Shown here: in pieces, positions 1 to 64,000 of the stretch
Position numbering within the stretch: position 1 is the stretch's first letter
How the letters are laid out: each line of letters begins with the position of its first letter
From: Octopus sinensis
Taxonomy: Eukaryota
Length of the DNA: 64,000 bases
Assembly: GCF_006345805.1 (NCBI RefSeq)
Contig: NC_043022.1
Location: 12,648,001 to 12,712,000, forward strand
Reading direction: 5' to 3'
The notes under the pieces: model-generated
Told to the model about the DNA's origin: nothing
What the model saw: only the letters and a program-made list of their open reading frames with translations
The model's database searches: none
Position numbers and translations under genes: made by a program

Positions 1-2099
1 TCTAACTGTAGAAAATTCTGCCTTGATGTGGACTGGCTCATGCAAGCATGGAGAAATAGGTATTGATACGATGGGAGTAGCAGTGGTAGAAGTTTTGACT
101 CAATCAATGAATGGAAGTTGTTTCCACTATATTAACCTGTGATTGACCCAATCAAATGTCTCTTAATTGGCATAACCTTTTAGTTACCATTGGATAATTT
201 AATGTAATATGCTGGCAGCACAAAGAAAGCACCAAGTCTACACTGTAAAGTGGTTGGTGTTTGGAAAGGTATTAAGCTTTAGAAACCATTGCAAGGCATA
301 CACTCAAATACAATATAGTCCTAGGGTCTATCAGATCTTGGCAAACCATCTAACCCATGCCATCATGGAACATGGACGTTAAATGTTGATGTGAAAATTG
401 TTACCAGAATGTATGGATTTGGTTAAGCTTAGATGATTGAAGAATATCAATGTGAATTCAAACACCTCAAGCAATTAAGGTGAAATTTTAAGTCGCAGTC
501 AACATAAATATCACTCTACTCTCAGTACTGTGTCACCATGTCAGTAAATGTTCCAATGTTATTCCTTAAGCTACTTGATAACTTTATTTAATACTTATGC
601 TGATACATATCAAGAAAATCAAATCGATTGGATTGGATGGAATAATAAAAGTATGTGTACATAAAAAGGGTTCAGAAAGAAAAAAATTATTTTAATTATA
701 TAATCTATGTATTTCATTACATAATCCATGCATGTGTAAAACAGTAACAGTATGTTACTGTAGGCAATATTAAAATTTCGTAATTTATTACCCTGTGAAT
801 TCAGTTAATTCAATTACTCTGGTTAACTACAGCTGTTGCCCACAATCAAGCTATGATCTAGTATTAGCATACACTTTGCCCTTCACTGATGTCATTCTTT
901 TTTCTTTTCTTTGTTTTAGGTGCCCATGTAGTCACAATGACACACACAAATACTCTCTCAATACAGTGGAACATTCAAGACACGCCAGTTGGAAGGCAAG
1001 AGAAAGGATGAAATTATAGTTGCACTCCATGCAGAGAGCCAGAACAAAATCCACGCAAAGCATTTTGTCTAATGATATTGCTAAACCACCACTTTACAAG
1101 ACTTCACTTAATTGCTCAATTATTTCATACATACACGTATTTCATATATCATCATTTTACATCTGCTTTCCATGCTGGCATGGATAGGATATTTTTATCA
1201 GTGAGCTGCAGGGCTGTGTTGATCTCCAGTGTCATCTTTGGCATGGTTTCTACGTTTGGTTGCCCTTCCAAACACTGACCAATTTACAGAGCATACTTAC
1301 AAATTATGTGATAGAAAAATAATTGTAATTTGCAAGACAGAAAAGAACAGAGAAGGAAAGGGAGGAAGAACCTCCCACTACTAAGAAGTATTTTGGATGG
1401 GTGTATGGAGGTGAATGGCTGTATGCCAGGTGTCAAAAGGTTAAAGTATGAAGTATGATAGAGGAACAAGCATGGGTGCCTTATATATACAGCTTCATTT
1501 TGAGTACAGGTGGATCCTATGCCTCATATGAAGTCAGCTGTAGCTGTAAGAAATATGCATTGATAATTCATATATGTAACATATGGTATGATTATAAACA
1601 GAGCAAATTTTAACCATTTCTCTGCAGACTGAAAAAATGATGGACAACCCTAATTGATTTTTTTAACCTTATTGGGTTCTCATCTGACAGTCTCCAGAGA
1701 AACAAGCAGCCAAAACTGTTTATATACTCAACAAATGCAGCAGTTACACTATGAAGGAGTCCCTAATTTGCACACAGAAAGTGTTTAACACTCTATAAGT
1801 ACTAGTGGCCTGTCAATGGGGATCTTAGTCGACACAGTATCAAGGTATGATATAATATATACGTAACATTTGAAGATAAACCTGTACAATTCTATGTGTA
1901 TGTGGAGGTAAACCTGTAAATCCAACTTGTGCAGGTAAAGCTATATAACTATCTGAAGAAATTTTATCTCCATGATTGTTTCAGATTAATCAAGCATTTC
2001 TCTCTATCTAAGTGTCATCCACACACACCTTCCCTCTCTGACTCCAGGCAGATTGGCTTAACTAGTCTTAAGTTGTCATTAAAAAGAGAGTTGGAATGA

Positions 2100-2560
2100 G
2101 AAAATAAATAATTATACTGTGATTTACAAATTGACGAACAAGAAACTGGTGACGAGGGGTGGAGGAGGTGAGGATTAAGGAGGTAGTGAGTGTGAGAATA
2201 TCTAAGACGGCATGAGACAGGGAATAGAAGAGGCGAGAGAGGGAATATAGAGAATGTAAAATGAGGAAATGATATAAGAGATGCAGGTTGTAAGAAAAAG
2301 GAGAGTAAGAGTGAAATATACAGAGTATGAGAAGAGAGTTACAGAAAGTAAAATGAGAGAGGGAGAAAAGAGGAGAATAAGTTATAATTAAGAGAACAAG
2401 AGAGAGGCTTGTATTCATCACCAAGATGTCCATTGAGGTAAGATTTACACAACTGTGTTTCACATTATTGTTATTTCATTAATCAGTCTCTCTTTGGTAC
2501 TCTTGGACCAGTAGCATACATCAACTGTAATGTCAATGCTTTCATAGGTTGCTATGACAA
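2100..2560 (-). mobile_element. Very degenerate LINE (L2/CR1-group) apurinic endonuclease remnant
   Basis: AVLDILTLTTSLILTSSTPRHQFLV resembles the TLDLV...SDH motif; a frameshifted VDVC/LVQE-like motif lies upstream. Confidence 0.3.
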
Positions 2561-2654
2561 CCATTCTACTTTCTTCTCTTTTAACCACTCTCTCTCTCTC
2601 TCTCTCTCTCTGTCTGCCTTTATCTATCTGATATGTAAGTATGTATGCATATTC

Positions 2655-3056
2655 TCTTTACTCTTTACTCTTTTACTTGTTTCAGTCATTTGACTGTGGC
2701 CATGCTGGAGCACTGCCTTTAATCGAGCAACTCGACCCCGGGACTTATTCTTTTGTAAGCCCAGTACTTATTCTATCGGTCTCTTTTGCCAAACCGCTAA
2801 GTAACGGGGACATAAACACACTAGCATCGGTTGTCAAGCAATGCTAGGGGGACAAATACAGACACACAAACACACACACGCATACATATATATATACAAC
2901 GGGCTTCTTTCAGTTTCCGTCTACCAAATCCACTCACAAGGTTTTGGTCGGCCCAAGGCTATAGTAGAAGACACTTGCCCAAGGTGCCACGCAGTGGGAC
3001 TGAACCCGGAACCATGTGGTTGGTAAACAAGCTACTTACCACACAGCCACTGCTGC
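2655..3056 (-). mobile_element. Octopus-type tRNA-derived SINE, family A, near full length
   Basis: Minus strand: tRNA-like head GTGGCTGTGTGGTAAG...GGTTCAGTCCCA, body GGCACCTTGGGCAAGTGTCTTCTACTATAGC, central (TA/CA) tract, 3' CAGTCAAATGACTGAAACAAGTAAAAGAG; near-identical copies elsewhere in the window. Confidence 0.9.
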
Positions 3057-3606
3057 TGTAAGGCACACTCTTCTATCTTTACTATCTCTTCTCTTGTTCT
3101 TCATCCTTTCTGGGTTTTCTCTCCCACCCTTCCCTATTCTTCTCCTCTCCTTTTCACCGTTCCCTCTCTCTCACTCCTCCTCACCTCTCATCGCTGACAC
3201 GTGACTAAAGAGAATCTATCTTTCTGACAACTACCTTCGTAAAGACAAAACGTGCTTATACCGTCTCCTTCATAAGCTCATCTTCCTAGCATTCATAATA
3301 ATTTTTCTATCATCTTGGCTTAACAGCCCTCACTGTTTGTTTTTACTGTTTTGTTCTCACTGTCCTGTTCTTGTTACCACTTTCACCCTCCTCAAAAATT
3401 TTATTTAATTTGCCTTACAGGAAGGACTGTTTCAACGAAGTTGCGTCTTGTCTTTGCCTTCGAAACGTGGAGTAGATAAAACAGGGACAACTGAAGAAGG
3501 GGAATATTCTTTATGTTGTACGTCTTGTTTCCCTGTTTGTTTTTTTCATTGTTCGAAAAAAGTTTGTTTCTATGTTTTTGTTTCTCATTGTGTTCAACAT
3601 TTTTTT
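3057..3606 (+). mobile_element. Probable Penelope-like element terminal-repeat remnant
   Basis: Pyrimidine-rich block followed by two decayed hammerhead-like cores (CTGACAA...AAAACGT at ~3222; CAACGAAG...CTTCGAAACGT at ~3433) and a T-rich end similar in style to 40599-40785. Confidence 0.35.
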
Positions 3607-3984
3607 GATTATATATATATGTAGGTATGTACATATATGTATGTATTATGTATATATTCATATATTATTTAGATTACACACACATATATATATATATATT
3701 TTAAATATCTTTGTAGCTGATGGAAGTAAGTTATCCCTGAACCAGAGACTGGGCCTGAACATTAGTATTAAATGGATTCCATTTAAAATGAGCCAAAAAC
3801 CAGGTGATGGAATAAGTCTGCCACACAACAATTCAGGACCTGAAAAACTGGAATAAATTAACAGACGACATCTTGTCTGACAATTTAACAATTCCATCAA
3901 TAATGTTTAACTGGAATTAGTAAAAGCTATAGGGTGGGTGGGTATGGGGTAAGGAATGAACTCTGGTTTTGTGCAATTTCATGA

Positions 3985-4085
3985 ATGCGAATGGTAGTGG
4001 TAGTAGCTGATGGTAGTGGCAGTAGTTGTGGTGATGGTAGTAGTAGTAGTAGTGGTGATGGTGGTTAGTAGCTGTGGTGATGGTG
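3985..4085. repeat. (GTA/GTG/GAT)n low-complexity triplet tract just inside the intron downstream of the ECE exon
   Basis: Direct reading. Confidence 0.9.
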
Positions 4086-4102
4086 TTATTGCAACAACTT
4101 AC

Positions 4103-4349
4103 TTTGTTCTCCTTCGATTTGGTTAATCTTGGACTGTTTCACTGTTAGCATGATGGCCAATATGATGACCACAGCACTGAGTATGATGGACAGGGTGATC
4201 AGAACTCGCTCCAACACCGTCTTACGTTGCCATGTGGTGAGACCACCCTTGAAGAGGACAACACTTGGGTTGAAATCTATAGTTGGTGTCCCACCATTGG
4301 ACACATCGTCATCTTCAAAGTTCGTCCGTTTATAACGTTGACCCGACAT
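4103..4349 (-). CDS. ECE1: Coding exon of an M13 zinc metallopeptidase (endothelin-converting enzyme / Nep3-like): cytoplasmic tail, type II signal-anchor and start of the stalk
   Basis: Translates MSGQRYKRTNFEDDDVSNGGTPTIDFNPSVVLFKGGLTTWQRKTVLERVLITLSIILSAVVIILAIMLTVKQSKINQIEGEQ. The YKR-T-x-x-E/D-D and R-T-x-x-E-x-x-L + hydrophobic helix pattern matches human ECE-1 (MSTYKRATLDEED...RTQVEKRLVVL) and fly Nep3 (MTRYKQTEFTEDD) as I recall them. Acceptor TTTTCCAG|ATG at 4349; donor CAAA|GTAAGT at 4103; 247 bp, phase 0 in and phase 1 out. The catalytic HExxH exons are outside the window, so the exact paralogue is uncertain. Confidence 0.85.
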
Positions 4350-4584
4350 CTGGAAAACAACAATGATAATAATTATAGCAATCATAACTCTTTTTTTCTT
4401 TCCTTCTATTTTCTTTTTTCCTTTTTTTTTTCTATCACATAACTTAACTTTGTAAATGAACAATCTGGTGTGTTTATTTTAATGGCCTACCAATGTAAAC
4501 AGTGAATTTCTTTGCCCTATGCATTGGGAAGAAACTCAGCAAGAAATGAAAACAAAATTGAAAGAAGAACGAAAACAATAATAA

Positions 4585-5011
4585 TTCTAATTTTGGCACA
4601 AGGCCAGCAATTTTAAAAAGAGGGGACAAGTCAATTACATCAACGCCAGTACTTGACTGCTATTTTATTTCATCATTCCTAAAAGGATGAAAGGCAAAGT
4701 TGACTTCAGCAGGATTTGAACTCAGAACATACTGAGCCAGAAAGAATGCTGCTTAGTATTTTTTCCAATGTGTTCACAATTCTGCCAGATCACTGCCTTA
4801 ATAATAATAATCCTTAGGCACAAGACCTGAAATTTAGGGGAAGGGAATAGTCGATTACATCAACCCTAGTGTTTCTCTGGTACTTAATTTGTCGACCCTG
4901 AAAGGATGGAATGCAAAGTCGACCTTGGCGGAATTTGAACTAAATGTAATGACGAGTGAATATCACTAAGCATTTCGTCTACCGTGCTAATTCTGCCAGC
5001 TTGCTGCTTTC

Positions 5012-5075
<64 letters not shown>

Positions 5076-5192
5076 GTAATAATAATAATAATTGTAATAA
5101 TAATAATAATAGTAATGATAATAATAATTGTAATAATAATAATTGTAATAATAATAATAATAATTGTAATAATAATAATAATAGTAATAATA

Positions 5193-5224
<32 letters not shown>

Positions 5225-5449
5225 GTAATGATAATAATAATTGTAATAATAATAATTGTAATAATAATAATAATAATTGTAATAATAATAATAATAGTAA
5301 TAATAATAATAATAGTAATAATAATAATAATAATAATAATAGTAATGATAATAATAATTGTAATAATAATAATTGTAATAATAATAATAATAATTGTAAT
5401 AATAATAATAATAATTGTAATAATAATAATAATAGTAATAATAATAATA

Positions 5450-5480
<31 letters not shown>

Positions 5481-6505
5481 TAGTAATGATAATAATAATT
5501 GTAATAATAATAATTGTAATAATAATAATAATAATTGTAATAATAATAATAGTAATAATATAATAATAGTAATAATGATAATAAATTCTGAATCAGACAC
5601 AAGGCCAGCAATTTTGAGGAGAGAAGGAGTAGGTGATACCATTTTTATCAACTTCCAATAGATGAAAGGCAAAATTGACTTTAGTGTCATTTGAAATCTG
5701 AACATAAAGAACCAGAAGAAATACAAGGTAGTTTTTTTGACAGTCATGATTTTACCAGTTCAACACCTTTTTATAATAATAATGGTTTCAAATTTGGTAC
5801 AAGGCCAGCAATCTTAGGGGTAGGTGGTCAGTCAAATACATCAAACCCAGTGCTTTACTGCTATTTATTTTATCAACTTTGAAAAGATGATAGACAATGT
5901 TGACCTCAGTGGAATTTGAACTTGAGACATGGCAATAAATACTGCTAAGCATTTTGTCTGGTGCAGTAACAATTCTACCAGCTTGACATCTTAATAGTAA
6001 TTTCAAATTTAGACACAAGGCCAGCTATTTCAGGAGATGGGTAAAGTGAATTACATCCAGATGGGTGCTTAACTGATATTTATTTTATCAATTCTGAAAC
6101 AATGGAAGGTAAAGCTGACCTCAGCAGAATTTGAACTCAGAACATAAAGGCAGATGAAATGCTGCTAAGCATTTTATCCAGCATGCTAATGATTCTGCCA
6201 GCTCACTTAATAATAGTAATGATGATAATAATAATAATGGTTTCAAACTTTGACACAAATTCAGCAATTTTAGGAAAGGGCTTAAGTTGACACCATCAAC
6301 CCCAGTACTTTATATTTTGTCCAAAGTTCTAAACATTCTGCCAAGGCACAAGACAAGAAATTTTGGAAATGAAGTTAGTCAAATCAAACCCAGTACTTGA
6401 CTGGTACTTCATTTTAATTGACACCCCACCCCAAAGGATGAAAAACAAAGTTAAAATTGGAGGATTTGAGCTAAGAATATAAAAAGCCTCAACAAAATAT
6501 AAAAA
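4585..6505 (-). mobile_element. Head-to-tail array of six SINE family B copies (Meta-domain-like central region), separated by (AAT)n
   Basis: Copies at ~4585-4799, 4811-5010, 5583-5770, 5783-5991, 6001-6207, 6239-6505. Each reads on the minus strand GGCAGAAT..TTAGCA...TTCTGAGTTCAAAT...TTTGCCTTTCATCCTTT.GGGGTCGATAAAATAAGTACCAG...CTGGCCTTGTGCCAAAATTTGAAA(ATT)n. The Meta-domain label is from memory of MetaSINE/Sauria SINE cores. Confidence 0.85.
5012..5582. repeat. ~570-bp compound (AAT)n microsatellite with higher-order structure
   Basis: AAT interrupted by AGT, GAT and TGT variants; the block AGTAATGATA recurs at ~5111, 5224, 5341 and 5482. Confidence 0.95.
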
Positions 6506-7350
6506 GTCTACAACTCTTTCCTGCAATCAGACCTAGACACAATGCAGCAATGGATCACAGACTGGCAACTGAAACTGGCTGTGGACAAGTGTACCACCAT
6601 GCATTTTGGGAGAAAAAACCCTGCGTCCACATACTCCCTCCACAACTCTGATATCAAGAAATCCTCTTGCGAGCGTGACCTAGGCATCACTGTCAGCAGT
6701 GATTTGCGTTGGACAAAGCATATCTCTAAAATTGTCAGGAAGGCCGAGGGTGTCTTGGCATCACTCAGCAAGACTTTTGTTAGCCGCTCTCCAGCCATCT
6801 ATTTAAAACTGTATATAGCTATGGTACGACCACACTTGGAATTCGCATCATCAGTTTGGAATCCCTATCTTGCTCAGAACATTGACCTCCTGGAATCTGT
6901 TCAGAGACGTGCAACCAAATGCATACCCTCCATCAGACACCTACCATATTCTGAGCACCTTGTTTCCCTGGGCATGGATTCACTGAAGCTCCGGCGTCTG
7001 GCGACGGACTTGGTAAACACCCACAAGGTTATCAACCACCTCACCAACAACAACACTGAACACCTTTTTGATCTCCATGTGTCTAACACACGTGGACATG
7101 CCTACAAAGTCAGAAAACAACACAGCTCCCATGACTTTCGGAAACATTTTTTCACGCTCAGAGTTGCTGAAGCATGGAATAAACTGCCTGCGTCAGTTGT
7201 TGACTGCCATGACACTGCATCCTTTAAGGCCCTCATGCTTTCCGAAATCCGCCGAAACTACACCTGATTATATATACACTTTAGATGAGTTGTAGTGCAC
7301 CTGAGCACTGTACACAATTATTATTATTATTATTATTATTATATTATTAT
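6506..7350 (+). mobile_element. 5'-truncated CR1/L2-group LINE: RT C-terminal region, short 3'UTR, (ATT)n tail
   Basis: Uninterrupted 241-aa ORF with KCTTMHFG, ERDLGITVSSDL, LYIAMVRPHLEFASSVW, LESVQRRATK, LRRLATDL, TRGH, FFTLRVAEAWNKLP motifs; ends GTGCACCTGAGCACTGTACACAA(TTA)n. Confidence 0.93.
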
Positions 7351-8949
7351 ATTAAAAATTCTAAGTGTCCACTGCTCTGATAACTTTACCAAGAAATCTA
7401 ATGTATGGAAAGATCTGAAAACGAAGTTTAGAAAATGGGGAGGGAGTGGGGAATTGAACCTGCCATTAGAAGGTTGGTGAGATCTGAAGTAAAATAATTA
7501 GGTTGATAAACAAATATCAAATCACAATTAAATCTTTTAATCTGTTGAGACCTTATTTAACCTTCAACCTGGATGAACATATGGTTGTGTAGTTATGTAT
7601 TTCTGTTTATCTCTATGTCATTCTGGGTCATTCTCACTGTGTGGCAACTGGGGTAAATTGTCTTTTATTATAACCTTAGCATTGACTAATAGATCGAGTA
7701 GATTTAGTTGATGGAATTTGAGTGGAAACCTTCATATACATACATACATACACACACACACAGAGTTACGTGTGTGAATAGTGTTAACTATAAAAAAAAA
7801 GAGTTCCATAGAAGAGATTACTAATGTATTTTATTTTGTTGAGTCAGTCTCTTGATACTCTGAGTTTCACCTCCAGCTGCACAGATCAGAGTAACAAGAG
7901 ACTGATTTTGAACTCTATATCTAGTCATTTGGTTGACCCCAATTAATAGACAGAAATAATTAAAAGATCAAAGGATATGATTTGGGGAATGGTGAAATGT
8001 CAACAAGAAGCAGTAGGGTGGGATGCTGTATGGAAACTATTGGGGAAAATGGTGGATACTGTAAGAAGGTAAGAGAGACTGAAGTGACAGGAAGTTGATC
8101 ACAAATGTCTTTTTCTTTTTAAAAAAAATCAATGCAAAATCAGTGGTGGAGGTTAGCAGAGAACATCTCAAATGTTTGTCATACATAAATTTACTTCAGT
8201 GATGCTAGTGATGGCTGGGGGAAAGAGGAATGGAAAAAATTGCGAATTTATAGCAAAATCTTCAGTATCAAGAAATGTTTGTTAAATGAAGGGAAAATAA
8301 AATTGACATTAGAAAACATAATTTTATGATAAATATATTATTAATCATATACTTTATTCTGTTATCATCAAGTTATAATATTCAGTCAGTTAATGAAATG
8401 ACTACTTTATCAAAAGACACTCCAATACCTTTTAACTTGATCTCTTTGGCTTTGAATTAGCCAATTTATGAAATAATGAGATATGAGCAAGTATGACTGT
8501 GGGGTAGAGAAATTTACTGTTCAACCACATGGTCTTATGTTCAAACCCACAGCATGTTTCTTTGGATGAGTGTCTTCTACCAAAGCCCTGGGCCAGCTAA
8601 TACTTATGAGTGGATTTGGCAGATAGAAACTGAAAGAAGCCTGACATATGTGTATATACATGTGATAGTTGTAAATCTGTGTCTCTATCATGCAGGTTCA
8701 TTCATTTCCAGTATTCTGTGAAATTATTTCTGGCTATGGAGAAATATTAGTGTGTTTGTAAACAAGTGAGGATTGGTGACAGAAAGGATATCGGGTCATA
8801 GATAATCTTCTTCAATAAATTTCATCAGTCACCTTCAAATATGTAGACAAATGTCTTGGTTTCACCAGAGGCAGAAAGAAGGACAATCATTAATCTAGTA
8901 ATAATAAATTATATGTATTTGTTTTATAAAGATTAACAGAATCATTACA

Positions 8950-9135
8950 ACATCAGGCAAAATACTTTGTAGTATTTGTTCTGAGAGTTCCAGTTTCAGT
9001 TTCAAATCTCACCAAAGTCAACTTTGCCTTAATGTATCAGTATCAAGTACTGGAAGCAGGGGGAGTCAATGGCACCGACTATTCTCTCCACCTCAAAACT
9101 GTTGACCTTGTGCCTAAATTAGAAGCCATTAATTA
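8950..9135 (+). mobile_element. Degenerate SINE family B copy
   Basis: TTCAAATCTCACCAAAGTCAACTTTGCC...GACCTTGTGCCTAAATTAGAA followed by AAT-rich sequence. Confidence 0.6.
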
Positions 9136-10094
9136 CATTAATGGGAAATAAAATTAAATATTAAAAGTATTATTGATAAATAAAAAGAAATCTATCGAAA
9201 ATAAGAAATATAATAATAATTATTATTATTATCATAAATTAATAATAATAATAATAATTATATTATTATAAATTAATAATAATAACAATGATAATGGTCA
9301 TAATAATTGTAGTGATTAATAAATGGAAAGTTGACTGACAAGCTGTACAAAACAACAAATTCATTAGACTTAACGAGGAGGCAAAAACATCATATCAAAG
9401 CCAATGTAATCACCAGGGATTTTGAGGGAAAACATTTAGCTAGAAATAACAAGGAGAGGAGGAAGAATACAAGGCAAGCATTCGGTTAGTTTGAAGGAGA
9501 TACTTACAGTTTGATAGATAAAGACAATTAAAAATGAAACCAAACAGGGTAAGGTATATATATTCACAGAAAAGTCACATGATGTGCTATAAAAAGCAGT
9601 CAGATCATATCTTGCCATTTTTTTTATACAAGGAGTACTCAATGGATAATAGGCTAAGTCACATCTACAATGTGTCTCATCACTATATTTCTGCTCAATC
9701 AGGGCCAACCTGAGGCTAAACAACTGTTGAATTAATACTGTCAGTCGGTTTGTTGGTAGAAAACTAGCGAACTATTAGACAATAATATATATACCCCAAT
9801 AAATGTACTGTCTAGAAATGATACCTCAAATAAACAGTACCCTAACAGCAATGCTTCCTCTAAGTTTCTGCTGAGAGTGTCTACAGAAATTTGTGAGTAG
9901 CAAATTTTGTTTTTTCTTAGCAAAGTATGTGTGCACATTCATGCAAGTAACCATCACCAAAATTTCTTCAATCAAAAAATTTCATTTTGCCTTAAGAATA
10001 TTGTGTGCACACATTTTATAACTAGCTTGCAAATTAGAGAAAACTCTGCTCGCCAAGAGTAGCTCCATATATATGGTGTTCCTAACAGATGGTC

Positions 10095-10215
10095 CCTCCA
10101 ATAAATAGTACCCCAAACAAATAGTACTCCCAGTAAATTAAACCCCCAATAATAGTACACACAAACAGTACCCTTAATAAACAGCATGTCAATAAATAGT
10201 ACCTCAAACAAATGG
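10095..10215. repeat. Degenerate ~15-bp minisatellite (AATAAATAGTACCCC-like)
   Basis: About 7 variants of AAATAGTACC/AAACAGTACC in tandem; related units at ~9795-9845. Confidence 0.6.
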
Positions 10216-11399
10216 TTCAACTGTCTTCCTACTCTTTCACTACATTATAATATATATGTGAGTGTATACACACACACACATATTTATTTATACACATGTA
10301 TATATTTAATGTTTAAGGCCTCAACTCATTGTTACAACATCAGAATATAAAAATATGATCAGTCATCAAAGACCAAAATATTTCACTTATTTTTAAACAA
10401 AGGTAAATATTTATATAATCAATTGCTTAGTGGTCATGTTTATTGTGCTTCCTCTGCTGTGACAATTGTCATCAACAATTCCAGACCACCAATCAGATGG
10501 GTTGGGAAATCAAATAAATCTGTAGTTTACAGGATGGGAGTAGGTGTTACCAACAGATTGATGAATGGGAAATGTGTGTCTGCAGTTGGTCTCAAGGGTT
10601 TCGCTCTAAATTATTGTTTCTATCTTTGAATTATTATTTCAATGGTAATTTAGAGATAATGATTATGGTTGCTATGAGTACAGTGATAATATGACAATAA
10701 CAATGGTAATGACAATCATTGATATGATGGTGATGACCAAAATGAAAATGATAATAATGCAGCTGGTGACATTGATGATTATGAGTTGAGACAGTAAAGA
10801 ATGTAACAGAACCTTGTCATTTGAAAACTAGAATCCAGTTATGGGGCCAGTGGTGCCATAGCTATGACAGAGATTAAACTGCTGAGTAGATATGGCAAGA
10901 AAATGGTTACAATTTGAATGCCAGACATTTTGTACTGTAATCAACATGGCTTGTATAAAACATTGGTGAATGTATATATTGATAGCTAATATGGAATCTG
11001 TAGAAATATGTAAGTATGAGAGTTACAAACACTAATGCTTTTTTTTTTATGGATTCTGATATAAAGAATTATGGAAGTTTTTGTTGTCTGTTTTCTGTTA
11101 AAGCAATGTGCAGCTTTATACACACACACACATATATAAATATATATATTAAGTTTGTGAGGTATAGTTAATTGAGTCTTGAAACATCCTCTCATTAAAA
11201 TTTATTCTATATATACACCCATCCATCCATATATGTATCAACAAGGATTGTGCAGGGGAATGGTTTATATATATATATATGTGTGTGTGTGTGTAGAAAA
11301 GTGTATGTTGCAGCCATAATGATACCTCATTACATAATCTTGTTTCCTCTTTGTGTCTTCGATATCCTTCAGAGAGGCATGAATGTCTCACATTCTTAC

Positions 11400-11423
11400 C
11401 TGCATTCCAATTACCCACTCCAT
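11400..11423 (-). CDS. Candidate alternative first coding micro-exon of the ECE-like gene (MEWVIGMQ)
   Basis: Minus strand ATG GAG TGG GTA ATT GGA ATG CAG|GTAAGA: strong donor, phase 0, in frame with the exon at 4349. No transcript evidence; could be chance. Confidence 0.3.
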
Positions 11424-11487
11424 AAATAAATGTTGAAGAACTATTTGTTGTTGGAGCACCAGAATAATGTAGGTTTATATATATATA

Positions 11488-12951
11488 CACTGCATTTCAA
11501 ATTAATGAGATAACGCTTTTTTATTTTATTTAAAAACCACTTGTTGAAATTCAACGAAATTTTAACAGAATGATGGCTACAATTATATGTGCATGGAGTA
11601 TAAAATAACATGAGATTCTGCAAAACAACACAAACTATGGCCGTTTACCAAATTTACATAAACTTTCACAGTTTCAAATTATTAGTGAGGTATAATTAAA
11701 ACTCATGTAAACAAAAAATACCAATTTAATTGTTTGGTGTACGTACTGAAATGAATACATGCAGTCATAAACATGAAAGAAATAGAAATAAACAAGCAAG
11801 AATGATAGGTGAGCTGGTTAGTGAGGGGTATATGAGCCTTTGTTTGAAATAGGTTGGGAAAGGCGCTGGTCTATGGAACATGCTAATTTTTAATCCCCTC
11901 AGATGTATACCATGAAATACATCCACTATTGCCGGACACAGTTCATCCTTGCTCCTAAACTGGTGTCCATTCTTGTAAACTCACCACTTTAGAATACTCC
12001 ACAAGTTTTTCTATTGGCTTTTAAGTCAGGGGATCAGGCAGGCCACTTAATCTTCCAAAGTTCACAGAAGCCTAATTGTTGCAGATATTCTAGTTTTCTT
12101 CACTGAATGTGAGAACGCATTATCTTGCATGAATATTATGATTCTTGAAGGTGATCATTTACATTTTTAACCAAAATTCAAGGTGCTCCCTCAGAAAGGT
12201 TGTGTATGCATCCGCAGTCATTTTAACACCGTCAGGTACTTTCCAAGGACCAACTATAATACCTCCAATACTGCCCAAATCATGATGCCTCCTCCCCTTT
12301 GTTGACATCTGAAGTGTTGATGACGATCTTGTCCATTTACAACCTTTCCCTTGCTCCATGAAAAGTTGATCTTCATGTTATCTTCTGACAATTTCAGATG
12401 ATTTTGTTTAAAAGAGGCCTTTTAACTGATGTCACTGGTTTACTGACCTTTTTCAGAAGACAACATCAAGCAGTTCTGGACACACTTGGTTCACCAATGC
12501 ACTTGAAAAGTTTTCTATTTGTAAGACCTGGGTTCTTCGTTACTTCACATTTATTTAATTCACGACAGAGAACTTTGAGAAGAAGCCCTCCACTGCCCCT
12601 TACGTATCTTCATAGGAGCTGATATTTTCCAATTATTTTAGATATTTCTAATGGTGGTTTGCCTTTTGCAAGTTCAGAAGTAATAACAGATTTCCCTGAA
12701 GCAGTTAAGTCACATTTACAACCCATAATTACACAATCATCAGACTATGAGTTAATAATTTGGAACACTGAAAATTCATGGAAATCATGCAAATAGTTGT
12801 GGTTTGTTTACACTAGTGCAAAACCTCACAATTTTTACATACAATGCGCATATAACTATTGCCATCATTCTGTGGGAATTTCATTGGATTCTGAGTAGTT
12901 TTTATATAAAATTTTTAAAATGTTACATTGTTAATGATTTAAAACACAGTG
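11488..12951 (-). mobile_element. Tc1-family (DD34E) DNA transposon, near full length, pseudogenised
   Basis: TA|CACTGCATTTCAAATTAATGAGATAAC left end; degenerate right TIR ...TTAATGATTTAAAACACAGTG. Minus-strand transposase remnants KCDLTASGKSVITSELAKGK, IVGPWKVPDGVKMTADAYTTFL, KWPA*SPDL, DQRL with many stops and frameshifts. Confidence 0.85.
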
Positions 12952-14211
12952 GATATATATATGTAGGTACAACATTGATTTTCTGGAACCTTTGGTTCCA
13001 AAGCCTTTTCTGATTACTAATTTTTCTGAATCAGGGGTGGTCACCCCTAAGTTAAGCAAATATTTAATTAAATGAAATACGGGTACCTGTATATTAGTGT
13101 AAATGGTACAAGTTTATAAATACTGTGCTGTGAAACAGGGCCACCTGGTAAACCACTCTGATAGCTGCAGGAATTTGAAGTTCCTGCCCTTAAATTAGCT
13201 CAGTTTATAAGATTCCAGACTATCATTGTCCAGAAAGTCAGTGTTGTATCTGTATATATATAAGCCTTTCACTTTTTTAGCCCAATATTTACATATTGTA
13301 TCTATAGCTTTATTTGCTTTGAGATCCACGCACGTACATATGACAAAGAAGTTCACTTGTGATTTTTGGTTCAGTATCTTCTATTATAGTCCCAGGTCAG
13401 CCAAAGGCTTTTGAGTTAATTTGGTTGGTGGAAACTGAAAAGAAGCTTATCACACACACAAACATATGTATGAGTAGGTTTCTGCCCATTTGTTGCCATT
13501 ATGCTAATTGTAAAAAAAAACATCACCATCATACAAGCAATATTGTTTGTTTACAATCTGTCACAAAGGTATGTCCAGACTAGCAGAAAATGTTACCTTA
13601 CTTGGGAACAGATGGTGGTTGGTGACAAAAAGGACATCCAAACATAGAAAAATCTGTTTTAACAAATTTTGTCTTAAAATGACATAAATCATCAGCATTT
13701 AACATTCATGTTCCATGCTGGCTGGGCTTGAATGGTGTGACAGGATTCAATGGGTCTAAAGAATGCATCATGGTTTTGGCAATAGGATTCCCTTCCTGAT
13801 GTCAACCACTTTATAGGATGTACTGAGTGCTTTTCTCACGTAACTAGCACTAGTGAAATTACAATGCAGCTTGCATGCCTATGAAACCTGAGGGGTGAGG
13901 TTTTGTACTAGCAGATGAGAGTTAAGACATGATAGAAATGGGTAGGGCAGAGATGGGCTTTTGTTGGGTAGCTACATAGCTACTCACATTTAGGAGAGAG
14001 TGAGAAATGCATCAGTGGTAGCAGCAAAGAGCTAAATAGTGGTGATGAGGTGTCCAGGTAGTACATTTTTTTATATATATATATATATATATACTCATTC
14101 ACATACATACAGACATATCTGTGTGCATCAATGTATATAAAGTAATAAGGTTAGCATATAAATACATTTCAGTACAGGAGGGTGCAGATATATAGTGTTG
14201 CAATATGTGTA

Positions 14212-14614
14212 TACTCTCTTTTACTTGTTTCAGTCATTTTGACTGCGGCCATGCTGGAGCACTGCTTTTAGTTGAGCAAATCGACCCCGGGACTTATTCT
14301 TTGTAAGCCCAGTACTTATTCTATCGGTCTCTTTTGCTGAACCGCTAAGTGACGGGGACGTAAACACACCAGCATCGGTTGTCAAGCAATGCTAGAGGGA
14401 CAAACACAGACACACAAACATATACACACACATACATACATATATATATACGACAGGCTTCTTTCAGTTTCTGTCCACCAAATCCACTCACAAGGATTTG
14501 GTTGGCCCGAGGCTATAGCAGAAGACACTTGCCCAAGATGCCACGCAGTGGGACTGAACCCGGAACCATGTGGTTGGTTAGCAAGCTACTTACCACACAG
14601 CGACTCCTGCGCCT
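14212..14614 (-). mobile_element. SINE family A, full length
   Basis: Same sequence as 2655-3056, with intact head AGGCGCAGGAGT. Confidence 0.92.
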
Positions 14615-14844
14615 ATGTGTGAAAATATATAAGAAGTTGATTGTTATGGTCAGTCAGAGAGTGATCATTGGTTTCACACCTATAAAGCACTTAGCCATGT
14701 AGGTAACTTGTCAGACTTAAATGGCCATATGCACATAACCTCTCTGACAGGCCATGACAATCAACTTTCTAAAAATATATTACTGCTCTAGTGTTTTAGA
14801 ATGTGCTTCGTTTTTGGATATATGAACTGACGATATACATATAT

Positions 14845-15200
14845 ATGTATGGTGGCAAGATGTAGACCTTGAATGCTGATGTTTTAAGGACACTGAAATG
14901 AAGTGAAATGTAATGTTAGTGTACATGAACAACAAAATAAATGAGATGGGGAAGCAACTGGAATATAAGAGGAATCAAATGACACAATGTGCAAGAGACA
15001 AGAATGTGCTGATACAGACGTGATATGTATGGCAGACGACAGCTTTTATAAAGAAGTGCCAAGCACTGAAAATTGACATAAGCTGTGGATGAGGAGGAGG
15101 AGGAGGAGGGAGACCAAGGAAGACACAGAAACAAAGTAGTAAAGACTGATTTGAAGCTAGTGGAACTTCACAAAGGAAATGAGAAAGGACTGCAACAAAT
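14845..15200 (+). mobile_element. Degenerate RTE LINE C-terminal fragment
   Basis: YGG..TL, GRPRKT..VVKTDL remnants. Confidence 0.6.
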
Positions 15201-15879
15201 GGTGACATGCAATGCAGAAGAAGGATGGTTTATCTGTATAAAGTATTGGGAGTGGGGGAAAGTATGTTCGTTTTGGAAACTGGGGAGTGGGGTTTGATAT
15301 ATCTATATTTGGGTCTCTTGTGCATTGTCTTCCAGTTTAGTCTCCATCTGTTCCCTACTTCTCGCCCTTATCCTCCAATCTGGCGCTCACCCTCACTGTT
15401 CTGCTTGTTACTCATTGTGCTCTACATCACCTGTGAGATAGTTCAGATCAATACATATTCAATACACACCGCCAACATCCTTCTGTAGTGCCAGCTATCA
15501 CTTCCTCTCTTCCAAGTCACTTGTTAACAGCCATCTCTCCCTTCCTATCCATTTCTCTCTCTCTCTCATATACACATGCATTACTCCTGCCTTCATCTTC
15601 CATATACATCATTCTCATACACTTCATAACTCCCTTTTTCTCAGTCTATTTTCCATACCACTCATTTTGTGTTTCTATGCAATCCCCTACCAGCTACTAT
15701 GTAGCCGCCATAACTATCTCCTTTCCATTACTCCCTTCTATACTAGCCTTTCATACCTATCACTGTTTACACCATTATAACTATTCTTATTTCCTATTCC
15801 CTCATTTGGTCACATCTTCAATAAACAGACAACATGGAGTAATGAGCAGGAGGAAAAAGGACTAATAGAAAGGAGAAAT

Positions 15880-17830
15880 GGAAGTTCCTTTGGGACAACC
15901 TATTGAGAGCAAAGGATCAAATCTGGCTAGTGCAATGTTCCAGCCAGACCAAGGTTTATGTTATGACAGAGCCATAAAAGAGAAGAAACAGGAATGGGGG
16001 TAACAGAGAAATATACCAGATAGCTAGAAGAGAAGCTAGGTGACAGGTCTATCTAGCAAAAGGAAAAGCAGAAAGGAAGAGGTTTGTCAATGCTTTGAGG
16101 TACAAGGTGTTCCAGATTGGAAGACAGTGTATTAAAGAAAATCATCATGTAGGAGAGAAATGTATGAATGGACAATAGTACGCTTGCACTTAGTGAATCT
16201 GAAAATAAAGGCAACAAAGTGCCATTATGAAAGGCTGCTAAATGTGGAGAAAGCATGGAAAAAGGAGAGTTGTCCTGATGAGGACCCAATAGATGGACCA
16301 GTTAACCAAATTCAAAGCAGTATGATAGATAAAGCAATCAGGGATATGAAGGTGGAAATCCCCAGGACCATCAGGAATTACTGTTGAGATGCTCAAAATA
16401 TCTGGAAGTGGGATACAGCCTAATCACTGGTATGGCTAATGAGGTTGTCCAGGAAGGTTTCATACCCAACAACTGGTGTAGCAGCATTAGAGACCACTGC
16501 TACAAAGGTAAAGGTGATGCCTTAGAAATAATTACAGAGGTATCAAATTGCTGGACCAGGTCATGAAAGTTACAGGAAGGATCATAGCTCAACAAAGTAG
16601 GAAAAGTTAACCTAAATGAGATGCAGATTGGTTTTGTGCCAGAGAGAAGCACTACTGATTCTACCCTAGTAAGGCAACTTCAGAAGAAGCAATTAACCAA
16701 AAATAAACCATTGTACTTGGCATTTGTTGACATAGAGAAAGCCTTTGAAAGGGTCCTTCACCCTTATCTGGTGGTTGCTAGGAATAGATGAATATCTAGT
16801 GAGAGCTGTCCAAGGCATGCTGTCAGATAAAATGGAAGTCAGGTATGAGTGGCAGTGAATTTTGTGTGCAGGTAGGAATTCACCAGAGCTTGGTTCTCAG
16901 CCCCTTCTTATCTTAGTTCTCCATGACAGAGAAGTTTAAGACTGATTACCCACGAGAGCTCCTTTATGCTAATGACTTTGTTCCTGTAGTAGAATTAGAG
17001 AAGAAATTTCAGATGTGGGAGTAAAACCTCAGAATCCAAAGACCTTAAAGTTAACTTAGAAAACATCAAAGTCCTAGTAAACAGGAAAACAAATTACTAA
17101 TCCCTTCAAGGAATGACCCTATCCAATATGTACAAAAGGTATGCTTAGAAATTCCATAGTGTACTCAGTGCAGGCTATAAGCACTTGAAAGGTGCAGTGG
17201 AATAACAGGGAAAATAGTGTGTCTGTGGCAGATGTGCAGGAACAATAAACACTAAGAACACACGGGAAATAGATTTCCTTAAATAACCAGGAAGATCCTT
17301 AGACATGGTAAATAGTTTTTTACAAGGTGACTTAATTAACATTGGAGAAAAATGTTCCGAAAGTATAAATGCCAGGATAAGAACCAGCTAGAGAAAGTTC
17401 AGAGGTCCTCACCTCAGAGTGAAAGGCAGATTGTATGATGCTTATGTATGAATAGCTGTGCTACATGGTAGTGAAACATTGGCTGCGAAAGCAAAGGCTT
17501 GAAAAAAATGAAGCCAGCATGCTCTGATGGATGGTCAAAATACAACAAAGTGTAAATGTGATGGGGAGAAAAATTGGGTATAAGAAGCATCAGATGTAGT
17601 GTACAAGAGAGATGACAGCATTTGTATTGCCATGTAATGTGTATGGATGAGAACAGCTGCATAAAGTGGTGCCAATCACAAAATGTGGATGAAACCTGTG
17701 AAAGAGGAAGATATGAAACAAAGCAGTGAAAAATGACCTCCAAATGTTGGACCTCATAGAGGAGGTGACAAAGGACCAAGATGATTGGCTGTACTTAAGA
17801 AGACCTATCCATCTAAGTAAAATTGATGTA
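15880..17830 (+). mobile_element. Degenerate RTE-clade LINE reverse-transcriptase fragment (~1.9 kb)
   Basis: Frameshifted motifs GPSGI, HCYKGKGDAL, NEMQIGFVP..STTD, LAFVDIEKAFERV, ELLYANDF, LKVN..KT, LHGSETL, RREDMKQ. Confidence 0.88.
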
Positions 17831-20800
17831 CAAACAGCATGTTTATGTCTGTCCTTGCTCACAACCTGTCTTTGACAAATCTCTCCCCAACAAACCATCT
17901 TCTCAACATGCCATTCCCCTCTCATCTAACTCCCATTCTCCTTTTGCACTTTCATGAACTTACCTGCACACAATCTGTCCCTGATAAATGTCCCCACACA
18001 CACACCTGTTTTCACCCACTACACATACACCCTTTTCACATTCTTGTGTGCTTACATGCCCACTTATCCAATCCCTCTTATATACATCCTATCTGCACCT
18101 TTTCCAATTGGGGTAACCATGTCTCACTGCAGCAAGACATCTGTTTCTGCCTCTATGTTATTCTAACCTCATCATTTGGCTTAAAGCTACCTCTCTCAAT
18201 AATACTCCTTCATCTAATGAGAAGTCATGCATTGCAAGTTATTTGGTGATTGAGCTGGTGCCATGTAAAAAGCACCCAGTACATTTTGTAAAGTGATTAG
18301 TAATAGGAAGGGCATCCAGGTTAAAAACAATGCCAAAGTAAACAGTAGATCTCAGCACAGTCTTCTAGCTCCCATCAAACAATCCAACCCATGCTAGCAT
18401 GGAAAATGGATGCTAAATTAATATAATGATATATACATATGTGTGTTTATATTTGGGTTCTATGACAGCTGTTTGCTGTGAGCAATATTGTCATCAGTTC
18501 TCTGGTCAATAGTTTAGCCATTTGCTTGAGGACTTTGAAGGTATGTGAATTAAGAAATCCTTTACTTGAAAAACAGGTACAAGTTAGCACATCTGGCTGT
18601 AAAACAATGTTTCAGTAATACATTCATCTAATCCATGCTAGCATAGATGAAAAAATAGAGATAAAATAAAAGCTTATTTCTCAACTATGTGATCTTGGAT
18701 TCAGTCCCACTTTGTGTGTCTTCTACTATAGCCCCAGGCTGAACAAAACTTGTTATTTGTGTATGCATATATAAGAGTGTATATTTGCATGCACCCTTGT
18801 CTTGATAGCGTGATGGTTGTAAACAAGTATCACCATCATATAAGCAATGTTGTTCATTTCTAGTCTTCCATGAATATGTCAGGCCATGGGGAAATACCTT
18901 GCTTGAAAATGAGGAAGGGCATCAAGCTGTAGGAAATCTGCCTCACCCATACAAGCATAGAAAAGTGGACATGAAATGATAATACATGCATGTAAATTTT
19001 ATATCTGTTCTTACTATACTAACATAGTTTGGACAAGAAATTTTGGGCAGTTTTCAACAACCAGATTCCTTTCCTGCTACCTCCCTTGTTTCCAAGTAAA
19101 AAACTTTATACCTTTGTATACATTATGTGGCACATAATGTACATCCTATTTACTTGTCACTGGTGCTGGAACAGTGTCAATGTGAGATCATATGAATACA
19201 AATATATACATACAGATATACACATTTAGTGAGTGAATCTGATAAACAAACTATCCGGAAAGTCATTGTGTGTGCATGTATATATGCCAGATCAGATTGG
19301 AGTCATGTGCAGCCATATGGTTTGCCAGACCTCAGTCAAATCGTCCAGCCCATGCTAGCATGGAAAGTGGACGTTAAACGATGATGATGATTCTGTACAC
19401 ACTTTATTCTGAGACTTAAGTAAGTTTAGTTCTAACTGGTTAGCAATATCATTATATGTAAGTGAAATCATAAAATATATATATTTGTATATGTCTCACC
19501 ACTGCTTGACAACCAGTGTAAGTTTGTTTACATCTCTGTAACTTAACTGCTTGGCAAAAAAAAAAAGGCAGACAGACATTGATTGTTTAACTAAACTTTT
19601 TAAAGTGGTGCCCCAGGATGGCCACTGCAATTATCCAAACACATAAAAGAATATATATATATACACTATATAAATGTGTACATATATACATATATGTGTG
19701 TGTGTGTGCATCTACATGATTATATGTACAATCATGAAATATATTAGATCACTAATCTTAAATAATGGAGAAAATTACAAGTCTTTTGTGGTTGGTGACA
19801 TGGTAGGGTTGTCATATTTTTCTCAAAATTCTACGAAATCCTGTTAAGTGGCACGTATGGAATATATACATTCATGTATTGAGTTTTATTTATACTATTT
19901 GTTCTACCAAACTTATATATACATATATATGTGTTTACAATTGCAGTCTATGAAAGTTACAAGCATTGTTGCTTCTGTCAACAAATCATCCATTTGCTTC
20001 GCAACTTTGTATGAAATATGAGATCCCCTTTCTTGAAAAACAGATACGGGTAAGTTATAACTGGATAAGAGGATGATCATCCAGCTATAAAACAATACCT
20101 TGATAAATTATTCATCGAACACCCCAAGCATTGAAAAACAAACACTAAAACAAAACAAATGAAAATATGGCCGATAAAGATTATCAACTTACTAATAAAA
20201 GTGCTTACACTGATGAAATAATGAAGGGACTGTTATAGTAGGACCATCTACGACTTTTCTTTCATACTCTCATGAACTTTCTTACCCATTCATACTACTT
20301 CTTTTATATTCACTTTCCTGTAACCTGAGAATATGTCCTGACATATCCTCACTATCTCCTTTCCTTTCCATTTGGTGTAACCATTATATCTCCCTACAGC
20401 AAGATACCTGTTCCTGTCCTTTTAGTCTCTAATCATCTGATATAAATCCACTTCCTTCAATACTACACCCCCACCTCATTCGAGGAGTCATCTTGCATGT
20501 TACCTAGTATTGTCACATGAGCCAGTGTGACATAAATAGCACCAACTACATTCTGTAAAGTGGTTGACATTAGGAAGGGCAACAGCTATAGAAACCTTGC
20601 CAGCATGGAAAATAGGCATTAAATGATGATAATGAAATGTTGTCTGTTACAAGATTATTTGTTACCATTTAGTCTGGAGGTAGTGAAGAAGGCATCTTCA
20701 AACCAGAGATCTGGACCAAATGCTTATAACTAGAGTCTATTGTAGGCACCAATGGACAGAGCAGGCAATGGATTATGTTTCTCACTATGGTAGGATTGGA

Positions 20801-21004
20801 ACTCAGAATGCAGAGCTGGAACTAATACCACAATGTATCTTTGTACAATGTGTATTGCCAGCCCATAACCTTTGATGTTTATTGTACCCAGATGCATGAA
20901 AGGGAAAATTAACACTGGGCAAAATTTAAACTCAACATGAAGGCTGGAATGAACACTGCAAGGGATTTTGTCTGATGTTCTAATGACTTGGCCAATTCCC
21001 TGCA

Positions 21005-21315
21005 GAGAGAGAGAGGCATCCTAGCAATGAATAATAATGTAGTTTACACTGACAGGGATTATACACGACTGTTATAGAGAGACATATCTTAGTTAAGAAT
21101 AACAATTTAGCTAGGACAGGAGTTACCTTAGCAGTAAATAACAATGTAGCTTATATTGACTAATTATACAACTGATGGAGAGACATATCTTAACAATGAC
21201 TTTCAATCAAGTTAAATTGACTAGTGTTAAGACTTGTAGAAAGACATATCTTAAGCACTGACTAACAAGCCAGTTTGTACAAGAAATAATATAACTTAGA
21301 AAAATATCTTAGTTG
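21005..21315. repeat. Degenerate ~55-65-bp tandem array anchored on AGAGACATATCTTA
   Basis: Motif at ~21077, 21178, 21238, 21298 with decayed units at ~21005 and 21120; shared AATAACAATGTAG and TTGACTA sub-motifs. Confidence 0.7.
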
Positions 21316-24300
21316 CAAACTTGAAAATGATTATAAAATGTGAGGAAAATTTTAAGTGTTTACCTGAAAATCCAATCAAAAACAGTTTCCTGAGGATTGT
21401 CTCTTTTTAAAATTAAATTTGTGTTATCAGCCTGCTTAACACATGCATTAAATATTTCTTGTTGAAGTAACAGCTACAATCATGAATACATCTTGTGCAT
21501 ATGGTATAGTTTTCATGTCACTGTTATAACTGTATGATAAGTTATAAGTCTCTCTCTCTCTTGGTTTTTCAAACTAACCGACTAAAGACATATCGGATGG
21601 GTAAATGTCATAGAAAGAAATTAGATCACGATGATAAAAAAAAAAAATGAAACTAAATAAATACTAATCTTCCTAAAATAAGTTGGTAACATGAAGCACC
21701 ATCTACGAAGGTTAGAAATCCTTACCATGTTATCAGCTAGGCTGTAATTATCTCAATTATATACACTAGCATATCTTGTCTTTGCAATACACTTTCAAAT
21801 GACATTTTTTTCTTTTTTTTTAGAGAATATCAAATCCATTTGAAATTGCTTCTCATGGGTGATAGCGACATGTTAACACTAGTAAAATCACATGCTACAC
21901 CAGATAGAAACTAAAACCCCAAGCAGATTATTTAAAAAGCAGAACATGTATATATAAATAAAAATATATTTTGGTCATGTTAGTCTCTTGCTACTCTCAG
22001 TTTATAAATATTTATCTCTACAGTACTAAGTAGTCTTTAACCCGATAGTCAACACTATGTGCGTGTATATATATATATATATACATACATCATCATCGTT
22101 TAACATCTGCTTTCCATGCTAGCATGGGTTGGACAATTTGAAAGTCTAGCAAACCAGATGGCTGCACCAGACTCCAAGCTGATCTGGCAGAGTTTCTACA
22201 GCTGGATGCCCTTCCTAACGCCACACACACAATCTGAAGATTATTTTACTAATCATCAGAAATAAGTGACTAGAGAATTTTTATATTCCTGGGATTTATC
22301 ATTTTAATGATTACTTTTTTTTTCCCCTGCTTGCATAAGTCAGACAGAATTTGTTGAGGCAGATTTTCATTGACTGGGTACCTTTTCTGTCACCTGTTTC
22401 CAAGTAAGTTAATATTTCCTCATGGCTGGATATGTTTTCAAACACTAGAAATGAATGGCCATGGTATGCTTAAACTAAACAAAGAGACATATATGCTATC
22501 AGTGGACTTCTTTCAGTTTCCACCTAACAAATCTACTCAAGGTTTTGGTCAGCCTGTAACAGATACTTGCCCAAGGTTCCACACAGTAGGAATGGATGTG
22601 AAACAATATAGTTACAAATCAAATTTCTAAACCACATAGCCTGTGCTTATATAGTAACTTGTATTTTTTTTTTATGTTCTTCAATTAATGTTCTGCTTAA
22701 TGACACAGACTGACAAGGGTCTATCAAAGCCAGAAGCAGAGTAACTTAAATGGATAACTCAAAGTAAAACTTAAATCTCACAGATATTTTAGAATCCAAT
22801 GTTTTGCCAGAAAACAATAAAAAGAAATTTTATCTTTGAAATTGACTGTACTTTAAAGTTTTCAGATCTTACACAATGATCTTTCTTAATGATATTTGTG
22901 TTAATTAGCCATTAAAAGGCAAACAGATTCATCTATTGACTCTGCTAGAGTCTAAAACAAGAATGATCACTTCAAAAATATACTATGAAAGTCATTTATT
23001 ATATTCAGCAATAATGTTTTCAACTAGTTTTTGCTATAAAAATCATTAAGACCCAAACACTATTTACTTAATTTTAGCTGGATATTACCATCAGCTGGTT
23101 ATTGTTATTGAAAAAAACTTGCCCTCAAGGTACTTTAAGCAACTTTATCTATTTACATATTCACACACACATTTAATACTGACCTTGAAAGAAAGTACTC
23201 AACATAGTAGATCTATTGTAACAAAATGACAAATCTAACAATAGCTGCTCCAAAAAACATGTTCAAATACCACTATGCCTTTCTAGAACTATCGTTTCAG
23301 AGCAACTTTCCTTCTTCACCCTTGTGTCCCAACATTTTTTGCCCCATTTCCTCTCAAAATAACTTTTTCTCCATACCAACTGTCAGTTCCCTGTAACTGC
23401 TAAACTGCAGGCTTGGGGAACCATATGAAAGCTATTGACAGTAATGCCTTCACTAATGGGTAATTCCTTAATTTCTCACAAGATTAATATCAGAAATCTA
23501 GTGCTGCCCCCAAACCTCTTTCCTGAGTAGTCATGTACGGATCATGATGGAGAGGAGGATGAGAGGTACTTTTAATGGACACACAAAGTTGGAAGATTCT
23601 GGTATGGACATCTCGGTAAAACTTTATATGTGTGTGTGTGTACATATATATATATGAAAAGGCATAATGTATGCCTGTTTGTGTGAAGACATCCACATTG
23701 TATATATATATATATATAAAGTCAACAAGTAAAACACTTAGTCCATAAAATATTGTGATGTGGCCTTTATGCAGTTATCAAGGAACAGAATATAATGACT
23801 TAAGTTTCATGCTGATATAGTGTTGGTTGTGCTTAGTTTAAGTGCAGCTGTAATTATCAAGTTGTATGCTGAAAATAGCTTCTGTTAATCTGTGAGATAA
23901 AATGACGAAGCACAAGAATCAAAAGAAATAAAAAGGGTGATAACTCCTCTTATTGAAATAATAAGGAATCTTTATTAAAAGAGCATGGAGAGATCAGATA
24001 GGAGTAAACAGAAATATACACAATCTGCAAATGCACATCAGTACATACACACCTGCATCCATATTTACACAAACCTGCACACACACCTAAACAGTCATAC
24101 ACATACAGGCACCCACTTAGTATCATATGTATCTAGAACAGCTTGGCCCTGAGGGGTTTTGCTAGCATGACTAGGTACTGTTATAGGAGTGGAAAAAGTG
24201 CAAAGAAAGGAAATAAGGTAGTGAAGGAGATAAAAACTATAGAATGAAGTGAGTGTGTCTAATGATGGTGAAGTTTTTCAATTTGATAGAATGAACTTTG

Positions 24301-24469
24301 GGGACATTGGCTAAAAATCTCATTTCTAAAGTTAGACAATTCACTGGGTTCTTAAACCTGGTAGAATGTGCATTCTTTTCATTGTGCAAAACCAGTAAGA
24401 TTTTGATGAATGGTTTCTTTTTTTTTTTCAAATATGGCTGGTTAGTATTGTGTAATTTCTCTTGCTGAC

Positions 24470-25142
24470 ATATAATAATAATGAAATTATTGTATACAGT
24501 GCTCAGGTGCACCACAACTTGTCAAAAGTGCATATAAAGTACATGCAGTAATGTTCAAATGTCTGAAGAGTGTATGAGTCAGATACATGCTTGCATGTGT
24601 ATGGAGGGGAAGAGAAGATCAGGTGTAGTGTTGGCGAATCTCAGAAAGCATGGAAGTTCTGAAGGATGCAGTGCTCCGACAACTAACAACAGATGCCGGC
24701 AGTTTGTTCCATGCTTCAGCAACTCTCAGCGTGAAAAAATGTTTCCTAAAGTCATAGGAGCTGTGCTGTTTTCTGACTTTGTAAATATGTCCACGGGTGT
24801 TAGATGGGTGGAGTTTGAAAAGGTGCTCAGAGTTATTGTTTGTAAGATGGTAGATAATTTTATGGGTGGCTGCCAGGCGTCAGAGTTTCAATGTGTCCAT
24901 GCCCAGGGAAGTAAGGCGTTCAGAATATGGCAAATGCCTGATGGAGAGTATTCTTTTGGTTGCACGTCGCTGAATGGCTTCCAGATGATTGATATCCTGG
25001 GTAAGATAGGGGTTCCAGACCGGTGATGCAAATTCCAGGTGAGGTCTTACCATAGCTATATAAAGCCACAGATAGATAGTCAGAGAGCGGCTCACAAAGG
25101 ATTTGGTGAGTGATACCAAGACACCCTCAGCCTTCTTGACAG
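24470..25142 (-). mobile_element. Second 5'-truncated CR1/L2-group LINE with longer 3'UTR
   Basis: LYIAMVRPHLEFASPVWNPYL...QRRATKR; one in-frame stop; same terminal GTGCACCTGAGCACTGTATACAA + (ATT)n. Confidence 0.92.
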
Positions 25143-26441
25143 TATCTGAAGGATGAGCTGTGATGATAAAACCATCAGACTGTTGATGCTACATTTTTTG
25201 GTCTACTTCCCCCTTATTCTTTTCTTCTCATTGTCACACTTATAAACACTCCATATTCAAGTCATTAGCATCACAAATTGATGTAGTTATGGACACATGT
25301 TTACAGTTCAAGATGTATGTTTATATATTTTGGTGAGTGAGTGTGTAAGTACATATAGGTGTGTGTGTATATATATGTAATGTCATGTTGAACACATTCA
25401 AGTGCATTCAGACATGAGGTGACCTACCATAACAGAAATAGTCCCTGGGAGGAAATTCTGCTCCGAGATGTGTGCAAAGACATTAGGCTATGAATGATGT
25501 CATTGGATTATAGGACACAAGCCTTTCTGTATTGTCTATCTCTAGTTCATCTCTTTACACACTATTCATAGATATCTTCTTAACATTCTAACCTTCTAAG
25601 CATATCAGCTGACCTCCATTCCATATACTTTTTGCTACACTCGTGTTTCATCATTCTGTCTCACAGATTGCTGGAAGCCATTTTGAACAAATAATTTGAT
25701 GAATGCAGAGTGGCTGTTGCACTTGTACCAAGTACAACCAGCATTGTCCTAGTATGAAACATTAAGTTATATTTTGTTCCTTGTTAACTGCATAAAGATC
25801 ACTAAACATACACACATGTATAATATATGCATATTCATATATATCTATATACACATGCACACAAACATCTATATGTGTATATAGATACATTTAGATGCAC
25901 ATCTATGTGTGTGTGTGTGTACATATACATATGTGTATAAAAGGATAAACACATCCAAATACTGACAGTGATAGATGATAAAGGTAATGACAAAAAGCAA
26001 TATGATATATAAATCAATAAATAAATATATATAAACAGCCAATGAAGAAGGAGTACAAGGAATGAAGCTGTAAGATGATGAGTAAATCTGTTACCTCTCT
26101 CATCTGAAATCCAAGCATTTTGGACTGGTAATGAGAAAGTAAAAAAAAAAAAAAAAAAGAAGAAGGAAAAAAAACAAACACGCCCAATTACAAATGTGAA
26201 TGGTTAGATATGAGGTCTGTAACAACATTCTGATCAAGCAATTAGAAATTTAGTTCAATTTCTTTTAATTTATTTATTTCATTTTCTGGCAGAGGAAAAG
26301 TGGTATTTTTTTGTTTTGCTTTTTTTTTTAGTCTGAAAATTCAAATTGATAAAAATGAAAATGTTTCCATCATCGTCTCAGTTTGTTAGAACTTCAACAG
26401 ACACATGCTGCCAAGGAGACCTGCGGAAGCTAACATTCGTT

Positions 26442-26941
26442 TTAACCCTTTTGTTGCCATATTTCTGTCAAAATACATTACCTTTTTTTTGATTAATTTT
26501 GAAATTAATGAAGAATTTAATAAAGTAACTTTGTCATTATCCATTTGATATTAGCAACATAAATTACATGAAGCTTTGATGAAAGGTTTAATTTGGATCC
26601 ATTTAAAACAAGGAGTATCAGAGAAGCAGGAGTGGTCTCAGGTGGATTGTGGTTAAATGTAAATTGTGTCCTTAACAAAACAAGCAGAACACTAGTTGTA
26701 GGTGACAGGAAGGAGAACCCTCACAATAACAGCAGAAGTCCCTTTTCTTATAAGACACTCCTTGTTCTCTGGGATAATCTACATATTTTAAAGTGATCTA
26801 AATTAAAGACTTCATGTTAATTTATGTCCCAAACACCAGCTTAATAATGACGAAATTATTTTCATGAATTCTTCATAATTTCCAAATTTGATTTTAGCAA
26901 AGCAGTGTATTTCAACAGGGCTATAATCACAAAAGGATTAA
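26442..26941. mobile_element. piggyBac-like foldback MITE with TTAA target sites
   Basis: TTAA|CCCTTTTGTTGCCATATTTCTGTCAAAATAC ... GTATTTCAACAGGGCTATAATCACAAAAGGA|TTAA; imperfect inverted arms extend ~180 bp. Confidence 0.8.
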
Positions 26942-27930
26942 CAATATTATCACCACCTGGTCTTTGGGTATCTTTAGCAGAATTTAAATATTCAATCCAT
27001 ATACCTGGGTATTTTACTGCTTAAGTTTACATTAATTTGGAAATGTTCAGACTAGGTTATCAGCCAAACCAAACTTACCAGTTTGGGAGAAACTATACAG
27101 GTCTCAATACAGGCCTTCGTAACTTCTCATCAAAGATAGGAGAGAGAAAAGTTATAGAACACACCATAAAGTATAGCAATAATTCTATACAACCATATTT
27201 ATCTCTAACTCTAATTCATGCATAAATTCTTTTCACTTCCATCTTCCATGCTAGCATGGTTAGATAAATGTAACTCGGGTATTATTTTATAACCAAATGC
27301 CTTTCCTGTCACTAATACTTACATGTTTTTCAAGTAAGGGATTTCCTATTTTGCATCTTTGAAGATACGAAGCCCGTGGGTGACCCATTAACAGGGGAAA
27401 TAATAACATCACTGCCTATAGCCCAGTGATTTTTGGAGAAGTGCAAATATAAACAAACATAAGCACCCGTATACACACACACACATATATACATAGCTCT
27501 TAACAAAAACATGTATAAGCATGACAAATGTGTAGACATCCCATAATCTGCTGTCTATGATTTCAACACTTGGATAGCATCACTCAATTTGACGGTGTCA
27601 AAAATATACATGAGGCAGGAACCTGACATAGGTTTAATATGTTCATTGGGCTAATGCATGCTTAAGGTTACTAAACAGAAAGTTTTTTTTCTTTTTAAAA
27701 GTGTTACAAGACATAACAAACCATCATAGAACATGGACCCTTCACTAAACATACAAAACAAATACACCAAACGAAACATAAAATAAAGAGAAAATGCAAC
27801 CAAAAGGATAACAGTCCCCTATTAACAAAAATAAAATCAAAACAAAGTGTTACAGAACTGCAGCTATGAAACAAAATTAAATAAACCAAAACAGACATCT
27901 AAAGAACTATAAAACAAACCAAATGTATAT

Positions 27931-28145
27931 ATGGCAAATTGTCACCATTTTATATTTTTAATTTCACACATGCACATAGTTTGTATTTGATTTTGTCGAT
28001 TACACAGCGTAGTAGGGTCAGTTGGATACTGTCTGTGAGAAAAACAGCACCATGACACAATTCACTCTGCCAGAAATTTGGAAACGACAGGCTGTACTGC
28101 TTGGCATTCACACTGGAAACTCCAATATTTACTCCAAGCATTTAC
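27931..28145 (+). mobile_element. 5' fragment of a Tc1/mariner (maT/DD37D-like) transposon
   Basis: Reverse-complement homologue of 33760-33960; encodes FTLPEIWKRQAVLLGIHTGNSN; the outermost TIR bases are missing. Confidence 0.75.
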
Positions 28146-31100
28146 ACCAAATCATACATACAATTAGATATAATCATCATTGGTATGGGTTGGGAGACTG
28201 AATCATGTACCAGAGTTTACTTTAACAGGTTTTCTCTTGCTTGATATCCTTTTCAATACCAACCACTGTACAGTGTACTGAGTGCTATTTTTGTAACACT
28301 AGCACTAGTGAAGATTGCTTCATAACTTTCCAGGCTAAGGTTCTAAAGTGGCTCCTATAACTGAGAAGGAACAGAAAAGAAAGTAGGAAGAGAGGATGGA
28401 GGGAGCATGGCAAGGAAGAGAGGACAGAGAAGAGATTAGTGGCAGGGGTTGAGGGATAGAGGTGATAGGATAAGTTGTGCAACAAGTCTATGGCTATCCA
28501 ACATTATAATGAGTATGGACACAAGGTGTGGAAGAAAAGGGAGGGAACAATAAACTAGGATTTTGGGAGAGATTGAAGGAAAGAGAGGTGTGGGTAGGTC
28601 AGAGAAGAAAGAGGTGTTGAGAAAGCATAGCAGCTATGAGAAAAAGAACAACGAGAGGAAAGAAGTAGGTGCTGGAGGATAACACAGAAGTAGAAAGATG
28701 AGGAAAAGCAAAGTGTAAGCACTGCAAAAGCATCATAGATAGGCAGGCAATGAGGAGGATGGGGGAAACAGTAGATGGATGCAGCAAATGAAAGAAAGGT
28801 AGAGAGAATCCTAGATGAGTAAGGATAGGTTGTGAGATAAAAGCAAGAGGAGGTGTGGAGTGGGCTTAGAGCTAACTAGGAAGAGAGTGTGTGTATATAG
28901 ATAGATATCGATATATGCACATACATACAGAGAAGGATACGTATATATATGGGGATGGAAGTCAGTGAACACAAATTGGACCCCCAACTATGTAAAACAT
29001 TGATCTTTTGGCATAACCTCAATGCATGTCAATATATATAAACATGCACACACATATAGATTTATAAAAGAATTTTCTCCACCCCTCCTATTTCAAGTAT
29101 AAAAAAAATTTCTTTCAAAACTTAGTGGAATTTGAACTAAATTTGGAATTTAGTTTAAAAATCTAAAAACTCGTCTGTACAAATTTAACAAAGAAGTTTT
29201 ATATTTTTTTATTTAGTTATTTGTAATTTGATTCTGAATTGGGTTAAGAATTTCGATTTTATATTTAAACAAATTTACCTCCTTGCAACTTTGGGTTGTC
29301 CTTTATGGAAACATCTTCAGTTCCAAGATATTATAAGGGTCAGTTTGAGAAGGAAAACAAATAGTGGTACCATAATGACAGAACCATTAGGAAATGTTTC
29401 ACGATTCTCTCTCAGACTGATCTCTTAAACAATCTAAAAGTTACTTGGTGTTAGGAAGTTTTCTCTCTTAGAAATTCATTCTGTCATAGTTTAATATTTT
29501 TATCAAGTAAAAATTTCCAAACTTAAAAAAACAGAAAATTCCTATTCATGGTCAGAAAAATGAATGGTGGACAACATACAGATGTAAAGTTGTGTTTACT
29601 TACCACAATGAAAAGCAGACACTTGTTTTTGATTTTTACCATAAGGGTGCAAGCCGTTGGTTAAAGCAAAGCATACAACTAGTAGCTTCAAAAATAAATT
29701 ATAAAGCCAGCTCATGTTACACATCATAATATTATAGTCTTTGCATGTGTATGTGTGTACTACCTCATAATGTAATGTGTGTGTGTGTATATGTCGGGTT
29801 TGAGTGTCTTTAAAAGTTCTAAGATTATATAACATACAGATACGTGTGCTGTATGTATATAGACACACATGTATAGGTATATGCATACAAATATACATAT
29901 GTTTACATAGATGTATACATGTGCATATATATATATCTACATAGGCATACATATATACACAGCCAAATACTCTCATTATATATATATATTTACACATAAA
30001 TACATATACACACAAATATATGCATATACACTCATACATTTTAGCATGGAAAACGGACGCTAAATGATGATGATGATGATGACTTATATACAAACACTCG
30101 TGTGTAACATAGTCGTATGTATACATATGTGTATATATAGCACACATACATCATCATTTAATGTCTGGTTTCTATACTGGCATAATAAATTGGATAGTTT
30201 GACAGGGTCTGATGAGTTGGAGGACTGTGTTATACACCAATGTCCATAGCTAGATGCCCTTCCTTATGCCAACCACTTTACAAAGTGTACTGGAAGTTTT
30301 TTTCTGTGGCACCAGCACTAGTGATTGCCTTGTAACTTGCAAGGCTAAGACCCTAAAAAGATCCCTATAACTGGGGGAGATTAGAAGAGAAAATTGGACG
30401 TGAGCCAGGATGAAAGATGGAAAATAGAAGAAGGGGAAGTATGGCAGGAAACAGAGGAGAGAGAAGGAATTAGTGACAGGGTTGAGGAAAAGTTAGGGAT
30501 AGAGTTAAAAAGGATATAAGATAGTATGTGTAAGGAGAGGTGCTCAGGGCTATCCAACACTAAGGGGAGGGTTAGAAAAATGTGAAAGAAAAGGGAGTAT
30601 GATACTATGGTGGAAATAATTCTGAGAGATTCATATATATATTTATATAAAGAGGATAAGACCATTATTTAAAATAATGATCATATCAAGAGGCCAGCAT
30701 GGTAAAAAAAACCATATAGGTAATAATTATTATAAATAAATATAGCTATATATGTATACATATATTAATGAATGAATGACAAATGAATAGAAGTTATATA
30801 ATCACCTTCATTAGCTTACAGCCGTTTCTGCTATAAGAAACAAAGCCAACTGCTTGTGCAACATCTTATAGTTTTCTCAGTTTCTGAAGAAGCTAGGTGC
30901 AGGCATGGCTGTTTAATTATGAAGTTCACTCTATAACAATGATTTTTTATAGCCCTGGGCCAACAAATGCTTTGTGAGTGGATTTGGTAAATAGAAACTG
31001 CTGAAGTTTATCATTAGTGTTCATGGAGTGGGGGAGGGCAGTGGATGTCTCTCACTACTTAATAACTGGTGTTGGTTTGTTTACATCTCCATAACTTAGC

Positions 31101-31809
31101 AACTCAGCAAAACGAAACTGATTGAACAACTACTAAGTTTAAAATATAAGAACTGGTGTTGATTCAAGCCAGTGCCCCAACATGGTCACAGTCCAATGAC
31201 TGAAGCAAGAACATAAATTTCTGTGTGCTCTTTATTAGTTATTAAATGATAAATTGAAATTAGTTTTATTCAATTCCTTTAAAACAGTTTGCTGCAATAC
31301 ACACGCACGCACACATATATAATAAAGTAGAGGGAAACAGGAAATTTAATACTTCCCATTTCCCTGTAAGCATACATATGAGCATGATAAAGAAAATCAT
31401 GTACTCAATACGCATAAGACATGTTGCATAAATATTTGTTAGAAACTTTTTCTTCATGATAGCTACTCTAAGTTTTGACTTTTGAACCTGTATCTGAAAT
31501 GTTGAAACTCAGATGAGTAATCAGGAATTTTCAGTATATCATACACACACACACATATATATATATATATAGATAAATAGATAGATATGAATATACATAC
31601 CTCAAATTTTGATTCTGCCATATAAGCAATTTAGTGATTATCTTGCAGCAAATAAAATTCCTGAAATATATAATACGATAAATATATATAATAGGCAATG
31701 AATGAAAAAAATCAAGGTTTAATGAAACAAAAAATTCAGAGCATGAAAATATATATATATATATTGTGTAGTTTCAGCTCAGAACTGCGTGGCCGTTAAA
31801 TATATATAT

Positions 31810-31871
<62 letters not shown>

Positions 31872-32206
31872 CTAGCAGTATCGCTCGGGTTTGTAAGGGA
31901 AATAACTATATAAGCATTTTTAGAGAGTTATAGCCAAAAAAATGATGGTAAATTTTTTTTTAAATCGTAGACATTTTTAGAGAGTTACTTCCCTTATATA
32001 ATAGCGAAAAAATGTATTAAAATGGAAAAAAATGATGGTAAATTTTTTTTTAAATCATAGACGCGCGCTAATACCCAGAAGGGCTCGATATGAATCATGA
32101 CTATAAGATACCCGGTTTTGGTTAAACTGCACTGCAAAATGTGGGAGTGGTTAGGAATCTAAATCGTAGGAGACAGACACACAAACTTCACTTTTATATA
32201 TAAAGA
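31872..32206 (-). mobile_element. Non-autonomous Helitron
   Basis: Minus strand starts A|TC (32206) and ends CCCGAGCGATACTG-CTAG|T (31872), inserted between A and T inside a (TA)n tract. Internal repeat AAAAAAATGATGGTAAATTTTTTTTTAAATC.TAGAC occurs twice. Confidence 0.85.
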
Positions 32207-32759
32207 TATATATATATATATTTAATCAGCTGAAGTTACAAAGTCATCTAAGTCCTGAAGCACCAAGTGCACACAATTCAAAGTTTTGTAATAGGATTTG
32301 ATTGATGAAAACTGAGAGTCTCTCTCTCTCTCACACACACACACATATAAGTGTGTGTTTTAGTATCTCCTTGTTTTGACATTGCACAATTGTAAACATG
32401 CATCTCCATCATACAAGTAGTGTTCCTTGTTTTCAATCATCCATGAAAAACATGTTTGATAGGAAAATATTATCTTTCTTAGAAGCAGAAAAGACCAAGA
32501 CATTGCAAATCTGACTCAATGAATTTTATCTAACCTGTGCATATATAACTCCTCAATCCAGAGTTTTATTACTTCCGTGCAGTCAAAGTGCATTGACCCT
32601 GAGGCCCCATGGGAAGACGTAAGGTAATATGATATGGTCCTAATTGCTTATGTCTCCTATCAGAGTCAGTAGGAACTTCTCTGTGGAGTCCGCAAAGAGT
32701 CACACTGCCCCTCCTGTTCAGCTTCTAGTTCTAGTAAAACTTCTCTTTGGAGAAGAACC

Positions 32760-32985
32760 AGAGTAGGTTTCAAGGATCTTTGAGCTTCTTCAGAAAGCAC
32801 TTGGCCACCAGAAATTGTGGGACATGATCTGCTCTATCTTCATCACATAGAACTGCATTTGTACTTGATATTCTTGTGGATCCCATGTCTGGCATTAGAC
32901 TCTTCCACCTTGAGCTGCTCAGCAATGTCCCTCATCAACCTACATGGATTATCAATGTGCAAGTAGGATGTAAAAAACACCTTTT
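32760..32985 (-). mobile_element. Old maT/DD37D-like transposase remnant
   Basis: IDNPCRLMRDIAEQLKVEESNARHGIHKNIKYK resembles the second HTH of this transposase group. Confidence 0.5.
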
Positions 32986-33009
32986 GAACGAGGTCGTTGC
33001 CAGAACCGC

Positions 33010-33215
33010 CTGACTGGCCCTTATACCAGTGGCACGTAAAAGCACCCACTACACTCTTGGAGTGGTTGGCATTAGGAAGGGGGCATCCAGCTGTAGAAAC
33101 TTTGCCAGATCAGATTGGAGCCTAGTGCAGCCTTCTGGCTCACCAGACCTCAGTCAAACCATCCAACCCATGCCAGCATGGAAAGCAGACACTAAACGAT
33201 GATGATGATGATGAT
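33010..33215 (+). mobile_element. Short element sharing the RTE 3' tail (RTE-dependent SINE or 5'-truncated RTE)
   Basis: GGCACGTAAAAGCACC...TTAGGAAGGGGGCATCCAGCTGTAGAAAC...CCAACCCATGCCAGCATGGAAAGCAGACACTAAAC(GAT)n, matching the end of the RTE at 42637-43634. Further copies at ~210-395, 1090-1290, 18250-18430, 19270-19390, 20510-20635, 22090-22225, 30150-30400, 35720-35900, 37200-37360, 52890-53100. Confidence 0.85.
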
Positions 33216-33648
33216 ATACTCATATACATATATATACATGCATACATATATATTTGTGTGTAGACACACAAGCAGTATTAGTATTAAAACATAGCTTGGA
33301 TTGAATATCATTAGCTCTGCTTAATTAAATACTAATATAATTGATGTTATGGGTAATTAATATGATGATTACACAGTAATCAATTATTGATGTATACAGT
33401 ATTAAGATAGTTAAGACACTTGGTTATAGAGAGTTTAGAGGTGAGGGGATCTTATATATAGATATATACATTCGTGTATGTACATTTATACATATACATA
33501 CTTATATACACACACATACATATACAAACATACTTATACATGTCTATAAATTTATATACCTGCACACACATCCAGATACACATGAGGGAGAAATGGAAGA
33601 AAAATAGAGGGAGAGCTAAAAGAAGTAGAGAGAGAGAGAGAAACAACA

Positions 33649-33970
33649 ATTTCTTATCAGAACGATCAGAGTGAGTTTTCCAAGCTGTAGTACCTACGTA
33701 ATCACCATTAGACTCATCCAACTCATTCCAAATCCTCTGCACTGTCTTCAGATTGACACCCAAGCACTCTGAAATGTTCATATTGCCAAGCAGTACAGCA
33801 TGTCATTTCCAAATTTCTGGCAGAGTGATTTGCATCGTAGTGCTGTTTTTTCTCACAGATGACATCCAATTAACCCTACTATACTGTGTAGTCAACAAAA
33901 CCAAAAACAACCAATGCACATGAGTGAAATTACAAATATAAAACGGCGACAATTTACCCATTGCATCCTG
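33649..33970 (-). mobile_element. 5' end of a Tc1/mariner (maT/DD37D-like) transposon
   Basis: TA|CAGGATGCAATGGGTAAATTGTCGCCG TIR; encodes TLPEIWK*HAVLLG..NISECLGVNLKTVQRIWNELDESNGDY...HSDRSDKK, then truncated at a (GA)n tract. Confidence 0.82.
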
Positions 33971-36317
33971 TAGATATATATATATATATATGCTGAGATG
34001 GGATCCCCTTTGGTCATGACTGACCATGGGATTGCACCTAGAAAGTTACCCTCCCAGGCACAAGTCCAGGCAAGTGACATACACAACATTCATGCAGCAA
34101 GAAAAGGGTAAACACTCAAGAAATGTGAGTATTTTGTTGACTACATCCACTTCTGAGAATGAGCCGTTGTGCCTGAAATATGCAGAGGTTATTTAACTTT
34201 TGCCTTTACACATTGTAAGAAGCTCTGTCTTCATTATTTTGCTATTTTACTTTTATTATATGCTAGCTTAAAAGCTGCACTCCTTGCAGATTTTTAGGAT
34301 AGCTCCTGCAGAGGGCTAATTGGGCCTGTGGCCCAAGACTAAAGAAAGCTACATAGCAGCATGACTGTAATACATCTATAATGACTATATGCTCCAGTGA
34401 CGTTTGATCAGAGGTTAATGACAGAAGAGAATTAAACCTGTAATGCAATCATTCCTTTGTTCCAGTCCCTAGTTGAATTCCAACTGTATATGTCTATGTA
34501 GAGCAAATATAGACTGAGATACAGGGGTCCCAGATGGACAGACAGAATTTTTCTTTTATTAATATAGATACATTTGTGTGTGTGTGTGTGTGTGCAAGTA
34601 TATACACACATACAGATATAAAACAGGCTTCTTTTGTTTCCCTCCACCAGTTTTACTCATAAGTCTGAATTTTCCCAAGGAAATGATAAAGGTTATTCTT
34701 ATTCAGTTAGTAAGCTTATTACGTTAAGGTGTACATGCGTGTACAATAATCAGTTAATAGAGCTTTTCAACTTTATAACACTGGTAGGTTTCTCACACAC
34801 GAGAAATAGATCAAAGTAGTTAAGTGTCCTTCAGAAAGAAAGAAAGATATATAAACACACACACACATGTATATATATATACACACATGTACATATATAT
34901 ATATATATATAGAAATACATACATACATATAAACACATATATATAGGATGCATGTATATATACAAACATATATGTATACATGTCCATATATACACACATC
35001 TGTTATGCCTGATCTCATCCAGTGGCATATACATACATATATATTTATCTTTCCCAGTGCTATTGATACATACTTATCTCCCTCAATACTACACACACAC
35101 ATTGCCATTTCTAAATCAGTGCACAGTTGGTGTAGCTAGCTGAGACTGCACTCACTAACCTCTACCAGTATTGTTGACAACATACATGCAGATATGTACA
35201 GAATGAGATAGAATAAGATAAATTCAAATTAAATTTTAATATTTCTCGCTGCATGAATGTCGTGTATGTCACTATTTTGTGCTCGATTTTTACAGATGGA
35301 TGTCCTTCCCATCAACAACCCCTACATTCCTGACATCATTACATGGACATTAGAATATTACAATTCTACTGCTCTTCATTCCTAAGCATCACTGGTCACC
35401 ACCACCCCTTATCCAAAATTCATTACATCCGGCCCTCAACGCTTGTTCATTCATTATATTCACCCTCTCACCTGTACACCCATACACTCTTACAACCTTT
35501 ACCTGCCCACACTCCCAATTCTGCCCTACCTAGACATCACCTCTCTTTTTATCTCTACCCTGTTCCACATCAATTAACCCTATCCTCTTTTCCAAAATGT
35601 GAGTAGCTCTACGACTGCAAGGAACCTGCTCTGCTCTGGGTCCTTTCCTCATATGTTAACCATTCATCACCCAGTATAAAGCTGCCTCTCTCTCAAGGTT
35701 TTTCATCTTACAAGCTGCATGGCAACCACATTGGTGCTGGTGACACAAATAGAGTATCCAGTACATACTGTAAAGTGGTTGGCATTAGGAAGGCATCCAT
35801 CCATGGAAACCTTTCCAAAGTAGACAGGAGTACAGTACAGTCCTTGGACTCACCAGATTCTGTCAAACCCTCAATCCATTTCAGCAAAAAACAAGGACAT
35901 TAAAAGTTTATATCTACACACACACACACACATATATATAAACAGACTTCCACAGAGTTTTCATCTACTAAATTCACTCAAGAAATTGTGAGAACACAAG
36001 TAGATAATACTTGCCTTAAGTGCAACACAGTGGGACTGAACCTGAAGCCTTATGGTTGTGAAGTGAACTTCTAAACCACACAACCAGCCAATTTCTATAT
36101 ATCCACATGTGTCTCCTTACATGTGAGGGCCCTGGTTCTTAGAATAGATACACTATGTTCCTACAGTCTATTTATTTATTCTAATACCTTGGTTATTGTA
36201 AGAGGTGAGAATGACAAGAAGACCCTCTAGCAGTAAAACATTGCCTCAGGAACTCTGCCCAACCCATGCTTGCATGGAAAAGTAAATGTAAAACAATGAT
36301 GATGATGTATACTTTCA

Positions 36318-36405
36318 GATGTATATTAAATTAAATTAAATATATATATAGATGTATATTAAATTAAATATATATATAGATGTATATTAAATTAAATATA
36401 TATAT
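36318..36405. repeat. Three tandem 28-33-bp units AGATGTATATTAAATTAAATATATATAT
   Basis: Direct reading. Confidence 0.9.
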
Positions 36406-38260
36406 AGAGAGAGAGGAGGGAGAAAGTGAGAATAAAAAGCAGAAAAGCATAAATTTCACAAATAGTCCATAATTCAAATACACTCATCATTCCTGTCTCA
36501 CTCTCTTATATATGTGTGTGTGGATGTGAATATATGTGTGTGTGTATGTATATATATATATGTTACGTGCATAAATGTGTGTGTGTATGTATGTACATAT
36601 ATGTTTGTATATTCTTTGTTCAGCAATATGCAACAGAGGAGATAGATTGAGAAATTACGTCAGAGCTGTACAGATCCAACCAGACTTGATTCTACTGTGC
36701 CATCACCATCATCATCTCCTCCTCCACCATCATGACCACTGCCGCCAAACCTTGTATGGAATTGCCGATTTCACAATGATTAACTTGGAATTAATATTTG
36801 CTGTTCTCAATAGAATCTTCAGATCTTAGGTATTGGATAGCAATAACAACAACAAAGGCAGAAGACAAGTGATACAATAACAATAGAAGAACAAGAAATG
36901 AAAGAAGGAAATAAGAACTAAAGGAAAGAAAGAACAAAGGTGATAAGAAAGGATGCAAGAGAAAGAAGAATTTGCTTAATCCCTTAGTAACAGTGGATTT
37001 TTATGCAATCTCTTTGTGTAATCAATCATTGATGAAATCCTAAAACCAGTCCAGTTGATCCCTCTTTTCATGCCCACAAAGCTATTGTACATAAAAATAA
37101 GGTGTTTCCATCTATATCCCCCTACACACACACAGTGTTAGCTAAAATCTACAGCAGTAGTATACCATATTATACTATTTATATTATATGTACATATGGT
37201 GAACTCATTAGCACAAATGACAAACCGTCCAGTAGACACTGTAAAGTGGTTCACATTGGGAAAGGTATCCAGCAGCAGGAACTATGCCAAAGCTGACATT
37301 GGTGCTTGACACAGCCCTACATCTCACCAGATCATGTCAAACTGTCCAATCCATAGAAAACAAACATTATGCGATGATATATATGTGTGTAAGTACATAC
37401 ACATGCACATATACATACGTGCTGTCAATTTGCTGCCCAATATGCTTGAGAACACAGGAGGAACTAAACTGAATTCAAACACACACACACACACTGTCTC
37501 CCAGTTTAGGTCACCCATCTACCCAAATATCCACCCAGATTAATCAATATTGTTGTTGATTTATATCATGAGGTGTTTTAAGTTATAGATTAATTTATGT
37601 GACACATCATTTCTGTTGGTTTAACTATTTCAAAATATCTGTGTGTTCAAATGTATGTGTGTGTGTGTGTGAAGGGGTGGGTGGGGATATACACTTGTAG
37701 GTGGATGTGTATTAGACAAGGTGACAGTGGGTAGGTATGTGTGTGAGTGGTGATCCAGGTAAAGTATGTATATGTGTTTATTTATATATATATATATACA
37801 CACACAAATTTATGATACACATACAGAGATGTTATATGCAAACAGATTATATTTATGCATACATAGATACATTGATAGACACAAAAATGTATGATAGACA
37901 AGAGATAAAAGACAAACACACAAGTTTTCTGTTATAACACATAAAATGTTTGTTTATATATTTCATGTAAAATGTTTCAGATTTTACTACGTCAATACTA
38001 AATACACACACTCAGTTTCATATATATATACATATATGCACACAAACATTTATGTGTGTGTGTATACATATTGTGACAAGTTATAAAATTAAGCAAAAAG
38101 CTTAAAATTAATATTGACAACATTTCAAAGTCACATGACCTGATCTTTTTAATCTCAAACAGAAATAAAACACGGTAGGGTGGTATCAGCAGAGAGTGTA
38201 AGACTGAAATGGAGAGATGGTTAGGTGGAGGTGTGTGCAACTTTGTAATTTCAGCTTTTT

Positions 38261-38529
38261 ACCTCGTTAAATCTGAACATTTTCAACAAGTCAAAGAAGG
38301 AAATTAGTTTCTGCCTGTATTATTACCTCGTTAAATCTGAACAGTTTCAACAAATTACAGAAAGAGAAATTAGTTTTTTGCCTGAGTTATTAGCTTGTTA
38401 AATGTGAACATTTTGAACAAATTACAGAAAGAGAAAATTGTTTTTCTACCTGTGCTATTATTTTGTTAAATGTGAACATTTTCAACAAGTCATGAGGAGA
38501 GAGAAAAATCAGCTTAACCTGAGTTATTT
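38261..38529. repeat. Four-unit 64-70-bp minisatellite
   Basis: Units start at 38261, 38325, 38392 and 38460; consensus ~GTTAAAT(C/G)TGAACATTTTCAACAA.T.A.AGAAAGAGAAA.TAGTTTTT.CCTG.GTTATT. Confidence 0.9.
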
Positions 38530-39230
38530 AAGGCATACAAATCAGTTTTACCTGTTATTTAATAGGTTGAGACAATTTCAAAGTGGAAAAACAAAGATTA
38601 CTGCAGTTAATTATTTGAGTATGAGAGTTTTTTTTTTTTGCATGGTGTCAAAACTTGGACTATTAAGAAGGAGCTTTAAAATCACCTGGGTGGAATATAG
38701 ACCAAGCTTTTTATGAGGGCTCAGATTGCCACATGGTTTAAGCTCAAAACCAAAAAGGAGGCTTATGTTATTGGCAGAGAGACACAGTATTAAATAAATT
38801 GGAGACCTACCAAAAATTATTGGGACACAGAGATTCCTCGTGCAGCATTATGAGATATATCTTGGTTGTGGCTTCTTGAGGAAGGAGGAGGTGGGGGTAA
38901 AAATTTCTAATTCAGTTGCTATATGGAGTGGGGTGACTGAAATTCTGGAAACTTATTCATCAATTTAAATAAGAATGTGTGATGAACAAGTAAAGAGAAG
39001 AAAAAAATACAAGGGACAAGTTTTCTTCAACAGAAGAAGGAAAAGTATCTTTCAGTCATTAGAGTCCTTTATCAGAAAAAAGAAAGAAAAAGTGAGAGAA
39101 AAGAGGGAAGAAAGAAATAAAAGAGGTGGGGGGGAGAGCGGAAATGCTGTTTTATGGGGAGGATTACAAAGTGAGGAAAAGACAGTGTTGTGTGCCTATA
39201 TAAGAGAGTATGTATATACATACATATATA

Positions 39231-39439
39231 TCTTTTACTTGCTTCAGTCATTTGACTGCGGTCATGCTGGAGCACCGCCTTTCAATTGAGCAAATCAACC
39301 CCAGGACTTATTCTTTGTAAGCCTAGTACTTATTCTATTGGTCTCTTATGCCGAACCACTAAGTTACGGGGACATAAACACACCAGCATCAGTTGTCAAG
39401 TGATGTTGGGAGGACAAACACAGACACACAAACATATCT

Positions 39440-39487
<48 letters not shown>

Positions 39488-39653
39488 TATATATACGATG
39501 GGCTTCTTTCAGTTTCCGTCAACCGAATCCACTCACAAGGCTTTGGGCAGCCCAAGGCTATAGTAGAAGACACTTGCCCAAGGTGCCACACAGTGGGACT
39601 GAACCTGGAACCATGTGGTTCATAAGCAAGCTATTTACTACACAGCCACTCCT
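39231..39653 (-). mobile_element. SINE family A, full length
   Basis: Matches the other family A copies; its 5' half is repeated at 40057-40214. Confidence 0.92.
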
Positions 39654-40015
39654 CTACTAACATATATATATATATATATATGTTAGTAGAGTTAGAGGTT
39701 GGAATAACTGTCTACAGGATAAAAGAATCTATTATATTACCAGTATAATTACATAAATTAACCATGGACATACATATGCAAGCATATTATGCTCATAGGT
39801 TACAGGTAATGACAAAGATAAACATAAGTTAATCAAATTTAAATAAAGCAGAAAATGGAGAAATATTGATCAACAACAATTGACTTGCATCAATTATTTT
39901 TTAATTCAATACAACAGCTGTTAGATGGGACACAGTCTATTTGTACTGAATTAAAAAAATAATAATTGATGCAAGTCAATTGTTGCTGATTAATATTTCT
40001 CCATTTTCTGTTTAC

Positions 40016-40048
<33 letters not shown>

Positions 40049-40597
40049 TATATATACGATGGGCTTCTTTCAGTTTCCGTCAACCGAATCCACTCACAAG
40101 GCTTTGGGCAGCCCAAGGCTATAGTAGAAGACACTTGCCCAAGGTGCCACACAGTGGGACTGAACCTGGAACCATGTGGTTCATAAGCAAGCTATTTACT
40201 ACACAGCCACTCCTCTACTAACATATATATATATATATATATGTTAGTAGAGTTAGAGGTTGGAATAACTGTCTACAGGATAAAAGAATCTATTATATTA
40301 CCAGTATAATTACATAAATTAACCATGGACATACATATGCAAGCATATTATGCTCATAGGTTACAGGTAATGACAAAGATAAACATAAGTTAATCAAATT
40401 TAAATAAAGCAGAAAATGGAGAAATATTGATCAACAACAATTGACTTGCATCAATTATTTTTTAATTCAATACAACAGCTGTTAGATGGGACACAGTCTA
40501 TTTGTACTGAATTAAAAAAATAATAATTGATGCAAGTCAATTGTTGCTGATTAATATTTCTCCATTTTCTGTTTACTATATATATATATATATATAT
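39480..40597. repeat. Perfect 561-bp direct tandem duplication bounded by (TA)n tracts
   Basis: 39496-40015 recurs at 40057-40576 (offset 561 at both ends) with no difference I could see, including the AA interruption 14 nt before the unit. Confidence 0.95.
39844..40016. mobile_element. Foldback MITE (~70-bp TIRs, ~25-bp spacer); duplicate at 40405-40577
   Basis: CAGAAAATGGAGAAATATT.ATCA.CAACAATTGACTTGCATCAATTATT is inverted at the right end; ends in TA. Confidence 0.8.
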
Positions 40598-40598
40598 A

Positions 40599-40783
40599 GT
40601 AAATCCCAAAAAAGGAGAACAAACACAAAAAAACAACAATGCGAGGACGTGGTACATGTAATGTAATAGCAGACACTCAGGAAAGGAAAGAATGGTTTAA
40701 CGTTTCGAGCAGATGCTCTTCTTCGGAAATACAGGAAAGTCCAAAAGAAAGGAAGAAAATCACCAATGATTCACATGTGGTTT

Positions 40784-40785
<2 letters not shown>
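40599..40785 (-). mobile_element. Penelope-like terminal-repeat fragment with decayed minimal hammerhead
   Basis: Minus strand 40730-40695: TTT-CCGAAGA-AGAGC-ATCT-GCTC-GAAAC-GTT-AAAC; embedded in (TA)n tracts. Confidence 0.55.
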
Positions 40786-40829
<44 letters not shown>

Positions 40830-41529
40830 TCCTTTCCCTACGAATGCTTTTACCAAAATAGAAATATTACTCTCCCCTGTGTACACTCTACAGTAATTGG
40901 TGAGCAAGAAGATTCAAAGTAGAACTGAGATGTCCTCTAGTCCCATCCCACCAAGGATTGGACAACCTTTCTAGTGCTGGTACCATGAAAAATACATCCA
41001 GTATTAGTACATAATGTAAAGTGGATGGCAAATGAGTGAAGATGGCCTGGGATTGTAAAATCTCTTTAATTCTGTCATGCCAATGACTATTCAACCTCCC
41101 TAGTGTTGGTGCCACAAGAAAATGTACTTCATATACTGTGTGAAGTTGATGATGATAGGAAGGGCATCCAGTTGTAGAAAGCAGGCCAAAACAAAATGTA
41201 TATTGAGCTAGTCTTTAGGAGCAGCAGCTACCCTTAAGAAATGACTCAGAGTGTAATAACCTGTGCAAGACATTCCAGAACAGAAAGCAGATATAAAATG
41301 ATACACACACGCACACAGACAAACTAATGGATTCAAATAACATTGCCTAAGAGTACTAAGTACTCCCTAATTGCTCTAATTGATTGGTCCGTTGGAACGA
41401 ATGATATCTGTCACAAAGTATAAGATATGAAAGAAAGATAAAGATGGAAAGAAAGAAATTAAAAGGAAGGAAAGAATAAAAATTCTTGTATTTTATTAAT
41501 GAAATTTTTACCATTTAAGCAACATTTCC

Positions 41530-41985
41530 TTAATGGTGGAATTAGAGAAGGAGATGGATTGACTGATAAGGTGGTGTCAATGGTGGTAGTAGTGGTGATA
41601 AGATAAATGTTAATGGTGTTGGAAATGGTAGAAGTGGTGATGGTGGTAGTTGTGATAACATTGGTGTTAGGAGTGTTGGTGATGGTGAGTTGTGTTGTTA
41701 TGGTAGATGGTGATGGTGATATTATTGATTGATGTTAGTGTGTTTGTGTTGTGATGGTGGTAGTTGAAGTGGTGTGATGTTATAGTGGTGGTGGCTATGG
41801 TGGTGTAATGATGGCAGTAATGTCAGTATCAGTATATTGGAGTTGGTGATGGTGGCAATGATAGTATTACTAGTAGTAGTAATAGTGATGGTGATGTGAT
41901 AGTGTTGATGTTGGTGGTGTAATAGTACTAGCAGTAGTGATGGAGGTGGTGTTGGTGATGTAGTGGTGGTGGTGGCAGTGGCGGT
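41530..41985. repeat. Degenerate (GGT/GAT/GTA)n low-complexity tract
   Basis: Direct reading. Confidence 0.9.
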
Positions 41986-42372
41986 TTTAGCAATGTTATG
42001 GTGATTCTCTGTCAGTCAAGACAGTTGCTTGGTTTCAAAGATGAAGTTCTTGCAGATTTATTGAAATTCTGTTCACCAATTCTACGAAACTTGGAACCAA
42101 CTATCATGTTATTGTTGCTGTTGTTGTTGTTGTCTGGTGGTGTTTGCTTAATGGAATCAGTCCAAAATCTTCAGCAGAGTCAAAGTTCTCAAACATGACC
42201 GGACGGCTGGACTGAATTCTTGTTGTAATATAATCATTATGAAACACTGACAGGATTGATAGATCAGATAGAGGGGAAGGTGGTGGGGTGTAAGCCATAC
42301 ACATACGCAGAGACATATAGCAGACACACACATAACACAAACATGTGTATAAAGAGACACAGACACAGATAC

Positions 42373-42403
<31 letters not shown>

Positions 42404-42636
42404 CATACACATCCAGAGACATAGACAGACATATAAACAAACACACAGAAACATAGATACATATAGAAACACAAACACACACACACACAGAACAGACATC
42501 AAGGCAGACAACTAGCTATATATGGTGAAAGTCATACAGATGGATACATGGCTAGATATAAATATAGATAGGTAGATAGATAGAAAGATAGATATCTATA
42601 TATAATATACATATATTATGTGTACAGATAAACATA

Positions 42637-43634
42637 TCATCATCATCATTTAATGTCCGTTTTCCATGCTAGCATGGGTTGGACAGTTCAACTGGGATCT
42701 GGGAAGCCAGGAGACTGCATCAGGCTCCAGTCTGACCAGTCAGTTTTTCTACTGCTGGATGCCCTTCCTAACACCAACTACTCCATGAGTGTAGTGGGTG
42801 CTTTTTACATGCCACCGGTACAGGGTCCAGAGGAGGCTGGCAATGGCCATGATCAATTGATGCTTTTTATGTGCCACCGGCACAGAAGCCAGTCAAGGTG
42901 GTGCTGGAAATCTACCATGTTTGGGTGGTGCTTTTTACAAGCCACCGGCATGAGTATCACAACTACAATTTCCATTTGATTTTCATTTTGATGTTGATGT
43001 ACTTGACTCAATAGGTCTCCTCAAGCACAGCAGGTCACCCTACAATCTAAGGTACTTTTGAATGGGTTGGCACTGGTTATGCGAAACTAGTGTAGGATAC
43101 AGCCATGAACTCACTTTATTTGCCAGGTCTTCGCAGTCACAGCATATCTCCAGAGGTCTCGGTCTCTCATCATTGCCTCTGTGAGGCCCAATGTTCGAAG
43201 GTCATGCTTCACCACCTCATCCCATGTCTTCCTGGGTCTACCTCTACCCTGGATTTCCTCAACTTTTTGGGAGTGGCACTTCTTCACACAACCCTCTTCA
43301 TCCATCCATAGTACATGACCATACCAGTGCAAATGTCTCTCTTGCATGCCACATCCGATGCTTCTTATGTCCAATATTTCTCTCAAGGTGCTTACACTCT
43401 GTCGTGTGTGCACACTGACGTTACACCTCCAGTGGATCATGCTAGCTTCATTTCTTTTGAGCCTATGCATGTCCTCCGCAGTCATGGCCCATGTTTCACT
43501 GCCATGATGCATGGCAGTTCACACACATGCATTGTACAATCTACCTTTCACTCTGAGCGAGAGGCCCTTTGTTACCAGTAGGGGTAGAAGCTTTCTAAAC
43601 TTTGCCCAGGCTATTCTTATTCTAGTGGTAATAG
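42637..43634 (-). mobile_element. 5'-truncated RTE LINE with complete ~470-bp 3'UTR and (GAT)n tail
   Basis: RIRIAWAKFRKLLPLL...GSETWAMT...WYGHVLWM...RGRPRKTWDEVVKHDL...DRDLWR, then UTR ending CATGGAAAACGGACATTAAAT(GAT)n. Confidence 0.92.
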
Positions 43635-44149
43635 TATGTGAACATATATATATATATATATATATCGTCTGTAAACATAAATCCGAAAAAAGAAGCACAC
43701 TCTAAGTTATAGAGGAGTATATATTAAAGTTAGATTAAAGGTAATCCCATAAACCGACCTTGTCTAACTTTAAAAATATATATATATCACACACACACAC
43801 CCTAATAGATCCATATTTAAATATATGTAAGGAAGTGTATACATGCTAAATGCCTCAGTGTGGGTTAAATAAGAACGTAAACACATTTTTAGTTCTTTCT
43901 ATACTATTTAAAGAGCAAAAAAACAATGGAGGGTGCAAGTCATGGTTTGTTGACTTCCCCTCAGAGAAGGCACAACTGGTTTTCTTTTCCCAACAAATCT
44001 CTTACTTGATTTCTTACAGTTAGATTAACCCATTGGTTCCAGGTTGCTTGACCCAGTAACTCTAGCTTGACTAAACCTTTTGACACCAGATGAGTAGACC
44101 CAACTGATATTAACTAGTTTACCCCAACTCCCACTGAACTCGGCAGGGG

Positions 44150-44340
44150 ATGTTGTCTGACACCAGGTTAGACCTGAAAAAGCAGACCAATCATCAAAGT
44201 TATTCCAGTGGTGACCCCCTTACCATTTTATGTACCAGGAATTAACCACTTTCCCTAATATGCCTATCCTTTTTGGAACAATGACAGAGTGACTTGAAAG
44301 AGATTTGACTGCTATTTTCAACCAGACAAGGACCACATCA
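44150..44340 (+). mobile_element. Fourth SINE-like family (D), degenerate; related copies at ~45550-45720 (-), 45840-45990, 59545-59740, 60150-60240 (-), 60340-60600 (-), 61380-61445
   Basis: Shared motifs AGCAGACC.ATGATCAAAG..ATTCCAG.C.TGACC and GAGATTTG(G/A)CTGCTATTT. Confidence 0.6.
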
Positions 44341-44426
44341 ACACTCATTTGCTTAAGACAATGGTGCCAAATCAAGTAGTGTGTTAGGTGTACAAGACAA
44401 TCTCAAAAACATCTCCAAATGTATCC

Positions 44427-44710
44427 TTAAACCCCTTTGTTATCATTTTGCTGTTGAAATTTTGCCTTTGCTTCAGTTAATTTTCAAATTCAGGAAGAAT
44501 TTATTAAAATAACTTTGTCGTTATTGAGCTGAAGTTTGGAACATAAATGAACATGGAATTTTGATGGAAGATTTCAATTTAGATTCACTTTAACCCTTTT
44601 GTTACACTATTTGTTGAAATATTCTGCCTTTGTTTCTAGTAATTTTGAAAATAATGAAAAATTTATAGCAAAATAATTTTGTCATTATCAAGATGGTGTC
44701 TGGGACATAT
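44427..44710 (+). mobile_element. Two tandem left arms of the piggyBac-like MITE
   Basis: TTAA-ACCCCTTTGTTA at 44427 and TTAA-CCCTTTTGTTAC at 44590, homologous to 26442-26620. Confidence 0.7.
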
Positions 44711-44948
44711 TTTTTTTTTTTTTTTTTTTTGTACTTGTTTCAGTCATTTGACTGCGGCCATGCTGGAGCACCGCCTTTAGAGTGGTGAAAGAGTACAGCA
44801 GGGATCACCACCTCCTGCCGGAGCCTCGTGGAGCTTTTAGGTGTTTTTTTTTCGCTCAATAAACACACACAACGCCCGGTCTGGGAATCGAAACCGCAAT
44901 CCTCCGACCGCAAGTCCGCTGCCCTAACCACTAGGCCATTGCGCCTCC
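44710..44948 (-). mobile_element. Young short tRNA-derived SINE (tRNA-Arg-like head) with family A 3' end and A21 tail
   Basis: GGAGGCGCAATGGCCTAGTGGTTAGGGCAGCGGACTTGCGGTCGGAGGATTGCGGTTTCGATTCCCAGACCGGGCG with A and B boxes and CpGs retained; ends GGCGGTGCTCCAGCATGGCCGCAGTCAAATGACTGAAACAAGTAC(A)21. Confidence 0.85.
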
Positions 44949-46436
44949 ATTAACATTTTGATGACATTTCAAGGAAAGTGTAATGACGGTTGCTTCTGAT
45001 AGGAAGGAAGTGCTTGAGAATTCTACACCCACAACCCTCCCAGGGACTGTGAGTGGAGAAGATGAATGGATATTTTGAAAGAAGGTTTCAATTAAAATTA
45101 TTTTTTAAACCAGAACAATGTAACAGAAATGACCAGAGATGCTCTCAGATGGGTTGGTGTCAGAAAGCCTCAACTATTTTTATTCTATTAAATAACAATT
45201 AAAATCTCCATTTAACACTAAGAACTGCTTACATCTCTGCAGTAATATAAAACACACAAAAATATTACAATAACATGCTTTGTTTTTACTATCAGAAATT
45301 CATTCATAAAACTGGTTTACTACTAAAGATCACGGCAGCAGTTATAGTCATTATTATCACTAATTCATTCATAAAACTTTCATGGTACTATTGAGGATAA
45401 TTCAAGCGTAATCGTGAGGGGAAACAGTTTCTCAAGATACTAGAAACAGTAGTCAAATCAAACCCTAGTTTCTTATACAAAAGAGATGGACACATTGAAT
45501 GTATCCTAAAAAGACATAATAAACACCTTTGATAACAAGTCAGCTGAATACTAGAAGCAGCAACCAAATCACACCCTACTGTCTTACACAATGGAAAAGA
45601 TATGGTATGTGATATATTTTCAAGTCATTCTTAAGAAGACAGGATGGCTACATCTGGGACGCCTTTGATAATAAATAGATCAACTGAGTGAGTGCAAACC
45701 AGGGACTAAACAACATCCATGGAATTGTTTGTTACAGTAACCAATTTTCAATTTCCCATATCAATATTGCCCCAGGATGAACCATATAGAGAAACTGGTA
45801 ACTTTGCTAATCAGCTTCAATCCAGCAAAATTCAAATCAAAAGACATTCCAACCATGACTAGCAGACTGTTAAGAGGTGTCTCACACTACATCATTTCAT
45901 GTGCACTTGCCATTCTTTTTTTAAGAGAGTAGAGTCTGAGGAAGATTTGGCCACCATTTCTAAAAGATCAGATGACAACATAAAGCCATCGTTACTGACC
46001 CAAGTAACTTGAAGCGATTTTATCAAAGATCTTATCACACACTGAAGATCAATAAATAAAACATTGACCTGAATTTTTCCACCTCTTCACACACAGCTGT
46101 GTTGTAAGACATCTTCTTCCTATCCATATGGTTCCAGGATCAGTCCCACTGCAAGCAAACTTTGGCAAGTGTTTTCTACAATAGCTTCAGGCCAACCAAA
46201 GCCTTGTGAATGGTAGACAGAAACTGAAAGAAGCCCATCATACATACATGTGTGTGTGTGTCTTTTTGTCCCCCACCATTGCTTGACAGCTAGTGTTGGT
46301 GTGTTTATGTCCTTTTAACTTAACAGTTTGGCAAAAACAGATTAATAGAATAAATACTGGGCTTTAAAAAAAAGGTAATAAGTGCTGGGATTGATTCGAC
46401 TAAGATTCTTCAGGGTGGCACTTCACCATGGCAGCA

Positions 46437-46809
46437 GGCTGTGTGGTAAGTAGCTTGTTTACCAACCACATGGTTCCGGGTTCAGTCCCACTGTGTGACA
46501 CCTTGGGCAAGTGTCTTCTACTATAGCCTCGGGCCAACCCAAACCTTGTGAATGGATTTGGTAGACGGAAACTGAAAGAAGCCCGTTGTATATATATATA
46601 TGTATGCGTGTGTGTCTGTGTTTGTCCCCCTAGCATTTCTTGACAACCAATGCTGGTGTGTTTATATCCCCATTACTTAGCGGTTCGGCAAAAGAGACCA
46701 ATAGAATAAGTACTGGGCTTACAAAAGAATAAGTCCTGGGGTCGAGTTGCTCGATTAAAGGTGGTGCTCCAGCATGGCTGCAGTCAAATGACTGAAACGA
46801 GTAAAGAGT
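46437..46809 (+). mobile_element. SINE family A inserted at the 3' end of an older family A copy (46110-46436); another head fragment at 46820-46890
   Basis: Sequence match to family A. Confidence 0.9.
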
Positions 46810-47533
46810 ATAGATACGGCTAACCACATGGTTTCAGGTTCAGTACCACTGTATGCTACCTGGAGCAAGTGTCTTCTACTATAGCCAAGGTAGAGAGAAA
46901 GGGAAAGAAGGGCACAGGTAGAGAGATGAAAAGAAAGGGAATGGGAAAGGTAGAGGGGAGAGTAAGGGATGAAAGAACAAGTGAAATGGAGAGTGAGAGT
47001 AAGAGATAAAGGAAGAGGTAGAAGGAAAGTGAAAGGTGAAGAGTAAAAAAGAATGGGAGGGAAAGAGTAAGAGAGAAGGAAACAGATGGAGAAGGGGAAA
47101 GTAAGAGACAAGGAGAGGTAGGATGAGGAGAGAGAGATATGCCGATTGATATTTTGATGGAAAGAGACGGGTGAGTGGGAGTGTTAAGTGGAAGTTACAA
47201 GGAAGGGAGTGCATGTATGTTAAACATGTAAAATAAGGCAGGGACAGGGACATGTGTGACACACGAAAAAGAAAGAGGTGGGTGGAGTAAATACAATGAA
47301 AGCGAGGAGATATGGTAGGTTAACTGACTTTGTAATTGAGGTAACGAAGGAGGAGGTTACTACTTCAATAAGCAATTTAGGCTGCACGTGTGTGTATTTA
47401 ATCTATACACACTTATGTGCACACCTATATATACACATGAAAACACACATATACTCATGTGCATTACTCTACACAATACACACACATGTACATAGACAGA
47501 CATACACACCTCTATACATACACACATATCCAC

Positions 47534-47697
47534 AATGGGCTTCTATCAGTTTCAGTCTACCTGTTTCATCAAGGAGGTATTGTTTGACTCACAGCTACAG
47601 CAGAAGACACTTGCCCAAGGTGCCACACAATGAGCATGGACCCCAAAACCATGTGGTTACAAAGTAAACTCCATATCCATACAGCCATGTTTTTGCA
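47534..47697 (-). mobile_element. SINE family A 5' fragment, head-to-head with the next copy
   Basis: AGAAGACACTTGCCCAAGGTGCCACAC...AACCATGTGGTT. Confidence 0.8.
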
Positions 47698-47720
47698 TGT
47701 GTGTGTATGTATGTATTTAC

Positions 47721-48180
47721 GAACCACATGGTTCCGGGTTCAGTCCCACTGCGTGGCACCTTGGGCAAGTGTCTTCTACTATAGCCTTGAGCCGACCAAA
47801 GCCTTGTGAGTGGATTTGGTAGATGGAAACTGAAAGAAGCCCGTCGTAGGAAGGGCATCCAGCTGTAGAAACATTGCCAGATCAGACTGGAGCCTGGTGC
47901 AGCCTTCTGGCTTCCCAGACCCCAGTTGAACCGTCCAACCCATGCTAGCATGGAAAACGGACGCTAAACGATGACGATGATGTATGTGTATGTGTGTCTG
48001 TCTTTGTCCCCACCAACATCGCTTGACAACCGATGCTGGTGTGTTTACATCCCCGTAACTTAGCAGTTCAGCAAAAAGAGACCGATAGATAAGTACTAGG
48101 CTTACAAAGAATAAGTCCTGGGGTCGATTTGCTCGACTAAAGGCGGTGCTCCAGCATGGCCACAGTCAAATGAGTGAAAA
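47721..48180 (+). mobile_element. SINE family A interrupted by an RTE-tail insertion (47848-47981)
   Basis: ...GAAGCCCGTCGT|AGGAAGGGCATCC...CTAAACGATGACGATGAT|GTATGTGTATG... then the SINE 3' half. Confidence 0.9.
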
Positions 48181-48227
48181 GAGATGTAGAGTCGACTCTG
48201 GCAAAATTTGGACTCCTATCATTGGGC

Positions 48228-48905
48228 ATCAAAGTGGCAAATTAGAGAATTGGATAAAATAGTCTGCAGTATTTGTTCTGACACTGAGTGTTCTGAGTTC
48301 AAATCCTACTTTATTTTATCAACCCCAAAATGACGAAAGACAAAGGTGACCGGGAGGAAATTCAAACTCAAATTCTAAAGAGTCAGAAAGAAAAACACAA
48401 GGCATTTTTGTCTGACATGAATGTTTCTGCTAATCCAGCACCTTAATAAAAGAAAAAGAATTATAATCCTTTCTAAGCACAAGGTCTGAAATTTTGAGGG
48501 ATTAGGCTAGTCAATTACATCAACCTCAGTGCTCAATTGGGACTTATTTCATCCATCCCAAAATGATGAAAGGTAAAGTCAACCTTAGCGGGATTTGAAC
48601 TTAGAATGTAGAGAGGAGGAACTAACACGCAAAGCATTTTTATAATACAACAATTCTGCCAACACACCACAAATAACAACAACAATAATAATAATGGCTT
48701 CAAATTTTGGCAGAAGGCCAGCAGTTTTGGAGGGGGATAGCCGATGATATTGACCCCAGTATTCAACTGGTACCTATTTTAACAACCCCAAGAAGATGAA
48801 AGGCAAAATCGACCTCAGCAGAATTTGAACTCAGAACATAGAGATGGATGAAATGCTGCTAAGCATTTCACCTGGCATGCTAATGGTTCCGTCACCTCAC
48901 CACTT
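48228..48905 (-). mobile_element. Second stack of SINE family B copies (48310-48445, 48467-48669, 48696-48905; inverted head at 48228-48308); another copy at 49918-50131
   Basis: Same motifs as 4585-6505, separated by AAT/AAC tracts. Confidence 0.8.
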
Positions 48906-48930
48906 TAATAATAATAATAATAATAATAAT

Positions 48931-49040
48931 TAATTCATTTATTGGCCACAAGGGCTAACAAAAATCAATTAAAACATAAAGGGACAAAACACAGGACAAA
49001 AGTTACAAAGGGTTTTGTCCGTTTGAAAAAAGTCCGTGTA
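48931..49040 (-). mobile_element. 3' terminal fragment of an unidentified LINE-like element
   Basis: T-rich UTR ending GCCCTTGTGGCCAATAAATGAATTA(ATT)n, flanked by (AAT)n on both sides. Confidence 0.5.
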
Positions 49041-49056
49041 CAATAATAATAATAAT

Positions 49057-49884
49057 ACTGAGATATTGATATGCAGTGCTCAGGAACAATGGTTATGAAA
49101 AAGTGAACAGAAAGGATGCACTGAGGCATTGATATGCAGCACCCAGGAACAAGATCTGAGAACTAATTACACCAAGTTCCAAATAGATAAGAGTAGCAAA
49201 TTGCCCCTTTGCAGGTTGTGTGGCAGCAGAAACGAAACAATCTCACATACTGTGAGTGAGTGTAGCAAGCCGGCCCAAAAGCACTACAAGAGGAGGCACA
49301 ATAACGCACTGGGGGCTATATGAAAAGTACGGCCTGAACAGAGCATGGAAATGGTACAAACATGAACCAGAAGGAATCACCAAGAACAAGGAACATAAGA
49401 CACTGTGGGATTTTACAATCCAATGTGACTCCCTAATCGAGGCTCGAAGACCAGATATTGTTGTGGTAGATAAAGGAAAAAAGGAAACCAAGATCATAGA
49501 TATTGCAATACCTGGAGATGCACGCATAAGGGACAAAGAACTAGAAAAAATTGAAAAGTACAGACTACTAAAAGACAAAATTGCAAGAACGGGACTATGA
49601 GGAGAGTATCTGTCATTCCAGTAGCTGTAGGGGCACTCGGAGCATTAACAAGCAAGTTTGAGAAATATGTCAAAGAAATTGGAATTGACATGAAAGCAGA
49701 GCAAGCCCCAAAAAACTGCTCTACTGGGAACAGCTAGGAATTTGCAATTGGTACTTGGATGTCGAATGTCTCCCAAGATAATTGACAACCAAGTATCGAA
49801 GCTTATCATGTGCAGAAAGAGACCCTTAAGACCTCTGACAGCAAGCTACTGTCAGCTCTCACAGAATCTACCGAGATGCAAAAC
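49057..49884 (+). mobile_element. 5'-truncated R4/Dong-clade non-LTR retrotransposon (CCHC knuckle + restriction-like endonuclease) inserted in (AAT)n
   Basis: TEALICSTQEQDLRTN...CRLCGSRNETISHTVSEC..YKRRH...LWDFTIQCD...RRPDIVVVDK..IIDIAIP.D...E.EKIEKY; AAT repeats at both ends. Confidence 0.9.
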
Positions 49885-50592
49885 AATAATAATAACAATA
49901 ATCACAACAACAACAATTGTTTCTGAATTAGGCACAAGGCCAGTAATTTGTAGGGAGGGAGGGAGGGAGCTAGCTGATAACACCAACCCCGGAACTTAAC
50001 GGGTACATTATTTTACTGACCCTCAGAAAACAGAAAGTAAAGTTGACTTGGATGAGATCTGAACTCTGAACATAAAGGTAATGTTGTCTAACACTCTAAT
50101 GAGTCAGTCAATCAACTGCCGTGGCTCGTTAGATAACAATAGCAATTATGTTGTTGCTGTCAGTGATGATGGTGATGGAGGTGTTGGGGGGATGAGCATT
50201 GTTATTGGCATTGCTGTTGGAGATGATGATGATGATTATAGTGATGGTTGTTGTTCTTGGTTGCGGTGTTGTGGTAGTGGAAATAACAATAATAATAATA
50301 ATAATAATGGGGATTGTCATTAACACAATGTCATGATGATGGTGATAATAATAATTTGATACTGCTAATTAATAAGAAATACCTGTTTGTTTTTTTATCA
50401 CAATTTACAGCCCAAAATGGAGAAACTCTTCAGCTTTATGTCTACCAGTCGGTGGGATTGAACTTGCATCACTCTAATGAGCATATGTTTATAAATCAGA
50501 CGCAACGTGCTGGAATATCCAATAAGACATTTAAGAAATTAGTCACTGCGCAGGAAACTGTCAATGGCTGACTGTCTTTGACAAGGTGGAAA

Positions 50593-50593
<1 letters not shown>

Positions 50594-50633
<40 letters not shown>

Positions 50634-50820
50634 CATACAGTATATATATATATATATGCATATACACTGTATGTACACATATATATAACATATATATTTG
50701 TAAACATAAATACATGGATGTGTATGTGTGTATACATACACACACATACATAACTATATATATATATACACAAACATATATATATATATATACACGCACA
50801 CACACACACACACATGCACA
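50594..50820. repeat. (CA)n/(TA)n compound microsatellite
   Basis: Direct reading. Confidence 0.95.
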
Positions 50821-51169
50821 CACCAATGTTTGTTCAATACACGTCCTAGATGTCTTGTTGAATTGTGGTATACTCTCTCTCTCTTTCTCTCTCAGAAGAT
50901 TATGGTTTCCATGGTGTTAGAAGCCATGCTAACAATATGTAACCATATAGCAATGATGACAGACACAAAACACATACATCATCATGATAATCAGCTTCCG
51001 TATATTCACATACAGTTGCACATATACATATGTGTATGTGTGTGTGTATGTTTACATATGCATACAAGGCGTGCAAATTACATGTGTGTATGTTTGTGTA
51101 TGTGAGAGGGAGAGAGAGAGAACATGGATGTTAAATTATGGTGTTGATGATTTCATATATATATATATA

Positions 51170-51500
51170 TATATCATCATCATCATCATTTAATGTCTGT
51201 GTTCCATGCTAGCATGGATGGGATGGTACCACAAGAGCCAGCCAGGCTGAAGCCTGCGCCAGACTTCTGGGACTGTTCTGGCAGGATTTTTACAGATGGA
51301 TGCCCTTCCTAACACCAACCACTCAGCAGAGTAGACTTAGTGCTTTATACGTGGCGCAAGCGCAAGCAAGGTTTTTACAGCTGGATGCCCTTCCAAACAC
51401 CAACCACTTTGCAGAGTGGACAGGATGCTTTTAAGTGGCACCTTGCACTGACAGGGTCACCAAGTACTTTCAAGAGAAAAATGGGGAGGGAGCATTGGAG
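51170..51500 (-). mobile_element. RTE-tail element with a duplicated GGATGCCCTTCC..ACACCAACCAC segment
   Basis: Segment present at ~51298 and ~51382; (CAT)n at 51172-51188. Confidence 0.75.
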
Positions 51501-51759
51501 GAGGTGATGAGGAAAAGATTATATCAGAAATAAGAAACACAGAGTAGCAATTAGCGCTTTCTTGAAGGGTTCAAGACAAACAAATTGATCCCAGTACTAT
51601 TTTTTTAAAGTTTGGTACTTATTCACTTTTATGGGAATGTAAACAAACCAATACCAGTTGTCAAACAGGCAGGGGGGGCAAGCACACAAAGACATACACA
51701 AACATATATATATATAAATGCAATAAGCTTCCACACATATGTAGATACACATATACATA

Positions 51760-52639
51760 TGAGGTGATATCAAAAGGTTCCTAGACTAGTTATGTTCATT
51801 AAAAAATAACTTATTTACCCAAGTTTCAACGTCATCTCCTTTGAAATAGTCACCATGTGCAGCATTACATCAGTCCCAGTATTCCTGCTACTTTTGGAAT
51901 CTGGTCTGGAAGCCATTTTCCATAAGCAAGTTGAGAAATTCGCTCAGGATCTCAATGGCAACCTCTGAGCTGCATTTTCATTTTGGGGAAGAGATGGAAG
52001 TCTGCTGGTGCTAAATCTGGCAAATAGTGTGGGTGCTGAAGTGATACCATGTTGTTTTTGGTGAGAAATTTACAAGTGAGGAGAGCTTGGTGACACTGTG
52101 CATTGTGGTCATGAAGAATTCAATTCTTTGTTTTCCACACGTTCGGTCACTTTAGCCAAATGCTTTAAAACATCATTGATTGTCCTCTGATGATCCTCAT
52201 GCACCAGCTGATGAATTTTCTCCACATTTCTGAGGGGATTGCTTGTGGCAGGTCTTACAGACCACTCATTGTCTTCCAGGGATGTTCTTCTGCTTTTGAA
52301 GCACCCATGCCACTAGAAACCTTGGCTATGATCCATTGCCTCATTGCCGTAAGCTTGCCGAAACATGCTCAATGTCTCTATAGCAGACTTCCCAAGTTTA
52401 ACACAAAATTTCATATTGGCTCTTTGTTCCAATTTCCTGCTCATGACAAAAATCACAGACTACAGCATACACGTGATCACAAAAACACAAATTTCACAAC
52501 TTGCAATGTAAACACAGCAATGTCCCTCAGCAGACTGCCTCATCAAGGTCAGTGGTAGCTCTCACTGTGCACACAACTGTGTACTGCCATCTGTTGGCAC
52601 ACTACAGAACTAGTCTGGGAACTTTTTGATACCACCTCA
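51760..52639 (-). mobile_element. mariner (DD34D) element with internal deletion and intact TIRs
   Basis: TA|TGAGGTGATATCAAAAGGTTCCTAGACTAGTT ... AACTAGTCTGGGAACTTTTTGATACCACCTCA|TA; MSRKLEQRANMKFCVKLGKSAIETLSM...; HPHYLPDLAPADFHLFPK. Confidence 0.92.
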
Positions 52640-53149
52640 TATACATATACACTCACACACACATGCAGACATGAATATGTATACACACATATACACATAC
52701 ATACATGCATGCATATATATATATATATACACATGCATGTATGCTTATATATACATGCATGCACATATGTATATACACAGATACATTCACACACATGCAC
52801 ATACAAACATCACTTAGAAACCACTTTACAGAGTGCCCCAGGCCTTTTTTTTGTTTCTTTTTAGTGGCAACCACCCCAATGAGGCTGCCTATCATAATCA
52901 TTTAACATCCATATTATATGCTGGTATGGGTTGGACGGTTTGGCATGATTTAATGTGTACAAGGGCTGCATTGTTCTCCACTGTCTGCTTTGGCATGGTT
53001 CCTACAGCTGGATGTTCTTCTAAGGCATCGTCACTTTACAAAGATTACTGATGTTTTTTTCAAGGCACCAACACTAGCAAGGTCATCATACAGCTTTCAA
53101 GAGTATGAACCTGAGAGAGGCTGCTTGTAATTTATTCAATTATATTCAC

Positions 53150-53394
53150 AATAATTTAAACCTTTGGCATTCAAATTTCTCCGGCAGATGTGGAAGGGGT
53201 GAAGGAAAAAATGATGGAGGAGCTAAAAGGCATCATTTCGCAAGAGTTCCAGGACTGCCTCAAACAATGGAAATATCTACATGTCTTGACCGATGCATGG
53301 CTTCAAATGGGAAATACTTTGTAGGTGATAAAAGTATTAACTAAGCAAATAAAACAATATTGCAAAATCCCAGTTCCCTTTGAGTTCCCCCTCA
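53150..53394 (+). mobile_element. mariner 3' fragment
   Basis: EFQDCLKQWK..LDRCMASNGKYF; right TIR ...GAGTTCCCCCTCA|TA. Confidence 0.7.
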
Positions 53395-54251
53395 TATATA
53401 CACACACAAGCATTCATAAATGTATGTGTGAAGGCATGTGGCATAGTGGTTAGGGTGTTGCACTCATGATTGCAAGATTATGGTTTCTATTCTCAGACCA
53501 GGCGGTGCATTGTGTTTTTGAGCAAAACCCTTTATTGCCATATTATCGCTTCATCCTCTGAGGTACAGCACATCGTGCATCTGTATAGGCAATGTTGATT
53601 TGATCCCTTTCAACAATTTATCTGTAGAGGTTGTTAGCAGGTTGTTCAGCAAGAAATTGTGGAACCCTCATCCATCATTTAGAGTAGGAGAGTTCACCAT
53701 ATATATATATGCAAACATACATATATACACACCACACACATACATACGCATCCTCATTTCTTGCTTCCTTGCCTCAACATTGCATGATAGTCGTGTGCGT
53801 GTGTGTGGTGCAAAGTGTAAATGATGATGTAAACCCTGCATTTTATACAAATCATGTATTTACAAGCCATAATCTATGTTTTGCAGACAAATACATGGAT
53901 AGACAGACAAATGGGATGGGCAGAGAGTGAGAGGAAGAAAACACAAAAGAGAATGTAAGAAGGAAAGAGATGCAAGATGGATGAATAAACATTTCTTCTG
54001 TAAATGGCCTGAGTAAAAGACAGCTGAACAGTTAGATGGACTGGACATTGGCCTGCATTTATTCTGTGTATCATAATATTAGAAATAGGTACACCATATA
54101 CCTGCAGATCTTAAGAAGCACCTGAAAAGTATCTGGTTGTAAAGTACTGTTTTAAAAAACTGTCCAACAGGGTGAAATAGACAAAACACTGATGATGATG
54201 ATGATGATGGTGATGACAATATACATACATACATACATAGGTGTGTGTATA

Positions 54252-54586
54252 TACTCTCTTTTTCTCTCTCTCTCTTTTACTTGTTGCAGTCATTTGACTG
54301 CGGCCATGCTGGAGCACCACCTTTAATCGAGCAACTCGACCCCGGGACTTATTCTTTTGTAAGCCCAGTACTTATTCTATCGGTCTCTTTTGCCGAACCG
54401 CTAAGTTACGGGGACATAAACACACCAGCATCGGTTGTCAAGCAATGCTAGGGGGACAAACACAGACTCACAAACACACACACGCATATATATATAATAT
54501 ATATATATATATTATATATATATATATAATACATACATATATATATATTACATATATATATATACATACATATATATATACATATA

Positions 54587-54624
<38 letters not shown>

Positions 54625-54625
54625 C

Positions 54626-54688
<63 letters not shown>

Positions 54689-54931
54689 ATATATATATAT
54701 ACATATATATATACATATATATATATATAATATATATATATATATTATATATATATATACACATATATATACACGTATATACAATGGGCTTCTTTCAGTT
54801 TCCGTCTACCAAATCCACTCACAAGGCTTTGGTCGGCCCGAGGCTATAGTAGAAGACACTTGCCCAAGGTGCCACGCAGTGGGACTGAACCCGGAACCAT
54901 GTGGTTGGTAAACAAGCTACTTACCACACAG
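54252..54931 (-). mobile_element. SINE family A with central microsatellite expanded to ~300 bp (54480-54780)
   Basis: Both SINE halves near-identical to 2655-3056; the centre is a TA/TACA array. Confidence 0.92.
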
Positions 54932-55025
54932 ATATATGGAAATATAACATATATCATAAAATTAAATATACATACATGCATAAGTATGCACGTGTATATA
55001 TACAATATGTGTTTGTGTGTGTGTG

Positions 55026-55867
55026 TCAGGGGAAGCAAAAAACTGTCCGCACTTTCACCATGACATATCTTTATTATTGTCACACTGCCTTCTGCTGCAC
55101 CTGTGTGCTTATAGTTGGAAGTATTGTGGTCATGCCGTCAAAGTTTGATCCTGAGAGTACCATTTTATTTCAGGGGTTTACAGTGTAAGCATGGCCACTC
55201 CACTAGCAAGAAGAACAATGAGCGGAATAGTCAGAGGAGATGATATGTGGGTTCATCATTATGAGGTAGGATCCAAAAGATAGAGAGTATGGAGTGGAAA
55301 CATCCTGGCTTGCCAGCGATGAACAATTCAAGACTCGGGAAAGGTGATGCTAATTCTTTTTTGGAACTCAAAAACACCTATACTGGAAGACTACCTGGAA
55401 AAGGGGTCTACGATCAACAGTGCAAGACACAGTACCTTTGCTGGCCAACAAACTGAAGCACCAATTCACACCAAACGCCAAAGCCTGTTGTTGAAGAAAG
55501 TTTTGTTGTTGCATGGCAATGCACAGCCACACATGGCCACCCAGACTGTTAAAACCATTAACTAACTGGGTTTTGAGGTGTTGGAACACCCTGCCTACAG
55601 TCCAGATCTCACCCCTTCCAACTGTCATATCTTTGGACTGCTCAAAGATGGTTTATAAGGTCATTGACTTCCTACAGATGAAGATGTGAAAGAAATGGTT
55701 GCATGACCAACTAAATACCTTCTTGGGGGGAATACACAAGCTTGTGGACCACTGGACCATTGAAAAGGAAGAAAACTACATAGAAAAGTTATTTACTTGT
55801 TTATGCCCTGCTTCTGTGTAAATACATTGAAAAAATAAGAGTGTGTATAAATTTTGATTCCCCCTCA
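55026..55867 (+). mobile_element. mariner (DD34D) element lacking the HTH region, catalytic part decayed
   Basis: GDDMWVHHY, GKVMLILFWN, LLLHGNAQPH, LEHPAYSPDLTPS; degenerate TIRs AGGGGAA.CAAAA. Confidence 0.88.
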
Positions 55868-56034
55868 TGTGTGTGTGTGTGTATGACACATGCACAGGCA
55901 CAATATGTATGTATTCACACGTTCATATTAGGAATAACATGCACATAATCACATACATATGTTAACACATACATACACATTCACACACATAATACACATT
56001 AATGTAGAGATAATCAGGAAGGTTCAACAACAAA

Positions 56035-56950
56035 TGGTAACATTCACGAAGGTGTCCATCAGAACCCAGTCCTCTTTTATTTATTATAGCCCACCAAGAC
56101 CTTAAGAATGAATGTCCATCAGAACTAAATGCTGATGACCAAGTTACTTAAACAAAATTTGTAAGAGATTCAGAGAAGAAATTTCAACTGTGGAAACAAA
56201 ACCTAGAATCTTGAAGCATTAAACTAAAGTATGAATAAGTAAGAGAAAGAATGGGACCCTACTGTCTTCAAGGATATGGCCATGATCCATATGCAACAAA
56301 GGAGTATGTAGAAAATTCATATGTTGTACCTTGTGTCAACTATGGAGTACACAAAAAGTGTAGTGGAATCACAAACAGGTTAACAGAGAAGGAAATAAGC
56401 AGAATTAACTGCACTAGAATGAAAGAGTCTTTCAAATGTCCAGAAGGCTCACTAGAAGTTGGTAGCTTCTGTGACCTGTACAGGTAGTTGTAATGAGTAA
56501 GAATGGGGTGGAAAAATTTCGTGGAATTATTACCACAGCTGGCAACAAAAGTCTTCTACCTCAGTGAAAGGTAGATTCATGATGCAATGCTGCATACTAG
56601 TGAAACATGGGCTCTGAATGCAGAGATTTGCAAAAAATAGAAAGAAATGAATCAACTATGCTCTGCTGGATGTGTGACGTCTGCATGTATGAAGGGCAGA
56701 GTATCAATGAGGTGAAAGAAAAATTGAATTTAAGAGAATTCAGATGTAGTGTGCATGAGAAAAAACTGAACTGGTGTGGGCACATGATTAAAACGAAGGA
56801 TGCCAGCTGCATAAAAACTGTTCAATGTGAAAGGAACATGTGGTAGAGGAAGACATGGGTCAAAATGGTGAAGAGTGACCCCAAAGTGTTACACCTCAAA
56901 AAAATGACAGAGGACCATCTCAATAGACAGCGCAAAGTGCTGGGGGGAAA
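56035..56950 (+). mobile_element. Degenerate RTE LINE fragment
   Basis: GVHQ..VL, VHKKCSGI, RMGWKNF, TSETWAL, WCGHM, RGRHG remnants. Confidence 0.8.
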
Positions 56951-57949
56951 AAACCTGATTGCATAAGCATGTGTGAGTCAAATATTACAAATGGAAGGTG
57001 AGGGACATCTTTTGTGTACATGTGTGTATATATATATATATATATATATGCATAGAAATTTGGGTTTCTTAAACAATATGTCCAATCAAGTTTATATATA
57101 TATATTCCCGCTTCTTCCCCTACCTGATTTGATACCTTGTTATTTCCCTCCTGTTAATCCCTCTTGTACTCATCTCCCTCAGCACTTATCTCCCATTTCT
57201 CATCTCACCAGCATTTACCTTACTGGTGCTTGTCTCTCCCCAATCACTCTCTCTCTCTCTCTCTTCTTTTCCCTGTATTATGCTACCAAGACTAGTAGAG
57301 TTTCCACTACACACTGCTCTATATCATTTTTCTCTTTAACACCTGTCATTACTCTCGCTGTTCTAAGCTATTTGTTCTTTCCGCCCATTACTTACACTTA
57401 CCATTATCCATTGCTATCTTCCACCCTTGTTCTCCAATCGTTGTTTCTACAACATATCCTTGTACCTTCACTCACCCACCCAAGTTCTTTTCTATCATTA
57501 CTCTCTCTCTCTCTTTTCTCTTTTATCTACCCTCTTACTTGTCTTGAACAAACACATACATCACAGTGTAGCAAGGATTCCTTATTTTTATGGGATACAA
57601 GGCAACTTCACTAGCGCCAGTGCCAAGGTGACACGCACCCAATACACTTTGTAATGGTGTTGGTGAAAAAGCAGAGACAACATAGGGTTGAGAGGACACC
57701 TTAGACATAGCAATCTCCTGAGTGCAGGTGCTGTAATAAAATGTAGACAATACCTTCTGTAGAGTGGTTGGTGACTGGAAGAGCTTCCAACTTTAGAAAC
57801 CAAATCACAAAATGAATTGTCTGAACAAAGCATAGTCCTCTGGCCCAGCTAGAAGGCCATTAACACCAAACAAAAAGTGACTCAGAGTGTGATAACCAAA
57901 CTCTCCAACCCATACCAGCATGGAAAGCATATATAAAATAATTTGCTAT

Positions 57950-58145
57950 AATCATGTGTATATATATATATAATCATGTGTGTATATATATATATATATA
58001 TACACACACACATGATATACATATACACACACATACACACACAAATATATAGACATACAGATGTATATACATATATACACACACACATGATATACATATA
58101 CACACACATACACACACAAATATATAGACATACAGATGTATATAC

Positions 58146-58178
<33 letters not shown>

Positions 58179-58212
58179 CACATACACACTATATATAAAC
58201 ATGCACACTATA

Positions 58213-58260
<48 letters not shown>

Positions 58261-58410
58261 ATATACACACACTATATATATTTATACATACACTATATGT
58301 ACACACACAAAATATATACATGCACACACACTACATATAAATATATACTACATATACACACACATGTGCACTACATATACACTATGCGTATACACACACA
58401 CACACACAAG
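57950..58410. repeat. Compound TA/CA microsatellite containing a ~72-bp tandem duplication (~58000-58150)
   Basis: CATGATATACATATACACACACATACACACACAAATATATAGACATACAGATGTATATACATATA occurs twice. Confidence 0.9.
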
Positions 58411-58610
58411 TTGTAACTAGTGAGAGAAAGTGGATAAGAGTACTTCACACTATGGTAGCATGTAATAATTTTCAGATGAATCAGTTGCTACAGAGATTCC
58501 CATGAGGGAAATCCATAGCAACACCTCAAACTGATTTAGTTGAAACAAACTCTGTGTGTGTGTGTGTGTCTGTACATGTGTACACATACACATATATGTG
58601 TGTATGTATG

Positions 58611-58645
<35 letters not shown>

Positions 58646-58654
58646 GACGTATTT

Positions 58655-59403
58655 TGCATTAGCTGCACACTCGTATAAATATGTAGATATTGAAGCAAAT
58701 GCAGAAGTCCCTGACACAACAAGAGGTGCAGATTTGACATCAGAAAAGATGCAACAAGCTGCAGAACAGTGTGCATAATAAAATAAATATATTGGTGCAC
58801 ATTGGAAAAATGTGCTGGAGTGGTGCATGACCGGTCATTTTGCTGCATAACTGAGTTGTGAACAGCAGGATAGATGCATCTGCATATCCAGCAGATGAAG
58901 TTGCCTTGATGGTGGCTGTGTGCAGTGATGCACTGGGGCACAGCGAGAAAGGCTGCAAGGAAATTCACAAGGCAGTGTTGCAGAGGGGTGAACATTGTTA
59001 TGAAGTAAATAGTTGTGATGTCTGAATGCACGTTGAAATGCACACAGTTGGCACCATGAAGAGATGCAAGTTGTCCTCCGGGGAAAATGTGCATACTCAT
59101 GTCCTTCTGAATAAGAAGAGCAGGAGAGTGCAGGAACCTGTGCATATTGAAGTATGCACAACGGGTGCTCAGTGGAGTGTTGCAAAACACTCGTCTGTAG
59201 GTCTTGGTGCACAGCAGTATGTAAAACATGCACTTATTTAGTTGCATTATGCTGTATGGTGCACATTAAGTCCACAGCACAGGTGCACACTGAAGTGCAA
59301 GAATCAAGGATTGTAGAAGCAGCTGCAATGGTGAAATGCAGTAAACTGTGCATACTTAAGCAGGTGCACATGTGAGTGCAGATTAAAGGTGCAAAAAAGT
59401 GCA
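58655..59403. repeat. Cryptic TGCA-lattice sequence (degenerate ~12-bp minisatellite-like)
   Basis: 37 TGCA tetramers by hand count; the most frequent spacing is 12 nt, with many at 24-27. Confidence 0.75.
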
Positions 59404-60857
59404 GAAGCCCAATTCATGCTGGGTCATGATGGTTCTGTGGATTGGCCGAACATTATATTGATGATGATGATGATGATGGTGAGAAGAAGAGCAAAAGGAA
59501 GAGGAGGAGGAGGAGGCAGAGCATGCACAGTATGGTGGTGTTTGTCAGCTCTGACCCAGCAGACCTTTGATCAAAGATTCCAGGTGTGCCATCCCAGGTT
59601 TTTTTTTCTTCATTTCTATTTCACTGATATCCTAGACCAACATTATTATCCTACCTGTCCTTCCTTTACGAGTGTGGTTTAAAAGAAAGTTGGCTGCTGT
59701 TTCTAGCCGGTCTAGCAACCATATAGAAACTAGACGCTCCCTATTTGGTGATGTTAATGATGATCGTGAGGAGAGAAAGGAATATAATGGTGGCAGTTAT
59801 TATAATGAATGTAAGGATGAGGGGTAGTCTGAGAATGTGATGGTGGAGGAGGAGCTTGGAAGAGGGAGGTGGAGGAGGCAGAGGAGGGAGTGACAATGAT
59901 GATGATTCTTTTTTTTCTTTTTTTGTAAAGTATGTATGGAAGGAAGGAAGTGCTTCAATATCAATAATGCTGGCCTGGACACACAGACAGAATAAACAGC
60001 AACAATGATCAAGAAAATGCCCAGAAAAAGGAACAACAGTGTAAACCGACAACATTATCCACCACCACCACCACCACCACAATCTAACACCATCATCATC
60101 ATCATCACATGCATGTAACCATATGTCACAAGCTTCTTATGCAGTCATTTGACGTGCTCACCAGAAATAGCAGCCAAATTGTTCTCCACCCCTTCTTCCT
60201 TCTACAAAAAGGACACATGACGCTATGTGGCCCTTGAATATTCACACAGCCTGATAAAAAAAAAATTGAAAATTGGAAGAAGAAAAAAACAATCAACAGA
60301 CAGGGCAGTCATGCATGGAACGACTGTAATGATAAGTCTTGCTTTGCTCAGTCATAGCTGACCTGGGGCTAAATAAAACCATTAACAACAATTGTCCTGG
60401 TGGTCAACATCCACCACCACTGCTGTTGCTGCCTTTCACAGTGCAACCAGGTTCAACTGTGGTCTTCCAGCCTGGTAGAAATAGCAGTCAAATTTCCCTC
60501 AATTTACATCCTTACTGTCTACAAAGACCAAGAAAAAAATGGAGGATGGATGGCTGGCTGGGGTGACACATGTAGTCCTAGATACAGCCACATGCAAAGA
60601 AGGACAGAAGTGGGGAGGGGGGGAGGGAGGGACAAAGGTCACTGATGGAATGTCTTTAATCATATATCTGGTCGGTTGGTCAGAGTACACCTGATGTGTG
60701 TGTGTGTGTCTGTGTGTGTGTACAGGGGAGGGGCATCTACAAACACCATATTGTTGTCAATATCACTTCTAGGAAAGACACAACAGCCACTAACTTCACA
60801 ATATCATCTCCTCACTCCACCACGACTCCATAAATATGAAAATATATAACTACTGTG

Positions 60858-60897
60858 TAATAATAATAATAATAAGAAGAAGAAGAAGAAGAAGAAT

Positions 60898-60932
<35 letters not shown>

Positions 60933-60940
60933 GAAGGAGG
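60858..60940. repeat. Stepwise compound triplet repeat (AAT)n-(AAG)n-(GAT)n-GAA/GGA forming the tail side of a SINE B copy (60945-61120, minus)
   Basis: Direct reading. Confidence 0.9.
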
Positions 60941-61439
60941 TGGGGTTTCAAATTTTGGCATAAGGCCAGCTGTTTTGAGGGGAGGGGGTAAGTCTGTTAC
61001 ATTAATGCCAGTGCTCAGCTGGTACCTATTTTATCGACCCCCGATAGGATGAAAGATAGAGCTGACCTTGGTAGAATTTGAAATTAGAAAAGTAAAAATC
61101 CAGAAGAAATACCAGCCCTGATCAAGCAGACATTCAAACACCAAAAAAAAAAAAAAAAGAATTCCATCCGTGACCATCCTGTATTTCTAACAAGTATATA
61201 ATATAGATGACATTATCCCATTTATGCCTTTTATTAAGGCAACAGATGTTGGTTTGAGGAGAGGGCACACAGAGTCGGATGCTATATTATTGCAGGGCGA
61301 ATGGCCACAACATAGAGGCTTCTTCACAGCTGTCATTATTGCTGGTGTTGATGTTGTTGTTGTTGTTGTTTTGCTCCTTCTCTGAAGGTTCTAATTGAAC
61401 AGACCTATGATCAAACAGCCATTCCAGTACATGACCATC

Positions 61440-61555
61440 TCGTCATTTTAGCATGTCTTAGCAACAGAACACAACCTGGGACGCAATAAGAAGACAGTCG
61501 AAGGTGAAAGAGAGGTGGGGAGACCTGGCTGTCATTTGCATCTTTGTTGAGAGGC

Positions 61556-61592
<37 letters not shown>

Positions 61593-62410
61593 AGCTGCTT
61601 TGTTTGCTCTGTGGTGGTGGGCGAGGGCAGAAAGAGACGAAAGTGACAGATTTGACGGGAGACAGATTATAAAACAGGGGAGGACGTAGAATAATTAACC
61701 TCGTCGACCATTAAAAAACATATTGATAAATCAAAATAAATATTAAAACCGATACATGGTATTAATTGAATTGGTAATTAAGAGTGATTTCAGAAATAGA
61801 AAATTAGAGAGAGAGAGAGAGATAGAGAGAGAGAAAGGAAGAGAGAGACAGGGAGGGAGAGAGGGGAAATTGAAAGTGTGTCATGCTTGGAATGAAAGGC
61901 GTGTTATAAATCGAACCCGCGGCAGGGGTTCAAGCGGTGACTGACACACACACACACACACACACTGTCTCTACCTCTCAGCACCCTCTCTATCTCTCTT
62001 TTTCTCGTCGTTGCTAAGATACTGCAACGAAATGCGATATGTAAATAGAGGAATCAGCTTATATGCACACACGCTTGGACACGCACGCACGCACGCACAT
62101 ACTTACATGCATGCATACATACATACATACACACATACATACATGCATACACACACACACACATACATACATGCATACATACATACATGCATACATACAT
62201 GCATGCATGCACACACACGTGCACTTCGGATTTACGTTTCTATAAATTAAATATATATATATATATATATAGTGTTAGGTGTGATATACAGAAATTGAAT
62301 TTTGAGAAAAAAAGTCGTCAGAATTTTGGAAAAAAAAACGTTTTTATTTCTTCCTTATAATTAGCGCTTTCGCTCCTTTCTCGTATTTCCAAAATTCTGA
62401 CGACTTCTAT
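61440..62410. promoter_or_regulatory. CpG-retaining, promoter/5'UTR-like region, probably the distal start of the minus-strand ECE-like gene
   Basis: About 33 CpG in ~970 bp by hand count versus ~3 per kb in 7500-8500. Non-repetitive sequence interleaved with (AGT)n, (GA)n and (CA)n tracts, and located at the 5' side of the gene. Confidence 0.35.
62312..62406. repeat. Perfect 21-bp inverted repeat with 53-bp spacer
   Basis: AAGTCGTCAGAATTTTGGAAA (62312-62332) and TTTCCAAAATTCTGACGACTT (62386-62406); partial extension TTGAGA/TCTCAA. Confidence 0.9.
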
Positions 62411-62414
62411 CTCA

Positions 62415-62542
62415 ATATATATATATATACATATATATACATACATATATATATACATATATATATATACACATATATATATATACACATATATATATAC
62501 ACATATATATATGCATATATATATACACATATATATATACAC

Positions 62543-62615
<73 letters not shown>

Positions 62616-62672
62616 CACACACACACATATATATATATACATATATATATATACACACACATATATATATAT

Positions 62673-62764
<92 letters not shown>

Positions 62765-62770
62765 TATAGA
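62415..62770. repeat. ~350-bp (TA)n/(CA)n microsatellite
   Basis: Direct reading; source of ORFs 62318-62954. Confidence 0.97.
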
Positions 62771-64000
62771 TAGATACACAAATGACACTGAAAGGGCGCA
62801 CATACACAGAAACCAAGAGGTACAGTTACATTACACACAAAACAAACTCAAGAACAACACACACGCACACAATGCATATATAGAGAATCATGCACTCTTC
62901 TTTAAACAAAGGCATACACACAAGGACATTGCTCTACAAAATACACACAGGTAAATATATGCAAGGGAACGGTCTGTGAAATACATAGAAAGGTTTTCAT
63001 ACACACAGCGGACATGCTCTATGAAATACAAGGATACGCTTTGTCAGACACACACGCAAATACATGCAGAGGCACACACACAAAATAAGCTGACAGCTAT
63101 ACACCCGCACACAGAACACCAATAGGTGAGGTTTCACTTCATTGTTGACGGTGAGACAAATTGGTTATGAGGGGGAAATTGGTGAAATTGAATAAAGCAT
63201 AAAATACATGAACGTGAGAAGATATTGTTTAAGGAAGTTAAATTGTAGAAAACGGACATTTTGTGAGAATTATCGAAATGCAAGGAACAACGGTAGAATA
63301 ACACAGCATTTTGTGTGTGTGTGTTTAATAAGTATTTAATATGAATAAATATATATATATATATACACACACGAACGTATATGTGTCTGCATGGTACACT
63401 TTTCATTCATACATACATACATACCACACACTGGGGTTATATATTCCATTGAAACAGTTCACTCAACCCACACAATTTCCAATATCGACAAACACTACAA
63501 CCCATACACACGTTATATACATACAACACCCCATACACAATATTATATACACACTACAGCCCATACACACACTATTTACAAAGTCTCTACACGATACAGC
63601 AATAATAAACACACTGTAATATAATAGCATAAACAATTCTTCTACACATTGTGTTTTATATACAACACGAAATCGTTCTGCGATTTCAGAAACTGTTTCT
63701 CAAAGAGACAGGCGACAGTTTGGTGTGTTGTGGTGCCAGTTGTATGTAGTGGTACGGGTTGTAGTATACAGTAGTGTGTGTTATAATGATGTGGGGATGG
63801 TAGTGAACTGCGGTGTGTATAAATGTGTAGTGTGATACAGCTGTGGTGGTGGTGGTATATAGCGGTGCGTTGTAGTGTATAATGCTATGTTACGGTGGTA
63901 GTATGCGATGTTGTATGTAGTAGTCTGTGTTCGAGTAATGTGACGGTGGTAGTATAGAGTGGTACATTGCAGTGCGGTTGTGTCTTTGTGGTAGTATATG

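Follow-up and report, generated by a model that had tools for sequence, protein, structure and literature searches.

A directional, quasi-periodic array of TGCA cores with randomised spacers in Octopus sinensis

The stretch of Octopus sinensis DNA analysed here, a window of 64 kb, is AT-rich and densely packed with repeats, among them microsatellites, SINE-like elements and pieces of reverse transcriptase and transposase genes (Table 1). Two copies of a jockey-like reverse transcriptase C-terminal fragment are present. The forward-strand copy shares 72-81% protein identity with jockey-like reverse transcriptases of O. sinensis, O. vulgaris and O. bimaculoides and returned 55 matches, including Octopus proteins and contigs from ENA, Logan and JGI, and the reverse-strand copy is 91% identical at the DNA level to a copy in O. 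vulgaris. Many of the repeats in the window align at 70-91% to two loci, in O. sinensis and O. vulgaris (41 kb in total), and these loci also hold copies of a dispersed SINE-like element that is recognisable by its recurring pseudo-translation ...RRHLPKVPRSGTEPGTMW... A short dispersed repeat family is represented by copies that are 72-75% identical, and a very long (AAT)n microsatellite (approximately 191 units, 83% matches) yields poly-Y, poly-L and poly-I pseudo-ORFs of 210-245 aa. A further tandem repeat comprises 3.5 copies of a 67-bp unit (85% matches). Neither an Rfam family nor a tRNA was found in the window.

The feature of main interest, a lattice of TGCA tetranucleotides, lies towards the right end of this repeat-rich DNA. 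Just upstream of it is a CA/TA-type microsatellite with a 75-bp higher-order unit (2.5 copies, 94% identity), and 3 kb upstream is a fragment of a mariner-type transposase (Pfam Transposase_1, E=2.4e-7), which was the only significant Pfam match among 10 neighbouring open frames. No gene was identified near the lattice, the surroundings of which consist of transposon debris and microsatellites.

Table 1. Coordinates, within the 64-kb window, of the TGCA lattice, its parts and the features around it.
Feature	Position	Strand	Remarks
SINE-like element, copies	2805-3058; 14353-14699; 46403-46672 (-); 47598-47963 (-); 54690-55060; others		Dispersed
Short dispersed repeat family, copies	60944-61089; 4585-4727; 5784-5923; 6001-6142; 48492-48836		
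(AAT)n microsatellite	5012-5584		
Jockey-like reverse transcriptase, C-terminal fragment	6503-7264	+	
Jockey-like reverse transcriptase, C-terminal fragment	24622-25188	-	
Tandem repeat, 67-bp unit	38259-38488		
Mariner-type transposase fragment	55323-55562	+	
CA/TA-type microsatellite	58000-58347		
Left boundary, (TG)n then (TA)n microsatellite	58553-58645	n/a	Adjoins the first core
Antisense open frame	58615-59265	-	217 codons; treated as a compositional by-product, not a gene
TGCA lattice, whole	58655-59403	+	37 intact cores, ~61 unit slots; purine-rich, C-poor, GC 0.41-0.50
Left sub-array	58655-59019	+	16 cores, sparser; period ~12 bp (R=0.58)
Right sub-array	59020-59403	+	21 cores in 29 slots; phase-coherent 13-bp period
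Two-core module, copy 1 (TGCAGnAAnCTGTGCATAnTnAAG)	58760-58783	+	71% identical to copy 2
Two-core module, copy 2	59129-59152	+	Reference copy
Two-core module, copy 3	59337-59360	+	83% identical to copy 2
Perfect 12-bp palindrome	58827-58838		Between two cores
Hairpin potential of adjacent units, TGTGCATA ttgaag TATGCACA	59139-59160	+	8-bp stem
Right flank, (TGA)8 and (AGG)7 simple repeats	59459-59521	n/a	55 bp past the last core

The lattice is a non-coding, directional and quasi-periodic array that is unique in the window, and in it TGCA has been retained and the spacers are randomised. TGCA occurs 37 times within 58655-59400, against approximately 2.6 expected from the regional base composition (mean 2.65, maximum 10 in 5000 mononucleotide shuffles) and 3.85 expected from the rest of the window. 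This 9.6-fold excess (z=16.9) agrees with a preliminary description of the locus, made from the sequence alone, which had counted 37 TGCA at roughly tenfold excess. A k-mer comparison, proposed in that description and covering all 4- and 5-mers of the whole window, puts TGCA at the lattice ahead of every other local outlier in non-simple sequence (log10 P = -23), and longer motifs are enriched above TGCA itself (GTGCA, 17 against 0.9 expected; GGTGCA, 8 against 0.12). The next-densest 750-bp windows hold 10-13 TGCA and correspond to (CATG)n-type microsatellites or scattered sites. Generalising the motif to WGCW, which would be reminiscent of switch regions, fails, as AGCT (3), TGCT (4) and AGCA (8) are without comparable enrichment.

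Both edges of the lattice are sharp, with the (TG)n(TA)n microsatellite before the first core and 120 bp free of TGCA past the last. A TGCA-density scan and self-BLAST upheld the earlier observation of sharp edges and of no other copy in the 64-kb window. The forward strand of the lattice is 59% A+G and 17% C, with 37 of its 126 C located in the cores. GC content and GC skew (+0.2 to +0.4) are both above those of the surroundings, and the positive skew extends beyond the right edge to approximately 59574.

The tetranucleotide counts also lead us to reject the earlier suggestion of a CpG-deamination residue, in which a CGCG-, TGCG- or CGCA-rich insert would have decayed to TGCA, and we regard this origin as scarcely credible. 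CpG observed/expected is low (0.20 in the lattice, 0.26 in the window), and TGCG and CGCA are both absent from the lattice, as this reading would have it. However, decay of CGCG predicts that TGTG, CACA and CATG should be about as frequent as TGCA, whereas 9, 13 and 5 were observed against 37, and TGCG or CGCA parents predict a 1:1 ratio with TGTG or CACA. Eight of the 13 CACA sit inside TGCACA.

Nearest-neighbour spacings between cores fall at 12 bp (six times), 13 bp (twice), 14 bp (twice) and 24-28 bp (11 times), with a few at 36-40 and 48 bp. The best period is 12.7 bp by the neighbour-spacing statistic (p=0.0002 against random placement, maximised over periods), consistent with the spacing clusters at 12-13 and 24-27 nt that had been described before, and unit length varies from 10 to 17 bp. 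In the right half the cores keep phase at 13 bp (R=0.76, p ~5e-6, spectral z=6.0), whereas no such coherence is seen at 12 bp (R=0.17). Taken over the whole array, a Rayleigh test of global phase did not reach significance, owing to drift of the register and to the different periods of the halves, and periodicity was judged by the neighbour-spacing and half-array tests in its place. The units all run head-to-tail and share a weak directional consensus, A-G-R-TGCA-Y-A, with G at core position -2 in 20 of 37 cores (C in one) and A at position +5 in 22 of 37 (C in two). The same asymmetry of orientation is seen in TGAA, which occurs 12 times in the lattice against a single TTCA. Extended six-base palindromes at the core are not enriched (8 against approximately 10 expected), and without such a preference a symmetric dimer site is not indicated.

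These periods bear on a possible coding origin. The preliminary description had raised a decayed tetrapeptide repeat, which is contradicted by the 13-bp period of the right half, where 3-bp periodicity is absent in the spectral test, by the spread of TGCA over all three codon phases (17/10/10), by the 9-17 stops in the forward frames and by a lack of homologues. A decayed or orphan coding sequence, be it this repeat or the 217-codon antisense frame, is very unlikely in our estimate. In its favour are the 12-bp period of the left half, with weak 3-periodicity (z=2.5), and the length of the antisense frame, which exceeds that in lattice- or dinucleotide-preserving shuffles (p ~0.008). However, a second antisense frame has only two stops and is open for 132 codons, which argues that openness reflects composition rather than coding. 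The 217-codon frame is open because TTA, CTA and TCA are scarce on the forward strand (14 in total against 23.6 in dinucleotide-preserving shuffles), a depletion of pyrimidine-pyrimidine-A. No Pfam family was detected, an exact look-up of the frame among proteins gave no match, and no homologue was found in 5.8 billion clusters and 1.84 billion representative proteins (word-indexed search and exhaustive phmmer). We attribute the frame to composition, apart from a small residue that this does not explain.

A metal-responsive function had also been proposed, based on seven matches to the metal-response element (MRE) TGCRCNC and on a presumed neighbouring zinc-peptidase gene. The seven matches were recovered, three on the forward and four on the reverse strand, compared to 0.6 per 750 bp across the whole window. 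In this the lattice is like the MRE clusters of metallothionein-type promoters, where several TGCRCNC cores of either orientation also lie within a few hundred bp of each other. Unlike in those clusters, the count may be explained by TGCA density, since 3.7 +/- 1.8 matches are expected when the 37 TGCA are fixed and the spacers shuffled (p=0.07). All seven matches are TGCAC-type, none has the GC-rich extended MRE flank, and the remaining 30 of the 37 cores cannot be MREs. The zinc-peptidase neighbour did not materialise: a six-frame HExxH scan and Pfam searches of the 10 nearby open frames identified no HExxH-bearing, peptidase or metallothionein-like exon in the window, nor any other adjacent metal-related gene, and among long open frames HExxH occurs just once, as HEYAH, within the antisense frame of the lattice itself. 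An array of MREs bound by MTF-1 and regulating a nearby zinc-peptidase gene is very improbable in our estimate.

Outside the cores the units scarcely resemble one another. Mean pairwise identity of the flanks (14 positions) is 0.292 compared to 0.262 for composition-matched random sequence, in line with the dissimilar spacers reported earlier, and is flat with distance (0.30 for neighbouring and 0.29 for distant units). Internal direct similarity is barely above a lattice-preserving null. The states of the 61 slots are bimodal, with 37 intact, approximately 10 carrying one mismatch (approximately 5 by chance) and 14 carrying at least two, whereas decay at one common rate, with 61% of slots still intact, would predict approximately 33% with one mismatch and 6% worse. 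The near-misses that had been noticed between cores find weak support, as 10 of the 24 empty slots are one mismatch away from TGCA against 5.2 expected (p=0.02). A search for higher-order repeats recovered a single module of 24-40 bp in three copies, with a top internal match of 14 against a null maximum of 13.5. This two-core module, TGCAGnAAnCTGTGCATAnTnAAG, is the sole multi-unit module that recurs. Tandem Repeats Finder (TRF), at a minimum score of 30, called no array inside the lattice. Wrap-around profile alignment to 12-, 13- or 14-mers either overfitted (approximately 100 indels) or lost register, and units were therefore assigned from spacing.

The lattice is like a minisatellite (VNTR) in its head-to-tail units of 12-13 bp, its sharp edges, its block duplications and its common short core, and unlike one in that the units differ beyond the core (29% identity, where chance gives 26%), vary in length and escape detection by TRF. 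The short head-to-tail period of a minisatellite is thus present, and similarity over the whole length of the unit is not. We found nothing relevant in the literature on octopus minisatellites or on TGCA palindromic minisatellites.

We simulated the decay of a perfect array of 58 units of a 13-mer under uniform replacement. Retaining 37 TGCA allows approximately 14% of sites to be replaced, at which point the flanks would still be approximately 88% consensus (1.26 bits), compared to the 44% (0.14 bits) observed. Conversely, degenerate flanks need at least 78% replacement, which leaves approximately four cores (maximum 10 in 200 runs). The combination of 37 intact cores and degenerate flanks is therefore incompatible with uniform decay, and either there is, or once was, constraint on the core, or the spacers differed from the start. 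What is rejected in this way is the simplest neutral model alone, in which a homogeneous array decays uniformly. The survival of TGCA amid randomised spacers suggests, but does not prove, that the core has been kept for a reason. The preliminary description had proposed an ancient minisatellite in which the palindromic core alone is preserved, as a binding array with metal-response character; the decayed short-period array with a surviving core stands, uniform neutral decay being rejected, and the metal-response identity is not supported. Selection as a homotypic binding array is an inference.

Based on these observations, we tentatively favour a core under constraint, the simplest reason for which would be that it serves as a repeated docking site for a protein and so provides avidity, while giving this reading somewhat less than an even chance. 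The array would have originated through minisatellite-like tandem duplication of a 12-13-bp unit, which would explain its uniform orientation, period and sharp edges, and a few later block duplications would be visible in the three copies of the two-core module. The core would then have been held by constraint as the spacers drifted to saturation, and cores that were lost would have decayed freely afterwards. The bimodal slot states fit such site-by-site constraint with occasional loss. Each TGCA could represent a putative docking site for a sequence-specific DNA-binding factor, and the stretch as a whole a high-avidity homotypic array of an architectural, insulator-like or repeat-binding kind. 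However, a 4-bp core holds very little information for a specific protein, and a docking site predicts neither the folding-energy excess described below nor the over-long antisense frame.

Among known arrays, the closest in layout is the gypsy insulator, in which 12 Su(Hw) sites sharing YRYTGCATAYYY are distributed over 340 bp with variable spacers between them (PMC2374998). The lattice resembles it in extending over a few hundred bp with many TGCA-containing cores and short variable spacers, and Su(Hw) is known to act via the multiplicity of its sites (PMC2374998). The 12-bp consensus YRYTGCATAYYY itself is matched by 0 of the 37 cores on either strand (best partial match 11/12; TGCATA in six), so the resemblance is one of layout and not of membership. 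Unlike the gypsy array, which has AT-rich spacers, the lattice has purine-rich spacers, a spacing of 12-13 bp and no LTR-retrotransposon context, and it does not occupy the 5' untranslated location of a gypsy-type LTR element, as no LTR or terminal inverted-repeat pair flanks it. A further difference is that Su(Hw) has been described in arthropods (Drosophila and Anopheles) and is not known outside them.

Neutral cryptic simplicity, or a heterogeneous minisatellite that does nothing for the organism, is doubtful in our judgement, although we rank it nearly as likely as constraint on the core. Under this scenario the array would have been built by numerous short duplications, arising through slippage or microhomology and registering on the palindrome (R)TGCA(Y), in which purines and pyrimidines alternate. 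With only core-bearing units being re-copied, the core would be renewed mechanically and the spacers would drift. Cryptically simple sequence, as defined by Tautz, Trick and Dover (1986; cited in PMC1634856), combines a skewed base composition with a local excess of one short motif whose copies are not in strict tandem, and the lattice, as one scrambled over-represented motif of biased composition in which TRF calls no array, matches this definition. It also adjoins microsatellites in a genome rich in TG, CA and TA simple repeats, and TGCA arises at the junctions of TG and CA. Its palindromic cores have hairpin potential that would favour slippage, a few block duplications are present, and no nearby gene or function is visible. 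The local motif excess of cryptic simplicity is thus found, but not the neighbour similarity that is the sign of slippage: ongoing slippage should make neighbouring units more alike, and they are no more alike than distant ones. In addition, the slot states are bimodal rather than graded, and in a static neutral array as many as 37 cores could not persist beside saturated spacers. Unlike cryptically simple sequence, the lattice has a motif that is oriented and regularly spaced, with no trace of recent slippage.

If the cores are conserved between octopus species and the spacers are not, the lattice would be a clean natural homotypic site array, the grammar of which (core, spacing and orientation) could be read from one locus, and it would help to identify the protein that binds it, in a lineage where hardly any cis-regulatory elements have been characterised. 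Without such conservation, the lattice would be an unusually tidy case of cryptic simplicity, and a caution that MRE-type matches in such arrays are by-products.

An origin within a multi-copy octopus transposable element or satellite, of which the lattice would be an internal or subterminal region with TGCA serving the element through binding of a transposase or a host zinc-finger protein, is unlikely in our view but carries some weight. The subterminal repeats of Ac or En/Spm are a parallel for short binding repeats that serve the element, and transposon ends and untranslated regions typically carry short binding motifs in arrays, as gypsy does, which counts for such an origin. The window is moreover dominated by transposon fragments and by SINE-like repeats common to O. 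sinensis and O. vulgaris. However, besides being single-copy in the window, the lattice has no counterpart in the two O. sinensis and O. vulgaris loci (41 kb), in which TGCA is densest at a (CATG)n microsatellite, and no terminal inverted or direct repeats or LTRs were found to bracket it. Scans of JGI metagenome contigs with exact patterns from the two-core module and the right flank gave 0 matches. The antisense frame is without relatives in the protein collections searched, compared to the 55 matches of the reverse transcriptase fragment, which is weak evidence against a high copy number.

More improbable again, we consider, is an undescribed cis-element in which an array of approximately 60 slots of a 4-bp palindrome, selected in octopods, would nucleate the cooperative binding of an architectural or repeat-binding protein or, alternatively, form a multi-hairpin single-stranded DNA or RNA. 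A spacing of 12-13 bp corresponds to approximately 1.2 helical turns, so successive sites would spiral around the helix. The C2H2 zinc-finger family is reportedly greatly expanded in the published Octopus bimaculoides genome and would be a candidate class of binder.

With regard to single-strand structure, both strands of the lattice fold more stably than dinucleotide-preserving shuffles (z=-3.9 for the forward and -3.8 for the reverse strand). The excess persists when TGCA is fixed in the null (z=-5.1 and -3.2, respectively) and when two bases on either side of TGCA are fixed as well (z=-3.7 and -2.5). Against a lattice-preserving null, neither discrete inverted repeats nor perfect local hairpins are in excess. 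Part of the folding excess derives from core extensions with alternating purines and pyrimidines, as TGTGCA (six occurrences) pairs with TGCACA (eight occurrences), for instance in the 8-bp stem at 59139-59160. The excess holds over all nulls tried, and no discrete inverted repeat accounts for it. The perfect 12-bp palindrome ATGACCGGTCAT, which lies between two cores of the left sub-array, contains one of the few CpGs of the region.
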